Shown here piece after piece: positions 1 to 43,926 of a stretch of DNA of 43,926 nt (position 1 is its first letter; every line of letters starts with the position of its first letter). Made by a program: the position numbers and the translations under genes. The notes beneath the pieces were generated by a model. It saw only the letters and a list, made by a program, of their open reading frames with translations. It did not search any database and was not told the DNA's origin. The stretch spans positions 1 through 43,926 of IMG/VR virus record IMGVR_UViG_3300036975_000075. One strand, given 5' to 3'. Source of the stretch: a virus. Its lineage: Duplodnaviria; Caudoviricetes.

Positions 1-127
1 CTGTCCTGTTTATAATACGAACTTTTTTCGTTAATTCGTAAACTCCGGCTATAACAACTTTGTTTTCAATAGAAATATCCTCCGGGTTTTCCGCCCGTAG
101 AAGAAACTGTTCATCATTATCTTTTGA
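1..127. repeat. Terminal direct repeat, copy 1 (circular assembly overlap)
   Basis: 1-127 is identical to 43800-43926; 127 nt matches a common assembler k-mer size. Confidence 0.97.
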
Positions 128-190
128 CAATTCTTCGTCGTCGTATCTCATAAATAATTTTTGCGGTAATTCCGGCATAACATTCTCCAT
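1..190 (-). CDS. Hypothetical 71-aa protein spanning the circular junction (continues 43799..43774)
   Basis: Manual translation MENVMPELPQKLFMRYDDEELSKDNDEQFLLRAENPEDISIENKVVIAGVYELTKKVRIINRTEVFDIDEE* stays open across the junction. Confidence 0.75.
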   Translation of the reverse strand, partial: MENVMPELPQKLFMRYDDEELSKDNDEQFLLRAENPEDISIENKVVIAGVYELTKKVRIINRT

Positions 191-223
191 TTATTGAGTT
201 TTAAGTTCATAATTTTTAGTTCA

Positions 224-392
224 AAGACCTGCGGGCAGGATTGGCCTTACCCGCTACCTGCTTGATACGCTTTTATCTGTCGGCTGGTCATCGACCCCGA
301 TTGAACCCTAACGTGTTACTGCCGAAACAGAACATCCAAGTCCGCCATATCACAATGGTATGATGCGTTTCACACACGCCGCCGCAGGTCTT
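224..392 (-). ncRNA. Candidate tRNA-like structured RNA, copy 1
   Basis: 11-bp closing stem AAGACCTGCGG/CCGCAGGTCTT, D-like arm GCGT..ACGC, T-like arm GCAGG..AATCCTGC; ends shared with 38781-38892. Confidence 0.6.
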
Positions 393-524
393 AACTTTTT
401 AAATAATGCCATCGCCCCTACTCCAGCCCTCGGGACAATGACTTTCTACCGTTAATTCGGTTACATCGCCGTTTATGTACTGGACGCGACCATCGTTTTA
501 GCATTTACAATGCTGCGAGCTCAA

Positions 525-599
525 TAGCAGGGGCGGGATTCGAACCCGCGTCAAACGGCTTATGAGACCGTGCTGGTGCCAACTCCAGTCCACCCTGCA
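525..599 (-). tRNA. tRNA-Met (CAT), initiator-like
   Basis: TGCAGGG/CCCTGCT acceptor stem with 1:72 mismatch, CTGG/CCAG D stem, ACGGT-CTCATAA-GCCGT anticodon arm, GCGGG-TTCGAAT-CCCGC T arm; no encoded CCA. Confidence 0.92.
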
Positions 600-604
600 A
601 TAAA

Positions 605-721
605 AGGACGGTGGCATTAGCGATGATAGAGGAGGGCCCACCGTCCTGAAATGTGCGGAGCCTGGGGGAATAAAACACTAATTTTAAAAAGGAGAAGTGT
701 TATGATTAACTCCGCACATTT
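605..721 (-). ncRNA. Two adjacent hairpins with anti-Shine-Dalgarno loops
   Basis: Stems 605-614/638-647 and 649-660/710-721; minus-strand loops contain CCCTCCTC and CATAACACTTCTCCTTTTT. Confidence 0.5.
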
Positions 722-727
722 GTTAAT

Positions 728-756
728 TTGTCAAAGAGCATCGCCCATCGGGGCGA
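728..756 (-). promoter_or_regulatory. boxB-like hairpin plus boxA-like antitermination site
   Basis: TCGCCC-CGAT-GGGCGA followed by TGCTCTTTGACAA (rrn boxA is TGCTCTTTAACA). Confidence 0.6.
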
Positions 757-765
757 GATCATAGG

Positions 766-826
766 TGTCAGACATCAGACGTTAAACATCCGACTTCAGA
801 CGTCAGACATCCGACATCAGACTTCT
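766..826. repeat. Heptamer tandem array (TCAGACA family, about 8 units)
   Basis: tcagaca tcagacg ttaaaca tccgact tcagacg tcagaca tccgaca tcagact. Confidence 0.9.
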
Positions 827-827
827 G

Positions 828-1037
828 CTATCCGTCATCAAACTTCTTGTCTTCCACCGGCTCAAGGCGTTCCTCGACGATCCAACCATTGATTGAATCT
901 CCATGGTTATTAAAACCTTCCAAAAGTACTTTATTTGAGCCATAAAGATAATGTGTATAAGCAGTCGCTGTTCCCTCGAATCCATTTACCTTATCCCTAT
1001 ACCTTTTTCCAAACTCTATAGTCGTTTTTATTTCCAT
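828..1037 (-). CDS. Hypothetical phage protein
   Basis: 69-aa ORF closely packed with neighbours. Confidence 0.75.
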   Translation of the reverse strand: MEIKTTIEFGKRYRDKVNGFEGTATAYTHYLYGSNKVLLEGFNNHGDSINGWIVEERLEPVEDKKFDDG

Positions 1038-1042
1038 AATTT

Positions 1043-1363
1043 TCAGCTCCCGATTAACTGATTATCTGATTTACTCATTAACTCCTTTATCGCCTCTTCC
1101 AAAGGCACCCTGCTCTCGATGAATCCGTTACCGCGGCATTGATGACATTCGATTTCTTCCGGCGGCCAGTGCTCCGAGCCATAAGGATAACCGCGTTCTG
1201 CCATCCATACATCTCGCAGATTCACCTGGTCATGCATAGATTCGTTTTGAATCGAACGGCAAAAGTCAGCAAAATCTTCATAAAGTTTTCTATGCGGACA
1301 GGTCACACCTTCCCCGCCGCAAACGCTGCATGTCTCTTTTGCTATTACAAAATATTGACGCAT
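1043..1363 (-). CDS. DnaJ-type zinc-finger-like protein
   Basis: CSVCGGEG and CHQCRGNG (CxxCxGxG) motifs. Confidence 0.75.
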   Translation of the reverse strand: MRQYFVIAKETCSVCGGEGVTCPHRKLYEDFADFCRSIQNESMHDQVNLRDVWMAERGYPYGSEHWPPEEIECHQCRGNGFIESRVPLEEAIKELMSKSDNQLIGS

Positions 1364-1364
1364 T

Positions 1365-1432
1365 ATTTAGTATCCAGTATTTAGTCGTTGGTATTTAGTT
1401 AACTCAAAACTCAAAATTCAGCACTCAAAACT
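1365..1432. repeat. Two abutting heptamer arrays (TTAGTAT-like and AAAACTC-like)
   Basis: tttagta tccagta tttagtc gttggta tttagtt, then aactcaa aactcaa aattcag cactcaa aact. Confidence 0.8.
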
Positions 1433-1581
1433 AATATTGCATTTATGTTCGTTTCGCCGGGAACGCCCCTGGCATCCTCTGTAAGGCTCGAAAGCTCTGG
1501 CCCCTCTTATGGCACCCTCCGCTTTCACTTCCCTGCTATGTCGCAACCGTGCTTTCAAATTGATACGCTCCTTAAGCCGGT

Positions 1582-1647
1582 TTATCTTTCAATCCAATAA
1601 TATGCAATTCCGATTAAAATCAAGATTCCAAATGCCAATATTTCCAT
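1582..1647 (-). CDS. 21-aa single-transmembrane micropeptide
   Basis: MEILAFGILILIGIAYYWIER* preceded by AAGAGGGTGAAAAA; below the ORF-track cutoff. Confidence 0.6.
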   Translation of the reverse strand: MEILAFGILILIGIAYYWIER

Positions 1648-1661
1648 TTTTTCACCCTCTT

Positions 1662-1783
1662 AAAATAAAAAGGCTCGCTGCTTGAAAAATGTCTCAGGCA
1701 CTGAGGACTTTGGAAGCGAGCGAGCCGGTTGCTCTTGTTTCTTTCGGTTGATATAATTCTTTGATCATCCTCAGTGCCTTTCA
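1662..1783 (-). promoter_or_regulatory. Leader/attenuator: 24-codon leader ORF, anti-RBS segment and intrinsic terminator
   Basis: AGGCACTGAGGA just before the ATG is complementary to TCCTCAGTGCCT inside the GGCTCGCT..AGCGAGCC-TTTTT hairpin. Confidence 0.6.
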
Positions 1784-1813
1784 TTTGATTTATTAATTAT
1801 TGATCATGTTTGT

Positions 1814-1842
1814 ATTATCGACTTATGACGAAAAATAGTCAA
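1814..1842 (-). promoter_or_regulatory. Sigma70-type promoter
   Basis: TTGACT-17 nt-GATAAT. Confidence 0.75.
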
Positions 1843-1875
1843 GTGAAAAATCTGAATTTCTAAAAAATATTTTAA

Positions 1876-2091
1876 TTATCGCCGTTTTCGGGCTGGAAAC
1901 GATATTTTAGCCCCAAGCTCGTTAAGAACCGCTGAAATATATCTGGCGGTCATATTGCCGCCGGCCAGGTAATTATACAGCGTCTGTTGGTTGCAGCCTA
2001 TTCGCCGGCTCATCTCCGGTACGCTGATTATTTGTTTGGCCATTTGCTGTATGATTTTTTTTCTTAATTCAAATTTCATTGTCAGCCTCAC
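1876..2091 (-). CDS. Cro/XRE-like helix-turn-helix regulator
   Basis: SVPEMSRRIGCNQQTLYNYLAG HTH pattern, 71 aa. Confidence 0.8.
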   Translation of the reverse strand: MRLTMKFELRKKIIQQMAKQIISVPEMSRRIGCNQQTLYNYLAGGNMTARYISAVLNELGAKISFPARKRR

Positions 2092-2570
2092 TTTATTTTA
2101 ATAATAAAATTATGTCTATATTCCGACCCAGATTTCCAATTAGCGTGACGACTTAATCGCACGGTTCCTAATTTTGTGACCCAATAAAATGAATCTTCAC
2201 TTATGCGGGACCTCTGAAAATGACCGTATTTCTTTGTGAGAAATGAACGTAATCTAATGAATTTTTTGTCACAAATCGCCTCTTTGTGTTCTATGAGTTT
2301 TTTCCACGCTTTCGTTCGCAACTCAACTTTTAGTTTGCGGGCTATGGAATTGAGGCAGAGTGATCTGAAACCCTCTTTTGCTTGATTAGCATAATGCCTG
2401 CTGTTACCCCATGAACCTTTACATTTGTGATATTTGTAGGCACAGGAGTATCGAGCAATTAAACCATTTAAGTATGATCTCTCTTTGTAAGGCAAACTCG
2501 AAGAAAAACCGAAAACCTTACCTGCTCGTGCATATTCTTTAGCACGTTTTATTACTTGTTTTTTAGTCAT
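2088..2570 (-). CDS. Basic hypothetical early protein
   Basis: 160-aa ORF with 4-nt overlap with the next gene. Confidence 0.75.
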   Translation of the reverse strand: MTKKQVIKRAKEYARAGKVFGFSSSLPYKERSYLNGLIARYSCAYKYHKCKGSWGNSRHYANQAKEGFRSLCLNSIARKLKVELRTKAWKKLIEHKEAICDKKFIRLRSFLTKKYGHFQRSRISEDSFYWVTKLGTVRLSRHANWKSGSEYRHNFIIKIK

Positions 2571-2579
2571 AATTCTTCA

Positions 2580-2627
2580 AAGACCCGGCCCCCGGCCGCT
2601 ACGGACCGAGGGCTGGGTTAAAAAATG
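2580..2627 (-). repeat. Intergenic anti-RBS plus GC hairpin unit, copy 1
   Basis: Near-identical to 3034-3080. Confidence 0.9.
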
Positions 2628-2628
2628 C

Positions 2629-2994
2629 TTATATACCCGTAATTTTCAAATCATAATCACCGTATGCTTCACCTAATATTTGATTTATTATTTGAGTGGC
2701 AGTTGGTTTACAAAGGATTTCTTCGCCAAATCCGCTCCCAAAATAATATACAGGATATTCCGTGACTTGAATGAACCACTCCGGCATATCGTCCAGCTCA
2801 TCACCGAAAGTTGATTTGATTTCTTTTTCGGAAGAATAAATTTGAAACCAAAAACCATCACCTAAATTATAAGCGTATTCACGACATAACGCCTTTGCAA
2901 ATTCAGGCAAAGAATCCGCTTCGCATTCAGCTTTAATTTGGCCTTTGCGACTTGTTTGTGGACCATAAATCCATTTTGCTTTGTAACGTGCCAT
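2629..2994 (-). CDS. Hypothetical early protein
   Basis: 121 aa; RBS TTTGAAAGGGTTAAAAA-ATG. Confidence 0.8.
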   Translation of the reverse strand: MARYKAKWIYGPQTSRKGQIKAECEADSLPEFAKALCREYAYNLGDGFWFQIYSSEKEIKSTFGDELDDMPEWFIQVTEYPVYYFGSGFGEEILCKPTATQIINQILGEAYGDYDLKITGI

Positions 2995-3033
2995 TTTTTA
3001 ACCCTTTCAAATAAATAGTTCATTAAGCTTTAT

Positions 3034-3080
3034 AAGACCCGGCCCCCGGCCGCTACGGACCAAGGGCAGGGTTAAAAAAT
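3034..3080 (-). repeat. Intergenic anti-RBS plus GC hairpin unit, copy 2
   Basis: Near-identical to 2580-2626. Confidence 0.9.
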
Positions 3081-3081
3081 C

Positions 3082-3333
3082 TTAATCTTTAAAGACAAAA
3101 CGAAATTCACCAGAATCGACAATAATCAGCCCAAATCCGGCATATACTTCATAGCCACAAGGTTGCTCCTCAATTCTATGAACAATAGTAATGTCTGGAT
3201 TATGTCTCTCGAAGTCTTTGACGGTATCCCTTGTTACTATAATCTGATTAACTTCCGAACAATTACCGAAAGTATAACGCTTGAACCAATTAAATAATTC
3301 TTCTCTCTTTTTGAATGCTTCTGATTGTTTCAT
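3082..3333 (-). CDS. Hypothetical early protein
   Basis: 83 aa; same RBS string as 2629..2994. Confidence 0.8.
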   Translation of the reverse strand: MKQSEAFKKREELFNWFKRYTFGNCSEVNQIIVTRDTVKDFERHNPDITIVHRIEEQPCGYEVYAGFGLIIVDSGEFRFVFKD

Positions 3334-3379
3334 TTTTTAACCCTTTCAAATATTGATTTATCAATTAACTTCTATATTA

Positions 3380-3408
3380 ATAATACGAATATATTAGACT
3401 TTTGTCAA
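3380..3408 (-). promoter_or_regulatory. Sigma70-type early promoter
   Basis: TTGACA-17 nt-TATTAT with AT-rich upstream sequence. Confidence 0.8.
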
Positions 3409-3643
3409 TAAGAAAATCTAAAAAAAGTGAAAAATAGTGAAGTTTTTTGGCCCATAGAATGCCGTTTTAATGCCCTGTGGGGCGATTTGGGCGGCTCATT
3501 TTAGGTGCGTATAATAGTACTTAAAAGTTTTTATAATGCCCTGTTTTTGGCCTGTTATTAACGGTGACAATCGAACAATCCTTATTATTTGGCTAAAATC
3601 AAGGATTTTGATGGTTAAGAAAATCTATTATAATAGTATAATT

Positions 3644-3674
3644 AAAATAAGGCGGCCGCCCGGCGACGGCCGCC
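3644..3674 (-). terminator. Intrinsic terminator at the end of the late operon
   Basis: GGCGGCCG/CGGCCGCC stem followed by TTATTTT. Confidence 0.7.
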
Positions 3675-3688
3675 CAAGGAAAGGAGGA

Positions 3689-3865
3689 CTATGAAGTCCT
3701 GAGCAGCTCTTTTCGCAGCTCGGCTATCTTGATAATCACATCGATTAACGCCCTGTCGGCCGGGCCGCTGGCCTGAATATGATTATCGATACGCAGCTTG
3801 TTAAACTCACGCAGCAGACTTGCCGTCCGCAAATTAATCTTTGCTATATGCCGGGAGATTTTCAT
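3689..3865 (-). CDS. Hypothetical 58-aa protein
   Basis: MKISRHIAKINLRTASLLREF...LRKELLRTS*; starts 2 nt after the upstream stop; below the track cutoff. Confidence 0.55.
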   Translation of the reverse strand: MKISRHIAKINLRTASLLREFNKLRIDNHIQASGPADRALIDVIIKIAELRKELLRTS

Positions 3866-3867
3866 AT

Positions 3868-4287
3868 TTAAGCTGCCGGTTTTTGAATACCCAAAACCTC
3901 CGCCCTACAGGTAAGAGCCGATCCTTCAGCTGTTGTAATCTCAATTGCAAATGCCTCACCGGCGGCAATCTTCGTACATTCAACAGGCGTAGAATTAGGT
4001 ACCGGCATAAGAATCAGATAACCGCTCGTGCCGGATATATTGGTTAATGTATAGGTGCCAAATTCATCACAGCTACCACCTGCTTTGCCTGCAGTAATAA
4101 CAGCCGCTGTGACCGCTGCACTGAACTCATCGAGGATAAGCATAACAGGATAAAAATCCTTATCTTCCGGGGCGGTATGCAGACTTGTCTCCGTATCCGC
4201 CGCAGCATTAAGGTCAATCGAATTATCACCGCTTACCAGACCTATCGAATGTTCTTCCAAAAGCATTTTATCTCCTAACTTATACAA
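3868..4287 (-). CDS. Putative virion/tail-associated protein
   Basis: Follows the tail tip gene; beta-rich composition. Confidence 0.65.
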   Translation of the reverse strand: MYKLGDKMLLEEHSIGLVSGDNSIDLNAAADTETSLHTAPEDKDFYPVMLILDEFSAAVTAAVITAGKAGGSCDEFGTYTLTNISGTSGYLILMPVPNSTPVECTKIAAGEAFAIEITTAEGSALTCRAEVLGIQKPAA

Positions 4288-7082
4288 ACAACGTTGCCGT
4301 TGTGAACTACAATTTCACCGTTATGAGTAATAATTTTATCTATAATCGATTCTGCCTTGACGGCGGCACCGTGAATAGTCTTAAATGGATAATTGGGATT
4401 GGCGTAACCGTTCTCGTTGATACAAATCAGCCATTTACCCGAGCCGGTCGTTTCATTTAACACATCCGTCTCATGCAAAACAGTCGGAGATGCTTCGTCC
4501 CAATAAATGTAAATATTGGCTGAATTACTTTCCGTTATTTCATAGCTAATATTGTTCAAACAAATTAAAATATCCTCTTCACTGTCATCCTTCGACCATG
4601 AGACATAACCGGTGGATGGATCATTATTGCCCCAGGCAAGATTTGTGATGATGGGAAAATCGTAGTTCTCGCCTTCGTAAAATTCATCCAGATTAAATTT
4701 ATCAATCTCCCCGCTTGTTATCGGCCTGGTTCGAGATGAGGGCGACGATGAAGATGGTACGATATAACTGGACTCCGGGGTATCCGGCTCCAAATCATCA
4801 CCGCCGTAAACATCCTCATCGTAAATTTCGCAGCTTATAGTGCGTGAAAAATCGCCGCCTTCGTTTATACCCGTTATTCTGAACATTTTAGTTGCATCGG
4901 ATGTGGGGCCGAAATCATAAAGATCGCCTTTTTTGGGATTAATTGTCCACGTATCGGTTATCGTAATCAATGTCCCATTAACTGAACTTACCGTGTGAAT
5001 TTCTATACTGTCGCCCCCGGTATCAGGGTCGCAGACGCGGACTACTATCGTATCTGTTCCCGTATCCATACATGGACTATCGACAATGACCTGGTTATTA
5101 GCAGGGCAACCAACAATTCTGCCTCCCCTTTTCCAGGGTGGCATTAAACTGACCACATCGCCTTTAACGGAAACAATCGCATCGAGGTCGGATTCGTGCT
5201 CCGAGCTTAAATTAATGAGCCTGTTCCTGGCCATCTCATAATATAAGGTTCGCCAGGCCTGTGAAGCCTTGGTTATACCGAAACCATTGACTGTTATCTT
5301 TTTGTTCGGACAGCCGATATTTGAATCGTAATATAAAAGCGGTGTCTCTTCAAAATCCTGCTCGGAATTAAGAAAGTTTATCTCTATTTCTGATGCCCTG
5401 TCTTCAGTCTCCATATAATTTAGCTTGAACGTTTGCGGCTTAATATTGCCGGCGGAAAATAATTGTACGCTTGGCCCCGACCATGGCTTATCTACAACGA
5501 TATCAAAATCCCTTCCCACCATAACAACCTGGCAGCGTGCCATTGCACAAACCTTTTTGACTGCATCCCAGACATTCATTCCCTGGTCGAATACCCCGTT
5601 AAACGTAATTCTTTTTTCCGTGCCGCCCGCACCATCATCGACAAGACCATCATAATGCTGCGCGGCCTCGTACCAATGGTCAAGATACGGCAGCAACCGG
5701 GCAGGATCGTAGCCGTCATATCTTTCAATCGCATAAGGTGTCGTCGGTAAATCCGGGTCGCCATCGCCGGAGATCACCGGCTGGGTAAGAATATCCCAGA
5801 TTACCCAGGCCGGGTTATTGCTGTATTCCAGGTTCCAGCTCATACCATCGTAAACATTGATTATCCTGCATTCCTGCTCGCAGGAGACCTTCATAGAGCC
5901 TGAAACCTGGTCGCTTGCAAGGGCCTCGATTCCCAGAAGGGTGAGGTTGGGAAATTGAAAAGCCGTATCGATTACCTCTCGAACCGAATGCAGCTTGACA
6001 GTTCTTTGAGCCCTGTCATCCTCTGCAAATTTAGCCAGGGTCGAAGTGATTTTAATATCATATCGAGTGCCGTTTGTCACAGTTACCGGTGAGCCGCCGG
6101 TGTAAGTTTCTGTATTAAGATAATTTTTAAAGTTTATCTTGTTATTCGAGCAGGATAACTGCTCATCGACCAGCGTCGTCCAAAAATCTTCACCATGTTC
6201 GGATATCTCAATCTTGACCCCAACCCATTGAGTGCCGTTTTTGCCCGATTTACGAATATAAAACCCGAAATATTCTATTGCTATCTCCAGACTGTCGTAA
6301 TCATTATCCGGCGTGGTCCATGTAAATGGCCCATCGGCATATATCACCTCTTTATCGGGCTCGTATTGGATTTTCAGCCCCTCGAATATCGCATCCTGAT
6401 TAATCAGCCCCCTTTGTTCCGTCACTGTCACATTACTGTAATTGTTGTAAGGCAAATCGTTAATCTGGATAGTGCCGTCGACAATACCCTCGAACGGCCC
6501 TTTACCGAAACTCAACAGCATATACATCGTCTCTTCGTAGCCGGTCGGCTGGGTCCAGGAGGCAATAATATTGCCGTACATCTTATTCCTGCCGTAAGCT
6601 CGCGGAATTGTCAGACCCGCCTGCTGTGTAGTAATACCGGCCCATGTGTAGCTTTGTGCCGATACACCTTCAACATCCATATCCTCACTTAAAGCCTTAC
6701 TAACAAGATAAGAAGCTCCATAAGCAATAGCTATATTAATCGCATAAGGAGCAAGAAATGCAGCTATTTCAGCCGCCATATGCATGGTTTCAATAGTCGC
6801 TACTATCGTTGCTGTTGTTACGGGATCTCTTATTGCAGGCATAATCAGGATTTCATCACCGCCCTCGAGCTGACAATCGTATTTTTCGCCGAGCCCGGGA
6901 TCCAACTTTTTTTGATTGACAAAGCAGATCGGTTCGCTAATCCTGCCGGCAAATTTTCTTATCAGCTCTTTAATATTCTGGCCGGTGAATCTAATCTTTT
7001 TGATTAGACGATTCTTATTGATTTGAAAGGGATTCTTGATGACAACAAGTTTAATCTGGTCTGTGTTCATAAATACCCTCAA
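4275..7082 (-). CDS. Tail tip / central fibre protein (lambda gpJ/TipJ-like)
   Basis: 935 aa; IPRAYG, YSNNPAWVIWDILT and LFSAGNIK motifs; synteny. Confidence 0.9.
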   Translation of the reverse strand: MRVFMNTDQIKLVVIKNPFQINKNRLIKKIRFTGQNIKELIRKFAGRISEPICFVNQKKLDPGLGEKYDCQLEGGDEILIMPAIRDPVTTATIVATIETMHMAAEIAAFLAPYAINIAIAYGASYLVSKALSEDMDVEGVSAQSYTWAGITTQQAGLTIPRAYGRNKMYGNIIASWTQPTGYEETMYMLLSFGKGPFEGIVDGTIQINDLPYNNYSNVTVTEQRGLINQDAIFEGLKIQYEPDKEVIYADGPFTWTTPDNDYDSLEIAIEYFGFYIRKSGKNGTQWVGVKIEISEHGEDFWTTLVDEQLSCSNNKINFKNYLNTETYTGGSPVTVTNGTRYDIKITSTLAKFAEDDRAQRTVKLHSVREVIDTAFQFPNLTLLGIEALASDQVSGSMKVSCEQECRIINVYDGMSWNLEYSNNPAWVIWDILTQPVISGDGDPDLPTTPYAIERYDGYDPARLLPYLDHWYEAAQHYDGLVDDGAGGTEKRITFNGVFDQGMNVWDAVKKVCAMARCQVVMVGRDFDIVVDKPWSGPSVQLFSAGNIKPQTFKLNYMETEDRASEIEINFLNSEQDFEETPLLYYDSNIGCPNKKITVNGFGITKASQAWRTLYYEMARNRLINLSSEHESDLDAIVSVKGDVVSLMPPWKRGGRIVGCPANNQVIVDSPCMDTGTDTIVVRVCDPDTGGDSIEIHTVSSVNGTLITITDTWTINPKKGDLYDFGPTSDATKMFRITGINEGGDFSRTISCEIYDEDVYGGDDLEPDTPESSYIVPSSSSPSSRTRPITSGEIDKFNLDEFYEGENYDFPIITNLAWGNNDPSTGYVSWSKDDSEEDILICLNNISYEITESNSANIYIYWDEASPTVLHETDVLNETTGSGKWLICINENGYANPNYPFKTIHGAAVKAESIIDKIITHNGEIVVHNGNVVCIS

Positions 7083-7485
7083 TAGCCGCCGACCAAAATG
7101 GATGTTTTAACGATGTAATACATACAGAGCATTTTGCAGTTATATGAATAAATCGCTTGCAATCTTCGAGTATTACTCCAATATGCCATTTTTCATCGCC
7201 CTTATCATCAATTATTCGAAAAAGAACCAGAGACCAGGGTTCAGGTATTCCAAGTCTTCTAAATTTCGATTGCTTCTGCAGCTCTATCAGTTCTTTCCTG
7301 TCTGAACAGTTAAATGGATCGTCGTAATCAGGAAGCTTGTACCCGGCCCTGCAAGCAACCTCCATACAAAGACCCCAGCAATCGTAAAAATTAGGACCGC
7401 GACCATCCTTTTTATATGGTTTGCCTATTAAGTCATTTAAAACAACAGTTTTAATTTTTGAGTTTTGAAATTTAAGTTTTTTCAT
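7051..7485 (-). CDS. NlpC/P60 tail assembly protein (gpK-like)
   Basis: LIGKPY..GRGP..YDCWGL and HIGV motifs. Confidence 0.88.
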   Translation of the reverse strand: MKKLKFQNSKIKTVVLNDLIGKPYKKDGRGPNFYDCWGLCMEVACRAGYKLPDYDDPFNCSDRKELIELQKQSKFRRLGIPEPWSLVLFRIIDDKGDEKWHIGVILEDCKRFIHITAKCSVCITSLKHPFWSAAIEGIYEHRPD

Positions 7486-8804
7486 ACGAACTTTACCGTC
7501 TTTGCCCTTAGTCCCGGTTGACCACCGAAACGGGCAAGATTACCAAGTTCCGCGCATCTTGAAGGTGTCCCATTGCATTCGGTCTCTTCTCCGCTGTAGC
7601 CGCATTCGATTCCTTTGAATCTGCTGTAATACCTGCATTGATTTGCAAAATATTTATCGAGTGGAAATCTCTGATTCAAAGGATTGGGCATTCCCAGGGT
7701 CAGGATTATATATTTATCACTTACCGAGCAATCTTTAACTATAAATTCGCATGAAAGGCTCGACATATCGAGATCAAGATGCTGCGAATTAACCGGCGTC
7801 GCAACTATCGTCGAGCCTATAAGACCATTATAATCTTCGACATAGGGCAATAGATAGTTAACAAGGTCGGCATTGGTTATCTGCAGCTCACGCTCGGGAA
7901 GTTTCGTATCGGCATTATCGTATTTTCCTAATATAAAATTATTTTTGTGATACGTATTTGATATTATCTCCACTACTTCGTCAATATCATAAAGCTGCTC
8001 GATCTGATCAGCCGTCATTGCAATATCATAAATGAATACACTATCAAGAATACCTTCAAAAGCATCGCCATATACATCTTTTCCTATAGTTGCCGACTCT
8101 AAGTTACCGACTATATCAGCGAACCATTCGACGTCGCTCGAAGACCCCGTATCATAAACCGGCGTCACTATTGAACCGTCGATATACATCTTACTGCCGG
8201 CCGAATCCATTGTCACAGCTATATGATGCCAGGCATTGTCGTCATAAGTAGTTGCACCGGGCGAATGAAAACCGATTGCATTGCCGTAATATGAATCGAA
8301 TATCTCGACATAAATCTTACCGTCCGCCCCGAGATAAATTTCGATATGATAAGCGTAGTAAACCGCCTGGTCGAAGCTAATCAGCATTTCCTTCGCCGAT
8401 ATTGTATCCTTTTTAAACCATAATGCAATTGTACCCTCCGTATTGTCCTCGACCCCTTCAATTGCATTTTCAATATCGATATAATCGCTCGACCCGTTAA
8501 AGCTCAGTGCATTATCGAATTGCCCCTCGACCGATATGTCCTCTGTGTTCTGCTGAGCTTCACCATGATAATTATTACCCGAAGAATCGAGAATAGTTTT
8601 TGACGCTGCATCATCGTCGAGCTTCCAGTTAGCCACAGGATCGATTGTGCTCTCGTATGCATAAACGATATTTTCGTTATTATCGACAAAATGCAAGACT
8701 TCATCGACACCGTCGATATCTATATCCAGCAGCCAGAGCATCGCCGATCTGGTTGCGAGCTTATTTTTTTCATTATTAATATCGGCCGGTAAGATAACTG
8801 GCAT
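7482..8804 (-). CDS. gpL-like minor tail protein with an inserted LamG/ConA-like domain
   Basis: gpL-like N terminus and C-terminal four-Cys/RFGG segment flanking WKLDD..DSSGNNYHG..WHHIAVT. Confidence 0.8.
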   Translation of the reverse strand: MPVILPADINNEKNKLATRSAMLWLLDIDIDGVDEVLHFVDNNENIVYAYESTIDPVANWKLDDDAASKTILDSSGNNYHGEAQQNTEDISVEGQFDNALSFNGSSDYIDIENAIEGVEDNTEGTIALWFKKDTISAKEMLISFDQAVYYAYHIEIYLGADGKIYVEIFDSYYGNAIGFHSPGATTYDDNAWHHIAVTMDSAGSKMYIDGSIVTPVYDTGSSSDVEWFADIVGNLESATIGKDVYGDAFEGILDSVFIYDIAMTADQIEQLYDIDEVVEIISNTYHKNNFILGKYDNADTKLPERELQITNADLVNYLLPYVEDYNGLIGSTIVATPVNSQHLDLDMSSLSCEFIVKDCSVSDKYIILTLGMPNPLNQRFPLDKYFANQCRYYSRFKGIECGYSGEETECNGTPSRCAELGNLARFGGQPGLRAKTVKFV

Positions 8805-8813
8805 TTCGTTTCC

Positions 8814-9554
8814 TTAAGTATAATAATATTCAATGATAATCGAGAATGCGGGCATATTTGCATTCGTGCCCTGCGTAAGGGAAAAGAGCAGATGTTCACC
8901 GGCGTTCAATGATGCATTATCAAGATTGCCAAGGTCCTCATAATCGCTCGACGGTGGTTGCGTAGCTGCGTTATAAGTCTTGGTAACTATCGAATTTGAT
9001 GCATCATCTGTAATTGCAATAACAGCCGTATTACTATTATCTATTCCAGCCGGAGCACCCTCGGTAAGAATTCCTACCGACTCAATAGTCACTGTCTTTG
9101 GATTGACGAAAATAGGCCGGTTTGCAATATCGGCATCGGCCGCTAAATCTTCGATTCTTATAATAGCTTGTCTCATTTTTTCCACCTGCTTTCCAAACAT
9201 GGATAATTTTGCGTAATACAAATTGATACAGCCGGATTCCAGAGATATATCAATCGGCTGTATCAATCTCATTTCCCAGTCTTCGTTTGTTATGGGATTG
9301 CGCCAGTCGAATTTAGAGCTTCCAATTTTTATATGATCTTCGTAGTCGGCTATAATTTCTTTTTCGGCATACGTCAGATAGCTATAAGTAAACGTAAGCA
9401 GCTTCGGCAATGCCGTAGTAAACCTCGCCCTTGATGCAATATCGCCATTGGCAAACTCGCTTCTTATGGTGGGATCGATCGGCCTGCTTTCGGTCCAGCC
9501 CTTAAGGGCATCCGGTGCCCTGCTCAAATCAAATGTCGGAAAAGGTTTTGCCAT
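8814..9554 (-). CDS. Distal tail protein (gpM/Dit-like) with C-terminal extension
   Basis: Follows tape measure; DPTIRSEF..RARFT..FDWRNP pattern. Confidence 0.72.
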   Translation of the reverse strand: MAKPFPTFDLSRAPDALKGWTESRPIDPTIRSEFANGDIASRARFTTALPKLLTFTYSYLTYAEKEIIADYEDHIKIGSSKFDWRNPITNEDWEMRLIQPIDISLESGCINLYYAKLSMFGKQVEKMRQAIIRIEDLAADADIANRPIFVNPKTVTIESVGILTEGAPAGIDNSNTAVIAITDDASNSIVTKTYNAATQPPSSDYEDLGNLDNASLNAGEHLLFSLTQGTNANMPAFSIIIEYYYT

Positions 9555-9555
9555 G

Positions 9556-11805
9556 CTATCCTCTTATCATTTTCCTAAATCTGCCATCCTGCCTTGCATT
9601 TTTAGCAATAATAGATAATACCCACTTTTCGCCGTCGAATTGAGGCTGGGATGCCTCGAACGGCTGTCCTGTCTGATTGTAAATATTGACCGTGGGGGCT
9701 CCTGATTTCAAACTACTCGTTTTGACAACACTTTCATCCGTTGTTGCTATAATAGGAACCTCATTGGTTGCCAGATTTAGACCATTATGTGCTCGCTTTG
9801 CCCCTATAAATACATCAGGTGAAACGAATCGAGTTTCTGAAGGATTGCCGATTTCACCGCCTCTATGATATTCTCCTACATTAAAATCGAGTGCCCCGCC
9901 AATCCCGCGGGTAATACCGGTAGCTACCTGAAACGAAGCAATCTGTACCATCGCCGCGGCGATACTTTTACTAAAACTCTCAAAAAAGTTTTTAGAATTC
10001 ATTGTCGAATCATAAAAGGCACTTGCCATCGAATCGCGGAACGAAGTCGCCACATTATAGCCAAGTTCACCCCACGTATATAAATCATCTTCCATTTGCA
10101 TTGTAGCCCCGCGAAAGCCGTCGGCGATACTGTCGGATGATTCGAGCATTTTAATTGTCAACTCCCTCTCCTGAGCCTGATACCATTTATCGAGTAATGC
10201 TTTATCGTTTATGAACTCCGAATAATCCTCCAATTGAAGATCAAGTAATTGTATCTGGGCGTCCCTGTACTGCTTGTCTTTAATACCCAGATCATCGTAC
10301 ATCCGCGCTGTTATCTGTGCCCGCTTCGATGCAAATTTTTGATTTTCATCCTCAACTTTGGCCATTTCGGCGATTTGCTTTTCGGTCAACTTCGGAAACT
10401 TCTGCTCGAGCGCATCGATTTCCTGCTCGAACGCGGAGCGAGGTTTAAAATTAATTCCTTCTTCTATAGATTTTCTGAATAATTCTGGGTCCTGTAAAGT
10501 TTCAGGGCCACCTTCCTGCTCTTTAAAAGATTCCCTCAACATTTTTGATAAGGAATTATATGTTTTCAAGTAATTGCGAATGTTATTAATCTTACCCAGA
10601 TCATCGCTGAGTAAGCCGATAAATCTACCTGCCAGATTGGATTGAATAACAGAAAATCCACCTTCTAATTTTTGAATGTCACGTAAAACCTTTTGATACC
10701 TGCTCAAGGCATCCGTTACATCGTTCAAGACAGGCAGTAATGTATTGAGTTCAAATGAGGCTACCTCACCTAAACTTCTTTTAAGTTCCAGCCAGTGCTG
10801 TTTTGTTTGATTCAATCTATAGGAGGTGGTTTCACTCGCCTTTTGAAAATTTTCTTCAGCCAGGCCGACCGAGTTTAAAATGTACTTATAATCTTCGGCA
10901 ACCAAACCGGAATTTTTGAGTTGGGATGCAAAACCGACAAGACCGCGAATACTCGGCATCAACGCTTCAAGCTGGGCGGCATTTGCCTTTTTAAGCCTGT
11001 CCATTATAGTAATCAGACCGGCTCCCTTGACTGAATTCTCATCTAATGTAAAGCCAAGCTCGGCCGCCGCCTTTCTGGCGGCCTCGGAAGGATTAATGAA
11101 TTGATTCAAAATATTCTTTAACGCCGTTACCGCTTTATCCGCTGAAAGCCCTGCCTTTGTCATCGTCGCCAGTGATGCGCCTACCGCCTCCAGTTCGATA
11201 TCCAGATAGGCGGTCAAGCCTATCACATCACCTACATTACTTGCATAATCCTCAAAATCCATCCGGCCCCGACGAACCGTAGCATGCATAATATCCTGAA
11301 GTCTGGCTGTTTTTTCTACCTCCCAGTTGTATGCCTTTAATATCTGAACCGTAGCACTGACAGTGACATCGGCTGTTGTAAAACCGCCGATTGCAGATCG
11401 AGTTGATTTGTTTAAAACCTCCATTGCATCGGCGGCATCTATCGTTGACGAAAGAATATCATAAGTACCTTTTGTCATCGAGGCGGCCGCTTCACCGTAT
11501 TCACGTGACATACGGCGTATTTCTTTGTCATACTGAGGCAGATATTTTATTGTCTGAGAATCAAGCTGTGTAGAAATTTTAGCCAGACCCTTTTCGTAAT
11601 CGGCAAATTCTTTAATGGAATCTATTAATTCCCTCCGCAGCATATACATCCCACCGCCGACACCGGCCATCGCCAGCATACTCCGGCCGAGATTCATCAC
11701 TGTTGTCTTGACGGAATTGAGCTGGCGATTATAGGCGGCAATCTCCCCGGCCGCCTTGTTCTGTGCGGTAAACTGAGCTACTATTCTGCGAACATCCTCA
11801 GCCAA
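9556..11805 (-). CDS. Tail tape measure protein (TP901-family-like)
   Basis: 749 aa helical; LATMTKAGLSADKAVTALKN pattern; synteny. Confidence 0.92.
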   Translation of the reverse strand: MAEDVRRIVAQFTAQNKAAGEIAAYNRQLNSVKTTVMNLGRSMLAMAGVGGGMYMLRRELIDSIKEFADYEKGLAKISTQLDSQTIKYLPQYDKEIRRMSREYGEAAASMTKGTYDILSSTIDAADAMEVLNKSTRSAIGGFTTADVTVSATVQILKAYNWEVEKTARLQDIMHATVRRGRMDFEDYASNVGDVIGLTAYLDIELEAVGASLATMTKAGLSADKAVTALKNILNQFINPSEAARKAAAELGFTLDENSVKGAGLITIMDRLKKANAAQLEALMPSIRGLVGFASQLKNSGLVAEDYKYILNSVGLAEENFQKASETTSYRLNQTKQHWLELKRSLGEVASFELNTLLPVLNDVTDALSRYQKVLRDIQKLEGGFSVIQSNLAGRFIGLLSDDLGKINNIRNYLKTYNSLSKMLRESFKEQEGGPETLQDPELFRKSIEEGINFKPRSAFEQEIDALEQKFPKLTEKQIAEMAKVEDENQKFASKRAQITARMYDDLGIKDKQYRDAQIQLLDLQLEDYSEFINDKALLDKWYQAQERELTIKMLESSDSIADGFRGATMQMEDDLYTWGELGYNVATSFRDSMASAFYDSTMNSKNFFESFSKSIAAAMVQIASFQVATGITRGIGGALDFNVGEYHRGGEIGNPSETRFVSPDVFIGAKRAHNGLNLATNEVPIIATTDESVVKTSSLKSGAPTVNIYNQTGQPFEASQPQFDGEKWVLSIIAKNARQDGRFRKMIRG

Positions 11806-11812
11806 TTTTCAC

Positions 11813-11884
11813 TCCATAAAAATAGTTCATAAGTCATAAGTGCATAAGCCTTATGATCCTTTGCCCTTGTGCTCTTTTGCTCTG
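11813..11884. repeat. CATAAGT heptamer array plus 8-mer (TTGTGCTC-like) array
   Basis: cataagt cataagtg cataagc c ttatgat cctttgcc cttgtgct cttttgct; closely related to 13394-13465. Confidence 0.8.
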
Positions 11885-11896
11885 ATTAGCCTGCGG

Positions 11897-12481
11897 CTAA
11901 TCCAGTCCCATCGCAACCACATCGACATCCATTGTGCTCGATCCCGTACCATCATGCTCAAGCTTGAGATTCTTATTTGTTGTCAAATCAAGACCAGCTG
12001 CCGATGGATCCGCCCATAAAAATACTCCGCCCGGTTTGATTAATGCAATATCCGAAGTATCTGCAAAGATATCCAGATCGTTGGATGCGCCGCCGCCGAC
12101 TTTTAAAGTCGCATCGGATGAGTTATTCTTGATATAAAGAAACTTTAACGCCTCCATCGTCAGCGACTGTTTGAATATATCCAGCAGCGAGCCGCTTGCA
12201 TACAAATCCAGTGTCGTATTGGCACCATCGGCAAGTGTAGCTGTGTCGGCATAGATGACATTAACTGCGTTAGCTGCCGTCCCGTAGGTCCAGAGCTGGT
12301 TATCGACCTGGATAGGGATCATCGTTTCTGCCAGATCGCCGGAAAGATAATGCTTGAGATTTATTTCTACCCCGGCCCTGCCGCTGATTCTCGTCGAACC
12401 GACGGCGTAAATAACGGAGGCCAGAATACAAAACACAGAACACAGGACACAGAACATTAGAATTGTTTTTACTCGTTTCAT
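11897..12481 (-). CDS. Hypothetical protein in tail module with signal-peptide-like N terminus
   Basis: 194 aa, AAGGAGA RBS; hydrophobic N terminus encoded by a heptamer array. Confidence 0.75.
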   Translation of the reverse strand: MKRVKTILMFCVLCSVFCILASVIYAVGSTRISGRAGVEINLKHYLSGDLAETMIPIQVDNQLWTYGTAANAVNVIYADTATLADGANTTLDLYASGSLLDIFKQSLTMEALKFLYIKNNSSDATLKVGGGASNDLDIFADTSDIALIKPGGVFLWADPSAAGLDLTTNKNLKLEHDGTGSSTMDVDVVAMGLD

Positions 12482-12500
12482 TTTTAATTCTCCTTAATAT

Positions 12501-13186
12501 TTATAAACCAAATGCCCTTTTTATTTGTTCTTTCGTCGGCGGTTTCGGAACATCCTTTTCATGGTCGAATGTCCCGTTGAGCTGTTTCCAAATCCGGTCA
12601 ATTTCTCTTTTTAATCTGCCGTTTTTATCGCCGCACATCGATATCTCAACTATATAACCTAATAGCAGCGTTCGCAGATTCTCGGCAGGTTCGCCCGCCG
12701 GCCAGTAATATTCTAAGACCCATTGCTCTTTAAGCTCTCTTGCTGTGTGTCTTTCGAGAAGTTCTGTAACTGAGCATCTGTAATCTCTCGCAGTTTTAAC
12801 AAGCCATCTTCGCCAAGGGTCTCTACCAAGTTTTTTAGTATGTCCTCCAGGCCTTCGGGGTTCTGGCCGTTGATCCGAAGTGCCATTCTTTTTATCTTGG
12901 CCAGCTCTTTTGCAGGCCAGAAAGAGGCAATTACATCCACATCTTCCTTGCCGTAAATGTAATTGTAATTCTCATCGCGAATGGCCACCTGGCATATCTT
13001 GGCGGTTGCCTTGTTTCGAATCTCCGGATTAGGACTTTCTTCGTAAGCCCTGCACGCTTCCGCCTCAAAACTGCTGAACTCTACTACATAAATCTCCTGA
13101 CCAAAAAAAGTTGCCTTTTCTTTTTTACGGTTTTTCTGGTCCTGTGTTTTTTGTACTGCCTGCTTGATCTCCTTTGCCGACGGCAT
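12501..13186 (-). CDS. Tail assembly chaperone gpG (12713..13186) and -1 frameshift product gpGT (ends 12501)
   Basis: Slippery A AAA AAC at 12830-12836; the -1 frame reads KLGRDPWRRWLVKTARDYRCSVTELLERHTARELKEQWVLEYYWPAGEPAENLR..., gpT-like. Confidence 0.85.
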
Positions 13187-13379
13187 TAACCGCTCCTTTC
13201 GTTTTGACTGTCTGATTTTCAGTTACGACTTTTGCCCGATTGCCTTTGATAAGCCTTTTGGCATAATATAAATCGATATCTTTGCCGACCGTTTTTCTCT
13301 GGCCTTTTTTGCCTGCCATTTCTTTCGGTGCCGAGCAATCGTCCACGTGCTCGATGATATCTCCGTTCTTTAAGCTCAT
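13125..13379 (-). CDS. Small hypothetical protein
   Basis: Likely start MSLKNGD with GAAAGGA RBS. Confidence 0.55.
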   Translation of the reverse strand: MSLKNGDIIEHVDDCSAPKEMAGKKGQRKTVGKDIDLYYAKRLIKGNRAKVVTENQTVKTKGAVNAVGKGDQAGSTKNTGPEKP

Positions 13380-13393
13380 TGAATATCCTTTCT

Positions 13394-13465
13394 TATAAGT
13401 TAATAAGTGCACAAGTCATAAGTGCATAAGGCTTATGCTCCTGTGCTCTATTGCTCTTTCGCTCT
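13394..13465. repeat. CATAAGT heptamer plus 8-mer array
   Basis: tataagt taataagtg cacaagt cataagtg cataagg cttatgct cctgtgct ctattgct ctttcgct. Confidence 0.8.
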
Positions 13466-13469
13466 GACC

Positions 13470-13886
13470 TTACGCCGCTACATCGGTATAAGTTGCCTTG
13501 CCGCTTCTTGCGAATGTCACATCGACCGAGTGAGGCTCGCCCGCGGACCCGAAATTCGGATCGCCGAGAGTTGAAATTATCGCATCGCACGAGATTGAGC
13601 TGGTATCGCTAAATGTGACCAGTAATGTCGCCTTCGTTCGGGCGAGATAATCAGTGTTAAGGTCGTTGTAAACGCCCTCGTTTGAACCGTCATAATAAAC
13701 AGTAATCGATAGCTCACCTGAATCGATAAGACCTGCGATCTTTTCCTTGCAATTATCCTCACTGTCAACGGATGCTATTGTAAATATGTCGGTTGAACGA
13801 CTGCCGTTATGAGTTTGCATCTCGCCGATATTGTTGCTGTTAAATGTCAATACCGTACCGAGTGATGTTATTGCGTTTGAAGCCAT
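13470..13886 (-). CDS. Tail tube protein
   Basis: 138 aa; KEKIAGLIDSGELS motif; upstream of the chaperone. Confidence 0.85.
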   Translation of the reverse strand: MASNAITSLGTVLTFNSNNIGEMQTHNGSRSTDIFTIASVDSEDNCKEKIAGLIDSGELSITVYYDGSNEGVYNDLNTDYLARTKATLLVTFSDTSSISCDAIISTLGDPNFGSAGEPHSVDVTFARSGKATYTDVAA

Positions 13887-13933
13887 TTTTTATTCTCCTT
13901 AAAAATTTTAATTTATGATTTTTAATTTTGCCC

Positions 13934-14401
13934 TTACGGGGCGCTATAGCCATCCTTCAATGCCGTCTGGTAAAGAACCTCGGTCTTTATTATCATTTCA
14001 ACCCCACCATCGATAATAGCTTCATTGACCGAAGGGCAGTCAATATTCAGGGCCAGCCCCCCGCACGCCCGGCCCAGGGCATTGCCCGCCAGTATTGTCC
14101 TTCTAATAGTCTCAGCGAACCGGGCAAGAACGGTATCCGCCGCCGTATCTACCGGAAGATCTCTGATTATTGCATAAAGCATGAAAACCGCCAATTCGGT
14201 CCTGCTCGAAGTAGTTGTCGTTGATTGTGTATCATAAGGTCCTAACTCGATAATAACGTCGCCGTGTGCGAACTGGCTCTCTTCCCAGTCAAGAATCTTC
14301 GGCCGGACACTCCGCAACGTCAAGGTTGCATCCGGGTCCTGAACGCCGTCTAAGGCATCGTTAATCCACTGGGCAATTTGTTCAATTATCGGTTCCGCCA
14401 T
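13934..14401 (-). CDS. Tail terminator (gpU-like)
   Basis: Synteny and size; CGGLALNI motif. Confidence 0.7.
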   Translation of the reverse strand: MAEPIIEQIAQWINDALDGVQDPDATLTLRSVRPKILDWEESQFAHGDVIIELGPYDTQSTTTTSSRTELAVFMLYAIIRDLPVDTAADTVLARFAETIRRTILAGNALGRACGGLALNIDCPSVNEAIIDGGVEMIIKTEVLYQTALKDGYSAP

Positions 14402-15019
14402 TTATCTTTTATTCCATCGTTTAAGCATATATCCCGTGCGCTGAACAATCTCTTTTTGAAGTCTTGTAACTCCTTCGTCCCCAAGTCTCTTCATGTCCTC
14501 GGCCTTTATAAATTTATCCAGTCCCGGCGCCCTCTGTGCGTAAATAGCCTCTATATTTCTGCCTCGCCAGTCGATTCTTTTAACCCGGCCGATATAATAC
14601 CTTGATCGAAGCCATACCTGCCTGCCGCGACTCTCGCCGGTCGCTATAAAGGCATGTCGCAAAAGCTGCCGGCCTCCCCCGAAAGGCAATCGATAAGTCA
14701 CCCCCGCATCCGTCTGCTGCGGGTCGAGATCAATCAATGGCTTTGAGTAAGTCTCGGCATATAAAGCTGTTCGTAATTTCGCTGTTGTAGGGTAATCGAT
14801 ATGCAAATATTTTTTTATATCGCCAATATTGGCCTTGTTTCCTTTGCCGCGGCTGGAAATCCTTGATTTAACGATTCTTGATAAAACCGCACGAGAATGC
14901 ACAACCGCTGCTCTTAAAGATGCGCGGGCCACTCTCGGCCAGGCACGCGGGATTGCACGAAGAATGTGCTGTGCCTCTGCTATAGATTTTTCATCAAGTT
15001 TTATTTGAACAGCAAGCAT
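14402..15019 (-). CDS. Tail completion protein (gpZ-like)
   Basis: Basic 205 aa; LRHAFIAT..QVWLR pattern. Confidence 0.75.
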   Translation of the reverse strand: MLAVQIKLDEKSIAEAQHILRAIPRAWPRVARASLRAAVVHSRAVLSRIVKSRISSRGKGNKANIGDIKKYLHIDYPTTAKLRTALYAETYSKPLIDLDPQQTDAGVTYRLPFGGGRQLLRHAFIATGESRGRQVWLRSRYYIGRVKRIDWRGRNIEAIYAQRAPGLDKFIKAEDMKRLGDEGVTRLQKEIVQRTGYMLKRWNKR

Positions 15020-15050
15020 AATTGTTAGTTTTTAGTTTTAAGTATTAAGT

Positions 15051-15320
15051 TTATTTTAAGAGACTCAATACCCCTGCTACAAGACCACCACCGCCGGCGG
15101 CCGCTGAGCCGAGACACAAGCCTACAACAATCCACTTTGCTTTTATCACCGCCTGACCGTGCGGGCAGGAAGCCACATGAGCAACCATTACCTCTTGTAT
15201 AATATCTTTGGCAACCTCCCTGGCCGATTCGTGTATATATGCCTTTTCTTCAGCATTCAAAGTCATATCTATCTCCTGTCTTCTGTCTTCTGACTTCTGT
15301 CTTATTTCGACTCGTACCAT
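15051..15320 (-). CDS. Small membrane protein
   Basis: C-terminal hydrophobic helix; true start may be MTLNAEE. Confidence 0.6.
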   Translation of the reverse strand: MVRVEIRQKSEDRRQEIDMTLNAEEKAYIHESAREVAKDIIQEVMVAHVASCPHGQAVIKAKWIVVGLCLGSAAAGGGGLVAGVLSLLK

Positions 15321-15730
15321 ACCCAGACAGTTGTCTGTTTTATTATTCTCGTCAATCTAAACAGCCGGGCTGCGGATCCTTTTCTCGGTGGACAGCTTAT
15401 CGTCTGGCCCTGCTCGAATTCATCGGCTGCTATCCCGATAGCCGAGTCGTTGGCGGTCTTGATCTGTATTAACGGACTTCGATGCCTGATGCCCGGCGAT
15501 GCCTGGCTGGCATCTTCAAGGTGCTTGATTATTACAGTAATTTCCCTGCTCAAAACACCCGGCCGATAGATCGCATCTATCCCGAACTGATCGAGAAAAG
15601 TTTCGCGAGTATTCAAGACAGACTCATCGAAATCGTTCAGGTCATCCGGGGCCTCGTAGGTCGGCTCATCTATATAGACAAGCCTGCCCTTAGTCGCAAT
15701 GGCCGTTATATTGTTACCGTAATTTGTCAT
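15302..15730 (-). CDS. Head-tail joining/closure protein (gpFII-like)
   Basis: FLDQFGIDAIYRP pattern; synteny. Confidence 0.6.
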   Translation of the reverse strand: MTNYGNNITAIATKGRLVYIDEPTYEAPDDLNDFDESVLNTRETFLDQFGIDAIYRPGVLSREITVIIKHLEDASQASPGIRHRSPLIQIKTANDSAIGIAADEFEQGQTISCPPRKGSAARLFRLTRIIKQTTVWVWYESK

Positions 15731-16263
15731 ATTTTTATCGTTATCGAAGGCGGCGAAGTTTCGTTTGTAGTAATCTCGGCTATTACAGTAGTCTCATCGT
15801 CCGGATCGAGTATTTCGTAAGTGCTCGTCGAGCCGGATTTGAGCTGCATTTTCATTACTGCAAACGCGTTAATAATCTTCATTACCTTTGCAAAAGTCCA
15901 CGTTCCACCCTCGGTGACATCGGTTAAAAGCAGTGATTGTGCTTTGTCGCCAAGATGCTCGTTATAGACGATATTAAGATTCCCGCTTTCTTTAGCATAA
16001 GAAATATAATTAACACCCGATAGCCAGGCCGCCGCGGCAATCGACAAGCTCCATGCAGCTCCGCCCTTATACGTAGCCTGACCCGCCGATGATTCTGCCG
16101 CCTGCCAGGAGCTGTCCGAGGCCCGGAACCATTTACCGGCGTTGTCACCGTCCTTGGCGATCAGATAGAAATTGACCGTGCCTGATGTGATCGCCGAACC
16201 GCTGGCCTTGGCAACTACATCGAGAAATACGGTATTAGCCTGTCCCGCAGTAAAAGTCTGCAT
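15727..16263 (-). CDS. Putative virion structural protein
   Basis: Within structural operon; Ala/Ser/Thr rich. Confidence 0.65.
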   Translation of the reverse strand: MQTFTAGQANTVFLDVVAKASGSAITSGTVNFYLIAKDGDNAGKWFRASDSSWQAAESSAGQATYKGGAAWSLSIAAAAWLSGVNYISYAKESGNLNIVYNEHLGDKAQSLLLTDVTEGGTWTFAKVMKIINAFAVMKMQLKSGSTSTYEILDPDDETTVIAEITTNETSPPSITIKI

Positions 16264-16267
16264 TATT

Positions 16268-16687
16268 TTAACCGTTCAACTGGATTACCATACTTACCTG
16301 AAGCGAATCACCGTCCTGCAGCGTCCTTGTAGCTGATAAAGCCGCCACAGCAACAAGTTTGCCGCTATCGTCAACCGTAGTGCCTATAAAGGCATGAACA
16401 GCCCCGCTCCATGCACCGCCGCTGGCGGTAAATGTTACGGTTTTTGTAGTAACTTTTCTGTCATTGGTCCCGGCAGTTGCAGATGTCAAATCGACATTAT
16501 CACTCGCAACAGTCTGTCTTGAATAATTATTGCCTGAAAGCTCGGTCAAATCGGCAAGCGATGCATCCTCTGCAACCGAGACATCAGTACACAAACCGAT
16601 ATAAAAATTAGCAGGTACCGATTGCTCCTCGGTCATGGCAGCTTCGAGAATAAACTGCAATCCTTCTGTACATAGTTCATCTGACAT
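16268..16687 (-). CDS. Putative fibre-associated virion protein
   Basis: YIGL..ELSGNNYSRQ..VTFTASGGAW..RTLQDGDSL pattern typical of small virion proteins. Confidence 0.7.
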   Translation of the reverse strand: MSDELCTEGLQFILEAAMTEEQSVPANFYIGLCTDVSVAEDASLADLTELSGNNYSRQTVASDNVDLTSATAGTNDRKVTTKTVTFTASGGAWSGAVHAFIGTTVDDSGKLVAVAALSATRTLQDGDSLQVSMVIQLNG

Positions 16688-16744
16688 TTTTATTTACCTC
16701 AATAAAAGTTTCTTTTACCGGTTAATAACAATATAAATCAAATA

Positions 16745-17044
16745 CTAATTTGTTTTCGATCCGCCGAGAGCACTTACGCTTAATCTTTCTCTTGCCTTCA
16801 TTTTGTCATTGGCTTCGGCTTTTATATTCTTGGGTTTCGGTATTCTGGTGACAGGTTTGACATCGAATAAAACATCCTTCTCGAATAGACTGTTGCATCC
16901 GGGGCATTCCAGACCGTCATCGGTTGCCAGCCGAAGCCACTTATTAATACCGTAACTGCCTTTGCATTTCGGGCAGACAATCATTTTTTCCTTATCCAGA
17001 TCGTCACCGAACTTGCCGAAGTTTTTTAAATCCTTAATTTCCAT
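16745..17044 (-). CDS. Small zinc-ribbon protein
   Basis: CPKC and CPGC motifs. Confidence 0.65.
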   Translation of the reverse strand: MEIKDLKNFGKFGDDLDKEKMIVCPKCKGSYGINKWLRLATDDGLECPGCNSLFEKDVLFDVKPVTRIPKPKNIKAEANDKMKARERLSVSALGGSKTN

Positions 17045-17056
17045 TTTAACCTCACT

Positions 17057-19870
17057 TTATTTGTGTTTTTTTAACATTAGAAAAGACGCCGCGGCAACAT
17101 AGCCGCCGACAGGAATATATGTATCGCTTTGGTCCGCAATCGCCGCCGCTTCAATCGTTAATTGCTCTATCATAGTTTGGATATCTGAAATAGATATTTC
17201 ACCCTCTGCTGTGACCGTAAGTCCCTGCTCAATCATAGCCTGAATGTCGGTCACAGAAATCTCACCATCGGTCGATACCGTCACCTGCTCAACGCAATTG
17301 TGAGTATCTGTTACCGCCGCCTGACCGGCCGCCTGGGCCGTTACAACCTCAAGGGGAGCCAGAGTATCCGTCGCCGAGGATGCCCCATCTGCTGTAATCG
17401 TCAGTCCCTGCTCGACCATCCCCTGAACATCGGTCACAGAAACCTCGCCATCGGCCGACACCGTTATCTGGTCAATGCCGGTATGAACATCCGTTATTGC
17501 CGCCTGACCGTCCGCCTGGGCCGTTATAACCTCACTATAAACATAATAATCCGTTATGCTTGAAACCCCCTCCGCACTTATTGATAGCCCCTGCTCGACC
17601 ATAGCCTGAACATCGGTCACAGAAACCTCACCATCGGCTAATACCGTTACCTGGTCAACGCAGGCATGAACATCTGTTGTCGAGGCCTGACCATCTGCCT
17701 GGACTGTTATCGTTTCGCTATAGACATAATAATCAGTTACCGCCGAAACCCCCTCCGTATTTATTGATAGTCCCTGCTCGACCATCGCCTGAATATCGGT
17801 CAATGAAACCTCGCTATCGGCCGATACCGTTACCTGTTCAACGCCTGCATGAACATCCGTTACCGCCGCCTGACCGGCCGCCTGGGCCGTTATCTGCTCA
17901 ACACCTGTATGAACATCACTTATTGAAGCCTGACCTGAAGCCGAAACCGTTAAGCCTGTTTCAATATACGTTGCCGCCTCGTCCCAGGTCAAATTGGAAG
18001 CATAATATCTTACCTGGTAAGCTGTCGGCGGGCCATCTTCCTGCTCATCCGACCAGATAAAACCATATCCAGTTTTTGCCCTGTTTGTTCTTACATCGTT
18101 TATTTGAGGCCACTGGGCATGAATGAAACAAGGCATTATACTATCATGGTTCGGCGTCATTGCCTGACCGCTTGACCATGAATCGGTGTAGGTGTAATAG
18201 TATATGAAGTAACCGGTTCCCGGAGGCCCTCCAATAATCAACGGGCAGGATAAAAGATGTATTTGTCCTGTACTGTCAATGGCAATATCGGTGTCGCTAT
18301 GACCGCTAAAACCAGCACCATCATGTACCGTTTCAGGCGATTGCCATGAGCCGGTATTTCGGACAATTTTCAAAGCCGAATAACAAAAACCAACATATAA
18401 ATAATCATTATCGTCAATAGCAAAACTCATATAAGGCTGAGCGGCACAATCGCAGACATTCTCAACTGTTTGCCATGAGCCATTATTAAGAAGATGTCTG
18501 ATTTGGTCTTGAGACTCCGAACCTGAATGTTTACCGCTAAATGCTATATGGATGTAATCATTATTGTCTATGGCAATACAGGGGGTATTTTGGTTGTAAT
18601 TTCCGGAAGTAAGATTTTCAATTGCCTGCCATGAGCCGTTATTGTAAGTATATCGGATTTGAGAATAAGTTGTCGAACCTGAATGTTTACCAAACCATGA
18701 AACGTGCAGAACATCATTACTATCAACCGCAATAGAAGGAGAATTTTGATAATAACTGCTGTCACTTGTTATTTCCGTTATTCCGGACCACGACTCTCCA
18801 TCGTAGTACATATAACGAATCTGGGCGTTTGTCGAACTGGAAGCCGTCCTTCCTTCCCAGACTACATGAAGGGTATCATCGCTTTTAACTTCTAATGCAG
18901 CATTTTTCTGGGTATATATACCCGTAGTAAGCTGTTCAGCCGACCATGTCTGACCACCGTCACTCGATTCTGCATGAAAGATTTGCTGTCCATCCTCATC
19001 GTCTTTTGCATATACACAATGAAGATGTCCATCGGATGTTCTCTTTATATGTCTTTGATTGGAAAACTCGGTCGAATCATTCGATACATCGTCATCGACA
19101 AGATAGCCCAAACGTCCCGATGTGCTCGCCGCCAGCAGGGAAATCTCATCCCGCTCAAACATGCAGAACGGATTTCCATAAAGATGTGCAATCTCAAAAA
19201 CAGTAAGAGCACGAGTATGTATTAATAAATGGTCAATTTCGCCAAGCCAGCAGCGAAGATTATCAGGAGCTTCGCCTATTCTGACATCAGTTGCCTGCTC
19301 ACTCAGATTACTTGAATCCGAGCCACCGGCAACCTCGACACCATCCTGAAACAATCTTAGATAACCATTTCTCCTTGTAGCAACTACATGATGCCATTCA
19401 TCCAAAGTAAATGAACCCGCCGGGGCTTTAAGGTTAATATTGCCTGCATCGCCATAAAACCCTAATTGCTTGTCTTCAGGAGTTGTGGCGTGATAAACAC
19501 GGAACATCCATTCACCGGAGCTGGCATCGCCTCTTGAAATGATACATGGATTAGCATCTGAAACACTTGAGCTTAATCTAACCCAGGCGGCTATCGTAAA
19601 ATCACCTGTTCCGAATGCCGGTATATCATTGCCAAGATTTACATAATCATTATCCCCACCAATGTATATAGCAGGACCGAACTTACCGGATACCCATGAA
19701 ACATCGTTGTTAAACGTTCCGTGATTGCCGTTACCGCTTAAATCATGGACTGTGCTTCCCGCTCTTTCATTCATCACCAAGTCGCAGACGAGGCCTTTCT
19801 TAGACCAATGGTCGTCAGGCCTTAATTGTATGCCGGTAACAGGTTTTTGTGTATTGTGGCGAGTAAACAT
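17057..19870 (-). CDS. Large adhesin/fibre: LamG domain, beta-propeller-like repeats and a repetitive C-terminal stalk
   Basis: DLSGNGNHG..WHHVVAT (LamG); SSDGGQTW Asp-box; repeated IAIDxND-LHV blades; about 20-aa tandem repeats. Confidence 0.85.
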   Translation of the reverse strand: MFTRHNTQKPVTGIQLRPDDHWSKKGLVCDLVMNERAGSTVHDLSGNGNHGTFNNDVSWVSGKFGPAIYIGGDNDYVNLGNDIPAFGTGDFTIAAWVRLSSSVSDANPCIISRGDASSGEWMFRVYHATTPEDKQLGFYGDAGNINLKAPAGSFTLDEWHHVVATRRNGYLRLFQDGVEVAGGSDSSNLSEQATDVRIGEAPDNLRCWLGEIDHLLIHTRALTVFEIAHLYGNPFCMFERDEISLLAASTSGRLGYLVDDDVSNDSTEFSNQRHIKRTSDGHLHCVYAKDDEDGQQIFHAESSDGGQTWSAEQLTTGIYTQKNAALEVKSDDTLHVVWEGRTASSSTNAQIRYMYYDGESWSGITEITSDSSYYQNSPSIAVDSNDVLHVSWFGKHSGSTTYSQIRYTYNNGSWQAIENLTSGNYNQNTPCIAIDNNDYIHIAFSGKHSGSESQDQIRHLLNNGSWQTVENVCDCAAQPYMSFAIDDNDYLYVGFCYSALKIVRNTGSWQSPETVHDGAGFSGHSDTDIAIDSTGQIHLLSCPLIIGGPPGTGYFIYYYTYTDSWSSGQAMTPNHDSIMPCFIHAQWPQINDVRTNRAKTGYGFIWSDEQEDGPPTAYQVRYYASNLTWDEAATYIETGLTVSASGQASISDVHTGVEQITAQAAGQAAVTDVHAGVEQVTVSADSEVSLTDIQAMVEQGLSINTEGVSAVTDYYVYSETITVQADGQASTTDVHACVDQVTVLADGEVSVTDVQAMVEQGLSISAEGVSSITDYYVYSEVITAQADGQAAITDVHTGIDQITVSADGEVSVTDVQGMVEQGLTITADGASSATDTLAPLEVVTAQAAGQAAVTDTHNCVEQVTVSTDGEISVTDIQAMIEQGLTVTAEGEISISDIQTMIEQLTIEAAAIADQSDTYIPVGGYVAAASFLMLKKHK
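17120..17960 (-). repeat. Coding tandem repeats (about 60-63 nt units, about 183 nt higher-order period)
   Basis: EQVTVSADGEVSVTDVQAMV / EQGLSISAEGVSSITDYYVYS / EVITAQADGQAAITDVHTGI recur. Confidence 0.85.
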
Positions 19871-19879
19871 TATTGTACT

Positions 19880-20473
19880 TTATTGTACTTCATAAACTAA
19901 CGGCATTAATACCACATGTGATTCAACGGCATCGGCCTCGAACGCATCGCCGGATTCATTCTTAACGATTAGCTGCCCATAACGGGTAGGTGGTGAGAAT
20001 GTACCTACAAAACCAGTCTGCACACCGCCATCGGCATGGACCGGCATACTGCCGATATAAATACATAGTTTTACAAATTCGGCCAATGTTATGCTGTTCA
20101 ACGCACCGTCCGGACAGGCTGCATCTGCTCCTGAATTTCCTGCGACATTACCATTTGCCGCCGTACCTGATGTTGAAGGCGCCCAATAAAACTCGACAAC
20201 CTCGCCATCCGTCGGGGTTTCTCCGGTAAAATCGAGTGACGCCATAACATTATAATATGCTGCCCTGGCAGCTCCTAAATCAGCCTTTTCGGATTGTCTG
20301 GCGGCACCATCTGCCAGTGCATCTAAATCCAAATCGACATCGACGGTATCAGTACCGATATCATCGGTTAGGTTGGTTGCATCGTCCGCAGGATCTAATT
20401 CCCCATCTACTCCAAATACGATAGGACTAAGACTACTTCCCGCCACATCCTGAATTAATACTTCGTTTGCCAT
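19880..20473 (-). CDS. Putative virion protein (acidic)
   Basis: 197 aa, GAGGT RBS, structural operon. Confidence 0.7.
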   Translation of the reverse strand: MANEVLIQDVAGSSLSPIVFGVDGELDPADDATNLTDDIGTDTVDVDLDLDALADGAARQSEKADLGAARAAYYNVMASLDFTGETPTDGEVVEFYWAPSTSGTAANGNVAGNSGADAACPDGALNSITLAEFVKLCIYIGSMPVHADGGVQTGFVGTFSPPTRYGQLIVKNESGDAFEADAVESHVVLMPLVYEVQ

Positions 20474-20481
20474 TTTTTACC

Positions 20482-20928
20482 TCATGCAAAACTGATTTCT
20501 AATTGTTTAAGATGCTCGATCCGCCAGGTTTTCAGACCCTCGAACAGTTTTTCTATTTGTTTCGATTGATCGTCGCTGCATCCTTTATCACCCGGCAGTA
20601 AAAGCAGCTTTTTATTCAGCTCACGCGCTGACTCTTTAATCCTGTCAATTATCGATTTCGAATGAATGCCGTAATTCGTCCGGTTTTTTTCTTCGTCCAT
20701 CTCCGGCTTATCTACATCTTCCAGCTTGTACCAGAGCCGCTCGCCGAAGCTCTTTCGGATTTCGCCGATATACTGTACCTGGACGAAGCTGAATCCTTCA
20801 AGGGCATTATCAATTGCCTTTGTTTGTGATTCGGAGAACTGCCGGAGATTTTGCAGATACAACAGTATGCCCGTTATCTCCGCAAAATCCCGGCGGATCT
20901 CCTGTAATATTTCAATTGAAGTAGCCAT
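20482..20928 (-). CDS. Hypothetical helical protein
   Basis: 148 aa directly after the capsid gene. Confidence 0.65.
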   Translation of the reverse strand: MATSIEILQEIRRDFAEITGILLYLQNLRQFSESQTKAIDNALEGFSFVQVQYIGEIRKSFGERLWYKLEDVDKPEMDEEKNRTNYGIHSKSIIDRIKESARELNKKLLLLPGDKGCSDDQSKQIEKLFEGLKTWRIEHLKQLEISFA

Positions 20929-20934
20929 CGGATT

Positions 20935-21885
20935 TTAGGCATCGACTTTCAGCAGGTGCCCGAAATAAGCATCGAAAATCCATTCGTATGAAAAGTCACG
21001 AACCCTGAAAATATCGCTTTCGGTCTGCTCTTCGCGATATTGTATTACTTTATCGCGGCCGTTCTGGATTCCGTTCCATTCCACAATTCTTCCAAGACCG
21101 GGTGTCGCCCTGCCGCCTGTGTGCCTTTTGTAAATCAAAGCGTAATCATCAGTCCATATCTGACCGCTTGAATAGTCCTGGCCCTCGGCAGCGCTGTCAT
21201 AACCGGCCCAGCCGACTATCAGATTGGTCAGCCCGAATATGGCTGTTAGATTGGCTTCGAGCATCGCCCTTGTAATAGCGGCGGCGCCGGGGAACCTGGC
21301 CAGTATGGCCGTATTTAAAAGAAGATTTTCGAGAGTCGGCCGGCCGATTAGCATTGTATCCGGCAGAACACCCGTATTTGCCAATACCTTATTGATTGCC
21401 GCGGTGATATGACCGATTGCATCCGAGGCGATATTATCCCACGGAGTGCCGCTTCTATCTGTGTAAAGGTCCGCACCCGTAAAGGTTGTCGTATTGAACA
21501 TGGCATCCTTAACTCGAATCTCTCGCTCGATATGCATCTTACGTGTCAACGATTGAACGGATTCGTACTCCGCATCGTAATCGGTCTCGTAAGTAGCCCT
21601 GTCCTCATCGGTCAGCGGAATTTCCAGGCCGTGGTCCTTGCATGCGTAGGACTTATCTTCTGAAATCAGACTTATACGATTGAACGCCCCACCGTTTGCA
21701 TGGTTACTATCCGCCCTCTTTAAGTTCTCACGGGTAATCACTCCCATTGTCGCTGCCTTCTTACCGACCGGAATTGGAGGCAGTGCTATTTCACCGACAA
21801 AACCATCGGCGGCCGGATCGTATTCGTGAAATGCGACACCAAGATCTTCTCTTGGCACGCTTCTTGTAGATTGCTGAATAGGCAT
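20935..21885 (-). CDS. Major capsid protein (lambda gpE-like)
   Basis: 316 aa, strong AAGGAG RBS; YREEQTESDIFRVR C-terminal motif; synteny. Confidence 0.9.
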   Translation of the reverse strand: MPIQQSTRSVPREDLGVAFHEYDPAADGFVGEIALPPIPVGKKAATMGVITRENLKRADSNHANGGAFNRISLISEDKSYACKDHGLEIPLTDEDRATYETDYDAEYESVQSLTRKMHIEREIRVKDAMFNTTTFTGADLYTDRSGTPWDNIASDAIGHITAAINKVLANTGVLPDTMLIGRPTLENLLLNTAILARFPGAAAITRAMLEANLTAIFGLTNLIVGWAGYDSAAEGQDYSSGQIWTDDYALIYKRHTGGRATPGLGRIVEWNGIQNGRDKVIQYREEQTESDIFRVRDFSYEWIFDAYFGHLLKVDA

Positions 21886-21891
21886 TTTTTA

Positions 21892-21996
21892 TCTCCTTAC
21901 ATTTGATTTTTACTCCGTTCCGAGTAAGGAGAGTTCCGAGAAAAATATTCGGGCAGGCGGCTCGGTCCGCTTTTCGGGGGCTACCCTATCCCGAAT
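21892..21996 (-). promoter_or_regulatory. Structured capsid leader with anti-SD stem
   Basis: TCTCCTTAC (21924-21932) pairs with the capsid SD GTAAGGAGA (21892-21900); upstream ATTCGGG/CCCGAAT multi-stem. Confidence 0.6.
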
Positions 21997-22012
21997 TTGA
22001 ATTCAGATATTT

Positions 22013-23140
22013 TTATGCTACAATAGATTCTGAATGATCGCCTGCGAGATCATCCGTATCCAGGGCGGCAAAGGTACCGGAAGCGTCACTATAACAACAA
22101 ACAGCTGTAATGGTCTGTGAAGAATGCCCGCCGCTTACAGCTTCGTGCTTGACAATACATCTTATCAGCCTGACATTGGAAGCAATATCATCGGTACTTG
22201 TCGCAAGGCCGCCTTGAAGATTTACCCCGGTAATATATAATCTGTCACCGGCGTCTTTGGTTTCCATATAGACCTGGCCTTCAACTCCACCGTTATCACC
22301 ATCCCAGTAAATTCTGATAGCATTCGATGTATCACCGTGAGTGGTTGTAATCATCTTGTCGCTCGATGAACCGTCACCACCGACATTTCGCAAATAACAA
22401 TTGAGTTTTTTCGTCATAGATGTATTATCGAGCTTGATACCATCCTGGCCGGAAACTCCATGATCGATATAGATATTTTCAATCCACATCTCGAATGTAG
22501 CCGATTGAGCACCCGGGGCTACGCTTACAACTTCATCAGCCGTATCTGCCGCTGCAATGATTGTCTGATATTGATTGCCAAGACCGATAAGTTTTACACC
22601 GGTTATCGTCGGCCAGTCAACTGCCGCAGCTTCGGTATAAGTTCCTGGAGCCACAAATATGGTTTTTCGCGAGGAAGTAACCAAACTCATAGCCTGAGTA
22701 ATTGTTGCTACCGGATTCGTAAGATATCCATCTGCATTATCATCGCCATTGGGTGTAACGTAAATATGTCCTGAATCTCCGTAAGTTGCCGATACATCCG
22801 GCAGGATTTCTATAATATCCCCATCCGCCGTTGCTGTTTCTAGGGCAGTTCCGACAAGTGTGATACCGGAGGATGATATTTTACCATCATCGGCTGCAAA
22901 TACCGAATTGCCCGCAGTTACGGCACCATCGGTCATCATCTTTGAAGTACCGCCGGCATTATCAAGTTTTATGGAGGCGTTCGGGTCCTCGGAATAATCA
23001 ACCGCAGCCTGCACGACACCGATACCACGATCTCCGCTATCAGCGTAAACAACAGTAGAACCGGATATTTTTACCCTTCGAAACGCAACTAAATCTTCCG
23101 CAGCCTGAAAGGTCTTTGGACTTTCTGATTGTTGACTCAT
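22013..23140 (-). CDS. Capsid decoration/cement protein (DUF2190-like) fused to a beta-helix-like domain
   Basis: N-terminal ..GTALETATADGDIIEIL; then IYVTPNGDD..NPVATITQA..IFVAPGTYTE, typical of pectin-lyase-fold caps. Confidence 0.78.
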   Translation of the reverse strand: MSQQSESPKTFQAAEDLVAFRRVKISGSTVVYADSGDRGIGVVQAAVDYSEDPNASIKLDNAGGTSKMMTDGAVTAGNSVFAADDGKISSSGITLVGTALETATADGDIIEILPDVSATYGDSGHIYVTPNGDDNADGYLTNPVATITQAMSLVTSSRKTIFVAPGTYTEAAAVDWPTITGVKLIGLGNQYQTIIAAADTADEVVSVAPGAQSATFEMWIENIYIDHGVSGQDGIKLDNTSMTKKLNCYLRNVGGDGSSSDKMITTTHGDTSNAIRIYWDGDNGGVEGQVYMETKDAGDRLYITGVNLQGGLATSTDDIASNVRLIRCIVKHEAVSGGHSSQTITAVCCYSDASGTFAALDTDDLAGDHSESIVA

Positions 23141-23238
23141 TTTTATATCTCCTAAATATATTTTTATTTCAATTTTTATTTTCGCACCCGCGTTTATCTT
23201 TATTTCAAAGCTGCGGGAGATTACAAAAACTGTTCGAT

Positions 23239-24513
23239 TTACAGTCCCAGTGACTGCTTATATGCCTTATGAAGTTCCGGTCTTTCCTTGGCAAGTTTCT
23301 TATAAGCCTGGCCCAAAGGAATCTTTTCTTCCTTCGCCATTTTCTTGCCGAGCGATACAAAATTTTCACCGTCAGCCGCAGCGGTTGAATCGACGGATTT
23401 CAGAGGGTCGGCACCGATGTTCTCTTTTTCGGTCAGTTTCTTTTGAAGCACATCGGCGTAAGCGGCCTTTGCCTCTATCAAGGAAACTCCCGCCTCGAAC
23501 TGCTCGATTGCAAATTCCAGATCGTCCGGGAAAGCTTTCTTTAATTCCGAAAGCCTCCCCCTTTCTTCAAGCTGAATTTTTTCCTGTTCAGCTATTTTCT
23601 TTTGAGCAGCAAGCTCGGCTTTTTCTTTTTCGATTTTTTCCTGCTCTGCTTTGTTCTCATTGGTATCCATAACGGAATCTCCTGAATTGTTATTATTATT
23701 GTTTTCTTTAACTATAACCGTATCGATAAGGCCCAGCTCGCGGGCCTTTTCCGCCACCCATAACCGGCCGGTCGCCAGCTTTTTTATTGTCTCTGCGCTT
23801 TTGTTTCTGCCGGCGGCCACAGAATCGACAAATTGAGCGGCAAGGTCGTCTATTATTTCCTGAACGGCCGCTTTTTGATTGTCGGTAATCGTATCCATTC
23901 CCATCCCTTTATGCTCGCCGCTTCGAATGACAACCGCCTTGATCCCTGCTTTCTCCTCCCATCCCGTCCAGTCGTAATAAACCGAATAAACACCGATCGA
24001 GCCTATCTCCGCGACCCTGCCCGCTGAAATCGATTGTGCCTGTGATGTGAGCCAGTATGCCCCGCTTGCCGAAAGGTCCTCAACTATGGCCGTCACCGGC
24101 TTGCTTTGCCTGGCGTTGTAAATGGCATCGGCCGCCTCCGTTACCCCCGCCACCATGCCGCCCGGACTGGAAACTACAAGCTCGATGGCTGAAATTTTGC
24201 TGTCATTGACGGCCTCTTCGATTTGCTCGGTTATTTCATCATAACCGGTGATATTGAATCCCCACAATCTAAGCCAGCCGGGAACGCTCTTGAGTAGGAC
24301 ACCGCTGATCTTTATTTTCGCGACTCCATCAACGACTTGTAAAGTCTTTTTAGGCATATCGACGCTGACCGAAGTGATTAAACTCACCGATGAAAGTTTC
24401 GATATCTTTTCAATGAACGCTTTTAATGCGGTCGGCTCCATCACCCATTTATGGTTCTGCATCTCGGTTAATATCGCCTCATTCATCTGTTTGCCCCTTA
24501 TCTGTATCTTCAT
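23239..24513 (-). CDS. S49 prohead protease/scaffold (lambda gpC-like)
   Basis: SSPGG, ASGAYWL and IGSIGV motifs; coiled C terminus; likely start MNEAIL at 24486. Confidence 0.92.
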   Translation of the reverse strand: MKIQIRGKQMNEAILTEMQNHKWVMEPTALKAFIEKISKLSSVSLITSVSVDMPKKTLQVVDGVAKIKISGVLLKSVPGWLRLWGFNITGYDEITEQIEEAVNDSKISAIELVVSSPGGMVAGVTEAADAIYNARQSKPVTAIVEDLSASGAYWLTSQAQSISAGRVAEIGSIGVYSVYYDWTGWEEKAGIKAVVIRSGEHKGMGMDTITDNQKAAVQEIIDDLAAQFVDSVAAGRNKSAETIKKLATGRLWVAEKARELGLIDTVIVKENNNNNNSGDSVMDTNENKAEQEKIEKEKAELAAQKKIAEQEKIQLEERGRLSELKKAFPDDLEFAIEQFEAGVSLIEAKAAYADVLQKKLTEKENIGADPLKSVDSTAAADGENFVSLGKKMAKEEKIPLGQAYKKLAKERPELHKAYKQSLGL

Positions 24514-25996
24514 CTATCTCGGATCCATCCGCCGGCTGTTTTGCTTTTTTGGCCTCACTGTTCTTTTCGTTTGCCAGCCCGGCGAAAAGCTTCCAGTCAA
24601 CATCGATACCGGTTTTTGTTTTAATGTCACCGGCTATCTCTATCGCCTCTATAACCTCTTTTTTTCTGCCCTCGATTACATCGTCCCTGTCCTGACCTCG
24701 GCTCTTGCAGGCCTCCGAATGAGTCATTAACGCCCGGTCTATCATCATACCCTTGGCCTGGCATTCCTTGAGCTGGTCTATCCATGGGAAGGTCGGTTTT
24801 ATCCAGGAATATGGAATTTCTTTGCGGTTGCCCAAAAGGCCGGAGTTTTTCCATCCCTGAAGTTTCCATTCGAAGGCCGGTGTATAATAAAAGCCTTCCA
24901 GCTTGCTCTGCCATTTGATAAAAGACTGAAACGCCTGCTCTAATACCGCCCGGCTCTGCGAATAATTACTATTCGTCCAGTCCAGAAGGATTATTTCAAG
25001 GGGCAGCCCCAGCGGCAGGCCCAGCAGTCTTAAAAACAATTTTAATGAGTCACCAAAATTCTTGCCGGGGATATTGTGCTCAATCCCTTCTATCTTCTCG
25101 CCCGGCCGGGCGTGGAACATAAGGGCATATTCAAGCTCTATCAGCCGCGAGCCCAACTGGCCGGTGGTATCAGTTCCCGATTTTTTAGGATCTTCCTTGC
25201 TTTCTATAAATGCCCTTTGGTCCGCGTTCTCACGAGTGACGGCGACCGCCAGCCTGCTCAGAAGCTGCATCGCAATCGCTTCCGAATCGCAGACATCATT
25301 AATCCTGTGCAGCATTGCAAATACACTTTGGCAGGCAGGCACACCCCGCGTAGAGCTTGGCCTGTCCGGATTCGTCATAAAAAGAAAATCCCCCGGGTCA
25401 ATCTTTCTCGACGTTGTCGTATTGAGATATCCGTGGTCGTTATAGCCGCTTACCCAGTATCCGGTCGGAACTCCGAACATATTTTTGTCGATACCGTCTT
25501 TGGACTGGTTTCCGCCGTTTATTTGCTCGGCCTCAATCAATTGCAAAACGCCTTTATTGGTTTTTATAGCACCGATGTCACCGCAAATTATGGCCTCTCT
25601 GAGGAACATCTGTGCCGTTTCGAATCCCAGAAGCAGTCCCCTGATTTCAGGCTTGAAATTCCAGGAGTTCCAAAAACCCTCCAGTTTTTTATTGAAATTA
25701 GTATTATCGGTTTTGACCTGAAGCGTGAATCCTGATCCTACCATATAATCGATGGCACGATCTATCATACCCTTATATAAACCGTTATCGCGGTAGAAGG
25801 TCCTGCTCTGGTTGATAAGTCTCGGCCGGTCGTACCTGCTGTGGGCATCGCCTGAGCCTCCGGAATAGCCGCGGCCCTCCCTCTCCGCAATCGAAGCCGA
25901 CCGAAAACCAAGTGCCGTATATCTGCCGAACTGGCCCTCGATGGTAATCTTATCGTGCCCTGTATCTTCTCTTTTTGGCGTTCTTACGGCGGGCAT
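24479..25996 (-). CDS. Portal protein, lambda family
   Basis: 505 aa; NYSQSRA and PWIDQLKE motifs. Confidence 0.92.
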   Translation of the reverse strand: MPAVRTPKREDTGHDKITIEGQFGRYTALGFRSASIAEREGRGYSGGSGDAHSRYDRPRLINQSRTFYRDNGLYKGMIDRAIDYMVGSGFTLQVKTDNTNFNKKLEGFWNSWNFKPEIRGLLLGFETAQMFLREAIICGDIGAIKTNKGVLQLIEAEQINGGNQSKDGIDKNMFGVPTGYWVSGYNDHGYLNTTTSRKIDPGDFLFMTNPDRPSSTRGVPACQSVFAMLHRINDVCDSEAIAMQLLSRLAVAVTRENADQRAFIESKEDPKKSGTDTTGQLGSRLIELEYALMFHARPGEKIEGIEHNIPGKNFGDSLKLFLRLLGLPLGLPLEIILLDWTNSNYSQSRAVLEQAFQSFIKWQSKLEGFYYTPAFEWKLQGWKNSGLLGNRKEIPYSWIKPTFPWIDQLKECQAKGMMIDRALMTHSEACKSRGQDRDDVIEGRKKEVIEAIEIAGDIKTKTGIDVDWKLFAGLANEKNSEAKKAKQPADGSEIDEDTDKGQTDE

Positions 25997-26265
25997 TAAA
26001 TCAGCATCCTTCCCTGAGTGAAGCTTGTTCTTTCAACGGTCGTAGTGGAGCTTCCGAGGTAATCTTCTATTTTTTTGGCCTGGTCTTTGAGCGATTCGTA
26101 GTCCATCGATTGCGATTCCTCGGCTATCCTCAGCGGCCTGTTTGCGAGAATAAATCTTATCGCCTCGAGAGCCTTTTGTGCCTTTGTAAAATCGCCCTCC
26201 CAGAGAAGATTATCGTTTAATTGACCGATCGCATCGCTTAATTTTGATGAGCTGGTTAGTGACAT
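25996..26265 (-). CDS. Head completion protein (gpW-like position)
   Basis: 89 aa directly upstream of portal. Confidence 0.6.
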   Translation of the reverse strand: MSLTSSSKLSDAIGQLNDNLLWEGDFTKAQKALEAIRFILANRPLRIAEESQSMDYESLKDQAKKIEDYLGSSTTTVERTSFTQGRMLI

Positions 26266-26286
26266 ATTTCAAACCTTTCGTCGGGG

Positions 26287-26392
26287 CAAATAAAAAACGG
26301 CGAGCTGGTGTTGGCTGCCAACTCGCCGTTTAATATTCTTAACAATAGCCGCCCGTCGGCGGCCGATTGATCGCCCTTTTATTCAATTGTCA
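26287..26392 (-). promoter_or_regulatory. Structured late leader with terminator-like hairpin
   Basis: TGACAATTGAATA, GCCGCC/GGCGGC hairpin, then AAACGGCGAG..CTCGCCGTTTTTT. Confidence 0.6.
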
Positions 26393-26485
26393 GTATTAAA
26401 TTTCCTAAAATTACGGTTATTAAACAATAAAAAAAACCGCTAAAACCGGGATTTTGCCTAAAGTTTTTCCAAGTTTGGAAAAATA

Positions 26486-26686
26486 TTATACTTTTTTGCC
26501 GTCAATGCTATATCTGTGCCGGCAAACGGCTCTCTGGCACTGCCTGTATTGCCTGCCGATTGTTATATTCGTATTGCGACAAATCGTATCTGTAGAACCG
26601 CATCGCGGGCATTTACTAACCGTAGGAAACGACCAAAGCTTTTGCGGTTTTTTGGCTGTTTTTTTCTGGCCTTTTTTCTTCGACAT
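26486..26686 (-). CDS. Ogr/Delta-like zinc-finger protein
   Basis: CPRCGS..RQYRQCQRAVCRHRY. Confidence 0.72.
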   Translation of the reverse strand: MSKKKGQKKTAKKPQKLWSFPTVSKCPRCGSTDTICRNTNITIGRQYRQCQRAVCRHRYSIDGKKV

Positions 26687-26699
26687 AACAAAATCCTTT

Positions 26700-28721
26700 T
26701 TAATATTTAGTTCTTATTGTTCGCTGGCCGACTGCCCGGCCTTCTGATTGTTTTTCCAGTTTCTTTTGGTTTCTGATTTGCATTACGTAATCCACATCAG
26801 CCAGGTGAAATACACCGGCTAATTCGGCCGCAAGGTCGCAGTAAACATTGGCGTCCCATAGATGGTTCTCGCGAAAGCCCGGCTTCTTTTCCCAGGTCAC
26901 TACCTCTCGGCCGCTCCTTGCCCGCTTGACGAACTGGGCCTCCGATGCTAATTGCCGCATAAACGATTCCGGCAGATCGTTCGGCAGGTGCATATACCCG
27001 GGGCCGGGCGATTTTTCCTTATCGAACAGTACCTGCCAGAGCCGGTCCTTGCCCATATCGACGTTAATATCAAATCGTTTCAATGCCTTACCCACTACCG
27101 GCCGGACCTTATAAAGCGAAGTTCGCATCCTGTCCCTACCGTAGCCCATCACAGGGATAACGGTATCGGGCGGAAATCTCAGGCAGAAATCATAAACGAC
27201 CGTCGATTCCTCGTCCCTTCCCTCGGCCCTTTGGTACCGGCAGTCCACCGCGACCCGCGAAGCGAAAATTTTTATCGTCGTATCGATATCGAAAATCCAT
27301 TCGCTTCGAACGAAGCTCTCGACAATATCCCAGTTCTCCGGCTTTCCCGTATGGCCGGTCTCTATCCGCCCGGCGAACAAAAGCCACTGCTGGTTTCGAT
27401 AACCGTAACCCTTTGTCACTACCCAGACATGATCGGACTGGACATCGATACCGTGACAGATTATCTGCACTTTGCCCGGTACCATGCGGTCCCGCATCGA
27501 GAAATCGCTGATATGTCTTTTTAATTCCTCGAGCGAAGTCGCCCGCTCCCTTTGCTCCCAGGCCCGGGCGTTCTGATTGTTCCAGAAATTTCGCAGCGGC
27601 AGAATATTTCCCGCCTTGCGATTCCTGTCGGCGATTGCCCATTCGGCGGCAAGGGTATCTACCGTCGTGAACATCGGATCGACCAGTACGGCCGGTATTC
27701 TTATCGCCTTGTGAGTGGACTCCTCATAATCACCTACGATCTCCCCGTTCTTATCTATCGAAGCACCTTGCGGGCACGCCCGGCATCCGGATATCGCCGC
27801 CTTGCGCTCGAGCTCCGACCATTTCGAGTTGCAGCTCGGGCAGACATACCAGGCATGGCGCTTGCGGCCGTGGCCGCGTTTATAATCGGCGGGCTTGAGA
27901 AAGCTGCCGTCTTTGTCTTTTTCGAGCTTGACGTTTTCGAACATTGCCTCGTGATAAACCCCGCAGTCCGGGCAGGGGATATGTATTGACCACTTCTGGC
28001 AGGATTCGAAGTTAATATCGGCCAGGTCGTTTTTATTTTTTGGCGAAGTCACGTAAAACTGCTTGCTTATCTGTTCGTATGTCCTTGTACGGTTGCCCAG
28101 CAGGCTTATCGCATCGGTATCGTCCTTAACTTCCTGCGGCCACAGTGCCACCTCATCGCCGGCCACGTACCGTGATGGATCGTCCGAAAGGGTAATCGGG
28201 CTTGTAGGCCAGGCTAAAACAATCTGCATATTATCCAGATCCGTCGGCTCACCTATAAGAAGATTTCGGATATCACCGCCTAAATGCCGCAATATTCGAG
28301 GGCTGTTCTCAAACGCAGGCTTGAGCCGCTTGATTCTCTTTTTGATAACCTTCTCATCGGGAAGAACCACCTTCATCGGCCCCGGGTCGATATCGATACA
28401 GTAACCCATCCAGCCGCCCAGGATAACGCTCTTGCCCGTCTGCGTGGCGGCATAGACCCAGATAACCCGTGTAGTGAGATCGCACAGCCATTCGATTACT
28501 ACCCGCCAGTAAGGCGTTATCGACAGAGACCACGGCCCCTTTATTCGCGATGATTTGGAAGGCAGAACATAATACTGCTGCATCCAGTCCAGCATGTGCT
28601 GTTTTTTTCGGGGCGCGAGAATCTCCAGCTCCTCCTCGAATAACGGCAGGGGCCGATATCTCAAAAGCAGTTCTGAGTTTTGAGTTTTGAGTTCTAAGTT
28701 TTGTTCAGTTGATGTTATCAT
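26700..28721 (-). CDS. terL: Terminase large subunit (lambda gpA family)
   Basis: ATQTGKS Walker A, GDEV Walker B, PCPDCG, GIDVQ and NHLWDANVY motifs. Confidence 0.96.
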   Translation of the reverse strand: MITSTEQNLELKTQNSELLLRYRPLPLFEEELEILAPRKKQHMLDWMQQYYVLPSKSSRIKGPWSLSITPYWRVVIEWLCDLTTRVIWVYAATQTGKSVILGGWMGYCIDIDPGPMKVVLPDEKVIKKRIKRLKPAFENSPRILRHLGGDIRNLLIGEPTDLDNMQIVLAWPTSPITLSDDPSRYVAGDEVALWPQEVKDDTDAISLLGNRTRTYEQISKQFYVTSPKNKNDLADINFESCQKWSIHIPCPDCGVYHEAMFENVKLEKDKDGSFLKPADYKRGHGRKRHAWYVCPSCNSKWSELERKAAISGCRACPQGASIDKNGEIVGDYEESTHKAIRIPAVLVDPMFTTVDTLAAEWAIADRNRKAGNILPLRNFWNNQNARAWEQRERATSLEELKRHISDFSMRDRMVPGKVQIICHGIDVQSDHVWVVTKGYGYRNQQWLLFAGRIETGHTGKPENWDIVESFVRSEWIFDIDTTIKIFASRVAVDCRYQRAEGRDEESTVVYDFCLRFPPDTVIPVMGYGRDRMRTSLYKVRPVVGKALKRFDINVDMGKDRLWQVLFDKEKSPGPGYMHLPNDLPESFMRQLASEAQFVKRARSGREVVTWEKKPGFRENHLWDANVYCDLAAELAGVFHLADVDYVMQIRNQKKLEKQSEGRAVGQRTIRTKY

Positions 28722-28941
28722 CTGTATTTGTCGTCTGAGAATATATAAGGCTTGTTAAAAATTTGATATTTATCAAACAATTAATGGCTACTTCTGCAAA
28801 ACGTTTAACAAAATCTTTATGAACATACATCAATTCCGTAGGTAAATCTGAAACGTTTTTATCTAAATTTAAATACATTTCAATTATCTTGATGCTTTGT
28901 TCAACTGTTACAAATATATCACAACCTTCCAAGTCTTTCAT
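28705..28941 (-). CDS. AT-rich hypothetical protein
   Basis: 78-aa ORF between terminase genes. Confidence 0.5.
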   Translation of the reverse strand: MKDLEGCDIFVTVEQSIKIIEMYLNLDKNVSDLPTELMYVHKDFVKRFAEVAINCLINIKFLTSLIYSQTTNTDDNIN

Positions 28942-28978
28942 AATGCCACCATTCTATCTTATTTTCAAATCTCATATT

Positions 28979-29064
28979 TCAAATCATTCTGACTTCTGAC
29001 TTCTGACTTCCCTGTCCGGCATAGCCTCTTGAACGGAGGCGGCGACGGATGTCCTTCGTGGTTT
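28979..29064. repeat. 86-bp direct repeat, copy 1
   Basis: Matches 29342-29427 with 3 mismatches. Confidence 0.92.
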
Positions 29065-29175
29065 AACTTTGATTACATCTAACTTTGTTTTAGGTTCATA
29101 TTTAATAGCTATACCTCGAAATGGACCACCTGAAATATTTAAAATATCGCCCGGTTTGATTTTTTGTTTTTTCAT
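28984..29175 (-). CDS. KOW-motif-like small protein
   Basis: IKPGDILNISGGPFRG; C terminus supplied by the repeat. Confidence 0.55.
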   Translation of the reverse strand: MKKQKIKPGDILNISGGPFRGIAIKYEPKTKLDVIKVKPRRTSVAASVQEAMPDREVRSQKSE

Positions 29176-29341
29176 AATTTACCTTTCTAAAATTCATGTT
29201 CATTCGTGGTTCAAATTTCCCATAAAGGCGCTAAGGTATATTATTTTGTTTTTTATATTTTTTTTTCCCATAATGTCACTATCTTTTCTTAGTTCCCGTG
29301 TCTTGTTTTGTTTTAAAACTGCGGGGATCATATCTTGAATC

Positions 29342-29427
29342 TCAAATCATTCTGACTTCTGACTTCTGATTTCCCTGTCCGGCATAGCCTCTTGAACGGA
29401 GGCGGCGACGGATGTCTTTTGTGGTTT
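29342..29427. repeat. 86-bp direct repeat, copy 2
   Basis: Matches 28979-29064. Confidence 0.92.
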
Positions 29428-30441
29428 CAAAATCTCATCCAGCTCTTGAAGTTTTTTCGTCGCTTCGGATGTTAATTTCAATGCCGCCGGCACATGCTGC
29501 AGTTTGGCGGTGACATCGTCCCTGAACTCCTCTAATCGCGAAACTATTTCCTCGCGGCTCTGGCCGAATACACGATTAGCCAGGTCCGTAATATTATTAA
29601 AGGCATTGACTATATTCTGCAGGATTGCGCATCGCCAGGCGATGACGGAACCCCGCTCTATGAGCTCGCCGCGGTCCTGCTCTAATTTCAGGCGTTCTCT
29701 TTCGGTCTTAACACTCTGGAAGGGATTGAGGGGACTTATCGCCGAATTGCCTCGAACCGCTTTTTTTAGGGTAAAGTCCTCGAACCAGGATATCGCCGAA
29801 TGCAGATCGAAAGTACCGTCTACATTGACCGGCAGCCCTTTTTGCGTCCGCCATTCGTAGATTGTCTGTCTTGCTACACCGAACAATTCGGTCATCTGGT
29901 TAATATTGACTCTGTCGAAGGACTGTCCCGAAACCGCACTCTCGCCCTTGCGGTCCCTAAACCACGTATCCATCATCTGGATAGCCTTTGTATTTCCTTC
30001 GCCGGCCGTTCTTCTTAGTGATTCGCGGTTTTCGATAGTTGCATTGGTATCGGCTGTGTCCCATAGCTCGCACGCCTCCGAATCCTTATCGAGGAAATCA
30101 CGCAAATCCTGGCCCGTTTTGAACTGCACGAACCCGATATTTTTCAATTGCCTGGCGGCATCTGTCACCGTTGCAACCGGTGCCAGCTCTACCAGTTTCT
30201 TCAGCAGCCTGCCGCGGTCGTATGCGGCTCTCAATTTCGGGTGTCTGGTTAGATATTTCGATAGGTTCGGCCCGATACCCGAATTGATATCCGCCTCAGC
30301 TATATCGCCGTATTGATAACCCAGCCGCTGGCACTCGGCCAAAGTCAGTCTCCCGCTCCTTCGCCGCGGTGGCTTATTTTTGCCTTTTGACTTTTTACTT
30401 TTAACTTTTTTAGCTGTCATTCGTGACTGCTTTCCGCTCAA
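29347..30441 (-). CDS. terS: Terminase small subunit (Nu1-like) with long N-terminal extension
   Basis: VNINQMTELFGVARQTIYEW..GLP..FDLHSAISW wHTH; ERERLKLEQDRGELI. Confidence 0.82.
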   Translation of the reverse strand: MSGKQSRMTAKKVKSKKSKGKNKPPRRRSGRLTLAECQRLGYQYGDIAEADINSGIGPNLSKYLTRHPKLRAAYDRGRLLKKLVELAPVATVTDAARQLKNIGFVQFKTGQDLRDFLDKDSEACELWDTADTNATIENRESLRRTAGEGNTKAIQMMDTWFRDRKGESAVSGQSFDRVNINQMTELFGVARQTIYEWRTQKGLPVNVDGTFDLHSAISWFEDFTLKKAVRGNSAISPLNPFQSVKTERERLKLEQDRGELIERGSVIAWRCAILQNIVNAFNNITDLANRVFGQSREEIVSRLEEFRDDVTAKLQHVPAALKLTSEATKKLQELDEILKPQKTSVAASVQEAMPDREIRSQKSE

Positions 30442-30475
30442 TCACCGCAGGGGCTTTCAAATCTTAAATCTCAAA

Positions 30476-30790
30476 TCATATCTTCATATTTAATTTATGA
30501 AGCTTTTTATCCAGCTCAGATATAAATACAGGATCCCCTGTTTTTATATCTTCGGCTGCAATAAAATAATGATCCGGTTCGTTATTAACAATTTCGAGCC
30601 TTTCAATAATATTGTCCCAATTAAGATTGAACGCTTCGCCGGTCTCGTATGAGCTGCAATAAATTTTCACCGCCTCATCGATTTTAATATCGATAATCAC
30701 CCTCGTCAGTTTCGGCGGCAGCACTTTCAAAAGGGCCTTACCCGCCTCTGTTTCTTTAAAAAAATCATATCCATTCATTGTCTTTCCCAT
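30476..30790 (-). CDS. Hypothetical protein
   Basis: ORF flanked on both sides by heptamer arrays; start uncertain. Confidence 0.65.
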   Translation of the reverse strand: MGKTMNGYDFFKETEAGKALLKVLPPKLTRVIIDIKIDEAVKIYCSSYETGEAFNLNWDNIIERLEIVNNEPDHYFIAAEDIKTGDPVFISELDKKLHKLNMKI

Positions 30791-30859
30791 TTTCAAATCC
30801 TTAAATCTCAAATCATTCTGTCTTCTGACTTCTGCCTTCTGATTTCTGTTTTTATAATG

Positions 30860-31069
30860 TCACTTCCTGTACCATTGAATCCCTTTTTTAGCCAGTTCCA
30901 AGTATAATTTACTGATCAGCCTGGCCCGTACCGCGGCCTTGAATTTCGCCTCTCGCAGTTCCGTCTGGATCTTTCGAAGCTCACTGCCCTTGACCAGGCA
31001 ATATCCGAACGGCATCTCGATCCCGATAGTTTTTAATTTTGATTTTTTAGTTTTCATTAATAATTCCAT
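30860..31069 (-). CDS. Hypothetical protein
   Basis: 69 aa, abuts the methyltransferase gene. Confidence 0.6.
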   Translation of the reverse strand: MELLMKTKKSKLKTIGIEMPFGYCLVKGSELRKIQTELREAKFKAAVRARLISKLYLELAKKGIQWYRK

Positions 31070-32500
31070 TCATTCGAACAAAACCTTCTGGCCTGCCATT
31101 AATTCCTTTTTCGGTATTCCCGTCTCACCCTCGGCCAGTCTGTATTTCGCCTGGTTCTCGATATATTCGGGATTAATCTCTATACCTGTATAATTCCTTC
31201 CGAGCTTGGCTGATACCATGCCGACGGTCCCCGAACCCATGAACGGGTCGAGAACAAGGGCTGGCTGTGTTTTTTCAATCCCGCACGAACAAGTAGCCTT
31301 CCAGCCAAGAGTTGTATCGTTTCTTCTTAAATTCGTTCCAAATGTTCCCCAATTTCCACTGCCTCCATCATGTACTCGGTTTCCTCTTTCGATTCTTGTT
31401 TTTTTCCCACCTGACGGCCTATGTTTTATATAATCGCTCTCAATTATCCTTGCCCACGGCGCCCCGCACTTCGGGCAGACGCCCTTCTGGGAAGTCGATA
31501 CCTTTATGCAAGGCTCTACCAAAGCCTCCGGAAACGTTGCGTAATGGGCGTCAGGGTAAGCCTGCGGATTGATAACCCAGACATCACGTAAGTTGCGGCC
31601 GGAATATGATGGTTCTCCATCTATAGCTTTAAAATCTCTTTCCTGTTTTTTGCTATTGTTATGTTGCTTATTCTCTGTATAACAATCATTTCTAAATGTA
31701 ATAGCACGTCTGGTTTCTTCACTAATCTTTTCTCTTACCGCCTCCATATCGCAAAAGTAATTGCCTGATTTGACAAGCTGGAATATGTATTCATGGCCCT
31801 TAGTGCATCGCCACGAGCCACACCTTAAAATCAGACCGCCGTTCTTTTCGCACTTCTCACAGCCGGGACAATCTTGCCATTCGGAGGAAGATTGAAAATC
31901 CCGGCCGTTGTGGTCTTGTTGCGGACGCTCAGGCATAGAACCTATTCTCTGTGCTTCTTTGCCTCTGTTTCCACCTTTTACTTTCACTCTGTGCCGTTCC
32001 CAACGCCAGCCGTTTACACTTTCCGGCATTGTCGAGCCGGAATATTCATCGCAAAATGACAGAGCCTTCGCCCAGATAACATCGGAGCGTAAAATCCAGC
32101 CGTCCGCCTGCAAAGCCAGAGCCACCCGGGCAGGAAGCATGAGAAGATTTTTCTCACTTATTCCTTTTCTGCCATTTTGCCAATAATATCCGCTGCCTCT
32201 ATTTGTTGATTGTTTATAATTTTCTCTACTACCAGCACCGCTGGATGTTCCATATTTATCCCCGTAATTCAGCCAGAGTACGCCGTCCGGCCGCAATACC
32301 CTGCAAACCTCACTAAAGCCCTCGACCAGTTTTTCGATATGCTCTTCCGGCGTCTTTTCAAGCCCCAACTGGCCGTCAACTCCGTAGTTCCGCTGTCCCC
32401 AGTAGGGAGGGGATGTGATACAGCAGTGAAAAGTATTCGAGGGTAAACCCTTTAATACTCTAATCCAGTCACCGCAGATTATCTTATTTACAAAATCCAT
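31070..32500 (-). CDS. DNA N4-cytosine/N6-adenine methyltransferase (beta class) with Cys-rich insertions
   Basis: TSPPYW, HYATFP and LDPFMGSGT motifs. Confidence 0.93.
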   Translation of the reverse strand: MDFVNKIICGDWIRVLKGLPSNTFHCCITSPPYWGQRNYGVDGQLGLEKTPEEHIEKLVEGFSEVCRVLRPDGVLWLNYGDKYGTSSGAGSRENYKQSTNRGSGYYWQNGRKGISEKNLLMLPARVALALQADGWILRSDVIWAKALSFCDEYSGSTMPESVNGWRWERHRVKVKGGNRGKEAQRIGSMPERPQQDHNGRDFQSSSEWQDCPGCEKCEKNGGLILRCGSWRCTKGHEYIFQLVKSGNYFCDMEAVREKISEETRRAITFRNDCYTENKQHNNSKKQERDFKAIDGEPSYSGRNLRDVWVINPQAYPDAHYATFPEALVEPCIKVSTSQKGVCPKCGAPWARIIESDYIKHRPSGGKKTRIERGNRVHDGGSGNWGTFGTNLRRNDTTLGWKATCSCGIEKTQPALVLDPFMGSGTVGMVSAKLGRNYTGIEINPEYIENQAKYRLAEGETGIPKKELMAGQKVLFE

Positions 32501-32516
32501 AATTTATAACTCAAAT

Positions 32517-33341
32517 CTAATCCCGCACACTGGCGGTCCTGCCCCTGTATGCCGCCGGCCGCGACCACTTTCTTTGCAATTTTAACCAGTCATTTGAATA
32601 ATCTATCTTTCCGATCGGAGATTTGTATAACATCGCAAACGGCAGGAATCCCGCTTGGTACACTTTTTCCAGTCGCTGCTCGGCATGGTAAGGACTGTCG
32701 CCATTGAAACCTATCAGGCAATATGCACGCCGCTTATCTATATGAAAATCTGCAAATAAATCGGCTGCCATATCAAGCTTTTCGAGACTTTTTTCGGTAT
32801 CAAAGGCCGTAAAAATCATAGACACTTTTATAGTTTTTAACAGGTCAATATGCCATGTCTGTATATAATTCAAATCAAGCCCGCCCGGAAATGAGGCTGC
32901 TATCGGCTGCCGACGGAGCATATCAAATACTCTTTCTATATGTCCCCGCGAGCAGGCAAGAAGATTATTGTCCTGAACTACCCAACCTTCGCTTATATTA
33001 GATAGTTGCCGTAATCGCCCCTCTCTTTGTGGCACCAGGCACCAGGGGCATCCTTTCGGGCAGCCTCGTGATGTAATTGTAACAGCCCTCATTAAAAATC
33101 TTCCCCTCGTGTATTCTCCACCAGGATCGTCAAAGGCAGGTCCGCCGATTCTCACATCCTTAAATCTTTTCGACCATGCCTTATACAATCTTAGCCCTTT
33201 GCGCCTGTCCCATGTAAATGTCACCGATACATAAACGGGCAAATCGGGCAAATCGAACAAAGGCGGCTCATCGAAGAAAGCTAATTCATCTGTCGGTGTC
33301 CACTTCGTTCTTCTCGGAAATACTCTTATTATTTCTTCCAT
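32517..33341 (-). CDS. Radical SAM-like protein
   Basis: TSRGCPKGCPWC (CxxxCxxC), DNNLLA. Confidence 0.85.
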   Translation of the reverse strand: MEEIIRVFPRRTKWTPTDELAFFDEPPLFDLPDLPVYVSVTFTWDRRKGLRLYKAWSKRFKDVRIGGPAFDDPGGEYTRGRFLMRAVTITSRGCPKGCPWCLVPQREGRLRQLSNISEGWVVQDNNLLACSRGHIERVFDMLRRQPIAASFPGGLDLNYIQTWHIDLLKTIKVSMIFTAFDTEKSLEKLDMAADLFADFHIDKRRAYCLIGFNGDSPYHAEQRLEKVYQAGFLPFAMLYKSPIGKIDYSNDWLKLQRKWSRPAAYRGRTASVRD

Positions 33342-33358
33342 AAACTTACAGCTCTAAA

Positions 33359-34162
33359 TTAATCCCGCTCGGTTTTCGCCGATGTTTTTAATGATTCTAA
33401 AAATTCAATATTTATATCAAGATATTTTGGTATCTTAATTCTTAAATTTTTCTCCAGATAAAATCGAAGTGATTCTTTTTGATAGAATTTTTCCCCTTTC
33501 AGCCAGTATGCGATTACGCTAATACAATCCGTGACCTTTGATTTTTTCTCTCTCTCTTTTTCTCTGGCATTATAAGTCTTAATCCAATCCCTCATTAAGG
33601 CATATCGTGTCCTGTGATCCCGGCGAATTGCAATATTTGCTATCAAGTCGATTGTGTCGCCGGGGTTTTGTGGATGTATTGTTGTATATATAAATTTACT
33701 CCTTCTTAAGGCGGGTCGTGTCACTCTTAATAATTTTTGACAATCCTTATCCATCTCAAGACCTAACCATCCGAAAGGCGGCTCCTCAATTATTCCTTTC
33801 GGATAAGCCAGATAGCATAAATGGGCCGGAAAAATATAGCCTGAAAACTTACGTTCCAGGTCTTTTTTAAAGTCCTGCCTGGTGACTTTCACTTCGACTA
33901 TTGCTGTTAAAGGACTGCTAAAACGATACATAAAATCGTTGTATTCAATTTTTGCATCGCCTAAAATATTTTTATAACCTGTGAGTTTTAATTTTTTTGT
34001 CTCAGTCATAGTCGGATAAACAAAAGAGGCCAGATCCGCTACCCATCCCGGATAAACACTTACTTCTGTCTCAATCGGTTTAAACCCTCTGGCATCCAGA
34101 TAAGCAGAGGCAATCGCCGTAGCTCTATGTGTTTTCGGTGTTTTGTTTTTATCCAAACTCAT
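33359..34162 (-). CDS. PD-(D/E)XK nuclease-like protein (MmcB-like)
   Basis: ETEV..VADL..IVEVKVTRQDFKKD..YLAYP. Confidence 0.68.
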   Translation of the reverse strand: MSLDKNKTPKTHRATAIASAYLDARGFKPIETEVSVYPGWVADLASFVYPTMTETKKLKLTGYKNILGDAKIEYNDFMYRFSSPLTAIVEVKVTRQDFKKDLERKFSGYIFPAHLCYLAYPKGIIEEPPFGWLGLEMDKDCQKLLRVTRPALRRSKFIYTTIHPQNPGDTIDLIANIAIRRDHRTRYALMRDWIKTYNAREKEREKKSKVTDCISVIAYWLKGEKFYQKESLRFYLEKNLRIKIPKYLDINIEFLESLKTSAKTERD

Positions 34163-34204
34163 CTGCCTTCTGACTTCTGCCTTCTGATTTCTGTATTCTG
34201 TTTT

Positions 34205-34236
34205 TTATAAGAGCCCCGCCCTACGCCGGGCGGGGC
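34205..34236 (-). promoter_or_regulatory. GC hairpin plus boxA-like GCTCTTATAA
   Basis: GCCCCGCCC/GGGCGGGGC stem whose 3' end runs into GCTCTTATAA. Confidence 0.45.
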
Positions 34237-34279
34237 AATGCAGTATTTTCAATTCAAGTACTATTAGGTTTATATTTTT

Positions 34280-34350
34280 CTCGGCCCCACCACGGGCCTT
34301 CATGCTCGGCCCCACCACGGGCCTTCATGCTCGGCCCCGCCACGGGCCTT
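34280..34350. repeat. Three tandem 25-bp hairpin repeats
   Basis: ctcggccccaccacgggccttcatg x2 plus a partial third; each has GGCCC-6 nt-GGGCC. Confidence 0.92.
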
Positions 34351-34428
34351 AAATAAAACCAGACAAGCTTTCACATGGAGTAATGTTAAAGTTATAATTG
34401 AATTGGAATTTTGTAAGCCGCCAGTATT

Positions 34429-34620
34429 TCACATACCCGCCGCCCGGCTAAGTACGGCCCCTAACCGCCTGAACATAATCATTCGATTCTGATTAATCCA
34501 GCGGGTCCGTTCGGCCGATCTCATAGCATCGACCGCTTCGGCATCAAATTGATAATCAAAATCCGCCGTCCCGCCGGAGGCAGTGACATCCGCTTCAATA
34601 ATGTAATTTCCTGCAATCAT
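34429..34620 (-). CDS. Hypothetical protein
   Basis: 63-aa ORF. Confidence 0.45.
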   Translation of the reverse strand: MIAGNYIIEADVTASGGTADFDYQFDAEAVDAMRSAERTRWINQNRMIMFRRLGAVLSRAAGM

Positions 34621-34687
34621 AACTTCAATGTTTCAGGTTAGTTATGTATGTAAACCCCTAAAAAAAAAATTCAAACCTATCCCTTTT

Positions 34688-34732
34688 TTGCAAGTCATTA
34701 ATCCGTTAAGCAGCACAGTTCGGGAAGGACCC
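34688..34732 (-). other. Candidate cosQ-cosN packaging site
   Basis: GGGTCCT (identical to lambda cosQ) followed by a 22-nt spacer ending TAACG, then GATTAATGACTT. Confidence 0.45.
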
Positions 34733-34837
34733 ACAACATAATGTCTTTCAATTAAACGAGTTATAAAAGGTATTTTCTGCATTATTTAAGTTTAATAAAA
34801 TTGAAATATTAGCTGACAAAAAAAGTTTCAACCTATC

Positions 34838-36040
34838 TTACATAGCCTTACATCGACGCCTGACATCCCGCACAAGGTTATTCCATGCCGTCATCAAAAA
34901 CGCTGCTGGATTTCGAACACCGGCTTTATTTACTCGAACCGCATCGGCCTTTTCAAAAATCTTCTTTCGCAGCTTAACCATCGTATCGTCATCGAATTGG
35001 TCCCTGCATACACACCAAGCCTTCGCCCAGTGAGCACGTTCGTTGGATTCTTCCGATGTGAATTGCTGTTTGCACAATCGAATCCGCTCGATATCCAACT
35101 GCGTCATAAAACCCATTCGAACCAGCATCTCGTCGGCGAATTCCAAAGACTCTTTCGTATAGCGATACCTGAGCAGATTCAAGACTGCACCGACAGACTC
35201 ACTATCAGTAACCGAGCCCCGGGGGGATACACGACGACCTTTGCGGCCGATCCCCCCAGGAGCGTCGGGACTCGTCGAAGGTACCGGAGGGGTGGGGGTC
35301 GGGGAAAGGGTGGTTTTCTCTTTGTTACCCTGCCCACCATGATCCGGTTGATTTATCGTTCGGTTTTTGTTTTCTTCGAGTTCGAGATTATTTTCTTTAT
35401 TATTTTTTTTCGATTCGATTTTGTTATTAAAGGATTCTGAAACATTTGCAAACGTTTGCGAATATTCTGCAGCAGTTGCTTTTTTGCCTGTTTTTTTACG
35501 TTTACGGCTGGCTGTCGCTCTTGCCTGGCCGGTGCTTTGGTCTTTATCTTCTTTGGATTTTTCGCGTTTCGGCTTCTTGAATTCCGGGCAATCCACCTGC
35601 TCGATCAGGCCGACTCGCTTCAAAGCGGTCAAAGTCTTTTTCATATCTACCAAACTAAGATGTAATCGTGCTGACAGCCTGGCCAGCGTAAGCGGCTTTT
35701 GCTGCGAATCCAGCAGATAACCCCTTAGCCAGTCCTCCTGTGTCGCTGTGAGCCTGCACAGCCGCCAGAACCGTCCTTCCAGCGTGTCTCTTAAATTCGG
35801 GTAGAAATGTTCCAATTCTGACAGTTGCTGGATAAAACCGCTGCTTTCATTGGATTTATCCAGCGTTGTTGCAGTAACAAACATACGAACGTAATCAAGC
35901 CCGCCCCGACGACGATAACTATCCATTTCAAAACGCTGTTCGAAGTGAAATATCCGCCAAACCTTGCTCGTACTTCGTGATGCGGACTGTGTATTGCGTT
36001 TAGCTGATTTTTTTTTAACTTTTTTTTCCGATGGCATCAT
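34838..36040 (-). CDS. Putative replication initiator protein
   Basis: N-terminal wHTH-like segment (LARLSARL..LKRVGLIE), low-complexity linker, C-terminal VRNPAAFL. Confidence 0.6.
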   Translation of the reverse strand: MMPSEKKVKKKSAKRNTQSASRSTSKVWRIFHFEQRFEMDSYRRRGGLDYVRMFVTATTLDKSNESSGFIQQLSELEHFYPNLRDTLEGRFWRLCRLTATQEDWLRGYLLDSQQKPLTLARLSARLHLSLVDMKKTLTALKRVGLIEQVDCPEFKKPKREKSKEDKDQSTGQARATASRKRKKTGKKATAAEYSQTFANVSESFNNKIESKKNNKENNLELEENKNRTINQPDHGGQGNKEKTTLSPTPTPPVPSTSPDAPGGIGRKGRRVSPRGSVTDSESVGAVLNLLRYRYTKESLEFADEMLVRMGFMTQLDIERIRLCKQQFTSEESNERAHWAKAWCVCRDQFDDDTMVKLRKKIFEKADAVRVNKAGVRNPAAFLMTAWNNLVRDVRRRCKAM

Positions 36041-36048
36041 AAATCCGT

Positions 36049-36297
36049 TTACAGATGCTTTTTTACAAAATTAATATGTTCTTTCGCGTCGAATCGGCAA
36101 TTAAAACAGACAAACTCCTTATCTTTCGGATAAGCTTCTCTGACCGCTCGAACGCAGACGGGACATTTGATTTTTTCGCATTTGCTGCAAATCTCACCGC
36201 AGACATAACATGCCCAAAAATCACAACTGCACTTAAATTTGCTGCCTGTACTGCCGCACTGGGGACATATATTATTCGCCATTGCAATATTTTTCAA
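36049..36297 (-). CDS. Cys-rich small protein
   Basis: Multiple CxxC motifs. Confidence 0.6.
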   Translation of the reverse strand: MKNIAMANNICPQCGSTGSKFKCSCDFWACYVCGEICSKCEKIKCPVCVRAVREAYPKDKEFVCFNCRFDAKEHINFVKKHL

Positions 36298-37018
36298 TTG
36301 TCTCGGTTATCCTGGACTTTACCTGTTTTTTGTATTTATAATTTAATGCATCGTTTATTATCCGATTAACGTCACTCTCGGATGATAAGAATGCACCAAG
36401 TGCAATGGTTAAGCTGCTAAAAGGGACACCTTTTAACGAAACAGGCTTTGACCCGCCGAATCTTGTATGCAATATATCATGGCCGATATAGAATTTATTT
36501 TGGTATTTCACCCATGATAGCGATACCTTAATGCCGTAGCTTTTCGGCAGCTTGACTTCTATCACATTCGGCTTCTCGAATACTCCGTGCTCGTTCGGCT
36601 CAGGGTCGATTTCAAATTCCTTTTGCCCGCCCGACTTGGTATCCGTACTTTTATCAACATTGTACGGAAGTTTGCCCTGCTTATCCTCGATAGTTATCAT
36701 CACAGGCTCTTTCGTATCCGCCAGGCTTTTCATGGCAACTGCCCTGCTGTCGGGTGACTTGAAACCGGAAATCTTTAGTTTCTGACCTCCATTCATACAG
36801 TTCATACTAATAATATGGACCTGTGAATCGACAGGCTCGATTTGTAGTTTCTTTTTGACGACCTTTATCGTTAAGGTCACCATGTTCTCGCCGTCCCTTA
36901 AAATCCTGTCAAGATTGCCTACCTGGTCCGGCGAAAAGTCCAGCTTCGGAAATACCAGCTTTTCCTTTCCTTCGGAGACCGACCATTCTTCAATATATGT
37001 TTTAACCGCTGCTTTCAT
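36272..37018 (-). CDS. Hypothetical protein
   Basis: 248 aa, GAAAGGT RBS. Confidence 0.75.
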   Translation of the reverse strand: MKAAVKTYIEEWSVSEGKEKLVFPKLDFSPDQVGNLDRILRDGENMVTLTIKVVKKKLQIEPVDSQVHIISMNCMNGGQKLKISGFKSPDSRAVAMKSLADTKEPVMITIEDKQGKLPYNVDKSTDTKSGGQKEFEIDPEPNEHGVFEKPNVIEVKLPKSYGIKVSLSWVKYQNKFYIGHDILHTRFGGSKPVSLKGVPFSSLTIALGAFLSSESDVNRIINDALNYKYKKQVKSRITETIEKYCNGE

Positions 37019-37035
37019 AATCTACCTTTCTTTCA

Positions 37036-37290
37036 TTAAATTCTTAAATTCGATTGCTCATTTTTCATGCCCTCATTATCGGCTTTCAATTTATCAAATT
37101 GCTTTTTATTCATAAAAAATAAGCCAATGTAATAATCGTCCAAATTTATTATGGTGTTATTATCAACGGCAAGTGTTATTTCTCCGAATCCGTTCTTACC
37201 AGTTTGCGCCCTCTTGAAATTACCAGCAGGTGCTAATTTTATGTCCATATTCCCATCGGACATTTTTTTTATTATTTCAAAATCACTCAT
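37036..37290 (-). CDS. Hypothetical protein
   Basis: 84 aa, ATGA overlap with upstream gene. Confidence 0.7.
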   Translation of the reverse strand: MSDFEIIKKMSDGNMDIKLAPAGNFKRAQTGKNGFGEITLAVDNNTIINLDDYYIGLFFMNKKQFDKLKADNEGMKNEQSNLRI

Positions 37291-37952
37291 TTTATCCTCT
37301 TAAATTCATATACCCATATCCACGGGTTTAATTCCCACGGAAAACCACGTTTGGCGTTGATAGATTCCCAAAGTTGCTTAAAACTTGCTTTATAACTTGG
37401 ATAATGGAAAGTTTCTTTATACTTTATATCCCATCCTATCAGAGATGCACCTTCTTTTTTTGCATCTTCTTCGCTTATATCCTGCAATCTCTCTACTCTT
37501 ATCCCGGTGAATTCAAGCCAGATACGAGCAGCCCATTTAGGCATGAATATATTTGGGCGTATATCAGATGAATGTTTTCGCCAGGTTTCTTTCCACCATT
37601 CTTCATAGTCAGCAGGGCATACGAATTCATCGCCATCCGCTAAATATTCAAGTAAAGCCTCACCATAAATATATTTTCCATCGTGATACGGATAACAGAC
37701 CAAACGATAATTTTCCCGCACATACAACCTGTCGCCGATTTGGTATTTAGAATTTTTATATCCATGAAAATCAGAGTCCTTTGAGTTATAAAAACACCAA
37801 GAAATTATATTGACTTCGTTATTTTTTATAGGTTTAACAAAATCCCATATTTCCGGCGGCTGTGGAATGATAACTCTGCGAGTTTGTGTCTTTCGACCTT
37901 CGAGAATCGCCTTGACCATTTCAGAACTGAATAGAATCGGTAGTTCTCTCAT
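37287..37952 (-). CDS. ASCH/PUA-like phage protein
   Basis: PILFSSEMVKAILEGRKTQTRR, GDRLYVRE, RVERLQDISEEDA, NPWIWVYEF. Confidence 0.85.
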   Translation of the reverse strand: MRELPILFSSEMVKAILEGRKTQTRRVIIPQPPEIWDFVKPIKNNEVNIISWCFYNSKDSDFHGYKNSKYQIGDRLYVRENYRLVCYPYHDGKYIYGEALLEYLADGDEFVCPADYEEWWKETWRKHSSDIRPNIFMPKWAARIWLEFTGIRVERLQDISEEDAKKEGASLIGWDIKYKETFHYPSYKASFKQLWESINAKRGFPWELNPWIWVYEFKRIK

Positions 37953-38095
37953 TGTTCGATTGCTTTCCTGAATTTGTCTACAAACTTTTTGATTCTTTCA
38001 TCCGCCCGCCTTCTGTCTTTAACAATCGGGCAATTAGGATGATTGTGCTCTCCGTACGATGAACAGCCGCAAGGCTTTGTTACAACTATAAACAT
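37949..38095 (-). CDS. Hypothetical 48-aa protein
   Basis: MFIVVTKPCGCSSYGEHNHPNCP...; AAGGA RBS; ATGA coupling to the next gene. Confidence 0.55.
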   Translation of the reverse strand: MFIVVTKPCGCSSYGEHNHPNCPIVKDRRRADERIKKFVDKFRKAIEQ

Positions 38096-38110
38096 TATTT
38101 TCCTTCCTGT

Positions 38111-38392
38111 TCATTTTCTAAGTAATCTCAAATGCTCGGTATTGCTTAGGATAATGCCATCATAAGGCAAAACGTATCGAATCCGCCCGTTCGGATCGGA
38201 TACTTTATCGCCCTGGTAAATAAAGAATACCCTGTCAGACTCGGGGACGTAGCTTATATTGCTCCCTGTCGATTCTCCGCAGCCTGTCACAAAGCTTGTT
38301 ATAAAGAGCAGCATCGTTAGAAGCACGGGCAATCGGCAATTTGCGGTCGATAATTTCATTTTTTTCATCTTCGAATTTTTGCCATTGCTCAT
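38111..38392 (-). CDS. Lipoprotein, o-spanin-like
   Basis: Hydrophobic stretch ending in lipobox VTGC; overlaps the upstream gene in another frame. Confidence 0.65.
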   Translation of the reverse strand: MSNGKNSKMKKMKLSTANCRLPVLLTMLLFITSFVTGCGESTGSNISYVPESDRVFFIYQGDKVSDPNGRIRYVLPYDGIILSNTEHLRLLRK

Positions 38393-38498
38393 CGTCTTTT
38401 TCCTTTTGAATCTCGGTTGGCGATTTTTCCGGCCCGGTTAATTTCTTTTTTAGCCAGGACCAAAGAGCATCAATTATGATTTTTATTATGGCTTTCAT
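38235..38498 (-). CDS. i-spanin-like protein
   Basis: Hydrophobic N terminus, charged helical body, overlaps the lipoprotein gene. Confidence 0.55.
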   Translation of the reverse strand: MKAIIKIIIDALWSWLKKKLTGPEKSPTEIQKEKDDEQWQKFEDEKNEIIDRKLPIARASNDAALYNKLCDRLRRIDREQYKLRPRV

Positions 38499-38680
38499 TG
38501 GTTTTGTTTCTTATAGTCTTCTTTCCAATTTTTAATACATTTTTCACAGAACAAACCAAGCCCTTCTCCTTTTTTATTTACTACGCCAGATATTTGCTCG
38601 CCGCGTACGAATTCATGGTCACATCCTGAGCATTTCCCCTCTTTACCCAGTGAACTCATTTTTATAGCTATAAAAGCCAT
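38495..38680 (-). CDS. Small zinc-binding protein
   Basis: CSGC and CEKC motifs; GAGGA RBS. Confidence 0.65.
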   Translation of the reverse strand: MAFIAIKMSSLGKEGKCSGCDHEFVRGEQISGVVNKKGEGLGLFCEKCIKNWKEDYKKQNQ

Positions 38681-38780
38681 TTCATCCTCAAAACAAGGGC
38701 GGCCTTAAAATGTACTAAGCAGGTTAAAGAATTCTTGGTTAATAATTTATTCTTTTTCGCGACCGCCCTTAACGACTTCA

Positions 38781-38892
38781 AAGACCTGCTTAATATCCTT
38801 TAGCTAATTCCGGTTGACTGATTCCGTTAGCATCAGATAGGTTATATCAGTTCGATAACCTCGTGCAGCTCACTCACGCCGCCACAGGTCTT
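38781..38892 (-). ncRNA. Candidate structured RNA, copy 2
   Basis: AAGACCTGTGGCGGCGTG...GCAGGTCTT ends shared with 224-392; internal hairpins. Confidence 0.55.
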
Positions 38893-38898
38893 AACTTG

Positions 38899-39459
38899 TC
38901 AAAATTTCAAGAAAAGATTCATGGTAAATTTTCGGGTGTCTTTGGCGTTATTGTCGCCGGAGAAAAAGTCATACTCATAGCGAAGGCCAAGAATATCGTT
39001 GATCCGCAAAGACCCGAAAGGTATAACCGCAGCTCCCTTGCCTTCGAGGTCAAATAACGCCGCTCCGCCGATTTGCGGCTGAGCCAATAAAGTTTCCGGC
39101 AGCCATTCGAAAGAAATAATCTCCTTTAAATTGAATTTAATTTCATCGCCGATGTCGGTTCCCACATAAAGGCCCAGGGCATATTCAGATTCCTCTTCGG
39201 TTGCGTTCGGATCGGACCTGTCCTCTTTAAATAATCGCCATCGAAAGGCCCCGCCGATCTCAATGCCGTCTTTGGCATAACCGCACCACACATCAATCTC
39301 ATCGTTTTGGCTGTCTATATCCGGCCCGCCGCCTACCGTTAAAATAATCGCTTTGCCTTTTGCCCCAGTTACCTGATTCGGGTCGTTCGTCTCCTGTGCA
39401 AAGCCCATGCCGGCACAAACCAGCATAATTAAAATTACAATCCATTGTCTCTTAAACAT
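38899..39459 (-). CDS. Outer-membrane beta-barrel-like protein
   Basis: Signal peptide MFKRQWIVILIMLVCAGMGFA with AAGGAG RBS, alternating beta strands, terminal Phe. Confidence 0.72.
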   Translation of the reverse strand: MFKRQWIVILIMLVCAGMGFAQETNDPNQVTGAKGKAIILTVGGGPDIDSQNDEIDVWCGYAKDGIEIGGAFRWRLFKEDRSDPNATEEESEYALGLYVGTDIGDEIKFNLKEIISFEWLPETLLAQPQIGGAALFDLEGKGAAVIPFGSLRINDILGLRYEYDFFSGDNNAKDTRKFTMNLFLKF

Positions 39460-39529
39460 TTTGTTCTCCTTTAATAAATTTTTATAGTTGTTCATAGCTG
39501 TTAGCTGACAGCTGATAGCAGACGGCTTT

Positions 39530-39736
39530 TTATGTTATTTTGTTTTTAGCTGTTATCCTGCCGATCAGGGCTACGATACCGGCAATTACAGTGACTATCT
39601 GCATTAAAAGCTCTGTTATGGATTCCTGCTCACCTTCGAGCTTGCCAAAGCCGAACAATGCCAAAACACCTATAACCATCGTAACGACTGCCCCCCAAAC
39701 TGTTTTTGAAAGATACCAGGGTTTTGTCTCTTCCAT
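39530..39736 (-). CDS. Putative holin (two transmembrane helices)
   Basis: KPWYLSKTVWG N terminus, two TM segments, GRITAK C terminus. Confidence 0.75.
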   Translation of the reverse strand: MEETKPWYLSKTVWGAVVTMVIGVLALFGFGKLEGEQESITELLMQIVTVIAGIVALIGRITAKNKIT

Positions 39737-39748
39737 GATTTAATCTCC

Positions 39749-39934
39749 TTATAAAATTTGTAATTGCTTATTCTTACGGCGTGTCAATCGCCTGTAATAT
39801 GTCTGTGCAATACTCAAATGCGCATCGGCGGCAAAAGGGCAATCCTCGCCGGCCTTTTTAAGTTCCCGTTCGGGAACCTGCTCAACGTCACCACCGTACT
39901 TAACCAATAAATTGTAAAATCTTTGCCAGCTCAT
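39749..39934 (-). CDS. Hypothetical protein
   Basis: 61 aa. Confidence 0.6.
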   Translation of the reverse strand: MSWQRFYNLLVKYGGDVEQVPERELKKAGEDCPFAADAHLSIAQTYYRRLTRRKNKQLQIL

Positions 39935-39973
39935 AATTCAGACATCAGACTTCAGATGTCAGACATCAAAGAT

Positions 39974-40327
39974 TTATTCCTTCTGTTTTCTCATCAGCTC
40001 CGCCTGGTACCTGCTGCCGGCAAACGGGCAAAGCTTGTAAATGTTATTACCGCCTTTCTGCGGGATGCAGTCTATTGTCATACCAGAATTCCGCAGCCAG
40101 TCGCGTAGCTCCTTTATCCTCGTGTTGTACTGGGCGGCGTAAGATCGAAGCTGATTTGTTGTAAGAGGTCCTTTTTTAAGGGCTGCGTAAATATTCTTCG
40201 ACTGCTGACGCTTGAGCGATATCTGCCTTTTCTGTTCTTCGGGCGATGCCGACCGGCCTACCGTTCTATTTACATACAGCTTCTCTAAAGATAGCTGCTT
40301 ATTCGATTGTCCGGTTTTAATCGCCAT
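39974..40327 (-). CDS. Winged-HTH-like protein
   Basis: IYAALKKGPLTTNQL..YNTRIKELR..GMTI. Confidence 0.65.
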   Translation of the reverse strand: MAIKTGQSNKQLSLEKLYVNRTVGRSASPEEQKRQISLKRQQSKNIYAALKKGPLTTNQLRSYAAQYNTRIKELRDWLRNSGMTIDCIPQKGGNNIYKLCPFAGSRYQAELMRKQKE

Positions 40328-40350
40328 TTACTTTTATGCCCCTATACCTT

Positions 40351-40785
40351 TTAGCTCCTGCAGCCGATAAATACCGGTGGATGGTTGACGATGACATCTA
40401 TAACAATAGTTACATTACTAACTGCATCGTGCTGGTCCCTTGCCTCGACATCGATATAATGCAGGCCGACCTCGGACTCGTTCGGCTCGTAACTCCAGTT
40501 GTATTTATATTCGATATAGTCGGTGTAAACGATTTGAGTCCGGGTCCCTATAATGATTAAAGGTGCCGTCAATGTTATATCGTCCTTATCAGGCTCAGCC
40601 AGGCATATCCTGTCGGCCAAGATATCGCCGACGTAAACCCGGTATGCTGCATAACAGTTCGGTGCCAGATTCGGGTCAAAATTAACGCCATCAGGCTCGA
40701 TTACCGGGGCCGGCTCGTAGCTTGCCAGGCCCAGAGTTATAAAAAACAATGTCAATAATACAGTAATCACAATTTTCTTTTTCAT
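40351..40785 (-). CDS. Secreted Ig/cadherin-like domain protein
   Basis: Signal peptide; EPDKDDIT..WSYEP..GLHYIDVEARD..NHPPVF. Confidence 0.7.
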   Translation of the reverse strand: MKKKIVITVLLTLFFITLGLASYEPAPVIEPDGVNFDPNLAPNCYAAYRVYVGDILADRICLAEPDKDDITLTAPLIIIGTRTQIVYTDYIEYKYNWSYEPNESEVGLHYIDVEARDQHDAVSNVTIVIDVIVNHPPVFIGCRS

Positions 40786-41045
40786 TTCTCTAACTCCTTT
40801 ATTTTGTTTTCCAGATACTCAATCGATTCCCATTTCGGACTAAGAGGCTCAAGCCCTTTAGTCACCCGGTAATAATGATATTTCATATTTGATAAAAAAC
40901 ATTTCGGTGGATATAGCTTCTCGTAATTATCAAATATAAATCGCATTGTCAGATCATGACTGGTCGAGTCGCACTCGATAAAGACAGGCGGTAAATTCGA
41001 TGCCGAAAAAACTACAAGAGCAAAAGTTATAAGTGCATAAGTCAT
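40782..41045 (-). CDS. Hypothetical protein with hydrophobic N terminus
   Basis: 87 aa, GGAG RBS. Confidence 0.65.
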   Translation of the reverse strand: MTYALITFALVVFSASNLPPVFIECDSTSHDLTMRFIFDNYEKLYPPKCFLSNMKYHYYRVTKGLEPLSPKWESIEYLENKIKELEK

Positions 41046-41347
41046 TTATCCCGCTCCAAAGCCGCGGGGGCTTTTCTGTTTTTTAATTTATGTTCTGAAT
41101 TTAATTGCTTGAGAAAATCCGCTATGTCAAGATGACATGATGAATTAAAAATCGTATTGGGTTCACCAAAAGAACAGTATTGTCTCCAGCGTGAATACCA
41201 TTTAATTGTCGCTAATAAATAATAACTGCGATTATTTCGACACAACCATACCTGAGTTTTTTTGTTTTGAGGAGTAACATCTTCAAAATGAATATATTTA
41301 TATTTTGTTTTCATTAGTCCGTTTTTTCCCTTCCACAGAACATACAA
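41042..41347 (-). CDS. Hypothetical phage protein
   Basis: KTQVW..LATIKWYSRWRQY pattern; likely start MKTKYK. Confidence 0.7.
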   Translation of the reverse strand: MYVLWKGKNGLMKTKYKYIHFEDVTPQNKKTQVWLCRNNRSYYLLATIKWYSRWRQYCSFGEPNTIFNSSCHLDIADFLKQLNSEHKLKNRKAPAALERDK

Positions 41348-41817
41348 AACAAATTACCGCTATCATTATCACGAGCATAAACTTCATCTTTTCTTTTTAT
41401 TAGTTCTGAGATTTTAGCCTTAAGTTCTTTAATCCGCTCGGCCTGCTGAATATGTAACTGACAACAATCAGGCACATTATTTTTCAAGTTTTTATTCTCA
41501 GCTGTCAGCCGGTCGATAATGCCACAGGCTTTTGCCAGTAAATACTTACATTTAGAAATATCGAGAGTTGTAAAACCTCCACGTGCTTTAACAAATTCAA
41601 GGCTAAGATATTGTGCTAACTGATTAAATTCTTTTGTAAACTCCCCCGGCTCTGGCTGCTCATTTCGACCTTGCTCACTGCTGGCAAGCTCGGCAAGGGC
41701 TTGGTCTTTTATTTTTTCAATATCATCCCCTGCACCAAAAAAATCATCATCGGTTTTTAAGAAGGCTATAATCTTATCAAGACCATCTAATATTTCTTTT
41801 GTTTTTTTAATATCCAT
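41314..41817 (-). CDS. Hypothetical coiled-coil protein
   Basis: 167 aa. Confidence 0.7.
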   Translation of the reverse strand: MDIKKTKEILDGLDKIIAFLKTDDDFFGAGDDIEKIKDQALAELASSEQGRNEQPEPGEFTKEFNQLAQYLSLEFVKARGGFTTLDISKCKYLLAKACGIIDRLTAENKNLKNNVPDCCQLHIQQAERIKELKAKISELIKRKDEVYARDNDSGNLFCMFCGREKTD

Positions 41818-42605
41818 TTTACATACTCCTGAATTCTTAAATCTTCCGGAAATTTGTTAATGTCATGCTTGACGCGACCGTTAATATCCAGTTGCTTAAC
41901 AAAGACAGCCACTCCCGCCGACTGGCATTGTGCCACTATATTCCGCACCCATTCCAGTTTGCACGGCCTGCGTTTCGGCCCGGATTCGCAACCAACAATA
42001 ACCCAGTCAATATATTTAGGTTCTCTTTCGCCATAACAATCAGTCTTAATCCCATAATCTAATTTTAAATCTATATCTTCAAGTAAAGGCTCAAGTGACA
42101 GGAATCTCACCGCTGCCGGAATCTGCAACAGTATCGGGATTCTTTCGTCCGCTGTTTTCTGATTCTCGCAGGTGACACCGAGATATAGATTTGGTAAAGG
42201 CCATGGTATTTCATCAAAACCACATATAGCTGAAAATATTTTATTGGGGTTTGGTGGCAATGGATTACTAAACGCTTTTGCCAATCTTTCGATTCTCTTA
42301 GTTAATACTATAAAGATATGTTGTGGACACATGCGGATTATATCAAATATTTTGAATATATAATCATTCGGTACATCATTATGCCATAAGTCGCCCATAA
42401 ATTGAACGCCTATCCGGGCTGGTTTTCTCAGTTTTAATGGTGCTTCAAGTTCCTTTTCTTTGAGTTCAGGCTTATCTGGCTTATTCTTAAACCGCTTATT
42501 CAGGGCGATAGACCAGCAATTTACACAACCTTCTGAAACAGGAGTACATTTCATTGCTATAGGTGACCAAGTATGAGTAAGATAGCTTATCTTTGTTCTT
42601 TGCAT
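41787..42605 (-). CDS. DUF5131 / phage Gp37Gp68 family protein
   Basis: TKISY..TWSP..CTPVSEGCVNC, MGDLWH, LTKR, RFLSLEPLL, WVIVGCESGP, FVKQL. Confidence 0.92.
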   Translation of the reverse strand: MQRTKISYLTHTWSPIAMKCTPVSEGCVNCWSIALNKRFKNKPDKPELKEKELEAPLKLRKPARIGVQFMGDLWHNDVPNDYIFKIFDIIRMCPQHIFIVLTKRIERLAKAFSNPLPPNPNKIFSAICGFDEIPWPLPNLYLGVTCENQKTADERIPILLQIPAAVRFLSLEPLLEDIDLKLDYGIKTDCYGEREPKYIDWVIVGCESGPKRRPCKLEWVRNIVAQCQSAGVAVFVKQLDINGRVKHDINKFPEDLRIQEYVKWILKKQKKY

Positions 42606-42725
42606 CTGAGCCTCTCTATTTCAATTTTCTGCCGCTCATTTTCCTTTTGCCCCTGTGCTCTTATGACTTATTTATTATTCCTGCCGGCCGGAGCCGGCAC
42701 ATTCATCAACACTACTATTGGGGGG

Positions 42726-43094
42726 TTATTTTGGCGTCATATAATTCCTTTCATTAAATCTGCTCTCTGCCATCTGACTTCTGACTTCTGACCTCTGTTC
42801 TCTGAACGTCGCCGCGGCCGACTGGCTGCAGAATACCCGCTCGTATTTGGCTATAGTCTCCGGCCCGATTCGGCCATCGACCTTAATGGGATTTTTCGGC
42901 TCGATGCGATTAAGCCGTCTTTGCAGCTCAGCCGGGCCCGGTATCTGGTTGAGGCAGCTTTGAATCTCCATATCGAGCATATCGAGTTTCTGCTCAAGCT
43001 GGGCCGACCATTTATACTGCTCGACAATGCATTGGTCATATGCAACTAAAATTAAAACAACACCTATATAAAAAAAAGTCTTTGCAATTTTCAT
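42726..43094 (-). CDS. Membrane-anchored peptidoglycan-binding-domain protein
   Basis: N-terminal TM; ELQRRLN..IKVDGRIGPET. Confidence 0.7.
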   Translation of the reverse strand: MKIAKTFFYIGVVLILVAYDQCIVEQYKWSAQLEQKLDMLDMEIQSCLNQIPGPAELQRRLNRIEPKNPIKVDGRIGPETIAKYERVFCSQSAAATFREQRSEVRSQMAESRFNERNYMTPK

Positions 43095-43143
43095 GGCTCA
43101 AATTCCTTAACTTAAAACTCAAAATTTAACACTCAAAACTATT

Positions 43144-43380
43144 TTATACTCCTATTCCCAATGCCGATTCCTGATCGTTAAGATTATCTTTGACCTGATT
43201 CATCTCGGAATCCACCATCTTCAAATGCCTTCGATAGCTGCGAAGGATTTGCACGAGATTATCCAGGTTCTCTCTTTCTGTTTTCACTATCTTAATAAGG
43301 TCCCGCACATGCCTTCGGCATTCGGCCCGATCTTCTCTTAGCTGCCAGAGTCGCGTTTTATTGTCTGTTATTGTTCTCAA
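43144..43380 (-). CDS. Coiled-coil hypothetical protein
   Basis: 78 aa, TTG start with GGAG RBS. Confidence 0.65.
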   Translation of the reverse strand: MRTITDNKTRLWQLREDRAECRRHVRDLIKIVKTERENLDNLVQILRSYRRHLKMVDSEMNQVKDNLNDQESALGIGV

Positions 43381-43405
43381 TCTTCCGCTCCAAAGCCGCG
43401 GGGGC

Positions 43406-43615
43406 TTATGGCAAATATTTAATCTCTTGCCCGTTCTGTTTATGAAAAAAATCCCAAATTAAATGACCGAAATTAAAGGCCTCGTTTGCCAAAGCTATCT
43501 TGGGAATAGTCCTGAAATGGCAGGCCTGGGTAATCATATAAAGTGTCATTAAATCCGATTCGGTCAGTCCTTCTATTGTCACCGTCTCGTCGGATTGCTG
43601 TTTTATACTAATCAT
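43406..43615 (-). CDS. Hypothetical protein
   Basis: Likely start MISIKQQ. Confidence 0.6.
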   Translation of the reverse strand: MISIKQQSDETVTIEGLTESDLMTLYMITQACHFRTIPKIALANEAFNFGHLIWDFFHKQNGQEIKYLP

Positions 43616-43799
43616 AATCTCTCTCTCAAAAAAGCGGCGGTGCATCCGTGCAACCCCGTACGGCGGGGCGTAACAAAGAAGAAAGCTACTATTGTTTAAG
43701 GTCCCTATCCATGACCGACTTTCCGCCGCCTGCCTTAAGGCAGATAAGCTACCCGCTCAAACGCCGCGGGGGCTTACTCTTCATCAATATCAAAAACTT

Positions 43800-43926
43800 C
43801 TGTCCTGTTTATAATACGAACTTTTTTCGTTAATTCGTAAACTCCGGCTATAACAACTTTGTTTTCAATAGAAATATCCTCCGGGTTTTCCGCCCGTAGA
43901 AGAAACTGTTCATCATTATCTTTTGA
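43800..43926. repeat. Terminal direct repeat, copy 2
   Basis: Identical to 1-127. Confidence 0.97.

Follow-up and report, generated by a model that had tools for sequence, protein, structure and literature searches.

The minus-strand element at positions 392-224 of the window, by which we mean the whole 43,926-nucleotide stretch of DNA analysed here, is one of a family of RNA genes that are shaped like tRNAs but have no anticodon arm. The family comprises at least 99 distinct members in 93 insert clusters (the window element, 35 viral sequences, 59 metagenomic sequences and 4 from genome contigs), which combine a common, covarying frame with a helix resembling a variable arm and, optionally, a hairpin within the T loop. 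An earlier note on this DNA had seen in the element a tRNA mimic whose anticodon arm is replaced by a large insert, and this description now extends to 99 members in which the acceptor and T stems covary. The RNA family is real and is apparently undescribed, although a candidate model of PMC10690425 may overlap with it.

Homologues and covariation of the frame

Two pattern scans provided non-circular tests of the frame. Scanning D arm first, with the letters common to both copies in the window and four positions left free, returned 41 viral loci, 21 of which have the letters of the first copy at the free positions. All 20 loci that parsed, with a T arm and an acceptor complement, were among these 21, and none of the other 20 parsed; one of the 20 that parsed is the window's own phage, and the twenty-first (L014) has a bulged acceptor. 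Scanning T arm first returned 15 loci, 13 of them with a D arm upstream and the remaining two due to chance; the 13 include one self-match and five variant D arms, two of which have a 5-bp stem around a GUGYGAA loop. The parser fired on 2 of 1860 shuffled tails, and counts are given as obtained, with L027 mis-parsed, L225 and L290 lost, and L014 and L066 missed.

A pattern that included the closing stem was set aside, as it returned 11 loci of which one was identical to the window and ten were chance matches. Many viral loci (L072-L177), from a large group of related contigs, show these 16 letters outside any tRNA context and close to a start codon region, and they were also treated as chance pattern matches. 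Three matches to the covariance model (L335, L336 and L337, from G003, G057 and G045) have the D loops CUAUGAA, GUGGGAA and GUAUAA; because these are variant loops, some of the family escapes the pattern scans. The family is also larger than 99, since the metagenome scan covered 119 of about 430 estimated matches. Rfam matched no member and no insert in the 80 member-bearing loci scanned.

We aligned 44 members with MAFFT and built a covariance model from these 44, with the window excluded. The model scores the window element at 60.8 bits (E = 1.4e-11). The earlier note had proposed a covariance model and a search for homologues, and covarying homologues do exist. In the alignment, 98.4% of cells pair, a figure partly built in by a parser that selects for pairing, compared with 35-43% in slid controls, and both-sided changes were found in 116 cells, compared with 29 in shuffles. 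Two-sided changes fall in 6 of the 7 acceptor pairs and 3 of the 5 T-stem pairs; the D stem is invariant in the alignment, its support being limited to the two extended (5-bp) variants.

In the frame, whose minimal core is 62-68 nt, an acceptor stem of 7 bp stacks on a T stem of 5 bp, and the acceptor stem is often longer. G7-C66 (91/92), C8-G9 (89/93, partly fixed by the search patterns) and A48 (92/93) are nearly universal, the D arm GCGU-GUGUGAA-ACGC is near-invariant, and the T stem is mostly GCAGG/CCUGC. In 64 clusters the T loop is 7 nt long (U54, U or A55, a free position 56, R57, A58, U60), and the others read UAGC-stem-AAU with loop lengths of 17 to 63 nt; about 30% of the family has such a hairpin within the T loop. 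A compensatory change occurs in the inserted stem of L224, and a helix placed between positions 57 and 58 presumably fits interrupted T-loop motifs. The elbow is non-canonical: position 56 is A in 43, C in 11, U in 6 and G in 4 of the 64, the D loop GUGYGAA has no G18-G19, and the C/G56 association is weak (p = 0.03, on 2 of 5).

Position 73 is random (T in 30, C in 23, A in 21 and G in 18), and NCCA is encoded in 0 of 92 members; CCA is encoded in 0 of 27 tRNA genes of one host examined. The Nitrosomonas member L186 has an 8-bp stem followed by ACCA, and the tRNAs in the rRNA spacer of that genome do encode CCA. The closing-stem extension averages 3.4 bp in the family versus 0.7 bp in host tRNAs, and is at least 3 bp long in 54 of 92 members versus 2 of 27 host tRNAs.

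The window element, its genome and its second copy

With its 127-nt terminal repeat, the window represents a phage genome that is circular, complete and 43.8 kb long; terminase, portal, capsid and long-tail genes are among its contents. The element sits inside a non-coding cluster (740-220) together with a gene for tRNA-Met(CAT) 131 nt upstream, which agrees with its earlier placement about 130 nt downstream of a true tRNA. Small genes lie upstream of the cluster, along with two sigma-70-like consensus matches that are not above chance, and an ORF starts 34 nt past the element's closing stem. The first pair of the tRNA-Met is mismatched and its D arm is unusual, and the tRNA is flanked by long inverted repeats and hairpins (600-740 and 400-523, minus strand); in a blastn search of GenBank phages, it alone was matched among the 20 of 97 records listed. 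Elsewhere in the genome, a 23-nt GC-rich intergenic motif occurs five times, directly after stop codons or between genes (30353-30375, 30434-30456, 41051-41073, 43385-43407 and 43753-43775), tandem 7-nt repeats of several kinds occupy intergenic sites (768-842, 28663-28716, 30817-30861, 34162-34220 and 42766-42810), and an int-alpA RNA is matched by Rfam (39.3 bits) at 21935-21996 on the minus strand, between two head-region genes.

Table 1. Coordinates of the window element, its parts and associated features.
Feature	Position	Strand	Basis or remark
Closing stem, 5' strand	382..392	-	Sequence; family covariation; 388-382 are acceptor positions 1-7
Leader extension of closing stem, 4 bp	392-389	-	Sequence
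RNase P site (+1), predicted	388	-	
C8-G9 linker	380..381	-	CG in 89/93 clusters, partly fixed by search patterns
D arm GCGU-GUGUGAA-ACGC with position 26	364..379	-	Loop without GG; position 26 is A364
Insert, 102 nt, replacing anticodon arm and variable loop	262..363	-	A48 at 262
T arm, 17-nt loop, stacked on closing stem	235..261	-	Stem 261-257/239-235
T loop: UAGC, inserted mini-hairpin (252-243), AAU		-	Same insertion type in 29/98 correctly parsed members
Closing stem, 3' strand	224..234	-	Sequence; 234-228 acceptor, 227-224 extension; CCA not encoded
boxA-like GGTCTTTGAAC, downstream, overlapping closing stem	219..229	-	Not a family feature (6/91)
boxA-like A/U-rich motif, upstream, family-typical	391..403	-	Enrichment 35/93 versus 0.9 in shuffles
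tRNA-Met(CAT)	524..600	-	ARAGORN; Rfam 35.8 bits; same non-coding cluster
Second copy	38781..38892	-	9-bp closing stem, altered D arm/loop, unrelated insert, T arm absent

Read from the minus strand, the element has the 11-bp closing stem (392-382/234-224), CG linker (381-380) and D-like arm (379-365) attributed to it before, and the T-like arm with an enlarged loop (261-235) does stack on the closing stem. It has U3-A70 and, as had been pointed out, no tmRNA ends, neither ARAGORN nor Rfam finding a tmRNA. ARAGORN called no tRNA at the element (low-stringency ARAGORN yielded noise), and the Rfam check proposed earlier gave no match to a known family at gathering or loose thresholds. Constraining the fold to the frame costs nearly nothing (-58.7 kcal/mol versus a free minimum of -59.0 kcal/mol). 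By itself the window sequence folds modestly better than chance (z = -2.2; 5/200 shuffles), with a D-stem probability of 0.19 and a T-stem probability of 0.48 when unconstrained; the proof of its structure comes from the family evidence, not from the single sequence.

The insert of the window element has four predicted hairpins, the last of which stops 2 nt short of the T arm. The four hairpins named in the earlier note fared unequally in the constrained ensemble: GATA/TATC (pair probability 0.8-0.9), TGTT/AACA (0.4-0.6) and CCAT/ATGG (0.4) stood, but GTCG/CGAC did not (0.0), its place being taken by GGTC/GACC (0.95). We rejected a long variable-arm stem (352-346/269-263), which has a probability of 0.04 under the enforced frame, and an alternative hairpin in which the T-loop insert would pair with the 3' strand of the acceptor, which is possible in just 6 of 29 members.

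The window had also been credited with two copies of the element; the second (38892-38781) is not a full copy, and the covariance model finds no match there. It has 26 of the 28 5' letters and the same 3' end as the first copy, and its flanks match L311, a full-length member with a T arm. We read its missing T arm as a probable deletion between two GCAGG repeats. The reverse order, with the T arm a late insertion and the second copy ancestral, was rejected, as homologues carry the T arm. A contig from an RNA run (X1), which may stem from the same site as the window, spans 38704-38888, including the deletion junction, with zero differences, so X1 contains the junction as well; no X1 contig lies over the first copy. 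Contigs of this run end at 390, 2 nt before the predicted +1 of the first copy, and at 38888, the predicted +1 of the second, end positions that were not counted as evidence because X1 contigs show neither RNA ends nor level. We found no relatives of the gene preceding the second copy, and other T-arm-less or degenerate copies occur at L219 and L158.

Inserts, flanks and distribution

Insert length ranges from 13 to 223 nt (median 76; 93 clusters), with inserts of just 13, 19 and 24 nt in three members. An anticodon arm at the normal place (5-bp stem, 7-nt loop, U33) was found in 0 of 93 clusters, and in 58 of 93 a helix with a score of at least 5 extends to within 1-2 nt of the T arm, compared with 27 in controls (maximum 38); most of these helices begin 7-27 nt past the D arm. 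A more fitting description of the insert is a stub, or reduced anticodon region, followed by an overgrown variable arm. Folding of the inserts is barely above that of shuffles (mean z = -0.6; 28/90 above 0), and neither GNRA (23 versus 21) nor UNCG hairpins (13 versus 8, maximum 14) were clearly enriched in them. In one subfamily of three members, both partners differ in 8 of 22 predicted pairs, and in two further trios the loops are common and the stems changed (by eye). Inserts are free between lineages, with structure and some loops kept inside small subfamilies, and the family has two independent cargo sites, the variable arm and the T loop, where inserts have loops of up to 63 nt. The inserts of L036, L217 and L277 have the junction motifs AACUGA(C/A)GCGUGAAAG and CAA(U/C)AAAC between covarying helices; Rfam gave no match for these motifs, and the junction module could be an aptamer or ribozyme.

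A boxA-like motif lies at most 45 nt upstream of 35 of 93 members, compared with 0 of 27 host tRNAs and 1 of 11 phage-locus tRNAs, the pattern being drawn from the family's own flanks with a shuffle expectation of 0.9. Its spacing from the element varies from 2 to 29 nt, and the boxA label rests on its resemblance to a motif after tRNA-Ala in the Nitrosomonas rRNA spacer; an rRNA spacer for this comparison was found in 1 of 5 genomes. The boxA-like motif said to follow the element is present in the window, where GGTCTTTGAA overlaps the 3' end of the element, but this position is not typical of the family, in which the motif is downstream in just 6 of 91 members. By eye, the tRNA-Pro on a phage-like contig of G001 also has a boxA-like motif. 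In the window, hairpins directly followed by boxA-like motifs occur at 2585, 739, 229, 38786 and 34214 on the minus strand, a series whose recurrence suggests possible phage-wide Nus-factor antitermination.

Members are intergenic among early genes, next to genes for replication, recombination and small proteins of no known kind. No neighbour gene is shared; the largest cluster, an integrase, adjoins 4 of 92 loci (tyrosine integrase genes beside L057, L133, L231 and L261), and an attP site was rejected on this count. An ARAGORN tRNA lies within 1 kb of 10 of the 52 members with long flanks. In a single case, an abiF RNA (Rfam, 41.8 bits; L026:952-988) is directly upstream of a family member. 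Some family members adjoin further anticodon-poor tRNA-like RNAs, which are arrayed in tandem and differ in their D and T loops (L057:614-1128, with about four tRNA-like RNAs in 650 nt; L033; L220; L290:1313-1431; L226:675-787; L029:854-979; L302:151-272; L217:867-970; L022:1110-1267). These neighbouring RNAs have other D loops, two of them Leu-type, and the arrays look like a wider superfamily.

The four genome matches are labelled Nitrosomonas marina (cultured), Sedimentisphaerales, Pirellulales and Planctomycetota; three of the four contigs, those listed or scanned in detail, look phage-like by their ORFs, and stray viral contigs may be present in genome bins. Within the class of G001 the model matched 3 of 151 genomes, and within the family of G002 it matched 1 of 101, with 25-37 candidates per genome scored under stricter filters. 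A core host chromosomal gene was not found as such in the two host groups searched, and the distribution is that of a mobile element.

Related RNAs and possible functions

The family shares with class II tRNA-Leu (RF00005) the 7/5 acceptor-T branch, G7-C66, a helix at the variable-arm position and the letters G9-G10-C11-G12...A22-C23-G24-C25. All four tRNA-Leu genes read from G001 have G7 and U8-G9-G10-C11-G12...A22-C23-G24-C25, a pattern not seen in that genome's three Ser and one Tyr tRNA genes. The D arm of the family differs from tRNA-Leu at 8, 13-15 and 48, with C8, G14, U15 and A48 in place of U8, A14, A15 and U48, so that A15-U48 becomes U15-A48. Unlike tRNA-Leu, the family has no anticodon arm and no D-loop GG, leaves position 56 and the discriminator free, may carry a hairpin in the T loop, and is missed by ARAGORN and RF00005. 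The shared letters point to probable descent from a class II tRNA-Leu frame.

tmRNA, whose alanine identity consists of G3-U70 and A73, likewise has tRNA-like ends and a large domain replacing the anticodon arm. In contrast, the family has a paired D stem, no fixed discriminator and inserts down to 13 nt, and lacks the alanine identity, G3-U70 occurring in just 7 of 92; an ATG-to-stop ORF of 8 or more codons is present in just 24 of 93 inserts, which gives no support to a tag ORF. Engineered tRNA scaffolds are tRNA frames bearing foreign RNA between the D and T arms, whereas this family occurs in nature, has a D arm peculiar to it and offers a further cargo site within the T loop. Phage antisense RNAs of the C4 or CI type have loops complementary to a nearby phage transcript. 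Such a role was rejected: complements of at least 10 nt to a member's own flanks occur in just 1 of 48 (8% with foreign flanks; no excess), the window insert has no 10-nt complement in the window's whole genome, and Rfam gave no match.

T4 species 1 RNA (rnaC, NC_000866 70908-71046; L330 here) is also stable and likewise lies in a phage tRNA cluster; its T arm, too, stacks on a closing stem, and it contains long internal hairpins. However, it has no family D arm, has a canonical T loop and gave no match with model R1. YrlA (RF02553), a Y RNA of bacteria and phages, is also a tRNA mimic as presented in an excerpt of PMC4201824: it has both a D and a T arm, its stems hardly vary and it does not decode; its arms are permuted (T, acceptor, D), whereas the family has the standard order, and the window element has neither the Ro60-binding GNCGAA motif nor an Rfam match. 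YrlA is also marked by a Ro60 gene at a distance of at most 4 kb; no TROVE (Ro60) domain was found with Pfam in the 28 window proteins or in the 106 longest-listed of 416 neighbour ORFs, most flanks being shorter than 4 kb. The same excerpt gives the 7-bp acceptor as a major RNase P determinant, reports that M. smegmatis YrlA is cut and receives CCA, and remarks on the unexplained invariance of the YrlA stems (PMC4201824). The allo-tRNAs and irregular polycistrons in the excerpted text of PMC5389517 also form arrays of irregular tRNA-like genes with a long V arm, some probably not used in translation, but theirs are 8/4 or 9/3 with an anticodon, whereas the family is 7/5 and anticodon-less. 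We found the family's motif letters neither in the literature texts searched nor in the six supplementary files of PMC10690425 that were compared; titles and abstract openings on phage tRNA-like RNAs held no description of the family.

Our preferred reading, which we hold tentatively as somewhat short of probable, is that the anticodon-less frame serves as a host-processed, nuclease-resistant chassis that carries variable hairpin cargo for host RNA-binding proteins. The RNA would be transcribed inside the phage non-coding cluster, aided by boxA antitermination, cut by RNase P at +1, then trimmed at its 3' end and possibly given CCA. It would not decode on the ribosome, since it has neither an anticodon arm nor a canonical elbow. 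The cargo would bind or decoy proteins such as defence toxins or sensors, diversifying from phage to phage. The parts kept by selection, the acceptor/T helix and the D arm, are those read by processing enzymes; escape of a phage from ToxIN through RNA mimicry has been described (PMC3475682, in excerpt). We favour the chassis because the frame is kept while inserts are variable yet structured within subfamilies, and because there is a second loading site. The arrangement of members in tandem with tRNA-like RNAs having different D loops also speaks for it, and the earlier idea of a scaffold with cargo fits the modular inserts. Against the chassis, no cargo target emerged from Rfam, flank antisense or neighbour genes, insert folding is weak, some members are nearly empty (13-24 nt), the second copy in the window has no T arm, and the non-canonical elbow and extended closing stem may hinder tRNA-type processing.

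The near-empty members and the weak folding of inserts would also suit a frame that acts alone, as an uncharged tRNA-body decoy titrating a host enzyme or defence protein that reads the D arm and acceptor/T helix, with the inserts as tolerated filler that stays folded. The D arm and T stem are near-invariant beyond the needs of pairing, as are the stems of YrlA (PMC4201824, excerpt). We nevertheless consider this unlikely, given that subfamily inserts preserve loops and compensatory stems, that the elbow varies freely, even to the point of hairpins within the T loop, and that a D arm unlike that of host tRNA-Leu at 8, 13-15 and 48 makes a poor copy of the host tRNAs seen. Less likely still is a cis signal in the phage early transcript, in which boxA and the tRNA-like fold would serve antitermination, or RNase P/Z cutting or protection of a polycistronic mRNA. 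Such a signal would account for the upstream boxA-like motif and its scarcity beside host and phage-locus tRNAs, the extended leader-trailer pairing, the intergenic position among early genes and the ORF close behind the window stem, and the D-arm GUGUG resembles E. coli boxC (UCUGUGUGGG; PMC10250234, in excerpt). However, the motif's pattern derives from the same flanks and its spacing is variable, the same upstream motif occurs on related RNAs whose D loops lack GUGUG, and tandem arrays and 223-nt inserts are more than a cutting signal needs.

The earlier suggestion of a decoy against anticodon nucleases, or a carrier of displaced anticodon loops, has become very improbable. L195, L226 and L299 (446-599) do present a hairpin loop, ACUGAAAA, on changing stems that resembles a displaced tRNA-Phe anticodon loop, and CUGAAA occurs in 9 of 93 inserts versus 2.9 in shuffles (maximum 9). 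Anticodon nucleases, however, recognise anticodon-loop sequence (PMC10264068, excerpted text); no member has an anticodon arm in place, and 7-nt anticodon-type hairpins elsewhere in the inserts are not enriched (2 members versus 4.0 in shuffles). We give scarcely any credence to the insert being an intron, the splicing of which would yield a working tRNA: the insert does lie between the D and T arms, and L080 adjoins an RtcB ligase gene (2-901), but insert ends have no common anticodon-stem halves, lengths run from the shortest to the longest inserts above, Rfam scans found no intron family, the D loop has no GG and the discriminator is random. Functionless, decayed tRNA-Leu genes seem equally far-fetched. 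Decay would explain the Leu-like frame, the neighbours that keep a Leu-type D arm and the T-arm-less or degenerate copies, yet it sits poorly with the pairing and compensatory changes in the alignment and with departures from tRNA-Leu that are fixed across 93 clusters.

Phage tRNA-like RNAs lacking a known job date back to T4 species 1 RNA, and the present family is a variant among known phage tRNA mimics, with a function that we propose by inference. If the chassis reading is true, the family would be a natural equivalent of the engineered tRNA scaffold, and the non-coding arrays of small phages would be an overlooked gene class. The wider picture, that phages of several bacterial phyla use one anticodon-less frame, marked by its D arm and with two loading sites (variable arm and T loop), for the maturation and display of interchangeable RNA effectors, with the arrays forming a counter-defence arsenal, strikes us as rather unlikely. 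The family offers about 100 variants from nature that share one frame with two cargo sites and go unseen by ARAGORN and Rfam, so that swaps of frame and cargo could test what phage tRNA mimics do.
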